The notes: a model not told the origin generated them from the sequence alone. DNA of 51,289 nucleotides from an uncultured Methylococcus sp. (GCA_964344495.1 CAYFNI010000001.1:1-51289), one strand, 5' to 3'. Numbered from the stretch's first letter, positions 1-51,289 are shown. Made by a program: numbers and translations.

Positions 1-1715
1 TCGGCCAATGGCTTCGCTCGTGCAGAACTTGAGCTTGCGACAGTACATTCAGATTCATAGATATTTAAGGTTAAAGCGGATTCCGTATTTGACTGCAGCT
101 GCGCTGTATTGGGTACAGCAACCTCGCCATTATACGTCGAGATGCTTGATGAGCTGCCGGAACCTGAGGAGGCAACATTGTTGTCCCACCATTCAAAGTT
201 ATTGGCAAAATTTGCCAATGAAAAGACAGACGGGTTGGTGTTGACAGTAGTGCTGTTAATCTCGAGACCTACATTACCGTAGTTGCCACCCAGCCAAGTT
301 GTACTCGATGCATCAAGGTACGCCGGGCCATATTCCTGACTGATAGTCATCGTGTAACAGTATCCCGGTGCTGCCGATTGACTGGATGAAGTCGAGTTCG
401 TGCTCAGACTGGAGCCAGATCCAGAGGCAGGGGTCGTACTTAATGTCTCTGTCGCAGGGTCATAGGTCACTGATATCTGGATGGATGATGAAGACGCCGT
501 ATTGGTTTGCGTGGATTGCGCAAAGGCAACATTGCTTACGCTGCTGTACGATTGCTGAAAAGCGGTATTGTATTGTGTCGTTAGCGTATTGACGTCAGAA
601 GCTGTAACACCCGCATACTCTCCCGCTACAGAGAGCGTATTAACATCATTAATACTGAGGCTTTGCTGCTGGTTGTATGAACTGCTAGTGCTACTGTAAC
701 TCCCACTTTGAGTTGTCTGATTGGTTTGCTGGCTTACCGTGGCGCCCAATGTAAATGTTGTTTGAGCGGACACACTATTAGTGTTGAATGTAATCGATGC
801 TGGGTAAGTTGAACCATTATCCGCCTGTCCCTGAGTCGCTGGCATGGCCAAGGCAGTGTTGGATCCAGCGCTGGAACTTAGCTGCAGCCCCGTTACGTAG
901 CTAGACGGAGCACCATTGGGTGGGGGAGGAAAAGTAATGTTGTTGCTTGAGGCTGAGGAAGAGGGGATGGATATAGAAAATCCTCCACTTGGTTGAGCCC
1001 CTCCATTGGCATTACCATTGAATTCGTACACATAATCGCCATATATATTGTCATCGATGGATGCATTATGGGTACTGTCTTTATCGGATGAAATGCAATT
1101 TCCAGTGCGGCCCGCTGAGTAGTTCTTTGTTCCTGTTACATTCCATAGGTTGAATATGACTGGATTGAAAGCGGTACCCAGTGCGGACGTACCCGGGCTC
1201 GCTATGCTGTCGTTAAAGATGCTGTAGAGTACGTCACCCGGGAGATAGTTGATTCCATTCTCAGTAAATGAAGTCGTTGGAGAGTTTATTTGCGCGTACG
1301 TGATGCTGAGCGGGTCGGTTACAGTCTGGGATATATATGAATTTTGTGGAGAATATCCACCAGCAAACGAGGGGGAGCCTGATTGCGGGTATTGATTGCC
1401 GAAGCTCAGGGTGAGCGACTGGCTTTGCCCCAAGTTCTCACCGCCATTACATTTGCATTCAAATGCACTAGCACTGTAGTAGATGGTTGGGCACGAGTTA
1501 TAGTAAGACCAATAAGCCGTATAATTACCGAAAGATCCGCTTTCCCCATTTGCACTCAGAACCGTTGATCCTAATAGCGCCGAAAAACCATAGTCCATAA
1601 CTACGTCGACATTGATCGGTGCTTGTGCTGCTTCAGGGCTTGTAGTTGCCGCATCGACACGCAGCGTCACAGCAGAAAGCATCCAGAAGAATAATGCCTT
1701 ATCTTTATGTTTCAT
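1..1715 (-). CDS. Secreted Ser/Thr/Asn/Gly/Tyr-rich protein of unknown function (surface-protein or adhesin-like). The C-terminus lies beyond the left window edge. Absent from the supplied ORF track.
   Basis: I translated the minus strand by hand (codons occupy plus coordinates 3k..3k+2). The ATG is at 1715-1713 with GGAG 8 nt upstream, and there is no stop codon down to position 1 (at least 571 codons). The N-terminus MKHKDKALFFWMLSAVTLRVDAATTSPEAAQAP has the n/h/c layout of a Sec signal peptide (VDA|A). The body is compositionally biased but not obviously repetitive, e.g. GNYTAYWSYYNSCPTIYYSASAFECKCNGGENLGQ, SSASSNNITFPPPPNGAPSSYVTGLQLSSSAGSNT and NFANNFEWWDNNVASSGSGSSSS. GC is clearly lower than in the rest of the window. 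Confidence 0.8.
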   Translation of the reverse strand, partial: MKHKDKALFFWMLSAVTLRVDAATTSPEAAQAPINVDVVMDYGFSALLGSTVLSANGESGSFGNYTAYWSYYNSCPTIYYSASAFECKCNGGENLGQSQSLTLSFGNQYPQSGSPSFAGGYSPQNSYISQTVTDPLSITYAQINSPTTSFTENGINYLPGDVLYSIFNDSIASPGTSALGTAFNPVIFNLWNVTGTKNYSAGRTGNCISSDKDSTHNASIDDNIYGDYVYEFNGNANGGAQPSGGFSISIPSSSASSNNITFPPPPNGAPSSYVTGLQLSSSAGSNTALAMPATQGQADNGSTYPASITFNTNSVSAQTTFTLGATVSQQTNQTTQSGSYSSTSSSYNQQQSLSINDVNTLSVAGEYAGVTASDVNTLTTQYNTAFQQSYSSVSNVAFAQSTQTNTASSSSIQISVTYDPATETLSTTPASGSGSSLSTNSTSSSQSAAPGYCYTMTISQEYGPAYLDASSTTWLGGNYGNVGLEINSTTVNTNPSVFSLANFANNFEWWDNNVASSGSGSSSSISTYNGEVAVPNTAQLQSNTESALTLNIYESECTVASSSSARAKPLA

Positions 1716-2000
1716 CAAAATTGCTCCAGGTTTTGATTGATTACGCTTCCGCGATGTTCGGTCGCTCTGCATGCGAATGCTGGCTTAGGTATAGGTCAAG
1801 CGCATTTATTCACCGCTCCGCATTCGATAGGTTTGTGGCCACCCCTATTCAGACCGCCATCTCCCTGTTTACGCTAACCCCCTGCTAAAAGCAATGGAAT
1901 TCGATGGGGAATCAGTTAGTATGCATGAACCAATGCGTACATATACTTATATAAAGCAAGTATGTTGAGGGGTATATGCTTATTATTTGGTTTGTGGTCC
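1..2000. other. Low-GC compositional segment, possibly the edge of a horizontally acquired island
   Basis: Hand counts of 60-nt lines give 30/60 and 26/60 G+C at 1-120, against 40/60 at 2401-2460. An AT-rich stretch at 1890-2000 (ACATATACTTATATAAAGCAAGTATG) is followed by an abrupt return to GC-rich sequence near 2010. Confidence 0.5.
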
Positions 2001-2342
2001 CTCTTTCATCGACAGGGCCAGGTGGTGTTGGAGTCAAGCCTCTTGGCGCTGTCCTGCAGCCGTCACGCGCGTCCACTACTCTTGCCATTGACGCCGGGGA
2101 CAAAGCCCTCTCTGCCCAACCGACGCTTGTGAACGTTGGCAGAAATACCGCTGTCTGGACGCACTGGGTGATCCATGCCAAGCCAGCCAACGGCCCTGCC
2201 AGACAGTGCCCCCGGCGTCCTACCCCTGTTTGGCCTGACCGGTTCGCCGAACAACTGCCACCGTCGGCCTCCGCAGAATTTCGATTCGCGAAAACCCCAG
2301 CCTATGGATGATAATTACAGCAACAGGAAGGAGGAGTCGGGG

Positions 2343-3560
2343 ATGCATTCAGAATACGATGTCTTGGTGGTCGGTGGCGGCATGGTGGGCGCGACCCTCG
2401 GGTGTGCCCTGGGAGGCAGCGATTTGCGGGTGGCGGTGCTTGAGGATGCTCCACCGCATGCGTTTTCACCCGAGCAGCCACATGATTTGCGCGTGTCTGC
2501 AGTCAGCGTGGCTTCGGCCAATATCCTCAAGACCGTCGGCGCGTGGGATGGTGTCGCCGCTCGCCGTTTGTGCCCCTATCGGCGCATGCGCGTATGGGAG
2601 GATGGCGGCGATGTCGAATTCCGTAGCGAAGACATCCACGAACCGGTTCTCGGTCATATCGTCGAAAACCGCATCATTCAACTGGCGGCCCTCGAGCGGC
2701 TGACGGATTTTTCCAACGTGACTCTGCTGAGCCCGGTCAAAACCCGCGCCATCCATTATGGGACGTCGGGCTCTGCCGTTGAGCTGGAGGATGGACGCCA
2801 GCTCAAGGCCCCTTTGCTGGTCGCGGCGGATGGCGGTTTCTCGCGGGTTCGACAAGCGGCGGGCATGGGGGTTAGTGGCTGGGATTATGAGCAGCATGCC
2901 CTGGTGTTGACGGTCGAAACCGCGTGTGGCCAGCAGGACATCACTTGGCAACGCTTTACGCCGGAAGGCCCGCAGGCGCTACTGCCGCTGAGTGGGCCGC
3001 ATGCCTCTCTGGTCTGGTACAACACGCCGGAAGAGGTCAAGCGCCTGAAGTCACTGTCCGATGCCGCCTTGCTGGCGGCGTTGACAGAGACGTTCCCGGA
3101 TTGTTTGGGCGAGATCAGGTCGATTCAGTCCCGCGGCAGTTTTCCCTTGCGGCGCCAGCATGCGCTGCGTTACGTCAAGCAGGGGGTGGCCCTGATCGGC
3201 GATGCCGCGCACATGATTCACCCGCTGGCCGGCCAAGGCGTCAACATCGGCTTGCTTGACGCGGCGGCGCTGGCTGAAGTGCTGATCGGCGCGCATCGGC
3301 AGGGGCAGGGTATCGGTGACGCGGCCACGCTGGCCCGCTACGAGCAGATGCGGCGGCGAAATAATCTGGTCATGATGACCGTCATGGATGGCTTTTATCG
3401 GGCGTTCGGTAACAACCACGCGCCGTTGCGGTTGATCCGCAACCTGGGCCTGGGGCTTGCCGAGCGGGTTCAGCCCGCCAAGAAACTGGCGATGAGCTAC
3501 GCCATGGGTCTGAGCGGACCCCTGCCACGGCTGGCGCAAGGGGTAGCGCTGTTGGGATAG
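2343..3560 (+). CDS. UbiH/UbiF/UbiI(VisC)/Coq6-family FAD-dependent ubiquinone-biosynthesis hydroxylase
   Basis: ORF 2175..3560 is trimmed to ATG 2343, which is preceded by AGGAAGGAGGAG (Shine-Dalgarno, about 7 nt spacing). Motifs: DVLVVGGGMVGATLG (GxGxxG), LVAADGGFSRVR and GDAAHMIHPLAGQGVNIGLLDA. Confidence 0.85.
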   Translation: MHSEYDVLVVGGGMVGATLGCALGGSDLRVAVLEDAPPHAFSPEQPHDLRVSAVSVASANILKTVGAWDGVAARRLCPYRRMRVWEDGGDVEFRSEDIHEPVLGHIVENRIIQLAALERLTDFSNVTLLSPVKTRAIHYGTSGSAVELEDGRQLKAPLLVAADGGFSRVRQAAGMGVSGWDYEQHALVLTVETACGQQDITWQRFTPEGPQALLPLSGPHASLVWYNTPEEVKRLKSLSDAALLAALTETFPDCLGEIRSIQSRGSFPLRRQHALRYVKQGVALIGDAAHMIHPLAGQGVNIGLLDAAALAEVLIGAHRQGQGIGDAATLARYEQMRRRNNLVMMTVMDGFYRAFGNNHAPLRLIRNLGLGLAERVQPAKKLAMSYAMGLSGPLPRLAQGVALLG

Positions 3561-3608
3561 CGACCGATCCGATCGGACGCTGGATTCAACTTAATCGGAG
3601 GTATGTCG

Positions 3609-4007
3609 ATGAAACGCAAAGCAGACAAGACGATAGGCTGGCTTCTGGGTACTGCGCTGCTCTCGGGTTGTGCCACCTATGGCGGCTGGCAGCCGGTGGT
3701 GGATCCCCAGAATGATCGTAACGCCGCGATGATCACGCAGGATACCGAGCAGTGCAAGGCACTGGCGGGACAGGCCGGCAACACGGCTACCGAAGCCGCC
3801 AAAGGCGTTGCGGCGGGCGGTCTTCTGGGGGCGGCGACCGGTGCCGCGATCGGCGCAGCCACCGGTTCACCCGGTACCGGCGCGGCCATCGGTGCTGCAG
3901 CGGGGGGGATCGGAGGGGGTACCTACAGCGGTATCAGCGGTGATGAGGACTACAAGCGCGCTTTCATCAACTGCATGCGCAACCGTGGGCACAACGTCAT
4001 CAATTGA
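3609..4007 (+). CDS. Glycine-zipper outer-membrane lipoprotein
   Basis: ATG 3609 lies 7 nt after GGAGG (3597-3601), whereas ATG 3603 is only 1 nt after it. MKRKADKTIGWLLGTALLSGC is a lipoprotein signal with an LSGC lipobox. There is a Gly/Ala zipper, GLLGAATGAAIGAATGSPGTGAAIGAAAGGIGGG. Confidence 0.8.
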   Translation: MKRKADKTIGWLLGTALLSGCATYGGWQPVVDPQNDRNAAMITQDTEQCKALAGQAGNTATEAAKGVAAGGLLGAATGAAIGAATGSPGTGAAIGAAAGGIGGGTYSGISGDEDYKRAFINCMRNRGHNVIN

Positions 4008-4065
4008 GCGCGAAGCCCGGCCGCGCTCGACGAAGAATGGATCGCGGCCGGGACCGTTGTGAGAC

Positions 4066-5616
4066 ATGACTACCCTGATTGATCTGCTGCGCGCCAGTGC
4101 GGCCGCACATCCTGATCGGCCGGCGATTCTGACGGACGGGTTGACAATCGACCAGCGTCATTTCGATGGGTTGTCCGACCGGATTGCAGCCGGTCTGGTT
4201 GCCTACGGCATCCAACCGGGGGACCGGATTGCGCTCTATGCTCCGAACAGCCCCGAGTTTCCGCTGGTGTATGTCGGGATACTCAAGGCGGGCGCCACGG
4301 TTGTGCCCATCAATCTGCTGATCCACGCCCGTGAAATCGCCTATATCCTGAAGGACGCCGGCGTTCGGGCGGTGGTCGTCCATCGTTCGCTGCTGGACCG
4401 GTTCGAGGCCATCGACACCGAGTGCCCGGATCCGCCGGCACGGTACATCATCGATACCGATGGTGATCCTGAGCAGACGCTGGCTGCGCTGCTGGCTCCG
4501 GCATCGCCGGTGCCGATCGTGTCCTTCGACCCGACCGAGCACCTGGCGGCCATCCTCTATACCTCCGGGACCACCGGATTTCCCAAGGGGGCGATGCTTA
4601 CCCACGCCAACCTGGTTGCCAACGTGCGCAGTGTCCACCAAGCGATGAAATGGCGTGCTGGACTGGATCGAGTGCTGGTGGTGTTGCCGATGTTCCATGC
4701 CTTTGCCGCCACGGTGGGCATGTTGACACCGCTGACCTTCGGCTGTGCGCTGATCCCGCTGGCCCGATTTGAACCGGATCTGGTCGCCCAGGCGATTCAC
4801 TCACATGCAGCCACGATTTTCCTCGGCGTACCCAGTATGTATGGCGTTCTGCTGCGACTGCGTGATGACCGGGTCGGCTGTCTGGCATCGCTGCGGTTCG
4901 GCGTGGTTGGAGGCGCCGCCATGCCGGTCGCGGTCCTCCAGCAGTTCGAGGCCCGGTTCGGCGTTCGTCTGTACGAAGGCGACGGCCCGACCGAGTGTTC
5001 ACCCGTGACCTGTGTCAACCCCATTGATGGTCTGGCCAAACCCGGTACGGTGGGGCTGCCGGTGCCGGACGTGGAGATGCGAATCGTCGATGAGGCCGGG
5101 CTGACGTTACCGGATGGCGAGGTCGGTGAAATTGCCGTGCGGGGCCCGAATGTGATGAAGGGCTATTGGGGTCAACCCGAGGCCACGGCCGAGGTCATGC
5201 GGGACGGCTGGCTGTTGACCGGCGATCTGGGAACCCGCGATGCAGACGGCTATTTCAGCATTGTGGATCGCAAGAAGGACCTGATCATCGTCAATGGCAT
5301 GAATGTGTATCCGCGCATGATCGAGGAGGTGCTATACGCCTACCCTGGCGTACGGGAGGTCGCTGTGATCGGCGAGCCGCACGCCTTGCATGGCGAAATA
5401 CCCGTGGCCTATGTTGCGCTGGCTGACGGCGCCGAGGCGAGCGAGGCCGCTCTGAGGGATTTTTGCCGTGCCCGGCTGGGACGCCATCAGGTCCCGAGAC
5501 GGTTTGAGGTGCTGGATGAACTGCCGAAGAATGCGGCCGGAAAGATTCTCAAACGGCAATTGCGTAAACAGGGTGAAATCGAGCGCGGCATTCAGGGTCT
5601 GGAAACTGCCGACTAA
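4066..5616 (+). CDS. AMP-dependent acyl-CoA synthetase (FadD-like long-chain-fatty-acid--CoA ligase)
   Basis: 516-aa ORF. It has the AMP-binding signature LYTSGTTGFPKGAMLTH, TGDLGTRDADGYFSIVDRKKDLII and a C-terminal NAAGKILKRQLR. Confidence 0.85.
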   Translation: MTTLIDLLRASAAAHPDRPAILTDGLTIDQRHFDGLSDRIAAGLVAYGIQPGDRIALYAPNSPEFPLVYVGILKAGATVVPINLLIHAREIAYILKDAGVRAVVVHRSLLDRFEAIDTECPDPPARYIIDTDGDPEQTLAALLAPASPVPIVSFDPTEHLAAILYTSGTTGFPKGAMLTHANLVANVRSVHQAMKWRAGLDRVLVVLPMFHAFAATVGMLTPLTFGCALIPLARFEPDLVAQAIHSHAATIFLGVPSMYGVLLRLRDDRVGCLASLRFGVVGGAAMPVAVLQQFEARFGVRLYEGDGPTECSPVTCVNPIDGLAKPGTVGLPVPDVEMRIVDEAGLTLPDGEVGEIAVRGPNVMKGYWGQPEATAEVMRDGWLLTGDLGTRDADGYFSIVDRKKDLIIVNGMNVYPRMIEEVLYAYPGVREVAVIGEPHALHGEIPVAYVALADGAEASEAALRDFCRARLGRHQVPRRFEVLDELPKNAAGKILKRQLRKQGEIERGIQGLETAD

Positions 5617-7079
5617 GGTTCTTCGCGCCCGATTTCTTCGGCCTTCCACTGCGCGATGCGTTCGTCGATCACCGAGTTGAGGTAAAAATTGCCGCCCGCC
5701 GCCCGTTTGGCGAGCTGCATTTGCAGCAGGGCCGATTTGGTCTGGCCCAGTTGGTAATAACCTTCGGCGTAATAGCGGTGGGATTCGCCTTCCTTGCCCA
5801 GCTTGCTGTAGGTTTCGGCCAGCAATTCGTAAAGATCGGGCGTCGGCGCATGGTGCTTGAGGTAGTGGTGGAGTATCTCGCGAGCCTTGCCGGGCTGATT
5901 GGAATTGAGCAGCGAGCGGACGTAATTCATCGACATCGCCTGATTGTCGGGGAAGCGCTCCAGCGCCAGTTCGAACAGTTTGGCCGCCTGGGCAAAATGC
6001 TTGGCGTGCATGTCGGTTTCGCCCAGAGCATTCATGAAGTGCGATTGGTGCGGATAGGTGCGCACCAGATGCTGGAAGGTGGCTTTGGCCGTCTCGGTCT
6101 GCCCGAGTCGTGACTGTGCCAGCGCGATGCCGTAGCTGCGCACATCCTGTTGCTGGCCCGTGCCGCGGTTGGCCATGGTGGTGAAATAATCCAGTGCCAT
6201 GCGCGGAGTGGGTGCCGTCAGGACGCGCAGCTTGGTGCGAATGATCTGGTAGGCGAGGGAATCAGGATACTGCCGATAAGCAAAGTGCTCGGAACGGTCA
6301 CGGGTATCGGAAATACGCGCCACAGTCACCGGATGCGTGAGCAGGAATTCCGGGATGCGGTTGCCGGCAAAGCGGGTAGATTGCTGCATGCGTTCGAAAA
6401 ACTCCGGCATGGCGCGCGGGTCAAATTCTGATTTGGAAAGAATCTGCATGCCGACGCGATCGGCCTCGACCTCGTTGTCACGGGTGAAGTTGATCCGGTA
6501 TTGCGCATTGGCGGCCTGAGCCGCCATCATGGCGGCCACCGCGGCGTTTCCCCCGCCGGCGGCGCCGATCAGTGCCGCGCCGAGCATGGCCAGCGCCGAG
6601 GGAATGGCCATCCGGCTGGCGGCCTGAAAGGTCTGGAACAAGTGCCGCTGGGTGACATGGGAAATTTCATGCGCCAGCACCGAGGCCAGTTCGCTTTCCT
6701 GCTCGGTCAGGAGAATCAGGCCCGAGTTGACCCCGATGTAGCCGCCCGGTCCCGCGAAGGCGTTGATGACGGGTTCGTTGACCACGAAGAAGGTGAAGGT
6801 CTGGGCCGGATTGTCGCTGTTGATGGTCAGACGCGAACCCAGTGACTGAATATAGTCCTGTACCTCCGGATCAGCGTTGATCTGCAGGGTAGCGTGGAGA
6901 TTGCGGTAAAAGGCTTCGCCCAGTGCACTTTCCTGCTGGGCGGTCATCAGGGTGCCGGTCGGATCGCCGATGTCGGGCAGTTCGATATCCGGCATCTCGG
7001 CCCGTGGAGCAGGGCCAGGCACGCCTTGCCCGAGCAGGACAAGCACGGTCGCAGCGAGTGAGCGAAATGTTTTATTCAA
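5613..7079 (-). CDS. bepA: BepA/YfgC-like periplasmic M48 metalloprotease with TPR domain
   Basis: 488-aa ORF with an N-terminal signal peptide and HEISHVTQRH (HExxH). The N-terminal LPDIGDPTGTLMTAQQESALGEAF resembles E. coli BepA. The C-terminal half is TPR-like helical repeats. Confidence 0.8.
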   Translation of the reverse strand: MNKTFRSLAATVLVLLGQGVPGPAPRAEMPDIELPDIGDPTGTLMTAQQESALGEAFYRNLHATLQINADPEVQDYIQSLGSRLTINSDNPAQTFTFFVVNEPVINAFAGPGGYIGVNSGLILLTEQESELASVLAHEISHVTQRHLFQTFQAASRMAIPSALAMLGAALIGAAGGGNAAVAAMMAAQAANAQYRINFTRDNEVEADRVGMQILSKSEFDPRAMPEFFERMQQSTRFAGNRIPEFLLTHPVTVARISDTRDRSEHFAYRQYPDSLAYQIIRTKLRVLTAPTPRMALDYFTTMANRGTGQQQDVRSYGIALAQSRLGQTETAKATFQHLVRTYPHQSHFMNALGETDMHAKHFAQAAKLFELALERFPDNQAMSMNYVRSLLNSNQPGKAREILHHYLKHHAPTPDLYELLAETYSKLGKEGESHRYYAEGYYQLGQTKSALLQMQLAKRAAGGNFYLNSVIDERIAQWKAEEIGREEP

Positions 7080-7152
7080 GACGGATCAGCCTCTTCATGC
7101 GCAGATCAATAGCCATGATCTGGGGAGCATACCCCAACTTTCCAATAGGCCT

Positions 7153-7527
7153 ATGAAATACGCGATACAGATTGGCGGGCATGACGTCGATTCAGATGGC
7201 GCGCAGACCGGCCTCGATTTCATCGTTGCGGCACTGGCTGCCGGACATGGCATTGAGCGCGTGTTTTTTTACCGGGACGGTGTACGCTGGGCGTTTGCCG
7301 ACGATTCTGGCACCCCTGATTCTGCCGCAGCCTGGGTGCGTCTTGCCGAACAGCAGGGCATTCCGTTGGTTTTTTGCACGGCGGCGGCAGAGCGGCGGGG
7401 GCTGATGAGCGCTGATGCGGAGCAATCCCGGCATGCGCCGCTACCGGGTTTTCAGCCGGGTGGGCTGGCCAGTTGGTTAGATGCCTGTCTCAAGGCGGAC
7501 CGGGTGCTGGTATTCGGCCAGACATGA
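7153..7527 (+). CDS. tusD: DsrE/TusD sulfurtransferase subunit
   Basis: ORF 6952..7527 is trimmed to ATG 7153 (MKYAIQIGGHD...), giving 124 aa. The conserved active-site Cys context LVFCTAAAERRG is present. Confidence 0.8.
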   Translation: MKYAIQIGGHDVDSDGAQTGLDFIVAALAAGHGIERVFFYRDGVRWAFADDSGTPDSAAAWVRLAEQQGIPLVFCTAAAERRGLMSADAEQSRHAPLPGFQPGGLASWLDACLKADRVLVFGQT

Positions 7528-7874
7528 CGACTCGATTCCTGTATGTCCTGCGCCATGCCGGCCCTGATCGGATCGACGTGCGGGAGATCTTCGACGAAAT
7601 CCTGACCACGGTAGCGCTCGATCTACCGGTTACCGTCGTGTTTCTGGACCAGAGCGTAATCTCGCTGGCAGCCGAGAATTCGGCGCCTGCGGCCCTGCTG
7701 GCCGAGCTTGAGGCGCTGGCCTTCTACGGTGTCGAGCAGATTCTGGTCGAGCAGGAGTCCCTGCACGAACGGTGCCTGCAGTTGCCTGAAGCGGCGTTGG
7801 CATTCTGTCGCTTGATTCCGCGCCAGGCGATTCCGGCCTTGATGGCTGGGCATGAGCGGGTTTTCGTCCGATGA
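7524..7874 (+). CDS. tusC: DsrF/TusC sulfurtransferase subunit
   Basis: ATG 7524 overlaps the tusD stop (ATGA). The product begins MTTRFLYVLRHAGPDR and is 116 aa. Its position is between the DsrE-like and DsrH-like genes. Confidence 0.75.
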   Translation: MTTRFLYVLRHAGPDRIDVREIFDEILTTVALDLPVTVVFLDQSVISLAAENSAPAALLAELEALAFYGVEQILVEQESLHERCLQLPEAALAFCRLIPRQAIPALMAGHERVFVR

Positions 7875-8149
7875 GCATGCTGCATCTCGTGCACACGCTT
7901 GAGGCGGTGGAGGCCTGTTTCATTCGGGTGGATGCGGGCGATGCGGTGGTCTTGATGGATGATGCCGTCCGGACGCTGATCGGCCGGGGCTGGGTGCCCC
8001 CGCGTGGCCCGTCGGTGTTCGTGTTGAAGGCGCATGGGTTTGACCCCGAGCTTTCGCCCGGTAGCGTCGCACCTGAGTGCGCGCTGATCGATCTGGCCGG
8101 TCTGGTGCGTCTGACCGAACAGCATGCATCGATCATCCAATGGCGCTGA
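7871..8149 (+). CDS. tusB: DsrH/TusB sulfurtransferase subunit
   Basis: ATG 7871 overlaps the previous stop (ATGA). The product is 92 aa (MSMLHLVHTLEAVEACFIRVDAGDAVVLMDDAV), with size and order typical of DsrH/TusB. Confidence 0.75.
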   Translation: MSMLHLVHTLEAVEACFIRVDAGDAVVLMDDAVRTLIGRGWVPPRGPSVFVLKAHGFDPELSPGSVAPECALIDLAGLVRLTEQHASIIQWR

Positions 8150-8182
8150 CGGGGCGCTCCAGCGCACACCGGCGAGGTAACG

Positions 8183-8494
8183 ATGACAGTTTGCACCACG
8201 GAAGACGGCTTTCTGCTTGATCCGACGTCCTGGGATCCGAGCGTCGCTGAGCGTCTGGCTGACTCGGTTCCGGTCGCATTGACCGAAACGCACTGGCGCA
8301 TCATCCATTTCATCCGCCGCTACTTCGAGCGGTTTCAGCATCTGCCCAATAACCGCATGTTTGTGAAAGCGGTGGAACGTGAACTAGGTCCCGAGCTCGG
8401 CAACTCTCGAACCCTGAATGCCCTGTTTGCCGGCAGTCCGGTTCGTAACGCGTGCCTGATCGCCGGTCTTCCCAAGCCGCCGGGATGCCTCTGA
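8183..8494 (+). CDS. dsrC: DsrC/TusE-family sulfur-relay protein with the two-cysteine (DsrC-type) C-terminal arm
   Basis: 103 aa. The central HWRIIHFIRRYFERFQHLPNNRMFVKAV is typical of the family. The C-terminus is NACLIAGLPKPPGCL, i.e. Cys-X10-Cys with the second Cys penultimate. Confidence 0.8.
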   Translation: MTVCTTEDGFLLDPTSWDPSVAERLADSVPVALTETHWRIIHFIRRYFERFQHLPNNRMFVKAVERELGPELGNSRTLNALFAGSPVRNACLIAGLPKPPGCL

Positions 8495-8743
8495 GCCTGA
8501 GGAGGGAGCGGTAGCCCGTAGCGACGGCGCGTGCCCATTCAGGCCCATCATCGACCCGGCTGCTGGTAAATCATCCGATCGCTTCAGCGGGTAGCAGGAG
8601 GAGGCTTCTTCGGGATGGCAAAGTCGGCCTGCCGCACGGGCTCGCGCCTTGACGCTATCGGAAAGTCCTAGTAATTTACCCCGTCTTTTCAACCGGCTCA
8701 GGGTGCGTTCGTGCCTTGAGTAATTACATCAGGGTGAGGTTGC

Positions 8744-10470
8744 GTGGAGCTCAGCGGCGCAGAAATCGTGGTCCGGTGTCTTAAGGATGAGGGGGTCGAA
8801 TTCATTTTCGGCTATCCGGGTGGGTCGGTGCTGCACATCTATGACGCCCTGTTTCAGCAGGACGACGTCAAGCACATTCTGGTTCGGCACGAACAGGGCG
8901 CCACTCATGCGGCGGATGGCTATGCCCGCTCGACCGGCAAGCCGGGTGTCGTGCTGGTGACTTCCGGTCCCGGCGCGACCAACGCCGTAACCGGCATCGC
9001 GACGGCCTACATGGATTCCATCCCCCTGGTGGTCCTCACCGGTCAGGTACCGACGCCGGTCATTGGCAGCGATGCGTTCCAGGAATGCGACACCATCGGT
9101 ATCACGCGCCCCTGCGTGAAGCATAATTTTCTGGTCAGTGACCGCAGCAAGCTGGCCGAAACCATTAAAAAGGCCTTCTTCATCGCCACCACCGGCCGAC
9201 CCGGGCCAGTGGTCGTGGATATTCCGAAGGACATCACCGATCCCGCGATCAAGATTCCCTACGAATATCCGGCTTCGGTCTCGATTCGCTCTTACAACCC
9301 CCACGTGAAGGGCCATCGCTGGCAGATCAAGAAAGCCATTGAGCTCTTGATGGGCGCCAAACGACCGATGATCTACACCGGCGGCGGCGTGATTCTCGGC
9401 AATGCTTCGACCGAACTGGTCCGCCTCACCCGATTGCTCGGTTTCCCGATCACCAACACGCTCATGGGATTGGGCGCCTACCCGGCGACCGACCGGCAGT
9501 TTGTCGGCATGCTGGGCATGCATGGCACCTATGAGGCCAACATGGGCATGCATGAATGTGATGTGCTGCTCGCGATCGGTGCCCGCTTCGATGACCGGGT
9601 CACGGGCAAGCTGGCGCAGTTCTGTCCAGGTGCAAAGATCGTCCATATCGATGTCGATCCGGCGTCGATTTCCAAGACGGTCAAGGTCGATGTCCCGATC
9701 GTGGGCGAGGTCAAAACTGTCCTGCTCGAAATGATCGATATGCTCGAAGCCTCATCCGACAAGCCGGATAGCGGGGCCCTGTCTGACTGGTGGGCCCAGA
9801 TTGAGCGCTGGCGTGCGGTCAACTGCCTCGGTTTTGATCGCTCGAGCCCCCGTATCAAGCCGCAATACGTCGTCGAGCAGCTGTGGGAAGTCACCCGTGG
9901 CGAGGCCTTCGTCACCTCGGATGTCGGTCAGCATCAGATGTGGGCGGCACAGTTTTACAAGTTCGACCAGCCGCGCCGCTGGATCAATTCGGGTGGACTC
10001 GGCACCATGGGGTTCGGCCTGCCGGCCGCGATTGGGGCCAAGCTCGCGCATCCAGAGGCCGATGTGGCGTGTATTACCGGTGAAGCCAGCATCCAGATGT
10101 GCATCCAGGAGTTGGCCACGGCCCTGCAATACCGGACCGGCATCAAGATCATCAACCTGAACAACGGCTATATGGGCATGGTGCGGCAGTGGCAGGAGTT
10201 TTCGTATGAGAGCCGCTATTCGCAGTCCTATCTGGAAACCATCCCCGATTTCGTCCGGCTGGCTGAAGCCTATGGGCATGTCGGCATGCAGATTGAGCGT
10301 CCCGAGGATGTGCGCCCGGCCCTTGAAGAAGCCTTCAAGCTCAAGGACCGGACGGTATTCATGAACTTCCTGACTGATCCGTCGGAAAATGTCTATCCGA
10401 TGATCGAGGCCGGCAAGGCCCACCATGAAATGCGGATGGCGCCGGGTGTGACCGTGGATCGGGAGTTGGC

Positions 10471-10474
<4 letters not shown>
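8744..10474 (+). CDS. ilvI: Acetolactate synthase (acetohydroxy-acid synthase) large subunit
   Basis: 576 aa with a GTG start at 8744. Motifs: FGYPGGSVLHIYDAL and the ThDP-binding GGLGTMGFGLPAAIGA. It is followed by the small-subunit gene. Confidence 0.9.
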
Positions 10475-12019
<1,545 letters not shown>

Positions 12020-12172
12020 TCGCCTTTAAGGTTGTCGCGTATAGGGGGTGGGCTGGTCTCACCCCTTCTCGTATGGGGCAATCAAAAATCTGATGCGCGT
12101 ATTTCCGGACATGAATCTGCTGTTGGTGCGGTTCATGGTCCCAGCATCCCTGTCGTTGTTCCCTGAATCGAT

Positions 12173-12931
12173 ATGACTGGATTTGAGATGGAACAGAACT
12201 CCCCGAAGAAGAACCGTCGTCGCGGCATCTACCTGCTGCCTAACCTGTTCACCACCGCCGCCCTTTTTGCCGGCTTCTACGCGATCACCTCGGCCATGAA
12301 CGGCCAGTACGAGGTGGCGGCCATCGCCATCTTTCTGGCCATGGTTCTGGATGGACTGGACGGTCGCGTGGCTCGACTGACCCACACCCAGAGCGCATTC
12401 GGGGCCGAATACGACAGCATGGCGGACATGATTTCGTTCGGCGCCGCCCCAGCGCTGGTCCTCTATACCTGGGCACTTTCAAGCCTGGGCAAGGCGGGCT
12501 GGATAGCCGCCTTTGTCCATGCCGCGGGCGCTGCCTTGCGGCTGGCCCGTTTCAATACGCAGATCGCCACCCAGGACAAACGCTATTTTCAAGGGCTGCC
12601 CAGCCCGGCGGCGGCTGCGATTCTGGCGGGTTTTGTCTGGGTCAGCGTCACGCACGATATCCCGGTCGACAAGGCGCGACTCGTGGCCGTCGGTCTGGCC
12701 ATCTCGACCGGTCTGCTGATGGTCAGCAATTTCCGCTACTACAGTTTCAAGGATGTTGATCTACGTGGCCGGGTGTCCTTCATCTGGGCTATCCTGATCA
12801 TGCTGGTGTTCGCCTTCCTGTTCACCAACCCGCCCCTGGTGCTGTTTACCCTGTTCGTACTTTATGCCGTTTCGGGTCTGGCACTGACGCTGTTCCGGCG
12901 TCGCCAGATGCGCAGCGAGCGCCGCGGCTGA
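12173..12931 (+). CDS. pssA: CDP-diacylglycerol--serine O-phosphatidyltransferase
   Basis: 252 aa, multi-pass membrane protein. It has the CDP-alcohol phosphatidyltransferase motif LDGLDGRVARLTHTQSAFGAEYDSMADM. An alternative start is ATG 12188. Confidence 0.8.
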   Translation: MTGFEMEQNSPKKNRRRGIYLLPNLFTTAALFAGFYAITSAMNGQYEVAAIAIFLAMVLDGLDGRVARLTHTQSAFGAEYDSMADMISFGAAPALVLYTWALSSLGKAGWIAAFVHAAGAALRLARFNTQIATQDKRYFQGLPSPAAAAILAGFVWVSVTHDIPVDKARLVAVGLAISTGLLMVSNFRYYSFKDVDLRGRVSFIWAILIMLVFAFLFTNPPLVLFTLFVLYAVSGLALTLFRRRQMRSERRG

Positions 12932-12943
12932 GTTGAACGCGGC

Positions 12944-12972
12944 TTGTCTGGGAGTAGAGCGGGCTTTATAGT
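12944..12972 (+). promoter_or_regulatory. Sigma70-like promoter candidate upstream of leuA
   Basis: TTGTCT (12944-12949), a 17-nt spacer, then TATAGT (12967-12972), about 200 nt upstream of the leuA ATG. This is a sequence match only. Confidence 0.25.
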
Positions 12973-13170
12973 GACCCCATGCAATTGTTGACATCGTTCG
13001 TATCGGACCAGCAGCCTCCAGTTCGTGTAGCCGGTGACTTTAATGTGCCCGCGAGGTGCCTGAGTCGGACGCGGCCACTGTCGGTAGGGCGGCTGCCCTG
13101 AGGGGCATGCACGCACCACCCAGCCGATTGAGTCGTCCGAACCCTCAGAACCGCTTTCAGAGATATCACC

Positions 13171-14718
13171 ATGAGCGAAAAACTCATCATTTTCGATACC
13201 ACCTTGCGCGATGGCGAACAAAGCCCTGGCGCCTCCATGACACGTGATGAAAAAGTGCGCATTGCCCGCGCCCTCGAACGGCTGAGGGTGGATGTCATTG
13301 AAGCGGGTTTCCCCGCCGCCAGCCCTGGCGACTTCGAAGGCGTGCAGGCCGTTGCGCGCGCCATCAAGGACAGTACGGTCTGTGGTCTGGCGCGGGCGCT
13401 GGACAAGGATATCGACCGCGCCGGAGAGGCCCTGCGTGATGCCAACAGTTCCCGCATACACACCTTCATTGCCACTTCGCCGATTCACATGCAGCTGAAG
13501 CTGCGCATGACGCCTGAGCAGGTGATCGAGAATGCCGTGAAGGCCGTCAAGCGGGCCCGTCAGTTCACCGACAACGTCGAGTTTTCACCCGAGGATGCCG
13601 GACGCTCGGAGGAAGATTTCCTGTGCCGCATCCTTGAAGCGGTCATCAACGCCGGTGCGACCACGCTCAATATCCCCGATACCGTGGGTTACAGCCTGCC
13701 GGATCAGTTCGGTCAGACCATCCGCCGTCTGCGTGAACGAATTCCGAATGCCGACAAGGCGATCTTCTCTGTGCATTGTCACAATGACCTCGGACTCGCG
13801 GTCGCCAATTCGCTGTCCGCTGTCCTGAACGGCGCGCGGCAGGTCGAATGCACCATCAATGGGCTGGGCGAAAGGGCCGGTAATGCCTCGCTGGAAGAAG
13901 TCGTCATGGCCGTCACGACCCGGAAGGACGTCTTTCCGTGTCATGTCGATATCGACACGCGTGAAATTGTTGCCTGCTCGAAGCTGGTCTCGAACATCAC
14001 CGGTTTCCCGGTGCAGCCAAACAAGGCCATCGTCGGCGCCAATGCCTTCGCCCATGAGTCCGGCATTCATCAGGACGGCGTACTCAAACATCGGGAAACC
14101 TACGAGATCATGCGCGCCGAAGATGTCGGCTGGACCGCCAATCGCATGGTGCTGGGCAAGCACTCCGGCCGTAACGCGTTCAAGACCCGCATGCAGGAAC
14201 TGGGCATCGAATTTCTGTCCGAAGCCGAACTCAATGACGCGTTTTCACGTTTCAAAGACTTGGCGGACAAGAAGCATGACATCTTTGATGAAGACCTGCA
14301 GGCATTGATCACCGACGCCGCGGGCGCGGGAGAAGAGGAGGGTGTCCGTCTGGTGGCGCTCAAGGTGTGTGCCGAAACCGGTGAACTCCCGAAGGCCCGT
14401 GTTACCTTGCGCATTGATCAGGACGAACTGACCGGCACCGGCACGGGCGGGGGGGTGGTCGATGCCAGCCTGAAGGCGATCGAGTCGGTCGTTCGGACTG
14501 AATCGCAACTCCTGCTGTATTCGGTCAACAACATCACTACCGGGACCGATGCCCAGGGTGAAGTGACGGTACGGCTGGAAAAGGGCGGCCGCATTGTCAA
14601 TGGACAGGGCGCGGATACCGATATTGTCATGGCCTCCGCCAAGGCCTATCTCAATGCCGTCAACAAGCTGCTGACACCGCGTCAGCGCATGCACCCGCAG
14701 TCGTCGGGTGACGTCTGA
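13171..14718 (+). CDS. leuA: 2-isopropylmalate synthase
   Basis: 515 aa. Motifs: [17 protein letters not shown] and [14 protein letters not shown]. There is a C-terminal LeuA regulatory domain. Confidence 0.9.
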
Positions 14719-14749
14719 TCACCTTTCTGCCGGCTCGCCAGTTGACGCC

Positions 14750-15499
14750 ATGTCGTCAGCCGATCAGCGTCACCGACGGCTCAGGGCTATGGGCATCGAG
14801 CCTTGGGAGGCCCGGCTGGCCGCCCCGTTCGGTCCAGCCCCCTTGCTCATGAGGGATAAGGAGGCAGGGGAGCGTGCCCCCGGGTGTGCTGTATCCGCCT
14901 TGACCGGCGCAACCGCACCCCTACCGCAATCAGCCAGCTGGGCTGAATTGGAATCCGAGGCGAACCGATGTCAACGCTGCGCCCTGTACCAGACGCGCAC
15001 AAACGTGGTGTTCGGCGTCGGAGACCGCGCGGCACGCTGGATGTTCATCGGCGAAGCACCGGGGGAACAGGAAGATCTACAGGGCGAACCGTTTGTCGGT
15101 CGCGCGGGACAACTGCTGACAGAGATGATTCGCGCCATCGGACTGGAGCGCGACGCCGTTTACATTGCCAATGTGCTCAAATGTCGGCCACCGAAGAACC
15201 GAGATCCGTCAGCCGAGGAGGCAGCGGCTTGCGAATCCTATCTGCTCGGGCAGGTGGCGCTGGTGAAACCTTCGATTATCGTGGCGGTCGGACGAATCGC
15301 CGCGCAACACTTGCTCAAGACCCAGACACCCATCGGCAAGTTGCGCGGCACGGTGCACGATTACCAGTCGATACCGCTGGTCGTCACCTATCACCCGGCC
15401 TACCTGTTGCGTTCACAGACCGAGAAACGCCGGGCTTGGGAGGACTTGAAACTGGCCCGCCGCGCTCTGGCTGCACCGGGCTCCCCCATGAAGGCTTGA
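14750..15499 (+). CDS. Family-4 uracil-DNA glycosylase (Fe-S type)
   Basis: ORF 14708..15499 is trimmed to ATG 14750. Motifs: [27 protein letters not shown] (motif A) and HPAYLLR (motif B). Confidence 0.8.
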
Positions 15500-15508
15500 G
15501 AGGGAATC

Positions 15509-16066
15509 ATGGATGCCTTGCTGGACATGCTGGACAAAGCCCGTCGCTGGCTGCGTTATGATGCTGAAACCCAGTTCTACCACAAACATTTTCCATCGCT
15601 CGTGGACAACGCCGAATTGACCCTGCGTCCGATGGAACGCAGCGACATCGCCCTGATGGCGGCCATTGAGGCGTCTGCCTACGAGTTCCCGTGGGAGCTT
15701 GAAACCTTCCGTAGCTGCTTCAAGGTCGGATATCACTGCTGGATCGGTGAGCGTGCCCGGCAGGTGGTCGGCTACGGTATTTCCACCATCGGCGCCGGTG
15801 AGTCGCATGTGTTGAATCTCTGCGTTGCACCGGGCTGGCAAGGTCGAGGCTATGGCCGGGTGTTGCTGCAGAAACTGGTGGATGAAGCTATCCGCTTCAA
15901 GGTCGATAGCATTTTTCTGGAAGTGCGTCCGTCCAATCCCCACGCCATCAAACTCTATCGCAGCATGGGCTTTAATGAGATCGGACTGCGCAAGGATTAC
16001 TATCCTGCCAAAGGCGGTCGCGAGAACGCGATCGTGATGGCGCGTTCGCTGGCTCTGCCGCGCTGA
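15509..16066 (+). CDS. rimI: Ribosomal-protein-alanine N-acetyltransferase (GNAT)
   Basis: 185-aa ORF. Motifs: IEASAYEFPW and the acetyl-CoA motif QGRGYGRVLL. The N-terminus is about 35 aa longer than a typical RimI, and in-frame GTG 15602 is a possible alternative start. Confidence 0.7.
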   Translation: MDALLDMLDKARRWLRYDAETQFYHKHFPSLVDNAELTLRPMERSDIALMAAIEASAYEFPWELETFRSCFKVGYHCWIGERARQVVGYGISTIGAGESHVLNLCVAPGWQGRGYGRVLLQKLVDEAIRFKVDSIFLEVRPSNPHAIKLYRSMGFNEIGLRKDYYPAKGGRENAIVMARSLALPR

Positions 16067-16088
16067 TCCCACGCCTCGATCGAGCGGG

Positions 16089-17180
16089 TCAGCACTCGAT
16101 GATTCGCACCCGCTGCGTGATCCCGCACAGGAGATCGTAAGGGATCGTACCGGCCTTGTGGGCAATTTCCTCCACCGGCAGGCCCTTGCCCCACAAGGTC
16201 ACCAGATCGCCGGGGTGTGCCTCGGGGCAGCCGTTGAGATTCAACGTGATCATGTCCATCGACACCCGTCCTGCAAGCGGCACCCGCTGGTCGCGGATCA
16301 AGACCGGCGTACCCGACACCGCCCGCCGCGGGTAACCGTCACCGTAGCCCACCGCCACGACACCCAGGCGGGTGGGATGCGGACAGACCCAGTCACCGCC
16401 GTACCCCACCGGCGTACCGGCGGGAACCTCCTTGATGCTGATCAGCCGGGAGCGGAAGGTCATGACCGGCTCCAGATCCTCATCCAGACCAGTCCGGTCA
16501 GGAAACGGCGACACGCCATACAGACTGATGCCGGGTCGAACCCACTCCCGCCGGGCATCCTCCCAGGCGAACAGGCCGGCGGAATTGGCCAGACTGCTTT
16601 CGCTGGCCACCGCCTGAGTGATATCGCGAAACAGGTTGAGCTGGTGTGTCGTGAAACCATCATTCACCGCATCGGCATTCGCCAGGTGCGACATCAGGGG
16701 AATCGGTTGCTGAACCTGCGGACACCGTTGCAAGCGGTCCAGCAGGGTATGAAATTCCGAGGGCAGGACCCCCAGGCGATGCATGCCGGTGTCCAGCTTC
16801 AACCATACGGCCAGTGGAGCAGGCAGCGGGACCGATTCAAGCAGATCGACCTGCCAGTCGGAGTGGATGACAGGTTCCAGACCGGCCTCGGCATGGGCCT
16901 TGAGTTCATCCCCATTGAAAAAGCCCTGCAGCACGGCAATCCGTTGAGCGATGCCGCTTTGACGCAACGCCAGACCTTCATCGGTGCGAGCCACGGCAAA
17001 GGCATCGGCATCCGAAAGGCTGCGGGCCATGCGCAACAGTCCATGCCCGTAGGCGTTGGCCTTGATGACGGCCATGATGCGGGCCTGCGGCACGACACGC
17101 CGGATCCGGCGCAGGTTGTGCGCAGCAGCGCCCAGGTCCAGGACGGCATGAGCAGCAGCGGGTGCGTCAGTAGGACTCAC
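16089..17180 (-). CDS. alr: Alanine racemase
   Basis: ORF 16089..17381 has its 5' part inside dnaB. I trimmed it to in-frame GTG 17180 ([26 protein letters not shown]...). It has the PLP-lysine motif [11 protein letters not shown]. The start is uncertain. Confidence 0.8.
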
Positions 17181-18555
17181 CGGCGTAGGGATCGTGTATG
17201 AAGTTTTCGAAACGGGTGTATTGGCCGAGGAAGGTGAGTCGCGTCGTGCCGATCGGTCCGTTACGCTGTTTGGAGATGATGATTTCGGCCGTGCCCTTGT
17301 CGGTCGTGTCCTTGTTGTACACCTCGTCACGGTAGATGAAAACGATGACATCGGCATCCTGCTCGATGGCGCCCGATTCACGCAGATCCGACATCACCGG
17401 ACGCTTGTTCGGTCGCTGCTCCAGGCTCCGGTTCAGCTGCGACAGGGCTATGACCGGGACATTCAGTTCCTTGGCCAGCGCTTTCAGGGACCGCGAAATG
17501 TCCGAAATCTCGTTGACGCGGCTTTCAGCGCCGGGTGACTGCATGAGTTGCAGGTAATCGAGCACGACCAGTCCCAGCTTGCCGTCATTTTCGCGCGCCA
17601 GCCGTCGGCAGCGGGCGCGGACCTCGGTCGGCGTCATGGCCGGGGTGTCGTCGATATACAGTTTGGTTTCGGCCAGAATGTTGATGGCCGAGGTCATTCT
17701 GGGCCACTCGTCATCCTCCAGCTTCCCGGTCCGAACCCGGTGCTGATCAATGCGACCGAGGGACGAAATCATGCGCATCGCCAGTTGTTCGCCCGGCATT
17801 TCCATGCTGAATACGGCGACAGGCACTTGTTCCTTGATGGCCACATGCTCTGCGATGTTCATCGCGAACGTGGTCTTGCCCATCGACGGCCGGCCGGCGA
17901 CGATGACCAGATCGGATGGCTGCAAGCCGGAGGTCAGTTCGTCAAAATCATTGAAGCCGGTGCTGGCGCCGGTGATATGGCCTTCCTTCTGGAACAGCAT
18001 CTCGATGCGGTCGATGGCCTTGGCCAGCAGCGGTTTGATCGGGCTGAACCCGGTGCCCTTGCGGCGGTACTGATCGGCAATATGGAATACTTTCTGCTCA
18101 GCCGACTCAATCAGCTCGATGGTTCCGCGCCCTTGTGGGTAGAAGGCCAGATCGGCAATTTCGTTGCCTGAACCAATCAATTGGCGCAGAACCGACTTTT
18201 CCCGGACGATCTCGGCATAGGCCACGATGTTGGCGGCGCTGGGCGTTTCTTTGGCCAGTGTCGCGAGATAGGCCAGCCCGCCGCACTCCTCCAGCCAGCC
18301 AAACTGCTCGAGGGTTTCAGACAGCGTGATGACATCCAGCGGCGATTGACGCTCGGCCAACTGGGCAATGGCGCGAAAAATCAGTTGGTGATCGCGTCGG
18401 TAAAAATCGTCCTCGATCAGGAAATCAGCCACCTTGTCCCAGGCTTGCTTGTCGAGCATCAGCGCCCCGATGACCGATTGTTCGGCATTGATCGAGTAGG
18501 GCGGGATCTTGAGTGCTTCGACGGTGTCGGCTTGCTTGCGGGATCGCTCGGCCAT
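17167..18555 (-). CDS. dnaB: Replicative DNA helicase DnaB
   Basis: The Walker A motif [15 protein letters not shown] and the N-terminal [17 protein letters not shown] are present. The track start at 18561 is TTG, and ATG 18555 lies 2 nt after the hldE stop. The sequence is contiguous at about 462 aa, so there is no intein. Confidence 0.9.
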
Positions 18556-18557
18556 GG

Positions 18558-20036
18558 TCAATGTGAGGAAGGAGGAATGGAAATCGTCTCGTCGCCCTGG
18601 CCCCGCCGGTGGATGCGTTCGATCAGTCCAGTGGTCGAATGCCCATCGACGAACGGCAGAATGCGCACCTCGCCACCGTTGGCCAGCACGTGGTCATGAC
18701 CGGCAATCGCACTGATCTCGGTATAGTCGCCGCCTTTCACCAGAATATCAGGCAACAGCGTCCCGATGAGGGCGCGCGGTGTGTCCTCCTCGAACGGCAC
18801 CACCCAGTCGACACACTCCAGGGCGGCCAGCAGCGTCATGCGGTGGGGCAGGGGGTTGATCGGGCGCTCGGGTCCCTTGAGACGGCTGACTGAGGCATCC
18901 GAGTTCACCAGCACCAACAGGCGGTCACCCAGAGCGCGTGCCCGTTGCAGATAATCGACATGGCCGGGGTGCAGGATGTCGAAACAGCCGTTCGTGGCGA
19001 CGATGCGTTCGCCGTGTGCCTGACTTGCGCGGATCAGTGGTACCAGGTGCGGCAGGTCAATGACGCCACGCTGTCGTGTGGGCGCGCCCTGAAGCGCGGC
19101 GGCGAGTTCGGCGTTGGTGATGGTGGCGGTACCGAGCTTGCCGACAGCCAGCCCCGCCGCCTGATTGGCGAGGCGGGTCGCGTCGGCCATGGACAGGCCG
19201 GCCGCAAGTCCGCTGGCCAGCGTGGCGATCACTGTGTCGCCCGCCCCGGTGACGTCATAGACTTCCTTGGCATGGGTGGGTAGATGCAAGGGCGGCTGCC
19301 CCTGCTGCAGCAGACTCATGCCCTGTTCACCCCGGGTAATCAGCAGTGCTTCCAGGGAAAGCTCAGCCAGCAACTTCTGACCGCGGCGGACCAGGTCATC
19401 CTCGGTCGGACAGGGGCCGACAACGGCCTCGAACTCGGACCGGTTGGGCGTCAGAAGCGTGGCGCCCCGATATTTGTCGAAGTGCAAACCCTTGGGGTCC
19501 ACAAGAACCGGAATACCAGCAGCGCGGGCTGACTCGATCAGGCCCGCCGTATGGCTCAGGGTGCCCTTGTCATAATCAGACAGGACGACAACGTCACTGT
19601 TGGCCAGCTGTTGACGGTACGGTGCGTCTAGATTGGCGTCGGTGGCCGGCTGGAAACGTTGCTCGAAATCGAGCCGAATCAACTGCTGATGGCGGCTGAG
19701 GACGCGCAGTTTGGTGATGGTCGGGCAACCGTCCAGACGGCGCAGATGGCATTCAATGCCTGCGTCCTGCAGCAGCCCTTCAAGCCGGTCGCCGGCTTCG
19801 TCCTTGCCCCGGTAGCCCAGCAGGCTGACCGAGCCACCCAGTGCGATGATGTTGAGAGCGACGTTGCCGGCACCCCCAGCCCGCTCTTCGATCTGGTCGA
19901 CACGGACGACCGGAACGGGCGCTTCCGGGGAAATGCGGGATGTGCCGCCGTGCCAGTAACGGTCGAGCATCAGGTCGCCGATTACCAGGATACGGCGGGT
20001 AGAGAAATCGGGAAGGTGCATGGTCTGCGCTGGCAT
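18558..20036 (-). CDS. hldE: Bifunctional D-beta-D-heptose 7-phosphate kinase / D-beta-D-heptose 1-phosphate adenylyltransferase
   Basis: ILVIGDLMLDRYWHG (kinase N-terminus), GAGDTVIA (ribokinase family) and TNGCFDILHPGHVDYL (cytidylyltransferase HxGH). Start candidates are ATG 20036 and ATG 20021. The track start at 20060 is probably too long. Confidence 0.85.
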   Translation of the reverse strand: MPAQTMHLPDFSTRRILVIGDLMLDRYWHGGTSRISPEAPVPVVRVDQIEERAGGAGNVALNIIALGGSVSLLGYRGKDEAGDRLEGLLQDAGIECHLRRLDGCPTITKLRVLSRHQQLIRLDFEQRFQPATDANLDAPYRQQLANSDVVVLSDYDKGTLSHTAGLIESARAAGIPVLVDPKGLHFDKYRGATLLTPNRSEFEAVVGPCPTEDDLVRRGQKLLAELSLEALLITRGEQGMSLLQQGQPPLHLPTHAKEVYDVTGAGDTVIATLASGLAAGLSMADATRLANQAAGLAVGKLGTATITNAELAAALQGAPTRQRGVIDLPHLVPLIRASQAHGERIVATNGCFDILHPGHVDYLQRARALGDRLLVLVNSDASVSRLKGPERPINPLPHRMTLLAALECVDWVVPFEEDTPRALIGTLLPDILVKGGDYTEISAIAGHDHVLANGGEVRILPFVDGHSTTGLIERIHRRGQGDETISIPPSSH

Positions 20037-20177
20037 TGACTGGCGATTAGGATAACACACGGGGCGCGGGCACTTGCCCGGCGCTGAATTGTCTGTAAGA
20101 ACGGTAGGTGGCTTGATTTTTTACCGATCAACCGCCATCTTGTTGGACATCATTTACCTCACAGGGAATCCACCCCA

Positions 20178-21158
20178 ATGAACGGAAAAACCGGTTTTAT
20201 GATCCGTACGCTGTTGAGCCTGCTGGTTCTCGCGGCAAGCCTATCGGACGCGACTGCGGCGCGCATGGGGGGCGGCCGTTCGTTTGGCAGCCGTCCCTCC
20301 TACAGCACGCCTTACCAGCGTTCGCCCAGTTCGGTTAATCCGGGCGCCAGCCGCCCGTCTAATCCCGCCCAATCACCGGCGGCCTCACCCGCACAAGCCC
20401 GCAACCAGTCCATCCGCGATTCACTGGCGCAACGGGGTGGTTTGGCCCGATTCCTTGGCGGTCTGGCCCTAGGCGGGCTGCTGGGTGCGCTGTTCTTCGG
20501 CGGTGGCTTCGAGCATCTCAACATCCTCGATCTACTGGTCTTTGGCGGCGTTGCCTTGCTCTTGTTCAAGCTGTTGGCTTCCCGCCGGCCTGCGCCTGAG
20601 CGGGTTGCCACTCAGGCCGGCTATTACGGGGGGCAGGATCGTCAGGAGAACGTCTACGAGAGACACACCTCCGAGCCCGTTTCGAGTGGCTCAGGCTCGG
20701 GTGGCGCCGGCTTCGATACGGACCTGTTGTCACGCAAGACAGGCTTCAACCCCGCTGCCAGCGCTGCAGCCAGCGCCATTCCCGCCGACTTTGATGCGAC
20801 CGGCTTTCTTCAGGGAGCCCGTTCGGCCTATGCGCTGATGCAGGAAGCCTGGGACAAAGCCGACCTGGCTGAGTTGAGAGCGCTGACGACCGACAAGGTG
20901 TTTGGCGAACTGCAGGATCAGATCAGGGCCCGCGGCCTGGCGGAGAACCGGACAGAACTGCTCGAAGTCGAGGCCGAGTTGCTGGAGGTCCGCGATATCG
21001 GGGAAGAGCGGGTCGCCACCGTTCTATTCGATGTGTTGATGCGCGAACAGGCGCATGCAGACCCTGCCCGCGTGCAGGAAGTTTGGCATTTCACCCGTGC
21101 GCGCAACAGTCGTCAGCCCACCTGGTTCCTCGACGGTATCCAGCAGCTCGAAGCCTGA
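20178..21158 (+). CDS. Tim44-like domain protein with signal peptide, Pro/Ser-rich linker and one TM segment
   Basis: 326 aa. It has an N-terminal signal (LLSLLVLAASLSDATAA) and a Gly-rich TM segment (LGGLALGGLLGALFFGGG). The C-terminal FLQGARSAYALMQEAWDKADLAELRALTTDKVF...VWHFTRARNSRQPTWFLDGIQQ matches my memory of bacterial Tim44-like domains. Confidence 0.65.
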   Translation: MNGKTGFMIRTLLSLLVLAASLSDATAARMGGGRSFGSRPSYSTPYQRSPSSVNPGASRPSNPAQSPAASPAQARNQSIRDSLAQRGGLARFLGGLALGGLLGALFFGGGFEHLNILDLLVFGGVALLLFKLLASRRPAPERVATQAGYYGGQDRQENVYERHTSEPVSSGSGSGGAGFDTDLLSRKTGFNPAASAAASAIPADFDATGFLQGARSAYALMQEAWDKADLAELRALTTDKVFGELQDQIRARGLAENRTELLEVEAELLEVRDIGEERVATVLFDVLMREQAHADPARVQEVWHFTRARNSRQPTWFLDGIQQLEA

Positions 21159-21254
21159 AGAGTGTCTCGTGAGGCATGGCCGGTGTGTTGACCCACGCTT
21201 GGCCGTGCCGACCGACCCCCGACCGTTACATACCTAACAGACGGAATACGTGCG

Positions 21255-21677
21255 ATGTGGCTGAAAGCCTTGCATCTCATCTTCATGGTGACTTGGTTCG
21301 CAGGACTGTTCTATTTGCCAAGACTGTTTGTCTACCATGCCATGTCCGATGACCGTATCAGCCTCGATCGCTTCAAAGTCATGGAGCGCAAGCTGTACTG
21401 GGGCATCATGACGCCCGGCATGGTGCTGACCTTCGTATTCGGAGTCTGGATGCTGCTCGATTACGCCTGGGACAGCTATGGCCAGAGCGGCTGGCTACAT
21501 GCCAAGCTGGGTTTGCTGGCCGTGTTGTTGGTCTATCACATCCAATGCGGCCGCTGGCTGCAGGCGTTCAAGCATGACCGAAATCGTCACGGCCATGTGT
21601 ATTACCGATGGATGAATGAAGTACCTGTTCTATTTCTGGTCGCCATCATCCTGTTGGCGGTACTCAAACCCTTTTGA
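21255..21677 (+). CDS. hemJ: Protoporphyrinogen IX oxidase HemJ (UPF0093 family membrane protein)
   Basis: 140 aa with 4 TM segments. MWLKALHLIFMVTWFAGLFYLPRLFVYH is the characteristic HemJ N-terminus. Confidence 0.75.
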   Translation: MWLKALHLIFMVTWFAGLFYLPRLFVYHAMSDDRISLDRFKVMERKLYWGIMTPGMVLTFVFGVWMLLDYAWDSYGQSGWLHAKLGLLAVLLVYHIQCGRWLQAFKHDRNRHGHVYYRWMNEVPVLFLVAIILLAVLKPF

Positions 21678-21725
21678 TTCGATTGTTCCAATCCATCCAT
21701 AGCCCTCAGGAGAGGTAAAGACCCG

Positions 21726-21956
21726 ATGCCCACCTACGACTACCAATGCAACGCCTGCAGCCATCCTTATACGGCCATGCATAAAATCAGCGAGTCGGCC
21801 CCGGCCTGTCCGTCCTGCGGGAGTGCGGACATCAGGAAGTTGCTTTCCGCTCCGGCCATCCACGGCAAAGGCAGCACGTATAGCCCGGAACCGCCCTGTG
21901 CCTCGCCCGCGTTTCAGGGTGGCTGCGGGTCCGGCATGTGTGGCCACAAGCACTGA
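21726..21956 (+). CDS. FmdB-family zinc-ribbon protein
   Basis: 76 aa. MPTYDYQCNACSHPYTAMHKISESAPACPSCGSADIRKLLS carries CxxC...CxxC. Confidence 0.75.
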   Translation: MPTYDYQCNACSHPYTAMHKISESAPACPSCGSADIRKLLSAPAIHGKGSTYSPEPPCASPAFQGGCGSGMCGHKH

Positions 21957-21993
21957 CCCCGCGAACACGGTTTCTTGAGCGTCAGAAATGGAA

Positions 21994-22025
21994 AAGCCCG
22001 GCCCGCCTTTTGGCGGGACGGGCTT
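21994..22025 (-). terminator. GC-rich hairpin between convergent genes, probably the terminator of the 22061-22366 gene
   Basis: The inverted repeat is AAGCCCGGCCCGCC-TTTT-GGCGGGACGGGCTT, with 13 of 14 positions pairing. Read on the minus strand, the stem is followed by TTTTCCATTTCT. It also lies 38 nt after the plus-strand zinc-ribbon gene. Confidence 0.6.
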
Positions 22026-22060
22026 CGGTCAGTTGTCGCCGGAAGCACCCGGTTTCGGAT

Positions 22061-22366
22061 TCAATCAGTAGCGCGCACGCTGGTCTTCAACAGGGCGAAT
22101 TTGTAAACCAGCAGGGCCACGACAATGCCGACGGCGATCCATGAATGGCCGATCAGACCGGCACTCATGCTTGCCTTGTTGGCCACCCCTTGTATGGCGC
22201 TGACATAGGGCTTGGACACGATGATCATCCAGGCCCACGCCGGGAGCTGGTAGGCAGCGGCACCGGCAATCGCCCATTGCACACTGTTGGAATGAAGCCG
22301 TGCGGCGGTCTTGTAGAACCAGTAGGCGAAACCGATGGTGAGCAGAACGGACAGAAACATGGCCAT
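22061..22366 (-). CDS. Small integral membrane protein, function unknown
   Basis: 101 aa with three hydrophobic segments (MAMFLSVLLTIGFAYWF, QLPAWAWMIIV, HSWIAVGIVVALLVY). A hairpin lies downstream. Confidence 0.6.
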   Translation of the reverse strand: MAMFLSVLLTIGFAYWFYKTAARLHSNSVQWAIAGAAAYQLPAWAWMIIVSKPYVSAIQGVANKASMSAGLIGHSWIAVGIVVALLVYKFALLKTSVRATD

Positions 22367-22448
22367 CGTTGAAAACTCCTTTATCGTTTAGGTAGTGGAG
22401 CCTTGAGGGGTTGTGCCCCCTCTAGCTGGAATGATGCAGGCGGACGGT

Positions 22449-22664
22449 TCAGGAATCCGAGAACAGCCTGATCAGCAGATTCAGTATAACGCTGACGACC
22501 AGCATCGAGGTGATGGGAATATGCAGCGAATACCCGTCGCCTTTGATGTGGATATCGCCCGGGAGTTTCCCGAACCAGCTGAACACCCCGGGAACCCAAT
22601 ACAGCAGTCCCCCCAAAGCTGTGATCAACAGCCCGATCAGAATGATGCTCTTTGGGGTCAGCAT
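22449..22664 (-). CDS. DUF2905-like small membrane protein
   Basis: ORF 22449..22724 is trimmed to ATG 22664, which lies 2 nt after the upstream gene's stop codon (22669-22671). MLTPKSIILIGLLITALGGLLYWVPGVFSWFGKLPGDIHIKGDGYSLHIPITSMLVVSVILNLLIRLF matches my memory of the DUF2905 pattern (GKLPGDI). Confidence 0.65.
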   Translation of the reverse strand: MLTPKSIILIGLLITALGGLLYWVPGVFSWFGKLPGDIHIKGDGYSLHIPITSMLVVSVILNLLIRLFSDS

Positions 22665-22668
22665 TGGA

Positions 22669-23616
22669 TTACCGGAGCATCCGTCGGCCTCGCGCCCGCG
22701 AGCGTACTCCCTGTGCAAGCGCAAGCAGAGTCAGCGCCAGCCCGGCCAGCAGGGGACGGGCGTCGGTCAAGGTCGGGCGCATCTCCGACATGGCCATCGA
22801 GGTCATGAATTGCCTGAATTCGTCCGGTGTTTCCAGCCGCTGATAGGTCAGCCCGGTGATGCCTGACAGCCGTTTGAGGTGACCCTCATCAAGCCAGGAT
22901 AGATAGGGCCCTTCAGTGGGCAGCATACGGGTTTCAACCTTCTCCGAATATACCGTCGTCGAGATCGGTGGCTTCTCGATATCTGCGTTTTCCCAGTTGC
23001 CGAGCCTTTGGTTGTCACGGTCATAGCGGGGGACGGCGACAGGTGTGGTTCCACCGACGCCGATCAGCGCTCCACCCACGCTGCCGGATGGACCATCAAA
23101 CTGCGGCTGAATGGATTGTGGCGGTGTCTCCTGACCATCGGTCAGAAACGCTAGCCGCACGTCAGGATCCTGTTTTCGCATCTCACGCAGGGCGTGATAC
23201 AGCCCCATCTCGACATGGCTGTCAGCAGACCAGGCCATGCGCCAGTCGATGTGTTCGAGGACATCGTCAATGACGGAGAAATGACGGCAGATCTCCAGCG
23301 GTTCGAACAGAAAATGCACGGTCTGGGTCGTAAACAGCCCAAGTCCGATTTCGGAACCGCAGGGGAGGTCGTGCAGCACCGCCCGCGTGGCCGCCTTGGC
23401 AAAGCCCAGCCGGTCCTGCGGCCAGCCGGTTTGATGGTAATCCTGCGTGTTCATGCTCTGGGTAATGTCAAACACGACCATGATGCGTGCCACTTGGCGC
23501 GGCAATCGGAGTTCAGGCCGAGCCAGACAGACCCCGATCAATACCGTGGCCAGTCCGAGCAGGAGCAGACGCCAGCGCAATATCAGTGCCGCCCAGACTC
23601 GCCGCAGCCGTCTCAC
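22669..23616 (-). CDS. vWA (MIDAS) domain membrane protein, MxaL/BatB-like
   Basis: 315 aa. The GTG start overlaps the upstream stop (GTGA). There is an N-terminal TM segment. MIDAS-like residues are VVFDITQSMN (DxTxS) and AFLTDGQETP. A C-terminal TM segment is LLAGLALTLLALA. Confidence 0.7.
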   Translation of the reverse strand: MRRLRRVWAALILRWRLLLLGLATVLIGVCLARPELRLPRQVARIMVVFDITQSMNTQDYHQTGWPQDRLGFAKAATRAVLHDLPCGSEIGLGLFTTQTVHFLFEPLEICRHFSVIDDVLEHIDWRMAWSADSHVEMGLYHALREMRKQDPDVRLAFLTDGQETPPQSIQPQFDGPSGSVGGALIGVGGTTPVAVPRYDRDNQRLGNWENADIEKPPISTTVYSEKVETRMLPTEGPYLSWLDEGHLKRLSGITGLTYQRLETPDEFRQFMTSMAMSEMRPTLTDARPLLAGLALTLLALAQGVRSRARGRRMLR

Positions 23617-24164
23617 GGACCCCCTCCGGGGATAGTGGGCAGTGTGGCAAACACGCTGCCCTTGGAGCCTTGGAAGTCATTCTTGGGGCGTTCTTTCGGC
23701 GGGGGCGTGATCCGGTAGGCGTACTCGAGGTGGTAGCGGGCATCCCAGCGGGTCGGATCCAGCGTCAGAGATTGGCGCAGATTGTCCTTGGTTGCATCCA
23801 GCAGGGTATTAACCCGGATATGCTCCAGCAGACCGCGTTCCTTCCAGAGTTTGGCCGCATCCCGCAGATAAAGCGTGCCGAGGTTATAGCGGACGCGTGC
23901 CTGAAAGGCGGCGTCGCCCCGGTTGTGAATCATTCCATACAACCGCAGGGCCTCCAGTGGGTCGCCGGTCTGCTGCAACTGATAAGCCTTGGCATAGATA
24001 AGCAGCGGATCACTGTCTGGCTGAACCTCAATCGACTCAGTGGCGCTCAACAGTTGATTGTGCGTCCTAACCGTCGACCATTCGATCCCGGTTTGCAGCA
24101 ACCCGATCAAGGTGGCCCCCAATAACGGCCACAGGATCCAGGGCGAGAACAGGCGGCGGGTCAT
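23613..24164 (-). CDS. TPR-like membrane-anchored protein, MxaK/BatC-like
   Basis: About 183 aa. ATG 24164 overlaps the upstream stop (ATGA), and ATG 24173 is an alternative. It has an N-terminal TM segment (LFSPWILWPLLGATLIGLL) and helical repeat sequence (YAKAYQLQQTGDPLEALRLYGMI...RYNLGTLYLRDA). Confidence 0.6.
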   Translation of the reverse strand: MTRRLFSPWILWPLLGATLIGLLQTGIEWSTVRTHNQLLSATESIEVQPDSDPLLIYAKAYQLQQTGDPLEALRLYGMIHNRGDAAFQARVRYNLGTLYLRDAAKLWKERGLLEHIRVNTLLDATKDNLRQSLTLDPTRWDARYHLEYAYRITPPPKERPKNDFQGSKGSVFATLPTIPGGGP

Positions 24165-25144
24165 GGATTCCATGCAGTCACCTCCAGTGTTCGGGCCGAC
24201 AGGAGCAGCACCATCAGCACCAGCGCCACTCCATAGAACGGGCCTGACAGATCCTGGCGGGGTAATTTCTCCCGGTACGGCAGCGGCAGGTTTTCCAGTC
24301 GCTCGACCTCGGCAATCGCCTTTTCCATGGCGTTCGGATTTTCCGCCTCGAAGGCACGGTAGGGGACTTCGAGTGATTCGAAATACGCATTGAGGAAGTA
24401 TTCCGGCGTCGTGGTTTCGTTCGGGTTGGCCGGCTTCTCCGCCAGTGGGGCACTGGTGGGATTGCGGAGGTAAATCCAGTAGAGCGTGGTACCGGTTTCC
24501 TGGAAAGTTTGCCGCAAGCGATCGCGAGTCTGCTCATCTATCCGGGCAGCGCCATCGGACACCAGCAGGATGATGCGGGAACCCTGGCGGGGTGTGTCGG
24601 TAAAAAAGTCCAGCGCCATCGCCAGTCCGGGCGCGATGTGGGTGACACCATGGCCGCGACTGCCGGCGGCGGCGATGGCCGCCTGGATCGCGGGTTTGTC
24701 CTCGGTCAGCGGCAGCACATAGATCGGGGCGGCAGCAAAGGCGACCATGCCGAACAGGTCATGCTGGCGCCGCTGAACAAATTCCGACAGCAGCTTCCGG
24801 GCCATGGCGCTTTTCGATTCGGTGGCTTTGGCACCCAGATAACGGCCGGTGAAGTTCTCGTTCATGCTGCTGCTGCGATCCAGTAGCAGGACGATATGCG
24901 CGCCGGTGCCGATTCGATCGACCCATTGTTCACGCTGGTAGGGGCCAGCCATGCCGATGACCAGACTTGCGATGGTGGCACAGGCCACCAGTCGCAATAA
25001 CCAGTCGAGCCGATCCGACAGGGGATCGGCTGGCACCCGCGACAGCGAGGAATACAGCAGCGCCACCTGCCCACGCCGGTACCAGGGCAAGGCAGCCACG
25101 ACGAGCAGGGCCAGTGCCCAGGGTTGCAGCAGTCCGACGCTCAC
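24161..25144 (-). CDS. vWA (MIDAS) domain membrane protein, MxaC/BatA-like
   Basis: 327 aa. The GTG start overlaps the upstream stop (GTGA). There are two N-terminal TM segments. The canonical MIDAS motif is present: VLLLDRSSSMN (DxSxS), GVTHIAPGL and IILLVSDGAA. There is also a C-terminal TM segment. Confidence 0.75.
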   Translation of the reverse strand: MSVGLLQPWALALLVVAALPWYRRGQVALLYSSLSRVPADPLSDRLDWLLRLVACATIASLVIGMAGPYQREQWVDRIGTGAHIVLLLDRSSSMNENFTGRYLGAKATESKSAMARKLLSEFVQRRQHDLFGMVAFAAAPIYVLPLTEDKPAIQAAIAAAGSRGHGVTHIAPGLAMALDFFTDTPRQGSRIILLVSDGAARIDEQTRDRLRQTFQETGTTLYWIYLRNPTSAPLAEKPANPNETTTPEYFLNAYFESLEVPYRAFEAENPNAMEKAIAEVERLENLPLPYREKLPRQDLSGPFYGVALVLMVLLLSARTLEVTAWNP

Positions 25145-26103
25145 AAGGCCTTCCGTTCAGCGGCTGCGCAGGCCTTGCTCAGCGCCAGCAGGTTGAGTGA
25201 CCGCCATGTTTCATTCGAGTCAGCGGAGTCGGGATCGAAGAACAAGGCCTGCGATCCGTCAAAAAAGCGGGCCAGTTCCGGCTGCAGGGGCGCAAATGTC
25301 GCGTGTGTCAGGCAATAACGCTCCAACTGGCTGGCGAACAGGGTTTCGCCGAAGGTCAGATCCAGTGCGCGATGCAACGCGCGAGCGGCCGCCCGGACCG
25401 TGGCTGGATCATTGCTGCCCGCCAGCAGGCGCCGTACCGTGCGCTGAGCTTCGGCAAAGGGCCGCGCCTTGCGGCGACGCAACACATGCCGCAGGCATAA
25501 CAGTGCCACCACGGCGCCGAACGCCGACAGCCATTGCAGGAACCGGCGCTGCAGCGGTGCGGTATCCGCCGGTTTCGGCGGTATGGGGTCCAGCAATTGC
25601 AGTTGTTCATCGCTGATATCGGGCGGTATGACCGGCGAGAGGGTGAACGACCAGCTCGGTGTCTGCAGTGTAACGGGCGGGGAACCGGCAAGATTCAGCG
25701 TCAGCGGGGGCACGCTCATGAGCTCCGGCGCACGTACGCCTTTGAATACCTGATAGGTCAGCTGCAGCTCACCGATGTCGCGTCCGCCGGCCGGCCGGAT
25801 TGCCCAGTGCTGCTCACGCAAGCTGAGCCAGTCGTTGATTGGGCCGGGTTGCGGCAAGGAGGCGGTATCCAGCTGCTGGCCGGGGTGCAGTTCCACCGAG
25901 AGGGTCAGTTCGATCAGATCACCGAGAACATAGCCGTAATCGCGAGCGGCGCTGAGTGTCACCGTAGGTGCGGGTGCGTTCCGCTGGTCCGGCTGACAGG
26001 CGGGAAGGAGCAGGATCAGGCTTGCCAGCCCGAGGTTCTGCAAGGCGCGTGTTGCGCATGAGCACTCAGGCGGCCAGGGCTTTGCTAGCAACTTCATAGA
26101 CAT
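25141..26103 (-). CDS. MxaA-like protein (tentative): lipoprotein-type signal, periplasmic domain, one TM segment and a helical cytoplasmic tail
   Basis: In ORF 25141..26175, ATG 26103 and ATG 26097 overlap the pepN 3' end, and TTG 26043 is also possible. Features: LGLASLILLLPAC (lipobox-like), a TM segment LQWLSAFGAVVALLCLRHVL followed by RRRKARPF, and its position ahead of the vWA genes as in mxaACKL. Confidence 0.5.
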   Translation of the reverse strand: MSMKLLAKPWPPECSCATRALQNLGLASLILLLPACQPDQRNAPAPTVTLSAARDYGYVLGDLIELTLSVELHPGQQLDTASLPQPGPINDWLSLREQHWAIRPAGGRDIGELQLTYQVFKGVRAPELMSVPPLTLNLAGSPPVTLQTPSWSFTLSPVIPPDISDEQLQLLDPIPPKPADTAPLQRRFLQWLSAFGAVVALLCLRHVLRRRKARPFAEAQRTVRRLLAGSNDPATVRAAARALHRALDLTFGETLFASQLERYCLTHATFAPLQPELARFFDGSQALFFDPDSADSNETWRSLNLLALSKACAAAERKAL

Positions 26104-28711
26104 CGGGTGACAGGTCGGGGGTGTGGACCACCCGCTCCAGTTGCGCATGCATGCGCTGCTGGCGGCCTTCGTCATAGTGACGCCAGCCGGTGAGGCCGGT
26201 CAGCATGCGCGCGGCGATTTGCGGATTGATGGCGTTCAGCCGGATGACCTGCTCGGCCAGGAAGCGATAGCCTTCGCCATCTTCGGCGTGAAAATTCACT
26301 GCGTTGGACTGGCTGAAGGCGCCAATCAGCGAGCGGACATGGTTCGGAACGCTCATATCGAAGGCGGGATGTGACAGCAGAGCGTTAACTCGATCGAGGG
26401 CACCGGGTAAGCGGCTGGTGGCCTGCAAGGTAAACCATTTGCCGATGACCAGATCCTCATGTCGCCACTGTTGATAAAACGATTCGAGGCAGGCGTCCTT
26501 GTCCGGGTGGGCACTGTTGACGATGGCGGTCAAGGCAGCGATACGGTCGGTCATCGTCCGGGCTGTGTCGAACTGATGTGAGGCTCGCGCGTGAGAGGTC
26601 GGGTCATCCAGGGTGGACAGGTAATCGAGGCAGAGGTTTTTCAGGCGACGTCGGCCGATGGCGCTGGCGTCGAACTGATTGAATTCGTCCCGATGGTGGC
26701 GTGCATACAGGGATTCAAACTCCGCCCGCAAGGCCCTGGCAATGTCCGTCTTGAGCTGCTGACGGGCCTGATGGACGGCAACCGGCTGATGCACGGTCAG
26801 CGCGGCACCGACATAGTCTTCGGTCGGTAACGTCAGGAGCAACGCCAGATAGGACAGGTCCGAATCAGCGCGTGCCAGCAATGGCTGATAGGCGGCAATC
26901 AGCAATTCCGTGCCGGTCCGGGCGTGAATGTCGTCGACTCGCTCCAGGATCGCGCCGGTGGCCAGTTGTTGACCCGCGTCCCACGCGTTGAAGCTGTCCG
27001 TGTCATGCGCAAACAGAAACGCCAGTTCCTCGCGCGAGCGGGGGAAATCCAGCTTGACCGGCGCTGAAAATCCACGCAAGGCGGAGACGACCGGTGCTTG
27101 CGGCAAGTGGATGAACTCGAAGGATTGCTCAGCTTCTCGCACATCCAGCACACGGGTCAGTCTGGGATGCGGCGCGGGTTCATGACGGAGTTGAAGCGGC
27201 ATTTCGGTGCCGTCAGTTGCCAGCAGGCCCAGCGCCAGAGGAATGTGCATGGGGCGCTTGTGCGGTTGTCCCGGTGTGGGCGGACAGGTCTGTCGAACAG
27301 TCAGACGCAGGGTCGCCCGATCCGGATCGTAATGGCTTTCGAGTGTCAGTTCGGGTGTGCCTGCCTGGCTGTACCAAAGTCTGAACTGGCCGAGATCACT
27401 TGCATTGGCGTCTTCCATGCAGCGCACGAAATCTTCGCAGGTGACGGCTTGCCCGTCATGCCGTTCGAAATAGAGATCAGTCCCCCGCCGAAAACCGTCC
27501 GCGCCCAGGAGGGTGTGCAGCATCCGGATCACTTCAGCACCCTTTTCATATACTGTCAGGGTATAGAAGTTGTTGATTTCGATGTAGGACTCCGGCCGCA
27601 CCGAATGAGCCAGCGGCCCCGCGTCCTCGGCGAATTGGCGCGTCCGCAGGGTGTTAACCTCCTCAATCCGCTTGACGGCGCGGGAGTGTTGGTCGGCTGA
27701 GAACTCCTGGTCCCGAAAGACCGTCAGGCCTTCCTTGAGGCTTAACTGGAACCAGTCCCGGCAGGTGATCCGGTTACCCGTCCAGTTATGGAAATATTCA
27801 TGGGCGATGACGCCTTCGATATGTTCGTAATCGGCGTCGGTCGCCGTATCCGGCCGCGCCAGGACATACTTGGTGTTGAAGATGTTGAGCCCCTTGTTCT
27901 CCATGGCGCCCATATTGAAATGACTGACCGCCACGATCATATAGAGGTCGAGGTCATACTCGCGGCCATAATGGATCTCATCCCAGCGCATGGCCTGCTT
28001 CAGCGAACGCATGGCGTGTCCGCATTTGTCGATATCGTGTGATTCGGCAAAAATCCGCAGGGTCACGTCGCGACCCGATGCAGTGGTGTAGCGGTCCTCG
28101 ATGCACTCGAGGTGGCCTGCCACCAGCGCGAACAGATAGCAGGGTTTACGAAACGGATCGACCCATGTGGCCCAGTGTCGTCCATTCAGCAGATCGCCAC
28201 TGCCTTCCAGATTCCCATTGGCCAGCAGCACCGGATAGCGCGACTTGTCGGCCTGGAGCGTCACCTTGTAGGTGGCCATGATGTCGGGCCGGTCCATGAA
28301 ATAGGTGATCTTCCTGAAGCCCTGGGCTTCGCATTGGGTGCAGAACATGCCGCCCGACAGGTAGAGCCCTTCCAGCGAGGTGTTGGAGGCAGGGTCGATA
28401 TCCGTCACCACTTCCAGTTCGAACGGTCCCGAAGGGATCGACATCAAGGTCAAAGCCTCATCCGAACGGCGGTAGCTTGAGGCATCCATCAGGATGCCAT
28501 TCAACTTCAAGGAGACCAGCTGCAACTGCTCACCCTGCAGCATCAGAGTCCCGGCTTCGCTCCCGGCCTCCGGGTTGGGACGGATGTGCAGGGTACTGGT
28601 GACCCGCGTCCGCTGCTCCTCCAGATCGATCAACAGATTGACATGATCAATCAGGATCGATGGCGATCGGTAATCCTTGAGATGAATGGGTTTGGGCGAA
28701 GGATTGCGCAT
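26066..28711 (-). CDS. pepN: Aminopeptidase N (M1 family)
   Basis: ORF 26066..28750 is trimmed to ATG 28711 (MRNPSPKPIHLKDYRSP, like the E. coli PepN N-terminus). Motifs: GAMEN and HEYFHNWTGNRITCRDWFQLSLKEG (HExxH-X18-E). Confidence 0.9.
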   Translation of the reverse strand: MRNPSPKPIHLKDYRSPSILIDHVNLLIDLEEQRTRVTSTLHIRPNPEAGSEAGTLMLQGEQLQLVSLKLNGILMDASSYRRSDEALTLMSIPSGPFELEVVTDIDPASNTSLEGLYLSGGMFCTQCEAQGFRKITYFMDRPDIMATYKVTLQADKSRYPVLLANGNLEGSGDLLNGRHWATWVDPFRKPCYLFALVAGHLECIEDRYTTASGRDVTLRIFAESHDIDKCGHAMRSLKQAMRWDEIHYGREYDLDLYMIVAVSHFNMGAMENKGLNIFNTKYVLARPDTATDADYEHIEGVIAHEYFHNWTGNRITCRDWFQLSLKEGLTVFRDQEFSADQHSRAVKRIEEVNTLRTRQFAEDAGPLAHSVRPESYIEINNFYTLTVYEKGAEVIRMLHTLLGADGFRRGTDLYFERHDGQAVTCEDFVRCMEDANASDLGQFRLWYSQAGTPELTLESHYDPDRATLRLTVRQTCPPTPGQPHKRPMHIPLALGLLATDGTEMPLQLRHEPAPHPRLTRVLDVREAEQSFEFIHLPQAPVVSALRGFSAPVKLDFPRSREELAFLFAHDTDSFNAWDAGQQLATGAILERVDDIHARTGTELLIAAYQPLLARADSDLSYLALLLTLPTEDYVGAALTVHQPVAVHQARQQLKTDIARALRAEFESLYARHHRDEFNQFDASAIGRRRLKNLCLDYLSTLDDPTSHARASHQFDTARTMTDRIAALTAIVNSAHPDKDACLESFYQQWRHEDLVIGKWFTLQATSRLPGALDRVNALLSHPAFDMSVPNHVRSLIGAFSQSNAVNFHAEDGEGYRFLAEQVIRLNAINPQIAARMLTGLTGWRHYDEGRQQRMHAQLERVVHTPDLSPDVYEVASKALAA

Positions 28712-28969
28712 GGTAGATATTCGATGGCGTTGCAACGCTGCGGCGTTCACTAACTGTATGCGAGCGTCCGGCCCTAAAGCATACCAAGTGCAGCAGATTT
28801 TGGCCGGTTTTGCTCCTGATCAAATCGGGCACGCATCCAGCGCTCTCAGTAAAAAGACTGTCAATCGACTTGACCTGCTTATTGCCCTAAAATTCTAGGA
28901 TTGATTCTTATCTTGGGTCGGGATACGGGCCTTCCCCGTGTCATCGTGCCATCTTCAGTGACATTGCCA

Positions 28970-31900
28970 ATGACGACATCAATGACCAATGCTTCCACCC
29001 TCATTCTGGGCATCCCAGGATTTTCCTATGCCGATCTTTACGACCCGGCCCGTCTGAGTGACCTTGCGGGCTGTTTCGATGCAGAACTCGCGGCGCGCGA
29101 TGAGGCGCTGTTCCAGTCTTTCGAGGCCTATCGCAACTGCCGCGGTGAAGGTATGCAGCCCGAAGCAGTGTCTGAGCTGCTGGTTCGGCTGGCGCCCGAA
29201 CTGGGCCGTTTTGTGGCGCGGCTGTTCGGGGTTGAGCGTGAGCACGACGCACAGGCCGCGCTGATCCGCGCCGATTTCGACACCGTATTCGCGTATAAAT
29301 CCGAGATCGTCGCCAAGTCGGCCAGCCGTTTCAAAGGTGAAGATCCAGCGCACTGGGACATTGGCGAAATACGCCGGCAATTCGACCGCCTGGTCCTGAT
29401 GGCGATTGATGAGGAAGCGCTCAAGGCCGACCGTGAGGCCGCCATTGCCGGGCTTGCCGTCAGGGTCAAGCAGGCGGTTGACTCAGGTGAGTTGGCCGGC
29501 ATTGCCCTGATTCGCGGTCGACTGATGGCGGACGAGCAGGCTTCAAGCCTGTATTCGGGTCTGCTGGCGGGCGATGATGGCGCATTGGCCAACGGCCTGC
29601 ATGATGTGATCGGGCGCTGGACCTTTGCCGCAACCCGCGATCAGGCGTTGAAAGCGGAAGTCAAGGACTGGGTCAGTTTCAAAACGCCGGCTAAAACCGA
29701 TTTTGGGCATCTGGTTCATCATGAACTGCATCCGGTCAATGGCTATCAGGTCTGGAAAGGTCCGCAGGAACATCACCGCCGCCGTGACGGTTTTGGCCTC
29801 ACCGATCCGCGCTTCAGCGAGCGTCGCGTGCTGAACGAGGTTGATCATTGCATCTACTGCCACGACCGCGATACCGATTCGTGCTCGAAAGGCATGCGCA
29901 ACAAGAAGGATGGCACCTACAAGACCAATCCATTGGGCGTCACCATCACCGGTTGCCCGCTGGAAGAAAAGATTTCCGAAATGCACTACGTCAAGCGACA
30001 GGGTGACAACCTGGGTGCCTTGGCGTTGATTACGATCGACAATCCGCTCTGCCCCGGGACCGGTCACCGCATCTGCAACGACTGCATGAAGGGGTGCATC
30101 TACCAAAAGACACAACCGGTCAACATCCCGCAGATCGAGACGAACGTTTTGACCGACGTCCTGTTCATGCCTTGGGGCTTCGAGATTTACAGCCTGCTGA
30201 CGCGCTGGAACCCCCTGAACGTCAAACGGCCGGTGGCTCTGCCCTACAATGGCCGCAATGTGCTTGTGGCCGGGATGGGGCCGGCGGGTTACACCCTCGC
30301 GCACTACCTGCTGAACGAAGGCTTCGGCGTCGTTGGCATCGACGGTCTCAAGATCGAACCGCTCCCGTCACATCTGGTCGGTGATGCCACCCATGCACCC
30401 GAGCCCATCCGTGATTTCCGCGATCTTTACGAGGCGCTCGACCAGCGCATCATGCTGGGATTCGGCGGTGTTGCGGAGTACGGCATCACCGTGCGCTGGG
30501 ACAAAAATTTCCTCAAGGTGATTTATCTCAATCTGTTGCGCCGGCAGAGTTTCCGCATTTACGGCGGCGTGCGTTTTGGTGGCACCCTGACGATCAATGA
30601 GGCCTGGGATCTGGGGTTCGATCACATCGCCATCGCCTCGGGTGCCGGCAAGCCGACCCTGATCGATCTCAAGAACAATCTGATCCGCGGCATTCGCAAG
30701 GCTTCAGATTTCCTGATGGGCCTCCAGCTCACTGGCGCGGCCAAGGAATCCTCACTGGCCAACATGCAGGTGCGCCTGCCGGCCGGTGTGATTGGCGGCG
30801 GTCTGACCGCCATCGATACCTGTACGGAAGTACTGGCCTACTATCCGGTCCAGGTCGAAAAGATTCTCCACCGTTATGAAAATCTGGCCCGCCTCCACGG
30901 CGAGGAAGCCGTGCGCAGAATGTACGATGAAGAGGAGCGCCTGATTCTTGACGAGTTCCTGACCCACGGCCGCGCCATTCAGGCCGAACGGCAACGGGCC
31001 GAGCAGGCGGGCGAAAAACCCCATTTTCTACCCCTGCTGGAAAGCTGGGGCGGCGTCACCCTTTACTACCGCAAAGGCATTGAGGACTCCCCCGCCTATC
31101 GCCAGAATGCCGAGGAAATTACCGAGGCCCTGGACGAAGGGATCCGGCTGGCGCCGGGCATGAGCCCCGTGGCAGCACTGGAGGATGGGTTCGGTCATAT
31201 CCGCGCCGTCGAGTTTGACCGGCTTGAACTGCAGGACGGCCGTTGGACCAAGGTCGAAACGGTCGAGGTTGCGCTGCGCAGCCTGTTCGTCGCTGCCGGC
31301 ACCTCACCCAATACGATCTATGAGTCCGAACATCCGGACAGCTTCGAGATGGACAAGAAGTTCTATCAGCGCTACGAGCCGAACTGGCTGGCGGATGCCG
31401 CTCCAGTGCTGGAACAAGTCAACGACACGACTGAAGTGAAGATCGGCAAACCGGCGCCATTTACATCGTATAGCCGTAACGGCCGATTCATCACGTTCTA
31501 CGGTGACAACCACCCGGTCTATGCCGGCAACGTGGTCAAGGCCATGGCCAGCGCCAAGGATGGGTATCCTTACATTACACGCCTGTACGAGAAGGAACTG
31601 GCGCAGCTCGATCCGGCCGATCAGGCGGCACGCAATCAGGCCCTGCGGCAGTTCCAGGCCCGTCTGGATGACCAGCTGCTGGCCCGCATCGTTGAAATCA
31701 ATCGGGTAACGCCGACCATCATCGAGGTTATCGTTCGCGCGCCGCTGGCGGCCAAACATTTTGCCCCCGGCCAGTTCTATCGGGTGCAGAATTTCGAGGC
31801 GCTGGCGCCGGTGATTGAAGGAACGGTTCTGGTTGCCGAAGGCTTGGCGCTGACCGGTGCCTGGGTCGACAAGGAGCAGGGGCTGATCTCCTTGATCGCT

Positions 31901-32644
31901 TTGGAAATGGGTTCCTCATCCAGATTGCTGTCGCTGTGGCGCCCGGGCGATCCCGTGATCGTGATGGGTGTGACCGGTGCGCCGACCGAGATTCATGCTG
32001 GCCAAACCGTCGCCCTGATTGGTGGCGGGCTGGGCAATGCCGTGTTGTTCTCGATCGGCAAGGCCTTGCGCGCAGCCGGCAGCCAGGTGATCTATTTTGC
32101 CGGATATCGCAAGAACGAGGATGTCTTCAAGGTGCGTGATATCGAGGCGGCATCGGATGTCGTTGTCTGGGCCGTTGATCCCTTGCCCGATGCCAAGCCG
32201 ATACCGGTCCTGCGTCCACAGGACAAAACCTTTGTCGGCAATATCGTTGAGGCTATGGTCGCGTATGCGAAGGGTGAACTCGGCGATACCCCCATTCACC
32301 TGGATGATGTCGATCACATGGTCGTGATCGGTTCCGATCGCATGATGGCAGCGGTCAAGGCTGCGCGCTTCGGTATTCTCAAGCCCTACATCAAGCCTCA
32401 CCACTCGGCGATCGGGTCGATCAATTCGCCCATGCAGTGCATGATGAAAGGGGTCTGTGCACAGTGCTTGTGCAAGCATGTCGACCCCGAGAGTGGGCAG
32501 GAATACTTCGTCTATTCCTGTTACAACCAGGATCAGGATCTCGACCGCGTCGATTTCCCGAATCTCCAGGCCCGACTCCGGCAGAATTCCGTGCAGGAAA
32601 AACTCTCAAGTCGCTGGCTTGAGCATCTGGTCTCAAGGCGCTGA
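28970..32644 (+). CDS. Large fused flavo-iron-sulfur oxidoreductase: an unassigned N-terminal domain, then a GltD/NfnB/SudA-like module (2x[4Fe-4S], FAD, NAD(P)H), then a PyrK/NfnA/SudB-like module (FAD/NAD(P), [2Fe-2S])
   Basis: ORF 28901..32644 (TTG start) is trimmed to ATG 28970, giving 1224 aa. The Cys clusters are CIYCHDRDTDSC...GCP...LCPGTGHRICNDCMKGC (about 29849-30097). The Rossmann motifs are VLVAGMGPAGYTLA (about 30260) and GVIGGGLTAIDT (about 30785). There is a GltD-type tail, FVAAGTSPN...GDNHPVYAGNVVKAMASAKDG. The PyrK-like part starts near 31680 (ARIVEINRVTPTIIEVIVRAPL, ALIGGGLGNAVL). The 2Fe-2S motif is CMMKGVCAQCLC (32438-32473), with a later Cys at 32519. Confidence 0.7.
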   Translation: MTTSMTNASTLILGIPGFSYADLYDPARLSDLAGCFDAELAARDEALFQSFEAYRNCRGEGMQPEAVSELLVRLAPELGRFVARLFGVEREHDAQAALIRADFDTVFAYKSEIVAKSASRFKGEDPAHWDIGEIRRQFDRLVLMAIDEEALKADREAAIAGLAVRVKQAVDSGELAGIALIRGRLMADEQASSLYSGLLAGDDGALANGLHDVIGRWTFAATRDQALKAEVKDWVSFKTPAKTDFGHLVHHELHPVNGYQVWKGPQEHHRRRDGFGLTDPRFSERRVLNEVDHCIYCHDRDTDSCSKGMRNKKDGTYKTNPLGVTITGCPLEEKISEMHYVKRQGDNLGALALITIDNPLCPGTGHRICNDCMKGCIYQKTQPVNIPQIETNVLTDVLFMPWGFEIYSLLTRWNPLNVKRPVALPYNGRNVLVAGMGPAGYTLAHYLLNEGFGVVGIDGLKIEPLPSHLVGDATHAPEPIRDFRDLYEALDQRIMLGFGGVAEYGITVRWDKNFLKVIYLNLLRRQSFRIYGGVRFGGTLTINEAWDLGFDHIAIASGAGKPTLIDLKNNLIRGIRKASDFLMGLQLTGAAKESSLANMQVRLPAGVIGGGLTAIDTCTEVLAYYPVQVEKILHRYENLARLHGEEAVRRMYDEEERLILDEFLTHGRAIQAERQRAEQAGEKPHFLPLLESWGGVTLYYRKGIEDSPAYRQNAEEITEALDEGIRLAPGMSPVAALEDGFGHIRAVEFDRLELQDGRWTKVETVEVALRSLFVAAGTSPNTIYESEHPDSFEMDKKFYQRYEPNWLADAAPVLEQVNDTTEVKIGKPAPFTSYSRNGRFITFYGDNHPVYAGNVVKAMASAKDGYPYITRLYEKELAQLDPADQAARNQALRQFQARLDDQLLARIVEINRVTPTIIEVIVRAPLAAKHFAPGQFYRVQNFEALAPVIEGTVLVAEGLALTGAWVDKEQGLISLIALEMGSSSRLLSLWRPGDPVIVMGVTGAPTEIHAGQTVALIGGGLGNAVLFSIGKALRAAGSQVIYFAGYRKNEDVFKVRDIEAASDVVVWAVDPLPDAKPIPVLRPQDKTFVGNIVEAMVAYAKGELGDTPIHLDDVDHMVVIGSDRMMAAVKAARFGILKPYIKPHHSAIGSINSPMQCMMKGVCAQCLCKHVDPESGQEYFVYSCYNQDQDLDRVDFPNLQARLRQNSVQEKLSSRWLEHLVSRR

Positions 32645-32740
32645 GCCCCGCATCCGGGGTTGCCCAATCGGGTGCCCCGGATCCATCTCGTCCCATGAGT
32701 CGTTTAGTATTTTCAACTCGACTTGTTTTGCACATAAAGC

Positions 32741-32769
32741 ATGACAAGCCCGGAGAAGTCTTTTACTAT
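32741..32769 (+). promoter_or_regulatory. Sigma70-like promoter candidate for the small secreted protein gene
   Basis: ATGACA (32741-32746), a 17-nt spacer, then TACTAT (32764-32769), in an AT-richer intergenic region about 100 nt upstream of ATG 32869. This is a sequence match only. Confidence 0.3.
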
Positions 32770-32868
32770 TCAATTTGTTGTTGCCGGCCATGAAGACCGT
32801 GTCAGCAACTGGGATATTCGCCAACTGATTGGTTGCCTTTAAGGGCTGCCAGAGGAGACACAACAAAC

Positions 32869-33237
32869 ATGAAAATGAGCAAGATTTCTACCGTAGTTAG
32901 CAGCGCACTTCTGGCCCTGGCTGTTTCTGGCAATGTATTCGCTGCCGAAAACGCTGCAGGTGTTAAAGAGCATTTTGGTCTGACCGTTCAGAAGGCCAAG
33001 GAAGCTCAGGCTTCTGCTGCTGCCGGTAACAAGGAAGAGTGCCTTGTGAACATCAAGGCTGCCAAGCAGCACTACAAAGAAGTCACCGGCGATGCCGCTG
33101 GCAAGCCCCTGCAGGACGCTATCAAGGTTCTGAAAGTCGGTCAGGAAGAGTGCGAACAGGGCAATACTGCCAAGGCAGCTGCCACGCTGACCGAAGTTGT
33201 CAATGCCCTCGAAAAGATCAACGCGAACATCAAGTAA
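32869..33237 (+). CDS. Small secreted all-helical protein (SmbP-like in style, identity unverified)
   Basis: ORF 32833..33237 is trimmed to ATG 32869 (GAGGAG upstream), giving 122 aa. The signal peptide is MKMSKISTVVSSALLALAVSGNVFA|AE. The mature part is Ala/Lys/Glu-rich with two (K/Q)EEC motifs. Codon usage shifts to GCT/GTT/TCT/GGT codons. A strong terminator follows. Confidence 0.75.
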   Translation: MKMSKISTVVSSALLALAVSGNVFAAENAAGVKEHFGLTVQKAKEAQASAAAGNKEECLVNIKAAKQHYKEVTGDAAGKPLQDAIKVLKVGQEECEQGNTAKAAATLTEVVNALEKINANIK

Positions 33238-33278
33238 GCGTTTGTCCTAAGGCCGTCCTCGGGTGGCCAAGGGTTCAA

Positions 33279-33314
33279 GGGGGGATCCACGCGTTGCGTG
33301 GGTCCCCCTTTTTG
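33279..33314 (+). terminator. Rho-independent terminator between convergent genes
   Basis: GGGGGGATCCACGC-GTT-GCGTGGGTCCCCC forms 13 pairs, including one G-U, and is followed by TTTTTG. It lies 42 nt after the stop of the small secreted protein gene. Confidence 0.8.
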
Positions 33315-33368
33315 TTGGATATGATCCAGGCGAAGGCTTGTTTCGGGCAAACGGGTCTGATTGCGGTG

Positions 33369-34952
33369 TCAACTTTGAGACCAATAGGCCTGTAGAAACG
33401 CGTCGAAGGACAGGGTGTCCGACTGCTCGATCTGCTGTTGTTTGGTCCAGGACTCCACGGTCGCCTTTTCAAAAGCCTGTTGCCTATCGCGATCCAGCCG
33501 GTGGGCTCGCCAGTGGCGTGCATGTTGGCTGGACTGGTTAAGGGCAAATTCGGCGAACGACATGCCATCAGTGCGCATATCCCTCAAAACCCGGGCAGAA
33601 GGCGTCATTTCCGGATCATCGACAGCCGATCGTTGGCTAAGGATACTTTGCGTGTAAGGTGCGTCCTGGGTTCCTTCATCCAGGCAGGCCGCTACATCGG
33701 CCATGCGGTCGAGAATCTCCCTTGCCCACTGTCTGAGCTGTACCGGCTTGCCCTGCCGCAGCAGACTGAAGTTTGGTCCACGGCCACAACACGCCACATT
33801 CAGATTGTTCTGGCTGCTTTCCGCCTTTTCATCATGGCCAAGAGGGGCGCTGTCTAGCATCAGACAGAGCAGCAAGAACACTTCCAGAAATCGCATCTGA
33901 TCCAGCGACACACCTTCGTGGGCGAAACTCATGAGGTCCAATGACCGCAGTTCCACATAGCGGACCCCGCGCTTTTTTAGGGCCAGCGTGGGTTTTTCGC
34001 CTGAATGTGCAATTTGCTTGGGACGGATGGAGCTGTAGTATTCATTCTCGATTTGGAGAATATTGGCATTGAGTTGCCGATATTCTCCATTGACCTTGAT
34101 GCCGATGTCCGCATATGGCGGATAAGGTTGTTCTATCGCCTGCGCCAGGCTGTTGACATAGTTGTCCAGAGAGTCAAAAGAAATATCCAGCCGGGTCTGA
34201 TTGTCATTTCGATAACCGATATCACTCATGCGCAGTGAGGTGGCGAAAGGACGGTACAACGTGTCCCGGTCGAAGGCTGAAAATCGCTCGCTGAGGGATT
34301 CGCGTCCGTGAAAGAACGAGGTGCAGATAGCCGGCGAGTGTCCGAACAGGTAAATCAGCAGCCAGCCCAGGCGGTGGACGTTGCGGATCAGGCCAAAGTA
34401 GGCGCGGGCGATGTAGTCGTCCGCTGTCGCGCTATCCTGCTCACAGTCCTGCAATATTGGCCATAGGTCTTCGTTGACCGAATAATTGAAATGCACACCG
34501 GCGATAGCCTGCATGGTTCTGCCGTAACGATAGCCCAATCCGCGGCGGTAAACATGTTTCATCTGGCCGATATTCGAGTGCCCATAACGGGCAATCGGGA
34601 TGCTTTCATCCCCCTTGAGTCCAATCGGCATGGAGGTGGCCAGCAGGACCTCATCTTCCAGATGGGCATGTACAAAGGCATGCAGATCAGCCAGAAAGCC
34701 AAGCGCCTCCTCAGGCGCTGCAGAGGGCGGGGTGATCAGCTCGATCAGCGCTTCGGAGTAGTCAGTGGTGATCCAGGGGTGGGTGAGCGCCGAGCCCAAT
34801 CGGCTCGGATGCGGGGTGAGCGCAATCCGGCCATGTGTGCTGATGCGCAGGCTCTCTTTTTCCAGTCCCTTGAGCCCGTGGCGAAGGAGTGACTGTTGGT
34901 TTGCGCGTAGCAAATGATCCAGCCGTCGGCTGAAAGACAGGCTCTTGAGCAT
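33369..34952 (-). CDS. gshA: Glutamate--cysteine ligase
   Basis: 527 aa. GLEKESLRISTHGRIALTPHPSRLGSALTHPWITTDYSEALIELITPP is the characteristic proteobacterial GshA N-terminal region. Confidence 0.85.
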   Translation of the reverse strand: MLKSLSFSRRLDHLLRANQQSLLRHGLKGLEKESLRISTHGRIALTPHPSRLGSALTHPWITTDYSEALIELITPPSAAPEEALGFLADLHAFVHAHLEDEVLLATSMPIGLKGDESIPIARYGHSNIGQMKHVYRRGLGYRYGRTMQAIAGVHFNYSVNEDLWPILQDCEQDSATADDYIARAYFGLIRNVHRLGWLLIYLFGHSPAICTSFFHGRESLSERFSAFDRDTLYRPFATSLRMSDIGYRNDNQTRLDISFDSLDNYVNSLAQAIEQPYPPYADIGIKVNGEYRQLNANILQIENEYYSSIRPKQIAHSGEKPTLALKKRGVRYVELRSLDLMSFAHEGVSLDQMRFLEVFLLLCLMLDSAPLGHDEKAESSQNNLNVACCGRGPNFSLLRQGKPVQLRQWAREILDRMADVAACLDEGTQDAPYTQSILSQRSAVDDPEMTPSARVLRDMRTDGMSFAEFALNQSSQHARHWRAHRLDRDRQQAFEKATVESWTKQQQIEQSDTLSFDAFLQAYWSQS

Positions 34953-35023
34953 CCTGATGGTTTAGTCAAAATGAAATAAGGGTCAGACGGGCGAGCGTTC
35001 GCCGAAGCACAGGCCATCGGCCA

Positions 35024-35359
35024 CTACCAACTGAAGAGGACCCATTTGTTGATGTTCATGCCTTTCTGGTTGTCGCCTTCGCGAAGATCCAGATTGCCAT
35101 CACCGTTGGAATCGATCAGGACATAAGATGGCCCGATCACCGGCGTGATGCGGATCATGTAGATCTGGTTGTTGATTCGATATTCTTCAATGGTTTCGTC
35201 GCCGTGCCGGATGATGGTGACATCGGGTTCCATGGGTTTGCCATTCTGGACAGGCGCTGGCAGATCCGGCTGTTCAACCGGAACGGGAATCGGTGTTTCA
35301 TCCTCCGCATGCACAAGAACGCTGCAGAAGAGGCACAGCAGGGCCAGAAGTCGAGTCAT
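35024..35359 (-). CDS. DUF2782-like secreted protein
   Basis: 111 aa with a signal peptide (MTRLLALLCLFCSVLVHA). EPDVTIIRHGDETIEEYRINNQIYMIRITP and YVLIDSNGDGN match my recollection of DUF2782. Confidence 0.6.
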   Translation of the reverse strand: MTRLLALLCLFCSVLVHAEDETPIPVPVEQPDLPAPVQNGKPMEPDVTIIRHGDETIEEYRINNQIYMIRITPVIGPSYVLIDSNGDGNLDLREGDNQKGMNINKWVLFSW

Positions 35360-35523
35360 GAGATCTAATCAACGCTATCAGTGATGACCGGATGGCAATG
35401 ATAGTACAGAACCGGGTTGGAAAGTCCGGTTTGTCGATCAATCCCGCAGCACAGGCTTTCGAGCAGCGCTCAAATGACCGAAAATGCGGGCTCTTAACTA
35501 CCGGCGACCACCGATCCCTTACG

Positions 35524-36273
35524 ATGGACGACAACCAACTACTGCGCTACGGTCGACAAATCCTGCTGCCCCAGATCGATATAGCCGGCCAGGAACGTCT
35601 GCTGGCCGCTCGTGTGCTGATCATCGGCCTGGGTGGATTGGGATCACCGGCGGCACTCTACCTCGCAGCGGCGGGCGTGGGACATCTGGTCATTAATGAT
35701 TTCGATCGCGTCGATCTGAGCAATCTACAGCGACAGATTCTGCACAAAACCCCCAGTATTGGTCAGCCTAAAACATCCTCAGCTCTACAGGAATTAAAGG
35801 CCATTAACCCCGAGATTGACGTGCAAGCCATCGACGGCCAACTGGACAGTGAAGCGCTAGCCCAAGCTGTGGCCGCTGTCGATCTGGTCCTGGACTGCTC
35901 CGACAACCTCAAAACCCGCTTTGCCGTTAACACGGCCTGCCATCGCCATCAGACCCGATTGGTCAGCGGCGCCGTCATACGGTTCGAAGGGCAGATCGCC
36001 GTATTCTGGCCCGGGGTAGGGCAAAGTCCCTGTTACAACTGCCTGTATCCCTACGATAATGAAACAGTGGATTCCTGCGCCCATAACGGTGTAATTGCTC
36101 CATTACCCGGTATCATAGGAAGTATGCAAGCGCTGGAAGCCATCAAACTGCTGGCGATGCCGGACTATGATCCGCCCGCGTCCCTGATGCTGTTTGATGC
36201 GCTGACGCTGGATTGGCAACGTTTCGCGCTCACCCGGAACCCGCATTGCTGCACCTGCGGAAGCTCTGCCTGA
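35524..36273 (+). CDS. moeB: Molybdopterin-synthase adenylyltransferase (HesA/MoeB/ThiF family)
   Basis: ORF 35392..36273 is trimmed to ATG 35524 (MDDNQLLRYGRQILLPQIDIAGQERL). It has the nucleotide-binding motif IIGLGGLGSPAALYLAAAGVG and the zinc cysteines CYNC and CCTC. Confidence 0.8.
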   Translation: MDDNQLLRYGRQILLPQIDIAGQERLLAARVLIIGLGGLGSPAALYLAAAGVGHLVINDFDRVDLSNLQRQILHKTPSIGQPKTSSALQELKAINPEIDVQAIDGQLDSEALAQAVAAVDLVLDCSDNLKTRFAVNTACHRHQTRLVSGAVIRFEGQIAVFWPGVGQSPCYNCLYPYDNETVDSCAHNGVIAPLPGIIGSMQALEAIKLLAMPDYDPPASLMLFDALTLDWQRFALTRNPHCCTCGSSA

Positions 36274-36326
36274 TGTGCGCAACATTACCCTCAGTGGTCG
36301 GTTGACCGGATTTTCGCAGTGACCCC

Positions 36327-36752
36327 ATGAACGAGCAGATAACGCCAACACAGATTGCCCGCCCGTCCCCGACGAGCCGTTTGCAGGCTCATCGGAAGGT
36401 CCTTTCCTGGTTCGCCTGGCTGTTGCTCCTGCTGTTCTGGGAAAATCTCCTTGATCTCACGCTGCACGTTCTGCACATCGTGCTCGAGTATCTCGAACTG
36501 GCGCTGGAAGAAACTCTGGAGATGCTGTTTCACCTCGAAAACTACACCGCCCAGATGTACACGGCCTGGATCGGTTCAACCCTGCTGATCGTCCTGGCTG
36601 CCTTCATTTACTATCGGATATCGCGTTCAATCAGACAGCGCTTCCGCTCCTGGACCTATTTTCGCATTTGGCTCAAGGTGTCGCTGCGGGAAAACTGGCT
36701 CTACCTGTCTTCGCTGCTGCTCGTCTATTTGGCGTCCGAACTGTTGGTATAA
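36327..36752 (+). CDS. Membrane protein, function unknown
   Basis: 141 aa with three hydrophobic segments (VLSWFAWLLLLLFW, IGSTLLIVLAAFIYY, WLYLSSLLLVYLA). I recognised no motif. Confidence 0.5.
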   Translation: MNEQITPTQIARPSPTSRLQAHRKVLSWFAWLLLLLFWENLLDLTLHVLHIVLEYLELALEETLEMLFHLENYTAQMYTAWIGSTLLIVLAAFIYYRISRSIRQRFRSWTYFRIWLKVSLRENWLYLSSLLLVYLASELLV

Positions 36753-36821
36753 GCCTTCACGGAAGGCGGGTCTGTCCGTAAAATGGCAGACTTTCAACCC
36801 GAGACCGACCGGATTCTGAAG

Positions 36822-36989
36822 ATGGCCGAATACAAGAAATTTATCTGCTCTGCCTGTGGCTGGATTTACGATGAAGAACTGGGCGATCCCGACTCGGGCC
36901 TCGCTCCCGGCACCCGCTATGATGATATTCCGGATGATTGGATCTGTCCGGACTGCGGAGTCGACAAAACCTACTTCGATCCACTCTAA
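36822..36989 (+). CDS. Rubredoxin
   Basis: ORF 36783..36989. From ATG 36822 the product is 55 aa: [55 protein letters not shown]. It has the two CxxCG knuckles. Confidence 0.85.
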
Positions 36990-37034
36990 GGCTGGCCTGA
37001 TCCTCCTCAATCCAGGTTCACGCTCACGCTCATC

Positions 37035-37844
37035 GTGAAACAGCCCGTTGTGATCATTGGCTTGGGAGAGATCGGCGAGCTTTTCGCCCACGCCTTCCTC
37101 AAACTTGGGCACCCCGTCTTTCCCGTGCTCCGCACAACATCAATGTCGGATCTGGCCGCCTCCGTGCCCGATCCGGCACTGGTGCTGGTGGCCGTGACCG
37201 AGGACAGCCTCCAATCCGTCCTCGCGGACCTGCCGACGCCCTGGCGTTCCAGCGTGGCGTTGGTTCAGAACGAACTCCTGCCGCGTGACTGGCAGCCCCA
37301 TGTGCCCCAGGATCCAACCGTGATCGTGGTCTGGTTTGACAAGAAAAAAGGCCGGCCGCTGGTATCTGTTCTCCCGACGCTTGCTGTGGGTGTCCGGGCG
37401 CCCATGGTGGTCGATGCCCTGCAGCGCGTAGGGATACCTGCCCGCGTCATTGACCCCGACGAACGACTGTTCGAGATGGTGCGCAAGAATCTGTATATCC
37501 TCACCATCAATATCGCCGGCCTGCGCAGCGGTGGCAACGTGTCAGAGCTTTGGCAACAGCATCGCACCCTGGCGACGGGCGTCGCGCATGAAATTCTGGA
37601 CATCCAAGCGTCCCTGGCGGCCCAATCGTTGCCGCGCGAGGCGCTGATCGAAGCCATGGTCGAAGCGTTCGAGGGCGATCCTCAACACATCTGTCTCGGT
37701 CGCTCAGGCCCCGGCCGTCTTGACCGCGCCCGCCGGCAGGCCCGTGAGGTGCAGATTCCGACCCCCTGGCTGGATGCGATTGCAGCGGAGAACACGCCCC
37801 CAAATTCTGAAGGAGCCGCTGCTCGGCCGGTAACACTGGCGTGA
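37035..37844 (+). CDS. NAD(P)-binding Rossmann protein, ketopantoate-reductase (PanE/ApbA)-like
   Basis: 269 aa with a GTG start. VVIIGLGEIGELFAHAFLKLG (GxGxxG) lies at the extreme N-terminus. The C-terminal half has VRKNLYILTINIAGL, resembling the ApbA_C helix bundle. The assignment is tentative. Confidence 0.5.
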   Translation: MKQPVVIIGLGEIGELFAHAFLKLGHPVFPVLRTTSMSDLAASVPDPALVLVAVTEDSLQSVLADLPTPWRSSVALVQNELLPRDWQPHVPQDPTVIVVWFDKKKGRPLVSVLPTLAVGVRAPMVVDALQRVGIPARVIDPDERLFEMVRKNLYILTINIAGLRSGGNVSELWQQHRTLATGVAHEILDIQASLAAQSLPREALIEAMVEAFEGDPQHICLGRSGPGRLDRARRQAREVQIPTPWLDAIAAENTPPNSEGAAARPVTLA

Positions 37845-39133
37845 CCAACGCTGAATCCTTCGCAACCGTTGGCGGGACGTCGGTCAGTTACGGGCTTTTT
37901 CTAAGCGAAGCGGCAGCCTTGGCGCAGGTACTGCCCCCGTGCAGTGCCGTAATCAATCTCTGCGAAAACCGCTACCGGTTCGCCCTGGGTTTTGTGGCAG
38001 CCATGGCCAAGGGCGTCGTCACCCTCATGCCGCCGGATCGCAGCGCCCTGCATCTGGAGTCCTTGCTACAGCAGCACCCGGGGGCCCTGATTCTCAGAGA
38101 CGAGACAGCCCACGCCGATACTTCCAGCTGGATCGTGGGGCGTTACCTCGACGATCGGATGGGCCCGATCACGTTCGACATCGACCCTCACAGGATCGTG
38201 CTTGTCGCCTACACTTCAGGCAGCACCGGGTTGCCTCAGCCGCAACCCAAAACACTGGCGTCACTCAAGGAGAGTGCCCGCCTGATTGATCTGCATCTGG
38301 GCGGGGTGAACGGCAAGGCCGTGGTGGCCACCGTGCCGATTCAGCACATGTACGGACTGGAACTCAGCCTGTTGCTGCCACTCTTCTGCGGTGCCATCCT
38401 GCAGGAGGGCAAGCCGTTCTATCCCGCCGATATTGTCGCCAGTCTGGCCCGAACGGCAGATCCGGCGGTCCTTGTCACCACCCCGGTGCACCTTCGCGCC
38501 CTGATCGGAAGTGGCTTGAGTCTGCCGCCGATCGAACTTCTCGTATCGGCTACCGCGCCACTGGATCGGGCACTGGCCAGTCAGGCCGAAGACCGTTTCG
38601 GAGCCCCTTTGCTGGAGATTTATGGATGTACGGAGGCCGGATCCATCGCCGGCCGTCGGCCCAGTCAGGCCGAGGAATGGACCCTGTTCGAACCGGTCCG
38701 GATGCATGGTGGGCCGCGCGGGATTCATGTGACCGCCCCGCATCTGTCCGAACCGGTCTGGCTCCAGGACCTGATCGAACCGCTGGACGCGCGTCAGTTT
38801 CGGCTATCGGGCCGACAGGTCGACCTGATCAACATTGCCGGCAAGCGGGGCTCGCTGGCCGCCCTGAACCGGGTGCTGCTGGACATCGAGGGGGTGGTGG
38901 ACGGAACCTTCTTCCTGCCGGATGACACCCATCAGGGCACGACGCGGATGGTCGTGTTTGTAGTAGCGCCGACGCTGACCCATGACAGCGTGCTGCAGCA
39001 GTTGCGACAACGGATTGATCCCGCATTCATGCCCCGCGTCGTTCATCAGCTCGAATCGCTGCCGCGCAATGCCACTGGCAAGCTACCGCTGCAGGCCTTG
39101 CAGCGGTTGCTCAATCGGTCAGCTTCGGCCTGA
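37841..39133 (+). CDS. AMP-dependent synthetase/ligase (XanA2-like aryl-acid:ACP or CoA ligase candidate)
   Basis: 430 aa. The GTG start overlaps the previous stop (GTGA). Motifs: AYTSGSTGLPQPQPKT (AMP-binding motif I), EIYGCTEAG and NATGKLP at the C-terminus. Confidence 0.75.
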   Translation: MTNAESFATVGGTSVSYGLFLSEAAALAQVLPPCSAVINLCENRYRFALGFVAAMAKGVVTLMPPDRSALHLESLLQQHPGALILRDETAHADTSSWIVGRYLDDRMGPITFDIDPHRIVLVAYTSGSTGLPQPQPKTLASLKESARLIDLHLGGVNGKAVVATVPIQHMYGLELSLLLPLFCGAILQEGKPFYPADIVASLARTADPAVLVTTPVHLRALIGSGLSLPPIELLVSATAPLDRALASQAEDRFGAPLLEIYGCTEAGSIAGRRPSQAEEWTLFEPVRMHGGPRGIHVTAPHLSEPVWLQDLIEPLDARQFRLSGRQVDLINIAGKRGSLAALNRVLLDIEGVVDGTFFLPDDTHQGTTRMVVFVVAPTLTHDSVLQQLRQRIDPAFMPRVVHQLESLPRNATGKLPLQALQRLLNRSASA

Positions 39134-40405
39134 CCGGAGCCGTTCCTCAGCCGGAAGCCACAACCTGAGCCCGGGCGCAGTCATCAGGGTACTGGCAATC
39201 GCCATCAGAACCAGCATCGTGAATACCGGTCGCGGCAGCACGCCAAGGTCATAGCCGAGGTTAATCACGATCAGTTCCATCAGCGCACGGGTATTCATCA
39301 TGATGGCAATGCAGCGGGCTTCATCCCGTCCCAGTCCACCGGCGCGCGCGGCCCAGTAGCATCCGACCAGCTTGCCGGCCATCGCCAGCAGTATCAGGCC
39401 AGCACACCAACCCCACAGGTTGCCGTTGGCCAGACTGCCAATATCAGTGCGCAGACCCGTGTACGTGAAGAAAATGGGCAGGAAGAACACCATCAGCAGA
39501 TCCTCGACCCGGGCGCGCCACGCTCGCACGAGCACGTGATGCCGATGCAGCAGCACCCCGGCAATGAACCCGCCGAAAATCGCGAAAATGCCGAGTTGAC
39601 TGGTGACGATGGCAGAGCCGAAGATCAGCGCCAGCAGCAGCGCCAGCACATCCTGTGGCAAATGCTCGGCCGTGATCGGACACCGTTTAAGCCAGCGGCT
39701 GATCAAGGGCCGCATAACCCCCCACGACACCGCCAGATACATGACTAATCCAGTCAGCTGTCGAATGACGGCGGGTCCTGAGAAGTGTTCGGTACTGATG
39801 GCGGCCACAACCGCCAGCAACACCCAGCCGACGGCATCGTTGGCGGCGGCGGCGGCGATCGTCACGACGCCCAGTCGACTGCGGGTCAGGCCGAATTCCA
39901 TCAGAATCCGCCCCAGAATCGGCACCGCCGTGATCGACAGTGCGATGGCGATGAACAAGCTGTAAGCCAGCGGCGAAATGCCGGGCGCCAATACGGCGGC
40001 GCTGACCTGTCCGAATCCGAAGCCGAGGGAGAACGGCAACAGGATGCCCGCGCTGGTGACCAGCAGGGTCACGCGACGGTTGACGGCTGTGCCCAGCTGG
40101 GTGAAGTCGAACTCCAGCCCGATCTGAAACATGAGCAGGATCAGACCGATCTGGCTGATCAGGGTCAAGGGCGTGCTATCGATGGAACGGAACAGCCAGT
40201 TGAAGGGCGTCGGCGCCAAAGCGCCGAACAGGGACGGTCCCAGCAGCAGACCGGCCACGATTTCACCCACCGCTCGGGGTTGCTTCAAGCGCACGCTCAC
40301 ATAGCCGGCTCCACGCGCGGCCACAATAATCACGATCAATTGAAGTAGCGTGAAGAGCAGAAGCGTTTCGATCGTATGCACGCCGCTGGCGGGGGTCTGG
40401 TTCAT
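39119..40405 (-). CDS. CPA2-family cation:proton antiporter (Kef/NapA-like, membrane domain only)
   Basis: ORF 39119..40453 is trimmed to ATG 40405 (MNQTPASGVHTIETLLLFTLLQLIVIIVAARG). It has about 12 TM segments and contains PRAVGEIVAGLLLGPS, typical of Na_H_Exchanger proteins. Confidence 0.75.
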   Translation of the reverse strand: MNQTPASGVHTIETLLLFTLLQLIVIIVAARGAGYVSVRLKQPRAVGEIVAGLLLGPSLFGALAPTPFNWLFRSIDSTPLTLISQIGLILLMFQIGLEFDFTQLGTAVNRRVTLLVTSAGILLPFSLGFGFGQVSAAVLAPGISPLAYSLFIAIALSITAVPILGRILMEFGLTRSRLGVVTIAAAAANDAVGWVLLAVVAAISTEHFSGPAVIRQLTGLVMYLAVSWGVMRPLISRWLKRCPITAEHLPQDVLALLLALIFGSAIVTSQLGIFAIFGGFIAGVLLHRHHVLVRAWRARVEDLLMVFFLPIFFTYTGLRTDIGSLANGNLWGWCAGLILLAMAGKLVGCYWAARAGGLGRDEARCIAIMMNTRALMELIVINLGYDLGVLPRPVFTMLVLMAIASTLMTAPGLRLWLPAEERLRSGRS

Positions 40406-40430
40406 GTTGCAGGCAGGGTGGGGTATGGGT

Positions 40431-41150
40431 TCAGTAAAGTCCGCCGTTGACACCGAACACCTGTCCGGTGATGTAAGACGCTTTCTCCGATGCCAGAAAG
40501 GCGGCGAGATGGGCGACTTCTTCGGGCCGGCCAGGACGTTTCAACGGCACCCGGTCGGCGATCAGGGCAGGGTCGAAATGACCTTCGCTCATGGGGCTTT
40601 CGATGATGCCGGGAGCAATCACGTTCACCAGCACGTTGCGGCTGCCCAGTTCGATGGCGAGCGACTTGCTGGCGCCGATCAGTCCGGCCTTGGCGGCGGC
40701 GTAATTGGCCTGACCGCGGTTACCGCTCAGGGCCGCCACCGAGGCGATACTGATGATGCGTCCCCAGCGGGTTCGCAGCATGGGCATCAACAACGGCCGG
40801 GTGACATTGAAAAAACCATGCAGCGAACTGTCGATGACTTGTTGCCACTGGGTGTGGGTCATGCCGACCATGGGGGCATCGTCGTGATGGCCTGCATTGT
40901 TGATCACTATCTGAATCGGATGCCGCTCCGCCAATTCGGTCAGCAGCGTGTCGGTCTGGGCCACATCCGTGACATCGAAGGCAAGCGCTGAGGCTGAGCC
41001 ACCACCGGCACGAATCTGCTTGGCGATAGCCTCTGCGGCCTCCAGACGCCGGTGCGCATGCACGTGAACATGCAGGCCCTCCGCGGCGAGGGCAAGACAC
41101 AAGGCGCGACCAATGGCGCCACTGCCGCCGGTGACGAGTGCATGTTTCAC
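40431..41150 (-). CDS. fabG: 3-oxoacyl-ACP reductase (SDR)
   Basis: 239 aa. The GTG start overlaps the upstream stop (GTGA). Motifs: ALVTGGSGAIGRA, NNAG and YAAAKAG (YxxxK). Confidence 0.85.
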   Translation of the reverse strand: MKHALVTGGSGAIGRALCLALAAEGLHVHVHAHRRLEAAEAIAKQIRAGGGSASALAFDVTDVAQTDTLLTELAERHPIQIVINNAGHHDDAPMVGMTHTQWQQVIDSSLHGFFNVTRPLLMPMLRTRWGRIISIASVAALSGNRGQANYAAAKAGLIGASKSLAIELGSRNVLVNVIAPGIIESPMSEGHFDPALIADRVPLKRPGRPEEVAHLAAFLASEKASYITGQVFGVNGGLY

Positions 41151-41593
41151 GGTCGGGGATCCTCATCGACGAAGGCTAGCGTCAAACGGCCGCGCAACAG
41201 GCAGTCGCAGTCGGCGCTGAGCGTGAAGGCGTACATGGCATGGCGACGCTCCTCGACGATCAGTGTCACCTCGACCTCAAGCTCGGCCGTCAGCGTATCC
41301 AGGAACGCCACAGTGGCGTGTACGGCATGAGCGCTGGCGAGAACCGCCCGCCGTGCCGCACGGGGTTTACCCGGCGCCATCAGGGCCCCATGCAGGGCCA
41401 TGCACTGGGCAGCCAGTTCGATGCCGGTCGCCACTCCGAGTCGGCCCGCGCGTCGGAGCGGATGCTCCGGGTCCCGATGATGGTTCGAGCGGGCAATCAG
41501 GCGGGTAGGCTCACATGCCACAACGGCATCCACCAGCACCATGCGGCCGGCATGGGGCAATAACGCGGCGATCTTGGCAGGGGTCAGTTGCAC
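41147..41593 (-). CDS. Hotdog-fold 3-hydroxyacyl-ACP dehydratase (aryl-polyene cluster type)
   Basis: 148 aa. LLPHAGRMVLVDAVV...HPLRRAGRLGVATGIELAAQCMALHG is typical of the FabA/FabZ-like ApeP-type dehydratases found next to KS/KR genes. Confidence 0.65.
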   Translation of the reverse strand: MQLTPAKIAALLPHAGRMVLVDAVVACEPTRLIARSNHHRDPEHPLRRAGRLGVATGIELAAQCMALHGALMAPGKPRAARRAVLASAHAVHATVAFLDTLTAELEVEVTLIVEERRHAMYAFTLSADCDCLLRGRLTLAFVDEDPRP

Positions 41594-42378
41594 GGGGTCA
41601 CCCGCAGGGCGAGACGCCCCTGCATGCCGTGCCCAAAGCTGAGTTCGGCCATCTGGCCGAGAGCGAGTGCGCCCAGCAGAGGCAGGGCACGAGCTGCAGG
41701 ATTGGCCTGCCTGAGCGTTTCAAGCTGAGGGTTGGTCAGCGGCTGATCATCGGGCGCTGCTGCCTGATACAGGCCCTGCAAGCGGGCTATGGCGGGCATC
41801 TGCCCTGGCGGTGCCAGCAGCAGCGCTACGGCAACAGGCTGCGTCACGGCACGAAATTCGGCGATGGGAAACAGCGGCGGAAGATCATAGGCGACCAATA
41901 ACACCGGCCGACGGTCATCGGCGCAGCGCAACAGTGCTTCGGCCAGCCCGGTGCCGAAACTGTCATCGAACGCGCACAGGCTGTCCGTCGGCTGCTCGGA
42001 GCCAGTCGCGATACTCCAGTAACCTGCGGCCGCGTTATGGACCGAATTATGAAAGGCCATGGGCGACAGACGTCGGTCGTCCCCGGCCAGTTGCTCGAAG
42101 AGGCCATGTACGACCTCGACCTCGCCGCCGGAGGATGCAAACACCGAGGCGATACCGGCAGGATCACGCTGGCCGAGAGCCTCGCTGGCCGCATCGATGG
42201 CCAGCCGGGCCACCCGTGAGGCCCGACGCCGTTCGGTGGCTGGCAGACCGGTGGCCTGCGATGCGGGGAGTGCCGCTGACACCCAGGGGCGCCGGCCGGA
42301 GAGGATCTCACGCGCATCGGCCCAGTTGGCCAGACCCGGTGCCCGCAGACCGATACCGATGAGGTCAACGTCGATCAT
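41584..42378 (-). CDS. Beta-ketoacyl synthase N-terminal-like, chain-length-factor-type protein (no catalytic Cys)
   Basis: ORF 41584..42651 is trimmed to ATG 42378, which overlaps the KS stop (ATGA), giving 264 aa. MIDVDLIGIGLRAPGLANWADAREIL...LPATERRRASRVARLAIDAA is KS-like but lacks the TACSS active site. Confidence 0.65.
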   Translation of the reverse strand: MIDVDLIGIGLRAPGLANWADAREILSGRRPWVSAALPASQATGLPATERRRASRVARLAIDAASEALGQRDPAGIASVFASSGGEVEVVHGLFEQLAGDDRRLSPMAFHNSVHNAAAGYWSIATGSEQPTDSLCAFDDSFGTGLAEALLRCADDRRPVLLVAYDLPPLFPIAEFRAVTQPVAVALLLAPPGQMPAIARLQGLYQAAAPDDQPLTNPQLETLRQANPAARALPLLGALALGQMAELSFGHGMQGRLALRVTPCN

Positions 42379-43607
42379 GCTGCGGTCCTGCCAAGCAACA
42401 GGCTGGCATTGCTGCCGCCGAAACCGAAGGCATTGCACAGCACGGTCTGCAAGGCACGGCGCTCCTCCTGCAACAACACCCGGCTTCCGAAAGCGGGATC
42501 GATGCGACGGGTGTTCAGGCTCGGCGGCATCAGGCCTTCCTCGAGGCAGATGGCGCCGATCAGTAGATTCATGATGCCCGCGGCCCCGAGGGTATGACCA
42601 ATCCAGCCCTTGATGGAACTGCAGGGAGTGCCCGCACCGAGCACCTCGCACAGCGCACGATCCTCGGCGCTGTCGTTGCTGCGCGTGGCCGTGCCATGCA
42701 GGAGGGTGAAATCAACCGCGGCGGCCGGACGGCCAGCCCGCTCCAGACACTGTCGCATGGCCAGGACGGCGCCGCGGCCATCCGGATGCGGAGAGGACAT
42801 GTGATGCGCATCCGCACTCTCGCCATAGCCCAGCAGGGCCAGACCGGATTCAGCGGTTGATGCGCGCTCCAGCAGGGCAAAGCCGGCTGCTTCACCGATC
42901 GAAATCCCATCCCGGTCTGCATCTGCGGGACGGCAGGGTGATTCGGACACCAGTTCCAGAGCCTTGAAACCATACAGGGTGGTCAGGCACAGGCTGTCGA
43001 CGCCGCCGGCGACGACTGCATCACACCAGCCGGCATTCAGCCAGCGCGCCGCGCTGGCAAAGACCTTGGCGCTCGAGGAGCAGGCCGTCGACAGACTGAG
43101 GGTGGGGCCACAGACGCCCAGGGCCGTGCGTATGAAGTCGGCTGGGGCAAACGTGTTCTGGGTCTCGCGATAGCGAAAATCGGCCGGCAGCCGTCCTGAT
43201 ACCGGATCCCGCTGCCGATAGGCCACTTCGGTTTCCCGGATGCCGGAGGTGCTGGTACCGATGATGACGCCCACCCGATCCGGGCCGTGCCGTCGGGCGG
43301 CCGCAGCGACCGCTGCGCGAAAATCATCTTGTTGCAACGCCCACCCTGCCAGGCGGTGGTTACGCGATTCGAACCGGTTCAGTGCCGCGGGCAGCGGCTG
43401 AGTTTCAACGTCCGCGACCCGGCCGATCCAGCAGGGAAAATCCACCAACGGGACGTCGCAGGGACGCAAGCCCGTGCGTTGGCCGAGCAATCCGGCCAGT
43501 GTTGCAGCCCGACCGGCCCCGAGGGCATTGGTCAGCGTGTAGGCCCTGACCGCCAGCGGCGGGCGGGCAGTGACGGGCGTCATCGAGGGCAGGTCGGTGC
43601 GGGGCAT
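42375..43607 (-). CDS. Beta-ketoacyl-ACP synthase (FabF/FabB-like KS)
   Basis: ORF 42375..43766 is trimmed to ATG 43607 (alternative ATG 43583). It has the active-site Cys in LSTACSSSAKVF and the His pair in LHGTATRSND and IKGWIGHTLGAAG. Confidence 0.85.
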   Translation of the reverse strand: MPRTDLPSMTPVTARPPLAVRAYTLTNALGAGRAATLAGLLGQRTGLRPCDVPLVDFPCWIGRVADVETQPLPAALNRFESRNHRLAGWALQQDDFRAAVAAAARRHGPDRVGVIIGTSTSGIRETEVAYRQRDPVSGRLPADFRYRETQNTFAPADFIRTALGVCGPTLSLSTACSSSAKVFASAARWLNAGWCDAVVAGGVDSLCLTTLYGFKALELVSESPCRPADADRDGISIGEAAGFALLERASTAESGLALLGYGESADAHHMSSPHPDGRGAVLAMRQCLERAGRPAAAVDFTLLHGTATRSNDSAEDRALCEVLGAGTPCSSIKGWIGHTLGAAGIMNLLIGAICLEEGLMPPSLNTRRIDPAFGSRVLLQEERRALQTVLCNAFGFGGSNASLLLGRTAA

Positions 43608-43615
43608 GACAGGAA

Positions 43616-45934
43616 TTATCCGGGATGCCGGGGCCTTTGTGCCAGTAATGACGCGAATCCGATCGCCAGCACGGCGCCCACGGCGACAGTGGTGCCGATT
43701 GACCGGAGGATATTGATCTCGGACAGGGCGAGCGTACCAAAGGCCAGCACGGCACTGCTGCTGCAAATCAGCAGCGAGAGCCAGGTCCGGCGACGCTCCT
43801 CATCGTCAGCGGCATCGTGATTAAAGAACAGGGCCTGATCCAGGCTGAGCCCGATGACCAGCAGCAAGGACACAAGATGATAGAGATTCAGCCCCCCGAA
43901 CCAGAGCGCCATCAGCAAGGCGGTGCAGAGACCGGCCAGCAGGACCGGCACGAGCACCCGCAGGGCCTCGAGGCAACTCTTCAAGCCGACCGCCAGCATG
44001 ATGCCGATCAGGACCAGACTGCCCGTCAGCCATCGGACGGCCTCCTGACGGTAGTCCCGCATGATTCGGGTGGTCGCCTGTTGTAGATCGACATACTGCA
44101 CGCCCGTCGCCGAAAGCGGGGCGAGCGCGGCTTCGAGGGCCGGCTCGTCATGAATGCCGGTCAAGGGCAAGAGTGCAACCCAACGGTCGTCGATGCGCAG
44201 CAGGAGGCTATCGACCCGATCAGCCAGCGGCGTGCCTTCAAGCCCAGCACGCGTCAGTGGTGTCTGAGTGCGGGCACGCAAGGCATCGGCCAGGAACGCA
44301 TCGAACAGGGAGTGCTGGAACGGCAGTCCCTTCGCTGCAGTCTGCAATGCGGCGTTGAGTCGATCCGGCGGGGGCAGGTGTGCCAGCCGCGTTCGCTGGA
44401 GGGACTGACTGGGCAGATAGCGGCTGGGCGCATCGTAACCGGTCAGGACACCTTGCGACTGCAGCTCATCAAGGCGTGCCGCCACCTGCTCGGACTGTTG
44501 CAGGGCCGTCTCGGCTTCGGCGGCCGTAGCAATGATCAGTTTGCGCAAATCGGGCGCCAGAAAGTCCTCTTGCAGACGGGCGTCCAGAACCTGTCGGGCG
44601 TTCGGAACCGGGTTGAGGGCGGTAATTTCATCGTTCCAGAGTGGGCTGCTTGCCCACAGGACACTGGCCAGCAGGGCCAGCGTCATTGTCCAAGGCAGGA
44701 TGCGCAGCCAGACGCGACGGGGGGGACGGAACCGGCTGCCGCGGCTGATCCAGGTCGGCAGGCGCGCGGCACTGCCGGACAGGCACGGCAAGACCCAGCG
44801 GGTGGCGTAGCCGGCCGCCAGCAGACCGGCTCCGGCGAACAGGGCCAGCTGCATCAGACCGGTAAAGCCGGAACAGAGCATCGACGCGAAGCCGGCGACA
44901 TTGGTCCACACACCGAGGCGCAAGGTCGGCCAGATCCGCCGCATGGCGCGGTGTGGCGTGTCCCCCGGTGCCAGATGGGTAAAGAAATGATTGGGGTAAT
45001 CGGCTGCCACACCGAGCAACGTGGCTCCGAACCCCAGCGTGATGCCATGCAAACCGCCATAGACCAAACTGGTAACGGCGGCCCCGGTGAGCAGGCCTGT
45101 GAACAGCGGTATCAGCCCAAGGGCCAGGATCCGCAACGAGCGATAGACCAGATAGATCAGGCCTGCGACCAGCAGCGTGTTGATGATCGAGAGCCAGGCA
45201 GCATCATGGGTGATGCGTCGGTCGGCCTCGACACTCAAGACGCCGGGACCCCCCAGTATGAGTTTGAGCGAACGGGCCATGGGCAGGGCGTTGAACGCTG
45301 TCTGCACCGTGTCTTGCGCATGCGCCTGCTGATCGATCTGAAAGCCGGAGGCCCGGGTGCGGGCCAGCAGCAGGGCCCTCTGGCCGTCGTGGGATACCCA
45401 GACGCCTTGTCGCTGGGGGAGTTGGGCTTCGGTTTGCCAGGCTCGTAACACCTGCTGCCATGCACCGGTGGGATCATGTGGCAGCCACTGGCTTATCAGC
45501 CCGGCCGCGGGTGTGGCGAGCTCCTGCAGCCGTTGCATGAGCGCGGATCGGAGCGCGGGTGCGGTGAATATGCCGCTGGTCAGGGCCGGATTCAGTGCAT
45601 AACGGTACTCGAACAGTCGCCCTTCGAGTTCGCTCAGCCAGTGCTGATCCGGACCGTCGAGTACGGTTTCAAAATCGGGCTCTGCGCGCAAGCGCCGGGT
45701 GAGTTGCCGGCTGGCCTCGGCCCGAGTGATTTCATCGCCGCCTTCGAGCGCAATCAACAGCAGCCTGGAGGCAGGGCCTGTTCGCATTTGCTGGACCAGT
45801 ATGGCGTCCAGCAGTTGGGGATTCCGGGGCAGGAAAAACGTGAGATCGGTCGCAATCTCGGTACGGAACAGCGCGATCCAACCCGCCACACACAGCCACG
45901 CGACCCAGATCAGCAGCGTCAGGCGTGATCTCAT
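43616..45934 (-). CDS. MMPL/RND-superfamily membrane exporter
   Basis: 772 aa. Two blocks of about 6 TM segments are each preceded by a large soluble loop, which is the usual partner architecture for LolA-like genes in aryl-polyene clusters. Confidence 0.75.
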   Translation of the reverse strand: MRSRLTLLIWVAWLCVAGWIALFRTEIATDLTFFLPRNPQLLDAILVQQMRTGPASRLLLIALEGGDEITRAEASRQLTRRLRAEPDFETVLDGPDQHWLSELEGRLFEYRYALNPALTSGIFTAPALRSALMQRLQELATPAAGLISQWLPHDPTGAWQQVLRAWQTEAQLPQRQGVWVSHDGQRALLLARTRASGFQIDQQAHAQDTVQTAFNALPMARSLKLILGGPGVLSVEADRRITHDAAWLSIINTLLVAGLIYLVYRSLRILALGLIPLFTGLLTGAAVTSLVYGGLHGITLGFGATLLGVAADYPNHFFTHLAPGDTPHRAMRRIWPTLRLGVWTNVAGFASMLCSGFTGLMQLALFAGAGLLAAGYATRWVLPCLSGSAARLPTWISRGSRFRPPRRVWLRILPWTMTLALLASVLWASSPLWNDEITALNPVPNARQVLDARLQEDFLAPDLRKLIIATAAEAETALQQSEQVAARLDELQSQGVLTGYDAPSRYLPSQSLQRTRLAHLPPPDRLNAALQTAAKGLPFQHSLFDAFLADALRARTQTPLTRAGLEGTPLADRVDSLLLRIDDRWVALLPLTGIHDEPALEAALAPLSATGVQYVDLQQATTRIMRDYRQEAVRWLTGSLVLIGIMLAVGLKSCLEALRVLVPVLLAGLCTALLMALWFGGLNLYHLVSLLLVIGLSLDQALFFNHDAADDEERRRTWLSLLICSSSAVLAFGTLALSEINILRSIGTTVAVGAVLAIGFASLLAQRPRHPG

Positions 45935-46551
45935 CGTCGCTCCGGTTGCAGCGTCAGCTCTGACCGGTCACCGGTGTCATAGTCCAGGGTCATTCGCGTG
46001 ATGTGCCCGTCATGACCTTCCAGCCTGACCGATCGCACCAGCCCGGTCAGCTCTGTGGATCGAGGTGTCAGTATCAAGGTCCAGCGCCTCCATGAGCCGC
46101 CCAGACTCGCCTGCCAAAACGCCTGCACGCCGGCCAGATCACCTGCCAGCGGTGCGCGAAGACTCTCGGCAAACGCCTGCAGCGGCGGGTAATCCGCCAG
46201 ACTGAGGTTGATCTCGCGCGCATCGCCGGGCGGGCGAACCGTCACCCGGTCATGGTCGATGATGTAATGCGCTTCGGCCGGATAACCCTCATGCCGGGCC
46301 AGATAGTCCGGCGGGCGGAATTCCAGTGTGCCCTCGATCCGCAACGGTTGGGTCAGCATTCGCACGTGTTTGGTTTCGATGAAGTGCAGGTGGCGTTCGC
46401 GCGTGTCGGCGAGGCGCTGGAACAAGGTGGTCAGGGTTGGTCCAGCGGTGGACGGGTCAGCAGCCGCCGGGCACACATGAGCCAGCAGGCCGAGGATGCA
46501 CCCCAAGGCGAAACCGGCCCTGCGATCAGGACGATGACGGCAGGAGATCAT
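45931..46551 (-). CDS. LolA-like outer-membrane lipoprotein-carrier family protein
   Basis: ORF 45931..46641 is trimmed to ATG 46551. The stop overlaps the MMPL start (ATGA). It has a signal peptide (FALGCILGLLAHVCPAAA) and a body LHFIETKHVRMLTQPLRIEGTLEFRPPDYL that resembles LolA-like proteins. Confidence 0.6.
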   Translation of the reverse strand: MISCRHRPDRRAGFALGCILGLLAHVCPAAADPSTAGPTLTTLFQRLADTRERHLHFIETKHVRMLTQPLRIEGTLEFRPPDYLARHEGYPAEAHYIIDHDRVTVRPPGDAREINLSLADYPPLQAFAESLRAPLAGDLAGVQAFWQASLGGSWRRWTLILTPRSTELTGLVRSVRLEGHDGHITRMTLDYDTGDRSELTLQPERR

Positions 46552-47422
46552 GAAAATTGAACCAGTTGTAGGGCGCCAATCGGCAATAGTGCTCCAGGCG
46601 TTCGACATAAGCCTGCATGAGGCGCTGGGTTTCGGCCTCACGCGCGGACCGTTCAGCCGTGGGGCTATCCGTCAGTGGCTCGAAGTACAGGCGATATTCG
46701 CCCCAGCCCGTCTGAAGGCAAAAGAACAGCAGCACCGGCTGACGTAACGCCTGCGCCAGCAGGATCGGTGTTTGCGGAAAGTCGACTTGTTCGTCAAAGA
46801 ACCGGCATGCCACCCGACGCTCGTTGGGCAGGCAGCGATCTCCAAGCAGTGCGAGCATCCCGCCCTGTTGCATGAAGTCATTCACCCCGATCAGGGCCGC
46901 CGGATGGCCGGAGGCAATAATGTCGTCATGCAGCGCCGGATTGAGGCTGCGGTAGAAGCGGCTGATGCCCGGCGTCGCCTCCCCGTCCATCAGCGCCTTG
47001 ACGCGCAGATCGAGTCGCAGGCGTCCCAGCACGCGGATGATCTCGAAACTGCCCAGATGCGATCCGAGCAACAGGCAACCCTGTTTTGCGTTGGCATAGT
47101 GTTCGATCAGATCCAGGCCCTGAACGTGGACCTTGAGGGTGTCTTCCCGGCCGGCGAGGACAAACAGCCGGTCCAGCAGGGTACCGGCAAAGGTGTGGTA
47201 TTGGCGGAAGCTATCCAGCCAGGTCGGTGTGCGACCGAGCGCCTTGAGCAGATAGCGACGGGAGGCCTTCAGGGTCTGGTTGCGCACCAGCATGAAATAG
47301 GCCGTGATCGGGTACAGCAGGCATCGGGCAACGCCGCGGCCGAGATGCAGGGCGATCCAGGTGATAGTCCGGATCCAGAACGGATTGCTGCGTTCGGGCA
47401 GGTCCTGCCAATCGCGGCTCAT
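46526..47422 (-). CDS. LpxL/HtrB-family lysophospholipid (lipid A-type) acyltransferase
   Basis: 298 aa. The ATG overlaps the upstream stop (ATGA). It has an N-terminal TM segment (WIRTITWIALHLG) and GCLLLGSHLGSFE (the HxxxxD/E-type region). Confidence 0.65.
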   Translation of the reverse strand: MSRDWQDLPERSNPFWIRTITWIALHLGRGVARCLLYPITAYFMLVRNQTLKASRRYLLKALGRTPTWLDSFRQYHTFAGTLLDRLFVLAGREDTLKVHVQGLDLIEHYANAKQGCLLLGSHLGSFEIIRVLGRLRLDLRVKALMDGEATPGISRFYRSLNPALHDDIIASGHPAALIGVNDFMQQGGMLALLGDRCLPNERRVACRFFDEQVDFPQTPILLAQALRQPVLLFFCLQTGWGEYRLYFEPLTDSPTAERSAREAETQRLMQAYVERLEHYCRLAPYNWFNFHDLLPSSS

Positions 47423-47721
47423 GTCGGATTTTCGACGCGGGCCAGAATGCCCGATGCGACTTTCCGATCGGCGCAGGCACAGACGAAACGGAGCCCCTTG
47501 GCGCAGTCATCGAAATCGATGGTGCACATCTCATCCGGGCGCAATGGGCTCAGGAACCGGATCTGTACCAGATCGCACCGGCCGTAGCGGGGATCATGCG
47601 CCTGCGCGGCTGCCAGAAGTTCATCGACGATGACTGCGCCGGGCACGATCGGAGACCCGGGAAAGTGGCCGGGCAGGGCAGGGTGTGTGGCCGGGATGCA
47701 AAAGCGTTGGGTGTCCGTCAT
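47419..47721 (-). CDS. Hotdog-fold dehydratase/thioesterase-like protein (ApeI-type)
   Basis: ORF 47419..47967 is trimmed to ATG 47721, which overlaps the upstream stop (ATGA), giving 100 aa. It contains HPALPGHFPGSPIVPGAVIVDELL, the FabA/FabZ-type HxxxxGHFP motif. Confidence 0.65.
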   Translation of the reverse strand: MTDTQRFCIPATHPALPGHFPGSPIVPGAVIVDELLAAAQAHDPRYGRCDLVQIRFLSPLRPDEMCTIDFDDCAKGLRFVCACADRKVASGILARVENPT

Positions 47722-48401
47722 GAACGGTGCCCGGAGACGACATCCGGTGCCTTCCAACCATGCGCGATCAGCGTTCTCAGGACCTGCCCGAGCGGCGTGC
47801 GGGGATGGCCGCTGAACCGATGGCGGCGATAGATGTGCTCGGCGATGAAGAAGCCTGCCATCAGCCACAGGTTGAGTGTATTGGCGAACAGCCATACGGT
47901 GGACTGATCGGCCCAGACGGCCAACAGCACGGATTGCAGAGCGAGCGCCACGAACAATCCGGCCCACGCGGCGGTCAGACGGCGGGTATAGGTGGCTAGC
48001 GCGGGCGCCAGAGGACCACTTTCACCCCGCGCGAGTCGAGCGATACGGCTGATCAGCGCTTCGTTGCCGGGGGCCAGCGTCAGATGAAACATCCGCGCCA
48101 ACATCAGGTTCACCGCAGCCGGCATCAACGCGAGCGTCAAGGTCGGCTGCAGCCACAATCCGACCCCAAGGAGCACGATCCCGCCCAAGGCCAGCATGAT
48201 GCGCACCCGCACCGGCAAAGGAGTCAGTAGACCCATGCCCAAGCCGAGAGCCACTCCGGCGTCAGGGAGCCCGAACCAGACATCGGGTAGCACCCCGAGG
48301 CGCAACAACAGGAAAGCCAGCACTGGAAAGCTGAAAGCCAGTGCGAGCGTAAGTCTGAGCCGGTCGGGCGGTTCAGGTCGTTCGACGCGTGGTGACGGCA
48401 T
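47718..48401 (-). CDS. Integral membrane protein of unknown function within the polyene cluster
   Basis: About 227 aa with 5-6 TM segments. The start is uncertain: the ORF extends to 48413 and overlaps the ACP 3' end. Confidence 0.55.
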   Translation of the reverse strand: MPSPRVERPEPPDRLRLTLALAFSFPVLAFLLLRLGVLPDVWFGLPDAGVALGLGMGLLTPLPVRVRIMLALGGIVLLGVGLWLQPTLTLALMPAAVNLMLARMFHLTLAPGNEALISRIARLARGESGPLAPALATYTRRLTAAWAGLFVALALQSVLLAVWADQSTVWLFANTLNLWLMAGFFIAEHIYRRHRFSGHPRTPLGQVLRTLIAHGWKAPDVVSGHRS

Positions 48402-48639
48402 CTGACAGCGCACGCAGGGAGGAGAAAATGTGTGTGATGTCCGGATCGTCGGACTTCAACTGGAAGCCATAGGTCTTGGAAATCACGACCGACAGTTCCA
48501 GCAGGTCAATGGAATCCAGCCCCAGCCCCTCCTGATACAGCGGCTGTTGCGGGTCAATGGAGTCCGCAGGCACCTCAAGATTCAGGGTTTCGACCATCAG
48601 CAGTGCCAATTCGGCCTCGAAAGAACTCTGTACTGTCAT
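48373..48639 (-). CDS. Acyl carrier protein
   Basis: 88 aa. LGLDSIDLLELSVVI carries the phosphopantetheine-Ser (DSxD/L) motif. Confidence 0.85.
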   Translation of the reverse strand: MTVQSSFEAELALLMVETLNLEVPADSIDPQQPLYQEGLGLDSIDLLELSVVISKTYGFQLKSDDPDITHIFSSLRALSDAVTTRRTT

Positions 48640-48686
48640 GCGGGGTGGGTTAGGTAATCGGTGTAACGCTTAAAACGCTTATTACA

Positions 48687-49730
48687 TCAGGATTTGCCCG
48701 GCAATGCCCGCAGATCAATGACCCCTTCAATTTCCAGCAGCAGGGCAGAGCGGCAAATATCGCCTTTAAGAATCAGGAGCGGACTGGCCGGATCAAGGCG
48801 GGTTCTGAGCCGCATCAGTACGTGGGGCAGATGCTCCGGATGGCGGATGAATAACTTCCAGCTGGCCTGCTCGCCGAGAGCCGCCAGATCGGTCTGAGTG
48901 ACCTGATGCAACAGGGCCTGCAGGTTGTCGAGGGTTGTAACGGCCTGCAGGGCCGGGTCGCTGGGGTGAATTGTCTCATGCCCGACAATGCTGGCGGTGC
49001 CGGATATGAACAACAGATCCTGGCGGTCAGTCGTATACCGTACTGCACGACTGAAAGCCGGGCTGCTCGGACCATAGGCGGGCGGATAGCGGAAGGCGCT
49101 GGTTTGACGCGGGTTTTCGATCTGCTGCACGCGTCCGGTGCCGGCCAGAAACAGCAGCCACAGATCACCGCCCGCCGTGCCGACAGCACTGGCCGCCGGC
49201 AGATCGTCCGCCAGTCGAAAACCACCTGCGCTGAGCGCCTCGTGCCGCCCCTGGCAGAACTGCTTGTAGCGCTCCAGACCGCTCGAGTCCTGATTGATTT
49301 CCGGAAAGTAATGCCAGATGCGGATCAGGTGCCCGGCATGCATTTTATGGATCAGGTTCAAGATGGCGCGATAACCGTCCTGTGTCGATTGCCGCAGCGG
49401 GCCAGGATCGGCGCGCATGACCCCGAACATGACGTCGCCACTGTGTGCATAGCGAATCCCAAGGTCCTCGCCATGCAACAGGGGGGTGTCGGTCATCCAG
49501 ATTTCGCGGCCGCAGGACCCTCCCAGATGTTCCATGAGTATTTGGGCGAATGGCAGGTCGGCGGGTAAGGAATCTGCAGCCCGCTCCAGACCATGGTCGA
49601 CCACACCCAGGGCCGAATGCAGTCCGCTTGCCTGAGCAGCAGGCGCCAGTGCCTCATAGCGCGGCCGCAAGAGTGACGGCTTCGCCTGGGGATGGGGAGG
49701 GGACGCAACGGCCAGCATCAGCGGTACCAT
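48687..49730 (-). CDS. xanB2: FkbO/Hyg5/XanB2-family chorismatase (hydroxybenzoate-forming)
   Basis: 347 aa. HLIRIWHYFPEINQDS...ERYKQFCQGRHEAL and the C-terminal RidA/YjgF-like LFISGTASIVGHETIHPSDPALQAVTTLDNL match the family as I recall it. Confidence 0.65.
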   Translation of the reverse strand: MVPLMLAVASPPHPQAKPSLLRPRYEALAPAAQASGLHSALGVVDHGLERAADSLPADLPFAQILMEHLGGSCGREIWMTDTPLLHGEDLGIRYAHSGDVMFGVMRADPGPLRQSTQDGYRAILNLIHKMHAGHLIRIWHYFPEINQDSSGLERYKQFCQGRHEALSAGGFRLADDLPAASAVGTAGGDLWLLFLAGTGRVQQIENPRQTSAFRYPPAYGPSSPAFSRAVRYTTDRQDLLFISGTASIVGHETIHPSDPALQAVTTLDNLQALLHQVTQTDLAALGEQASWKLFIRHPEHLPHVLMRLRTRLDPASPLLILKGDICRSALLLEIEGVIDLRALPGKS

Positions 49731-49749
49731 GGATCTTAGGCTATCGGAT

Positions 49750-51033
49750 CTAGCGGGTAATGGCCGGCACCAGCCCCCAGCGGATCAGCAGGCTTTTGAC
49801 ATGGTAGATCAGACGAAAAGCCGTCAACGGCACACGCAGTGGAGTGCCTCTGAACAGATCGCCTGCCAGTACCGATGTGACACCCTCTCGTACCCGGAAA
49901 ATGTTCTCGGGATTCATGAACAGATCGCGAACGGCCGGCGTCGTGACCCGGTAGATGAACCATGAGAATGTTTTGAGACCCTTGCGGATCTGGCGCTCAA
50001 AGGCCGCCAGATGCCGGCGGGTCTGGGCGGGGTTACGGAGACTGCCATCCACGGCATCTGCAGCCAGAAAAGCGCTGTTCAGGGCCAGATGGACCCCGCT
50101 GGAAAAAACCGGATCAATGAAGGCAAAGGCATCGCCGGCCAGCAGGAAATTGTCGCCGGTCATGCGGGTCGATTGGTAGGAGTAATTGCCGGTTGCCGTC
50201 ACTGGGCTTGAAAGCTGTGCCTGGGCCAGTCGCTTGGAGACACCGGGACACTGAGCGATCGTATCGAACAGGAATTGCTCCACGCTGACGGTACGATTTT
50301 TCAGATACTCCGGCTTGCACACGGCACCTACGCTCATGGTGCCGTCCTTGAGTGGAATCATCCAGAACCAGCCATGATCGAACCAGTAAATGCAGATGTT
50401 GCCCTCAGCGGCTCCGACATCACGCTCGGCCCCGACAAAATGGGCGTAGAGTGCCGCGCTCCGGTGCCGGGGGTTACGCGCCTTGGTGCCGAGGCTATTG
50501 GCCAGGAGCGTGTCCCTCCCGGTCGCGTCAATGTAGAAACGGGCTTGCCAGGTGTGTCTGGCGCCGTCATCGGACTGCGCCGTCACGGCGCGGATCAGCT
50601 GACCATCGAGTTCGACGGCATCCACCCGCCAGCCCTCGAGAATGTCGGCCCCCTGTTTGCGAGCGTTCTGGATCAGCAGGTGGTCGAACTCCGAGCGCCG
50701 GACCTCGTAGGCGTAGGGGTAGTCGCGCTGGAGCGAATCCCCGAAGGCAAAGGTGGTGCTTTTGCCGTGATAGACGGAATGGAATTCGGCGGCATATTTG
50801 CGCAGACCAATCGCATCAAGCTCTTCCGCGAGGCCCAGTTGCTCGATATAGGGCATGCTGAGCGGGAGAAGGCTCTCGCCAATGTGGAAGCGTGGATGAT
50901 GATCCTTTTCCAGTACCACCGTATGCCAGCCGCGTTGTGCCAATAAGGTTGCGGCCGAGGAGCCTGCAGGCCCGCCGCCCATGATCAGGACATCACAATG
51001 GCGAATGGGGGCGGATGTTCTGATTTCCGACAT
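49750..51033 (-). CDS. Flavin-dependent halogenase-like FAD monooxygenase
   Basis: ORF 49750..51075 is trimmed to ATG 51033. Motifs: DVLIMGGGPAGSSAA (GxGxxG) and GWFWMIPL (WxWxIP halogenase signature, plus coordinates about 50350-50373). Confidence 0.7.
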   Translation of the reverse strand: MSEIRTSAPIRHCDVLIMGGGPAGSSAATLLAQRGWHTVVLEKDHHPRFHIGESLLPLSMPYIEQLGLAEELDAIGLRKYAAEFHSVYHGKSTTFAFGDSLQRDYPYAYEVRRSEFDHLLIQNARKQGADILEGWRVDAVELDGQLIRAVTAQSDDGARHTWQARFYIDATGRDTLLANSLGTKARNPRHRSAALYAHFVGAERDVGAAEGNICIYWFDHGWFWMIPLKDGTMSVGAVCKPEYLKNRTVSVEQFLFDTIAQCPGVSKRLAQAQLSSPVTATGNYSYQSTRMTGDNFLLAGDAFAFIDPVFSSGVHLALNSAFLAADAVDGSLRNPAQTRRHLAAFERQIRKGLKTFSWFIYRVTTPAVRDLFMNPENIFRVREGVTSVLAGDLFRGTPLRVPLTAFRLIYHVKSLLIRWGLVPAITR

Positions 51034-51289
51034 GCTGGCGAAAAGGTGGATGGTCAGTGACAGGCTTGGGGTCACTGCGTGACCCGCCGAGGATGGCCCC
51101 GGAGTGCGGGTCGAAGTATAACAAAGCCCCGCAAGCTGGCATCAGGTTTGATTGCAGTGCCCCTGAGTCGACCAGGCCTAAGGGGGTTATCCTGCCCCAG
51201 ACACACAAGAAGTTGCGTGAACCGCAGCCATCACACTTTCAGGTGGGGCTCTCGCTCTAGCGTCCTCTTTACGGTATCCGCCTTTCGGG

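Follow-up and report, generated by a model that had tools for sequence, protein, structure and literature searches.

A gene of an uncultured Methylococcus encoding NfnB-like and NfnA-like halves in one chain behind a helical RP005_N domain

The gene and the architecture of its product

The window is the whole stretch of DNA analysed, 51,289 nucleotides from an uncultured Methylococcus sp. (GCA_964344495.1 CAYFNI010000001.1:1-51289). It contains an intact open reading frame on the plus strand, running from an ATG at 28970 to a stop codon at 32642-32644, and translation gives the 1224-aa product that a preliminary description had placed there. Gene callers start at Met5 (28982), giving a product of 1220 aa (P0001). 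All 8000 candidate relatives that were scored fall at E <= 1e-10; the best 120 of these have 68-90% identity and are full-length except for three that are truncated. With relatives this abundant, and the best of them mostly full-length, the reading frame is a real gene and not a chance one. The pepN gene (26066-28750, minus strand) is divergent from it, as claimed previously.

Judged by sequence, the protein carries both halves of NfnAB fused in one chain behind a helical N-terminal domain (Table 1). Of its five parts the first is this helical domain and the second a domain for two [4Fe-4S] clusters; the FAD and NADPH Rossmann domains come next, then a FAD/NAD module like that of FNR and PyrK, and at the C-terminus a [2Fe-2S] site. 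This architecture and its B-to-A order, originally read from the translation, are borne out by Pfam, NCBIfam and PDB searches and by a full-length model; domain searching recovered both modules and the cluster ligands. Pfam matches Fer4_20 at 326-393 and Pyr_redox_2 at 430-649, and in a PDB sequence search the NfnI large subunit matches residues 487-622 (5e-12) and the small subunit 904-1067 (6.8e-16). The boundaries proposed earlier were accurate: 29849-30097 runs from C294 to C376, the [2Fe-2S] range of 32438-32521 from C1157 to C1184, and the start of the PyrK-like part near 31680 falls at residue 904/905, where the NfnA/PyrK-like module begins.

Table 1. Features of the gene and of its predicted product
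Feature	Residues	Coordinates	Strand	Basis or remark
Complete gene, 1224 codons + stop		28970..32644	+	alternative start Met5 at 28982
RP005_N domain (Pfam PF27156)	1-268	28970..29773	+	Pfam, model, alignment
RRRDGFxLTD motif	270-279	29777..29806	+	24-sequence family alignment
Two-[4Fe-4S] domain	293-420	29846..30229	+	Pfam, alignment
NfnB/GltD-like FAD and NADPH domains	421-866	30230..31567	+	Pfam, alignment, fold
Family-specific insertion, ~70 aa	620-693	30827..31048	+	alignment, model
Helical linker joining B-like to A-like module	867-904	31568..31681	+	alignment, model
NfnA/SudB/PyrK-like FAD barrel and NAD(H) Rossmann domain	905-1145	31682..32404	+	alignment, fold
[2Fe-2S] segment and C-terminal helix	1146-1224	32405..32641	+	alignment

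AF2 predicts a compact structure for the full-length protein with good confidence (pLDDT 83.9, pTM 0.84). In the PDB the folds that match it best are the Xfn/NfnI large subunit (TMt 0.78-0.80), the NfnI small subunit (0.79) and T. maritima NfnB/NfnA (0.75-0.78); with Foldseek the NfnB-type module gives TMt 0.77-0.80, and the A-like fold matches the NfnA type at 0.75-0.79. For the B-like half the top-scoring model after PRK06567 is TIGR01316, of the NfnB/SudA type (84 bits), whereas that of true GltD (TIGR01317) gives only 27 bits; for the A-like half it is PRK06222, of the SudB/NfnA type (75 bits). NfnB and NfnA come nearest to the two catalytic halves in sequence and in predicted fold (TM 0.75-0.80), and these scores, PDB matches and folds support the original NfnB/SudA-like and NfnA/SudB/PyrK-like assignment. 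In the full-length model pLDDT falls below 50 only at four conserved motifs. Three lie in known cofactor-binding regions (the b-FAD loop at 501-509, GTSPN at 778-783 and the [2Fe-2S] loop at 1154-1164), and the fourth is RRRDGF at 273-279.

Conservation of the cofactor-binding regions

Conservation of the hallmarks of Nfn, as listed in PMC6405883, was assessed in an alignment of 15-24 sequences spanning 38-86% identity. Seven Fe-S cysteines and E390, R509 and the YRK motif are kept across it. The two-[4Fe-4S] domain, more conserved than any other region of the protein (91% / 66%), contains the motifs C294-x2-C297-x7-C305-x23-C329-P and TGHRIC369-ND-C372-x3-C376, whose seven cysteines are invariant across the family. 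E390 is also invariant, aligning with the Glu of Gx2ER in Nfn. The two [4Fe-4S] clusters probably have the seven cysteines and Glu390 as ligands, as in Nfn. Two sites had been proposed before from a region of eight cysteines; the sites are supported by sequence but the eighth cysteine is probably not a ligand, as two lineages have Ile or Leu in place of C361, which aligns with a Leu in Nfn. The spacing (Cx2Cx7Cx23CP and HRICNDCx3C) does not match the canonical Nfn motifs RCx2Cx4Cx3CPV and GRVCPQExQCx3C (PMC6405883), and there is a family-specific 23-residue insertion within the first cluster motif. H298, D303, E333, S336 and E337 are invariant around the clusters.

The NfnB-type module was aligned by HMMER to 5JCA_L, 5VJ7_A and 4YLF_B. 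Its motifs are GxGPAG (435-440), GFGGVxEYGITxR509, GGGLT (609-613), Y700-R701-K702, AAGTSPN (774-781) and GD(N)HP (845-849). R509, invariant in all 24 sequences, aligns with Arg187 of T. maritima NfnB (in GGVxxYGIxxR), the arginine that is hydrogen bonded to N5 of the bifurcating b-FAD and that is a hallmark of Nfn (PMC6405883). Y700-R701-K702 aligns with the YRR of Nfn, R701 being invariant and position 702 either Lys or Arg; by alignment this matches the two basic residues that serve the 2′-phosphate of NADPH in Nfn. The family-specific insertion is missing from the NfnB/NfnI-L alignments, and is predicted to form a helical hairpin between strands 1 and 2 of the NADPH Rossmann fold.

The A-like half has the motifs PGQFYRVQN, E957-GLAL-T962, MGxTG (999-1003), G1018-GGLGNA-1024 and GYRKNED. 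Its Nfn-like features are the E..T FAD strand, in which the E and T of the Nfn ERxPxT are present and the R and P absent, the GGGxGxA motif, and GYRKNED, which is comparable to GFRTKD of NfnA. The window protein and all Methylococcales, Acidobacteriota and 'Delta' members examined retain intact FAD and NAD motifs, which are 79-82% conserved within Methylococcales, so that the site is under selection in this lineage. Among 11 distant full-length representatives six have degenerate GGGxGxA and E..T motifs, and the NAD domain is reported to be missing from Wolbachia copies (PMC1366493); the NAD(H) site therefore lies outside the invariant core of the family.

The C-terminal [2Fe-2S] pattern noted previously is upheld for C1157, C1163, C1166 and C1184, which are invariant (QC1157MMKGVC1163AQC1166...C1184, i.e. 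Q-C-x5-C-x2-C-x17-C), but not for C1168 of the terminal 'CLC', which is not conserved. The window protein has no Asp at the position it takes in Nfn. From its sequence the site is all-Cys like that of PyrK, and unlike that of Nfn, where Asp(Cys)3 ligation accounts for a cluster potential of +80 mV (PMC6405883); the high-potential branch would therefore differ from that of Nfn.

The N-terminal domain of P0001 has a precomputed match to Pfam PF27156 ('RP005_N'). About 300 N-terminal residues had been described as helical and unassigned; they are indeed helical, but are now assigned to this Pfam family and share homology with the N-terminal part of the PRK06567 proteins of Rickettsiales, the domain alone giving a weak match to the PRK06567 model (E 0.005). 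In the predicted structure residues 20-230 form a bundle of helices only, after which comes a small beta hairpin (252-263). This is the least conserved part of the protein, with 49% identity within Methylococcales and 28% to distant members. Conserved residues are D22, L32, F36, S68, F81, F86, L248 and V249; in the family alignment no His, Cys or Met is conserved and no Tyr is invariant in residues 1-268, nor is any His conserved in 1-292. A profile of the domain finds 1953 representatives, N-terminal in all and in no architecture other than the RP005 type, and Foldseek finds no enzyme fold relative (best E 0.8). The RRRDGFxLTD motif connects the domain to the Fe-S domain. R272, G274, F275 and L277 are invariant in 24 sequences, and its other positions are 83-92% conserved; its pLDDT is below 50 in both the isolated-domain and full-length models.

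The RP005 family and related systems

The family is already catalogued. It has at least 592 matches in species genomes and forms 1953 clusters at 50% identity; its hosts are mostly aerobes, and it is common in aerobic methanotrophs and in Rickettsiales. On NCBIfam NF005128 (PRK06567) the window protein scores 626 bits against an equivalog cutoff of 1072. Distant members score 539-652 bits with colinear alignment, and alignments of family members begin near position 6-16 of the model and extend past 900. By these scores the window protein is a homologue of the Rickettsiales PRK06567 protein and not its equivalog. It shares the colinear architecture of RP005 / PRK06567 of Rickettsiales (the 'GltD-UbiB chimera', e.g. 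ECH_0778), N-terminal domain included, but is some 190 aa longer than the 1031-position model and belongs to a methanotroph/gammaproteobacterial branch. Our literature search found no functional study or experimental test of the family. Neither literature nor databases gave a demonstrated function, in keeping with its first description as an uncharacterised redox enzyme.

The genes of the family sit among housekeeping genes. No operon is seen around the gene, and no neighbour is conserved across 81 loci, the best cluster (16 of the 81) being dcw-cluster synteny; nor do the family loci have a ferredoxin gene consistently close by or transporter or pathway genes that consistently co-occur. The context gives no functional clue, as had been said. 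The absence of conserved neighbours fits a self-sufficient enzyme using common carriers.

With NfnAB the protein has in common, by alignment, the two modules and their folds (TM 0.75-0.80), the b-FAD N5 arginine, the basic NADPH site (R701, K702), two [4Fe-4S] clusters with seven Cys and a Glu, a predicted [2Fe-2S] cluster between two flavins and, in this lineage, a module of NfnA-like fold with putative FAD and NAD(H) sites. It differs in being a single chain in B-to-A order with the extra 270-aa RP005_N, in carrying roughly 70 additional residues in the NADPH domain as well as further insertions at 786-830 and 944-955, in its Fe-S cysteine spacing and in having Cys4 in place of Asp(Cys)3. 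Its hosts are mostly aerobes, whereas known Nfn hosts are almost all anaerobes (Liang et al. 2019, PMC6405883).

The modules had been contrasted with the separate subunits of NfnAB and SudAB. The fusion is confirmed, but fused Nfn homologues in B-to-A order have already been described as 'Pattern C' (Liang et al. 2019, PMC6405883), in a review whose supplement holds no methanotroph or Rickettsia entries. Like Pattern C (the Mobiluncus curtisii type), which is reported from Proteobacteria, the window protein is one B-to-A polypeptide longer than the A-B fusions. We estimate Pattern C proteins at about 950 aa, and presume that they correspond to NCBIfam PRK12779 (NF009415), on which the window protein scores 98 bits against a cutoff of 1519.

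GltD and the N-terminal half of dihydropyrimidine dehydrogenase share with residues 293-866 the fold and the layout of two clusters, FAD and NADPH (TM 0.73 to A. brasilense GltD). The window protein differs from GltD in its very low score, in lacking a catalytic partner subunit or domain and in the fused PyrK-like module. PyrK, the electron-transfer subunit of dihydroorotate dehydrogenase B, shares the FNR-like FAD/NAD module and the C-terminal all-Cys [2Fe-2S] site (TM 0.78-0.80). The window protein has no PyrD partner, however, and no pyrD among its neighbouring genes; the first Cys of its site lies one residue farther off (C-x5-C-x2-C), and the PyrK model NF000799 gives 56-61 bits against a cutoff of 314.

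Possible function

We suggest that the product may be a cytoplasmic, self-contained RP005-family iron-sulfur flavoprotein with the whole cofactor chain of NfnAB, NADPH-linked, ferredoxin-coupled and of Nfn type; on the sequence comparisons and the model we give this about even weight. NADPH at the central Rossmann domain would reduce the b-FAD. From there one branch would lead through the two [4Fe-4S] clusters to a one-electron carrier (ferredoxin or flavodoxin) docking by the distal cluster, and the other through the C-terminal [2Fe-2S] cluster to the second FAD and the NAD(H) site. Like Nfn, the enzyme would thus couple a low-potential carrier to NADPH and NAD(H), and could provide an aerobe with reduced ferredoxin from NADPH without a membrane. 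The helical RP005_N might cover the Fe-S domain as a structural cap or serve there for docking, and a cofactor or partner may be contacted by the conserved RRRDGFxLTD loop.

Several observations count against an Nfn-type enzyme, i.e. the Cys4 [2Fe-2S] site, the departure of the Fe-S motif spacing from that of Nfn, the degenerate A-like motifs of distant members and the reported Wolbachia truncation, the aerobic hosts, including Rickettsiales, and the lack of a consistently nearby ferredoxin gene. A non-bifurcating NADPH reductase of ferredoxin, flavodoxin or another protein, with a housekeeping role such as Fe-S assembly or another biosynthesis that depends on ferredoxin, is possible if somewhat doubtful. 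Its invariant core would run from NADPH over b-FAD to the Fe-S clusters. The PyrK-like half would then be kept mainly for its [2Fe-2S] cluster or for structure, consistent with invariance of the NADPH/b-FAD/[4Fe-4S] half and the four [2Fe-2S] cysteines, with degeneracy of the A-like nucleotide motif in six distant representatives and the reported absence of the NAD domain in Wolbachia, and with a [2Fe-2S] site unlike that of bifurcating Nfn. Retention in almost all reduced Rickettsiales genomes (PMC3641634), amid housekeeping genes, also suggests a basic role. However, in the lineage of the window protein the A-like half keeps well-conserved FAD and NAD motifs, and the Nfn-typical N5 arginine is invariant.

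In DPD and GOGAT, modules like GltD supply a second catalytic site, and in SudAB they reduce polysulfide. By analogy an NADPH-dependent reductase of a small-molecule substrate, with an active site formed by RP005_N, the RRRDGFxLTD loop and the distal [4Fe-4S] cluster, can be envisaged, but we consider it improbable. The loop is conserved and has the low pLDDT of the cofactor loops, the first cluster motif carries its insertion with five other invariant residues around the clusters, and the N-terminal domain is confined to this architecture; against this, the helical domain is the part least conserved, lacks an enzyme fold relative and shows neither an acidic cluster nor any His, Cys or Met that is conserved, and no transporter or pathway genes consistently accompany it. 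A flavohemoglobin-like role in NO or peroxide detoxification, with haem in the N-terminal helical domain, was speculated upon in 2006 for ECH_0778, APH_0545 and NSE_0661 (PMC1366493). The domain is all-helical, the family occurs in aerobes, and myoglobin and allophycocyanin are among the non-significant Foldseek matches, yet the globin matches have E 3.4-6.2 and TM 0.1-0.2, residues 1-268 offer no invariant His, Cys, Met or Tyr, and R. prowazekii lacks the proposed haem ligands (PMC1366493); we regard this role as very improbable. The product names of NCBIfam PRK06567 and of JGI records, glutamate synthase beta subunit / 2-polyprenylphenol hydroxylase, and their use in PMC4251998, where the product is read as converting glutamine to glutamate, are all that speaks for such an activity. 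The protein scores 22-27 bits on TIGR01317/TIGR01318 against a cutoff of 448, no GltB-like domain, amidotransferase or synthase, is present in it or in the adjoining genes, the half named 'hydroxylase' is no hydroxylase but an electron-transfer module of FNR/PyrK type, and E. chaffeensis has a homologue but lacks GOGAT (PMC4251998), making this the most improbable assignment of all.

Returning to the Nfn-type reading, a bolder form of it, which we think unlikely, is that RP005 is an oxygen-tolerant, single-polypeptide flavin-based electron-bifurcating enzyme of obligate aerobes (methanotrophs, Rickettsiales, Acidobacteriota and Myxococcota). With NADPH as donor and NAD+ as co-acceptor of high potential, it would produce low-potential reduced ferredoxin independently of the membrane, RP005_N shielding the distal cluster or gating access to it. 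If this were true, bifurcation of the Nfn type, so far held to be a trait of anaerobes, would reach aerobic and intracellular bacteria.

The reading frame and its domains

A single long plus-strand reading frame extends from 28901 to 32644 when counted from an upstream TTG, with its first ATG at 28970. Translation from this ATG gives 1224 amino acids, and the gene callers start at Met5 (28982), giving the 1220 amino acid version P0001. No clear ribosome-binding site was seen that would decide between the ATGs at 28970 and 28982, and a promoter and terminator scan gave scores no better than those of shuffled sequence. Clearly 28970-32644 is no chance reading frame. All 8000 scored candidates in a protein homology search had E <= 1e-10, and the best 120 of these have 68-90% identity and are full-length, except for three that are truncated. 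Named relatives among these 120 are almost all Methylococcales; identity to the window protein is 79% in Methylomagnum, 77-78% in Methylocaldum, 72% in Methylococcus capsulatus and 68% in Methylomonas. The window copy is an ordinary member of its family, with 86% identity to its nearest relative.

Pfam places Pyr_redox_2 at residues 430-649 and, slightly under its cutoff, Fer4_20 at residues 326-393. When the middle part was scored alone the next best model after PRK06567 was TIGR01316 (NfnB/SudA-type) at 84 bits, with true GltD at just 27 bits. The C-terminal part alone scored best on PRK06222 (SudB/NfnA-type, 75 bits), with PyrK at 61 bits. Searching PDB sequences with the C-terminal module matched the NfnI small subunit (E 3.6e-17) and T. 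maritima NfnA, and for the middle part the matches, to Xfn, the NfnI large subunit and NfnB, fall into three colinear blocks. The preliminary description had read the protein as a single-chain fusion of NfnB-like and NfnA/PyrK-like modules; domain searches recover both, upholding the reading frame and this main interpretation, and its internal coordinates match C294-C376, residue 904/905 and C1157-C1184 exactly.

Residues 1-1200 were modelled with AlphaFold2 from 24 aligned sequences. The mean pLDDT of 83.9 and pTM of 0.84 indicate a confidently packed multi-domain body. Its closest folds in the PDB are those of the Xfn/NfnI large subunit (TMt 0.78-0.80), the small subunit of NfnI (0.79), the T. 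maritima proteins NfnB and NfnA (0.75-0.78), GltD (0.73) and PyrK (0.78-0.80).

Predicted cofactor sites and the N-terminal domain

Two alignments of the family (15 and 24 sequences, 38-86% identity to the window protein) were compared with the defining Nfn motifs taken from a review (PMC6405883). In the Fe-S domain C294, C297, C305, C329 (preceding a proline), C369, C372 and C376 are invariant. C361, which the preliminary description had included in an eight-cysteine region, is variable; it is Ile or Leu in the relatives P0274 and P0308, and Leu occupies the aligned position of Nfn. E390 is invariant, and is the counterpart of the Glu of Nfn Gx2ER. The ligand set is therefore likely to be seven Cys plus Glu, as in Nfn, so that seven of the eight cysteines stand and the eighth gives way to E390. 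In neither motif is the spacing the canonical one of Nfn: the first is Cx2Cx7Cx23CP, whose 23-residue loop is conserved, and the second is TGHRIC-ND-Cx3C.

The flavin site of the NfnB-like half (b-FAD) has GxGPAG at residues 435-440 and a loop, GFGGVxEYGITxR509WDKNFL, that is nearly invariant. R509 is aligned to Arg187 of T. maritima NfnB, the N5-contacting arginine that is conserved in all Nfn homologues (PMC6405883). The NADPH site comprises GGGLT (609-613) and Y700-R701-K702, the counterpart of Nfn YRR, with a predicted helical hairpin of ~70 amino acids (620-693) inserted between them.

In the NfnA/PyrK-like (A-like) half, the window protein and its nearer relatives have PGQFYRVQN, E957-GLAL-T962, MGxTG, G1018-GGLGNA and GYRKNED, the last resembling GFRTKD of NfnA. 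At the [2Fe-2S] site C1157, C1163, C1166 and C1184 never vary, unlike C1168. The site is thus all-Cys as in PyrK, whereas Nfn has Asp(Cys)3, a ligation tied to an unusually high potential of +80 mV (PMC6405883). Of 11 distant full-length representatives, 6 have degenerate forms of GGGxGxA and E..T, and even there the NADPH half and the [2Fe-2S] cysteines are invariant. Wolbachia copies are described in a genome paper of 2006 as having no NAD domain (PMC1366493). Together these observations place the predicted NAD(H) site, which is kept in the methanotroph lineage, outside the invariant core of the family.

When residues 1-300 were used as the sole query of a homology search, all matches were fragments from this family, and they have the Pfam label PF27156 (RP005_N), which takes its name from RP005, an uncharacterised protein of Rickettsia prowazekii. 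Searching 1.84 billion proteins with a profile of the domain gave 1953 representatives after clustering at 50%, 1245 of them at E <= 1e-10. The domain is confined to the RP005-family architecture, since it is N-terminal in every match and complete proteins have 1001-1250 amino acids. Several 'short' RP005_N proteins encoded on very long contigs seem to be fragments caused by frameshifts. P0131 shows this directly, its alignment tail being nonsense once past the first Cys motif; for P0136 and P0143 we assume it.

Modelled alone, RP005_N is predicted with confidence to be a helical bundle with a hairpin (pLDDT 85). A fold search against the PDB gave no significant relative (best E 0.82, TM <= 0.2), and comparison with NCBIfam gave nothing beyond a weak match to the N-terminus of PRK06567, the model for the Rickettsiales proteins. 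It is the least conserved region; its identity is 49% among Methylococcales and falls to 28% for distant members, compared with 91 and 66% for the Fe-S domain, and the family alignment contains no conserved His, Cys or Met within it. This argues for a structural, shielding or docking role rather than a metal, haem or catalytic site. The exception to the poor conservation is RRRDGFxLTD (270-279), immediately N-terminal of the first Cys; among 24 sequences R272, G274, F275 and L277 never vary, and conservation is 83-92% at the remaining positions. Just four segments of the full model have pLDDT < 50, i.e. this motif, the b-FAD loop, GTSPN and the [2Fe-2S] loop. The latter three contact cofactors and were modelled without them, from which we infer that the RRRDGF loop may likewise contact a cofactor or a partner.

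Family distribution and genomic context

Scanning one genome per species gave at least 592 confirmed matches to RP005_N. The best 80 of these are mostly from Methylococcales, with Chromatiales, Lysobacterales, one betaproteobacterium and Gemmatimonadota; further named members come from Pyrinomonadaceae (Acidobacteriota), Myxococcota, "Deltaproteobacteria", Thiobacillus and Alphaproteobacteria. A 'Candidatus Desulforudis' protein (P0057) with 74% identity to the window protein is probably from a mis-binned contig. Apparently all Methylococcales examined carry the protein, as does nearly every Rickettsiales genome (PMC3641634). Distant members are colinear with PRK06567 from about position 6-16 to beyond 900, at just 539-652 bits. 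As judged from sequence, the window protein is a homologue of the Rickettsiales proteins and not an equivalog.

Liang et al. (2019) sorted Nfn homologues into four patterns, with one aerobe alone known to have one. Their Pattern C, in Actinobacteria and Alpha- and Gammaproteobacteria, is an uncharacterised B-to-A fusion ~200 amino acids longer than the A-B fusions, and their supplement has no methanotroph or Rickettsia entries (PMC6405883). The family, RP005_N and B-to-A fused Nfn homologues had thus already been catalogued, and the novelty implied by the preliminary description does not extend to these, nor to the window copy, which is typical. The window protein scores just 98 bits on PRK12779, which we take to be the Pattern C model, and on that assumption it would belong to a different fused lineage.

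ORFs were clustered from 80 genomic loci and the window. The gene has no conserved neighbour; the top cluster, in just 16 of the 81 loci, is the dcw-cluster, ABC-F and YchJ synteny of Methylobacter and Methylomonas. The contexts of distant homologues (a Thiobacillus locus and a gatCAB-linked locus) have nothing in common. In the former (L081:1173-4455, from a MAG) the gene is downstream of a FAD_binding_2 flavoprotein gene, two small ferredoxin genes and an ABC transporter, the sole context seen with ferredoxin genes nearby. In the latter (L082:8001-11474, and also L083 and L084), the gene begins 4 nt past gatB of the gatCAB operon and is followed by LemA, M48 peptidase and ferrochelatase. Ankyrin-repeat genes nearby hint at a host-associated bacterium. 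This lineage, that of P0276, has a degenerate NAD-binding motif in its PyrK-like half.

The window represents normal chromosomal DNA from a Methylococcaceae-like methanotroph, with genes for an acetolactate-synthase-type TPP enzyme, ketol-acid reductoisomerase, leuA, alr, dnaB, hldE, pepN, gshA and a ThiF-family protein, and with zero matches in Rfam and tRNA scans. Further features are listed in the table. The SMBP gene lies 189 nt downstream of that for the window protein and has its own promoter-like site (32741-32769). It is syntenic in just 5 of 81 loci and so is probably unrelated to the enzyme, though a metal-binding protein so close to a methanotroph redox enzyme may still merit attention. 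The low-GC contig end has no convincing ORF (longest 92 amino acids) and zero Rfam or tRNA matches, and is apparently non-coding. Judged by its sequence motifs, the monooxygenase looks like a UbiH/Coq6-type hydroxylase. The row of von Willebrand factor A-domain genes adjoins pepN on the same strand, and in our reading resembles BatA/BatB-type operons.

Other features of the window
Feature	Position	Strand	Remarks
Low-GC stretch at contig end	1-2000		47.5% GC, about 60% in remaining window
FAD-dependent monooxygenase, 461 aa	2175-3560	+	Pfam FAD_binding_3 and partial squalene-epoxidase match
326-aa protein	20178-21158	+	C-terminal Tim44-like domain
Two von Willebrand factor A-domain proteins and a 343-aa protein	22669-26175	-	In a row; the 343-aa protein without Pfam match
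SMBP small metal-binding protein	32833-33237	+	Pfam SMBP, at its cutoff

Possible function

The searchable literature yielded no functional study of M. capsulatus Q60BX8/AAU90388, RP005, ECH_0778, APH_0545, NSE_0661 or PRK06567, nor of Nfn in methanotroph genera, in keeping with the earlier description of an uncharacterised redox enzyme. Annotation-based statements have the RP005/PRK06567 protein converting glutamine to glutamate (PMC4251998) or being flavohemoglobin-like (PMC1366493). We rejected a GOGAT subunit on the low score on true GltD (27 bits) and the lack of a GltB-like domain or adjoining gene, a UbiB hydroxylase on the FNR/PyrK-type electron-transfer fold of the supposed hydroxylase half, and a flavohemoglobin on the lack of conserved His, Cys or Met in RP005_N. 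Such annotation-derived readings are essentially excluded by these comparisons.

On present evidence the window protein is most likely a self-contained iron-sulfur flavoprotein of the Nfn type. In this scheme b-FAD would be reduced by NADPH, and electrons would leave it by two exits, via the two [4Fe-4S] clusters to a one-electron carrier and via the [2Fe-2S] cluster to another FAD and NAD(H). Whether the methanotroph protein has a ferredoxin-linked, Nfn-like function is evenly poised. Genuine electron bifurcation seems unlikely, its case being weakened by a [2Fe-2S] site with four Cys, by cluster motifs that depart from those of Nfn, by hosts that are aerobic and by an NAD site that is dispensable in other lineages. 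The main rival, a plain reductase of ferredoxin or another protein by NADPH in a housekeeping role, is a somewhat doubtful alternative, and would be consistent with retention of the family in the reduced genomes of Rickettsiales. A small-molecule reductase working at the interface of the N-terminal domain and the clusters is distinctly improbable.

The simplest model of flavin-based electron bifurcation is provided by Nfn-type enzymes, which are considered an anaerobe trait. The RP005 family is predicted to have the complete Nfn cofactor chain on a single polypeptide, mainly in aerobes. Should its activity be no more than that of a diaphorase-like reductase, it would simply add to the number of uncharacterised oxidoreductases. 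Should it use NADPH to reduce ferredoxin, this would account for the supply of low-potential electrons in these aerobes, e.g. for nitrogenase or ferredoxin-dependent biosynthesis, and the enzyme would be a compact part for methanotroph engineering and a possible target in Rickettsiales. The function of so widespread and highly conserved a 1200 amino acid Nfn-like enzyme in aerobes is worth an experiment.
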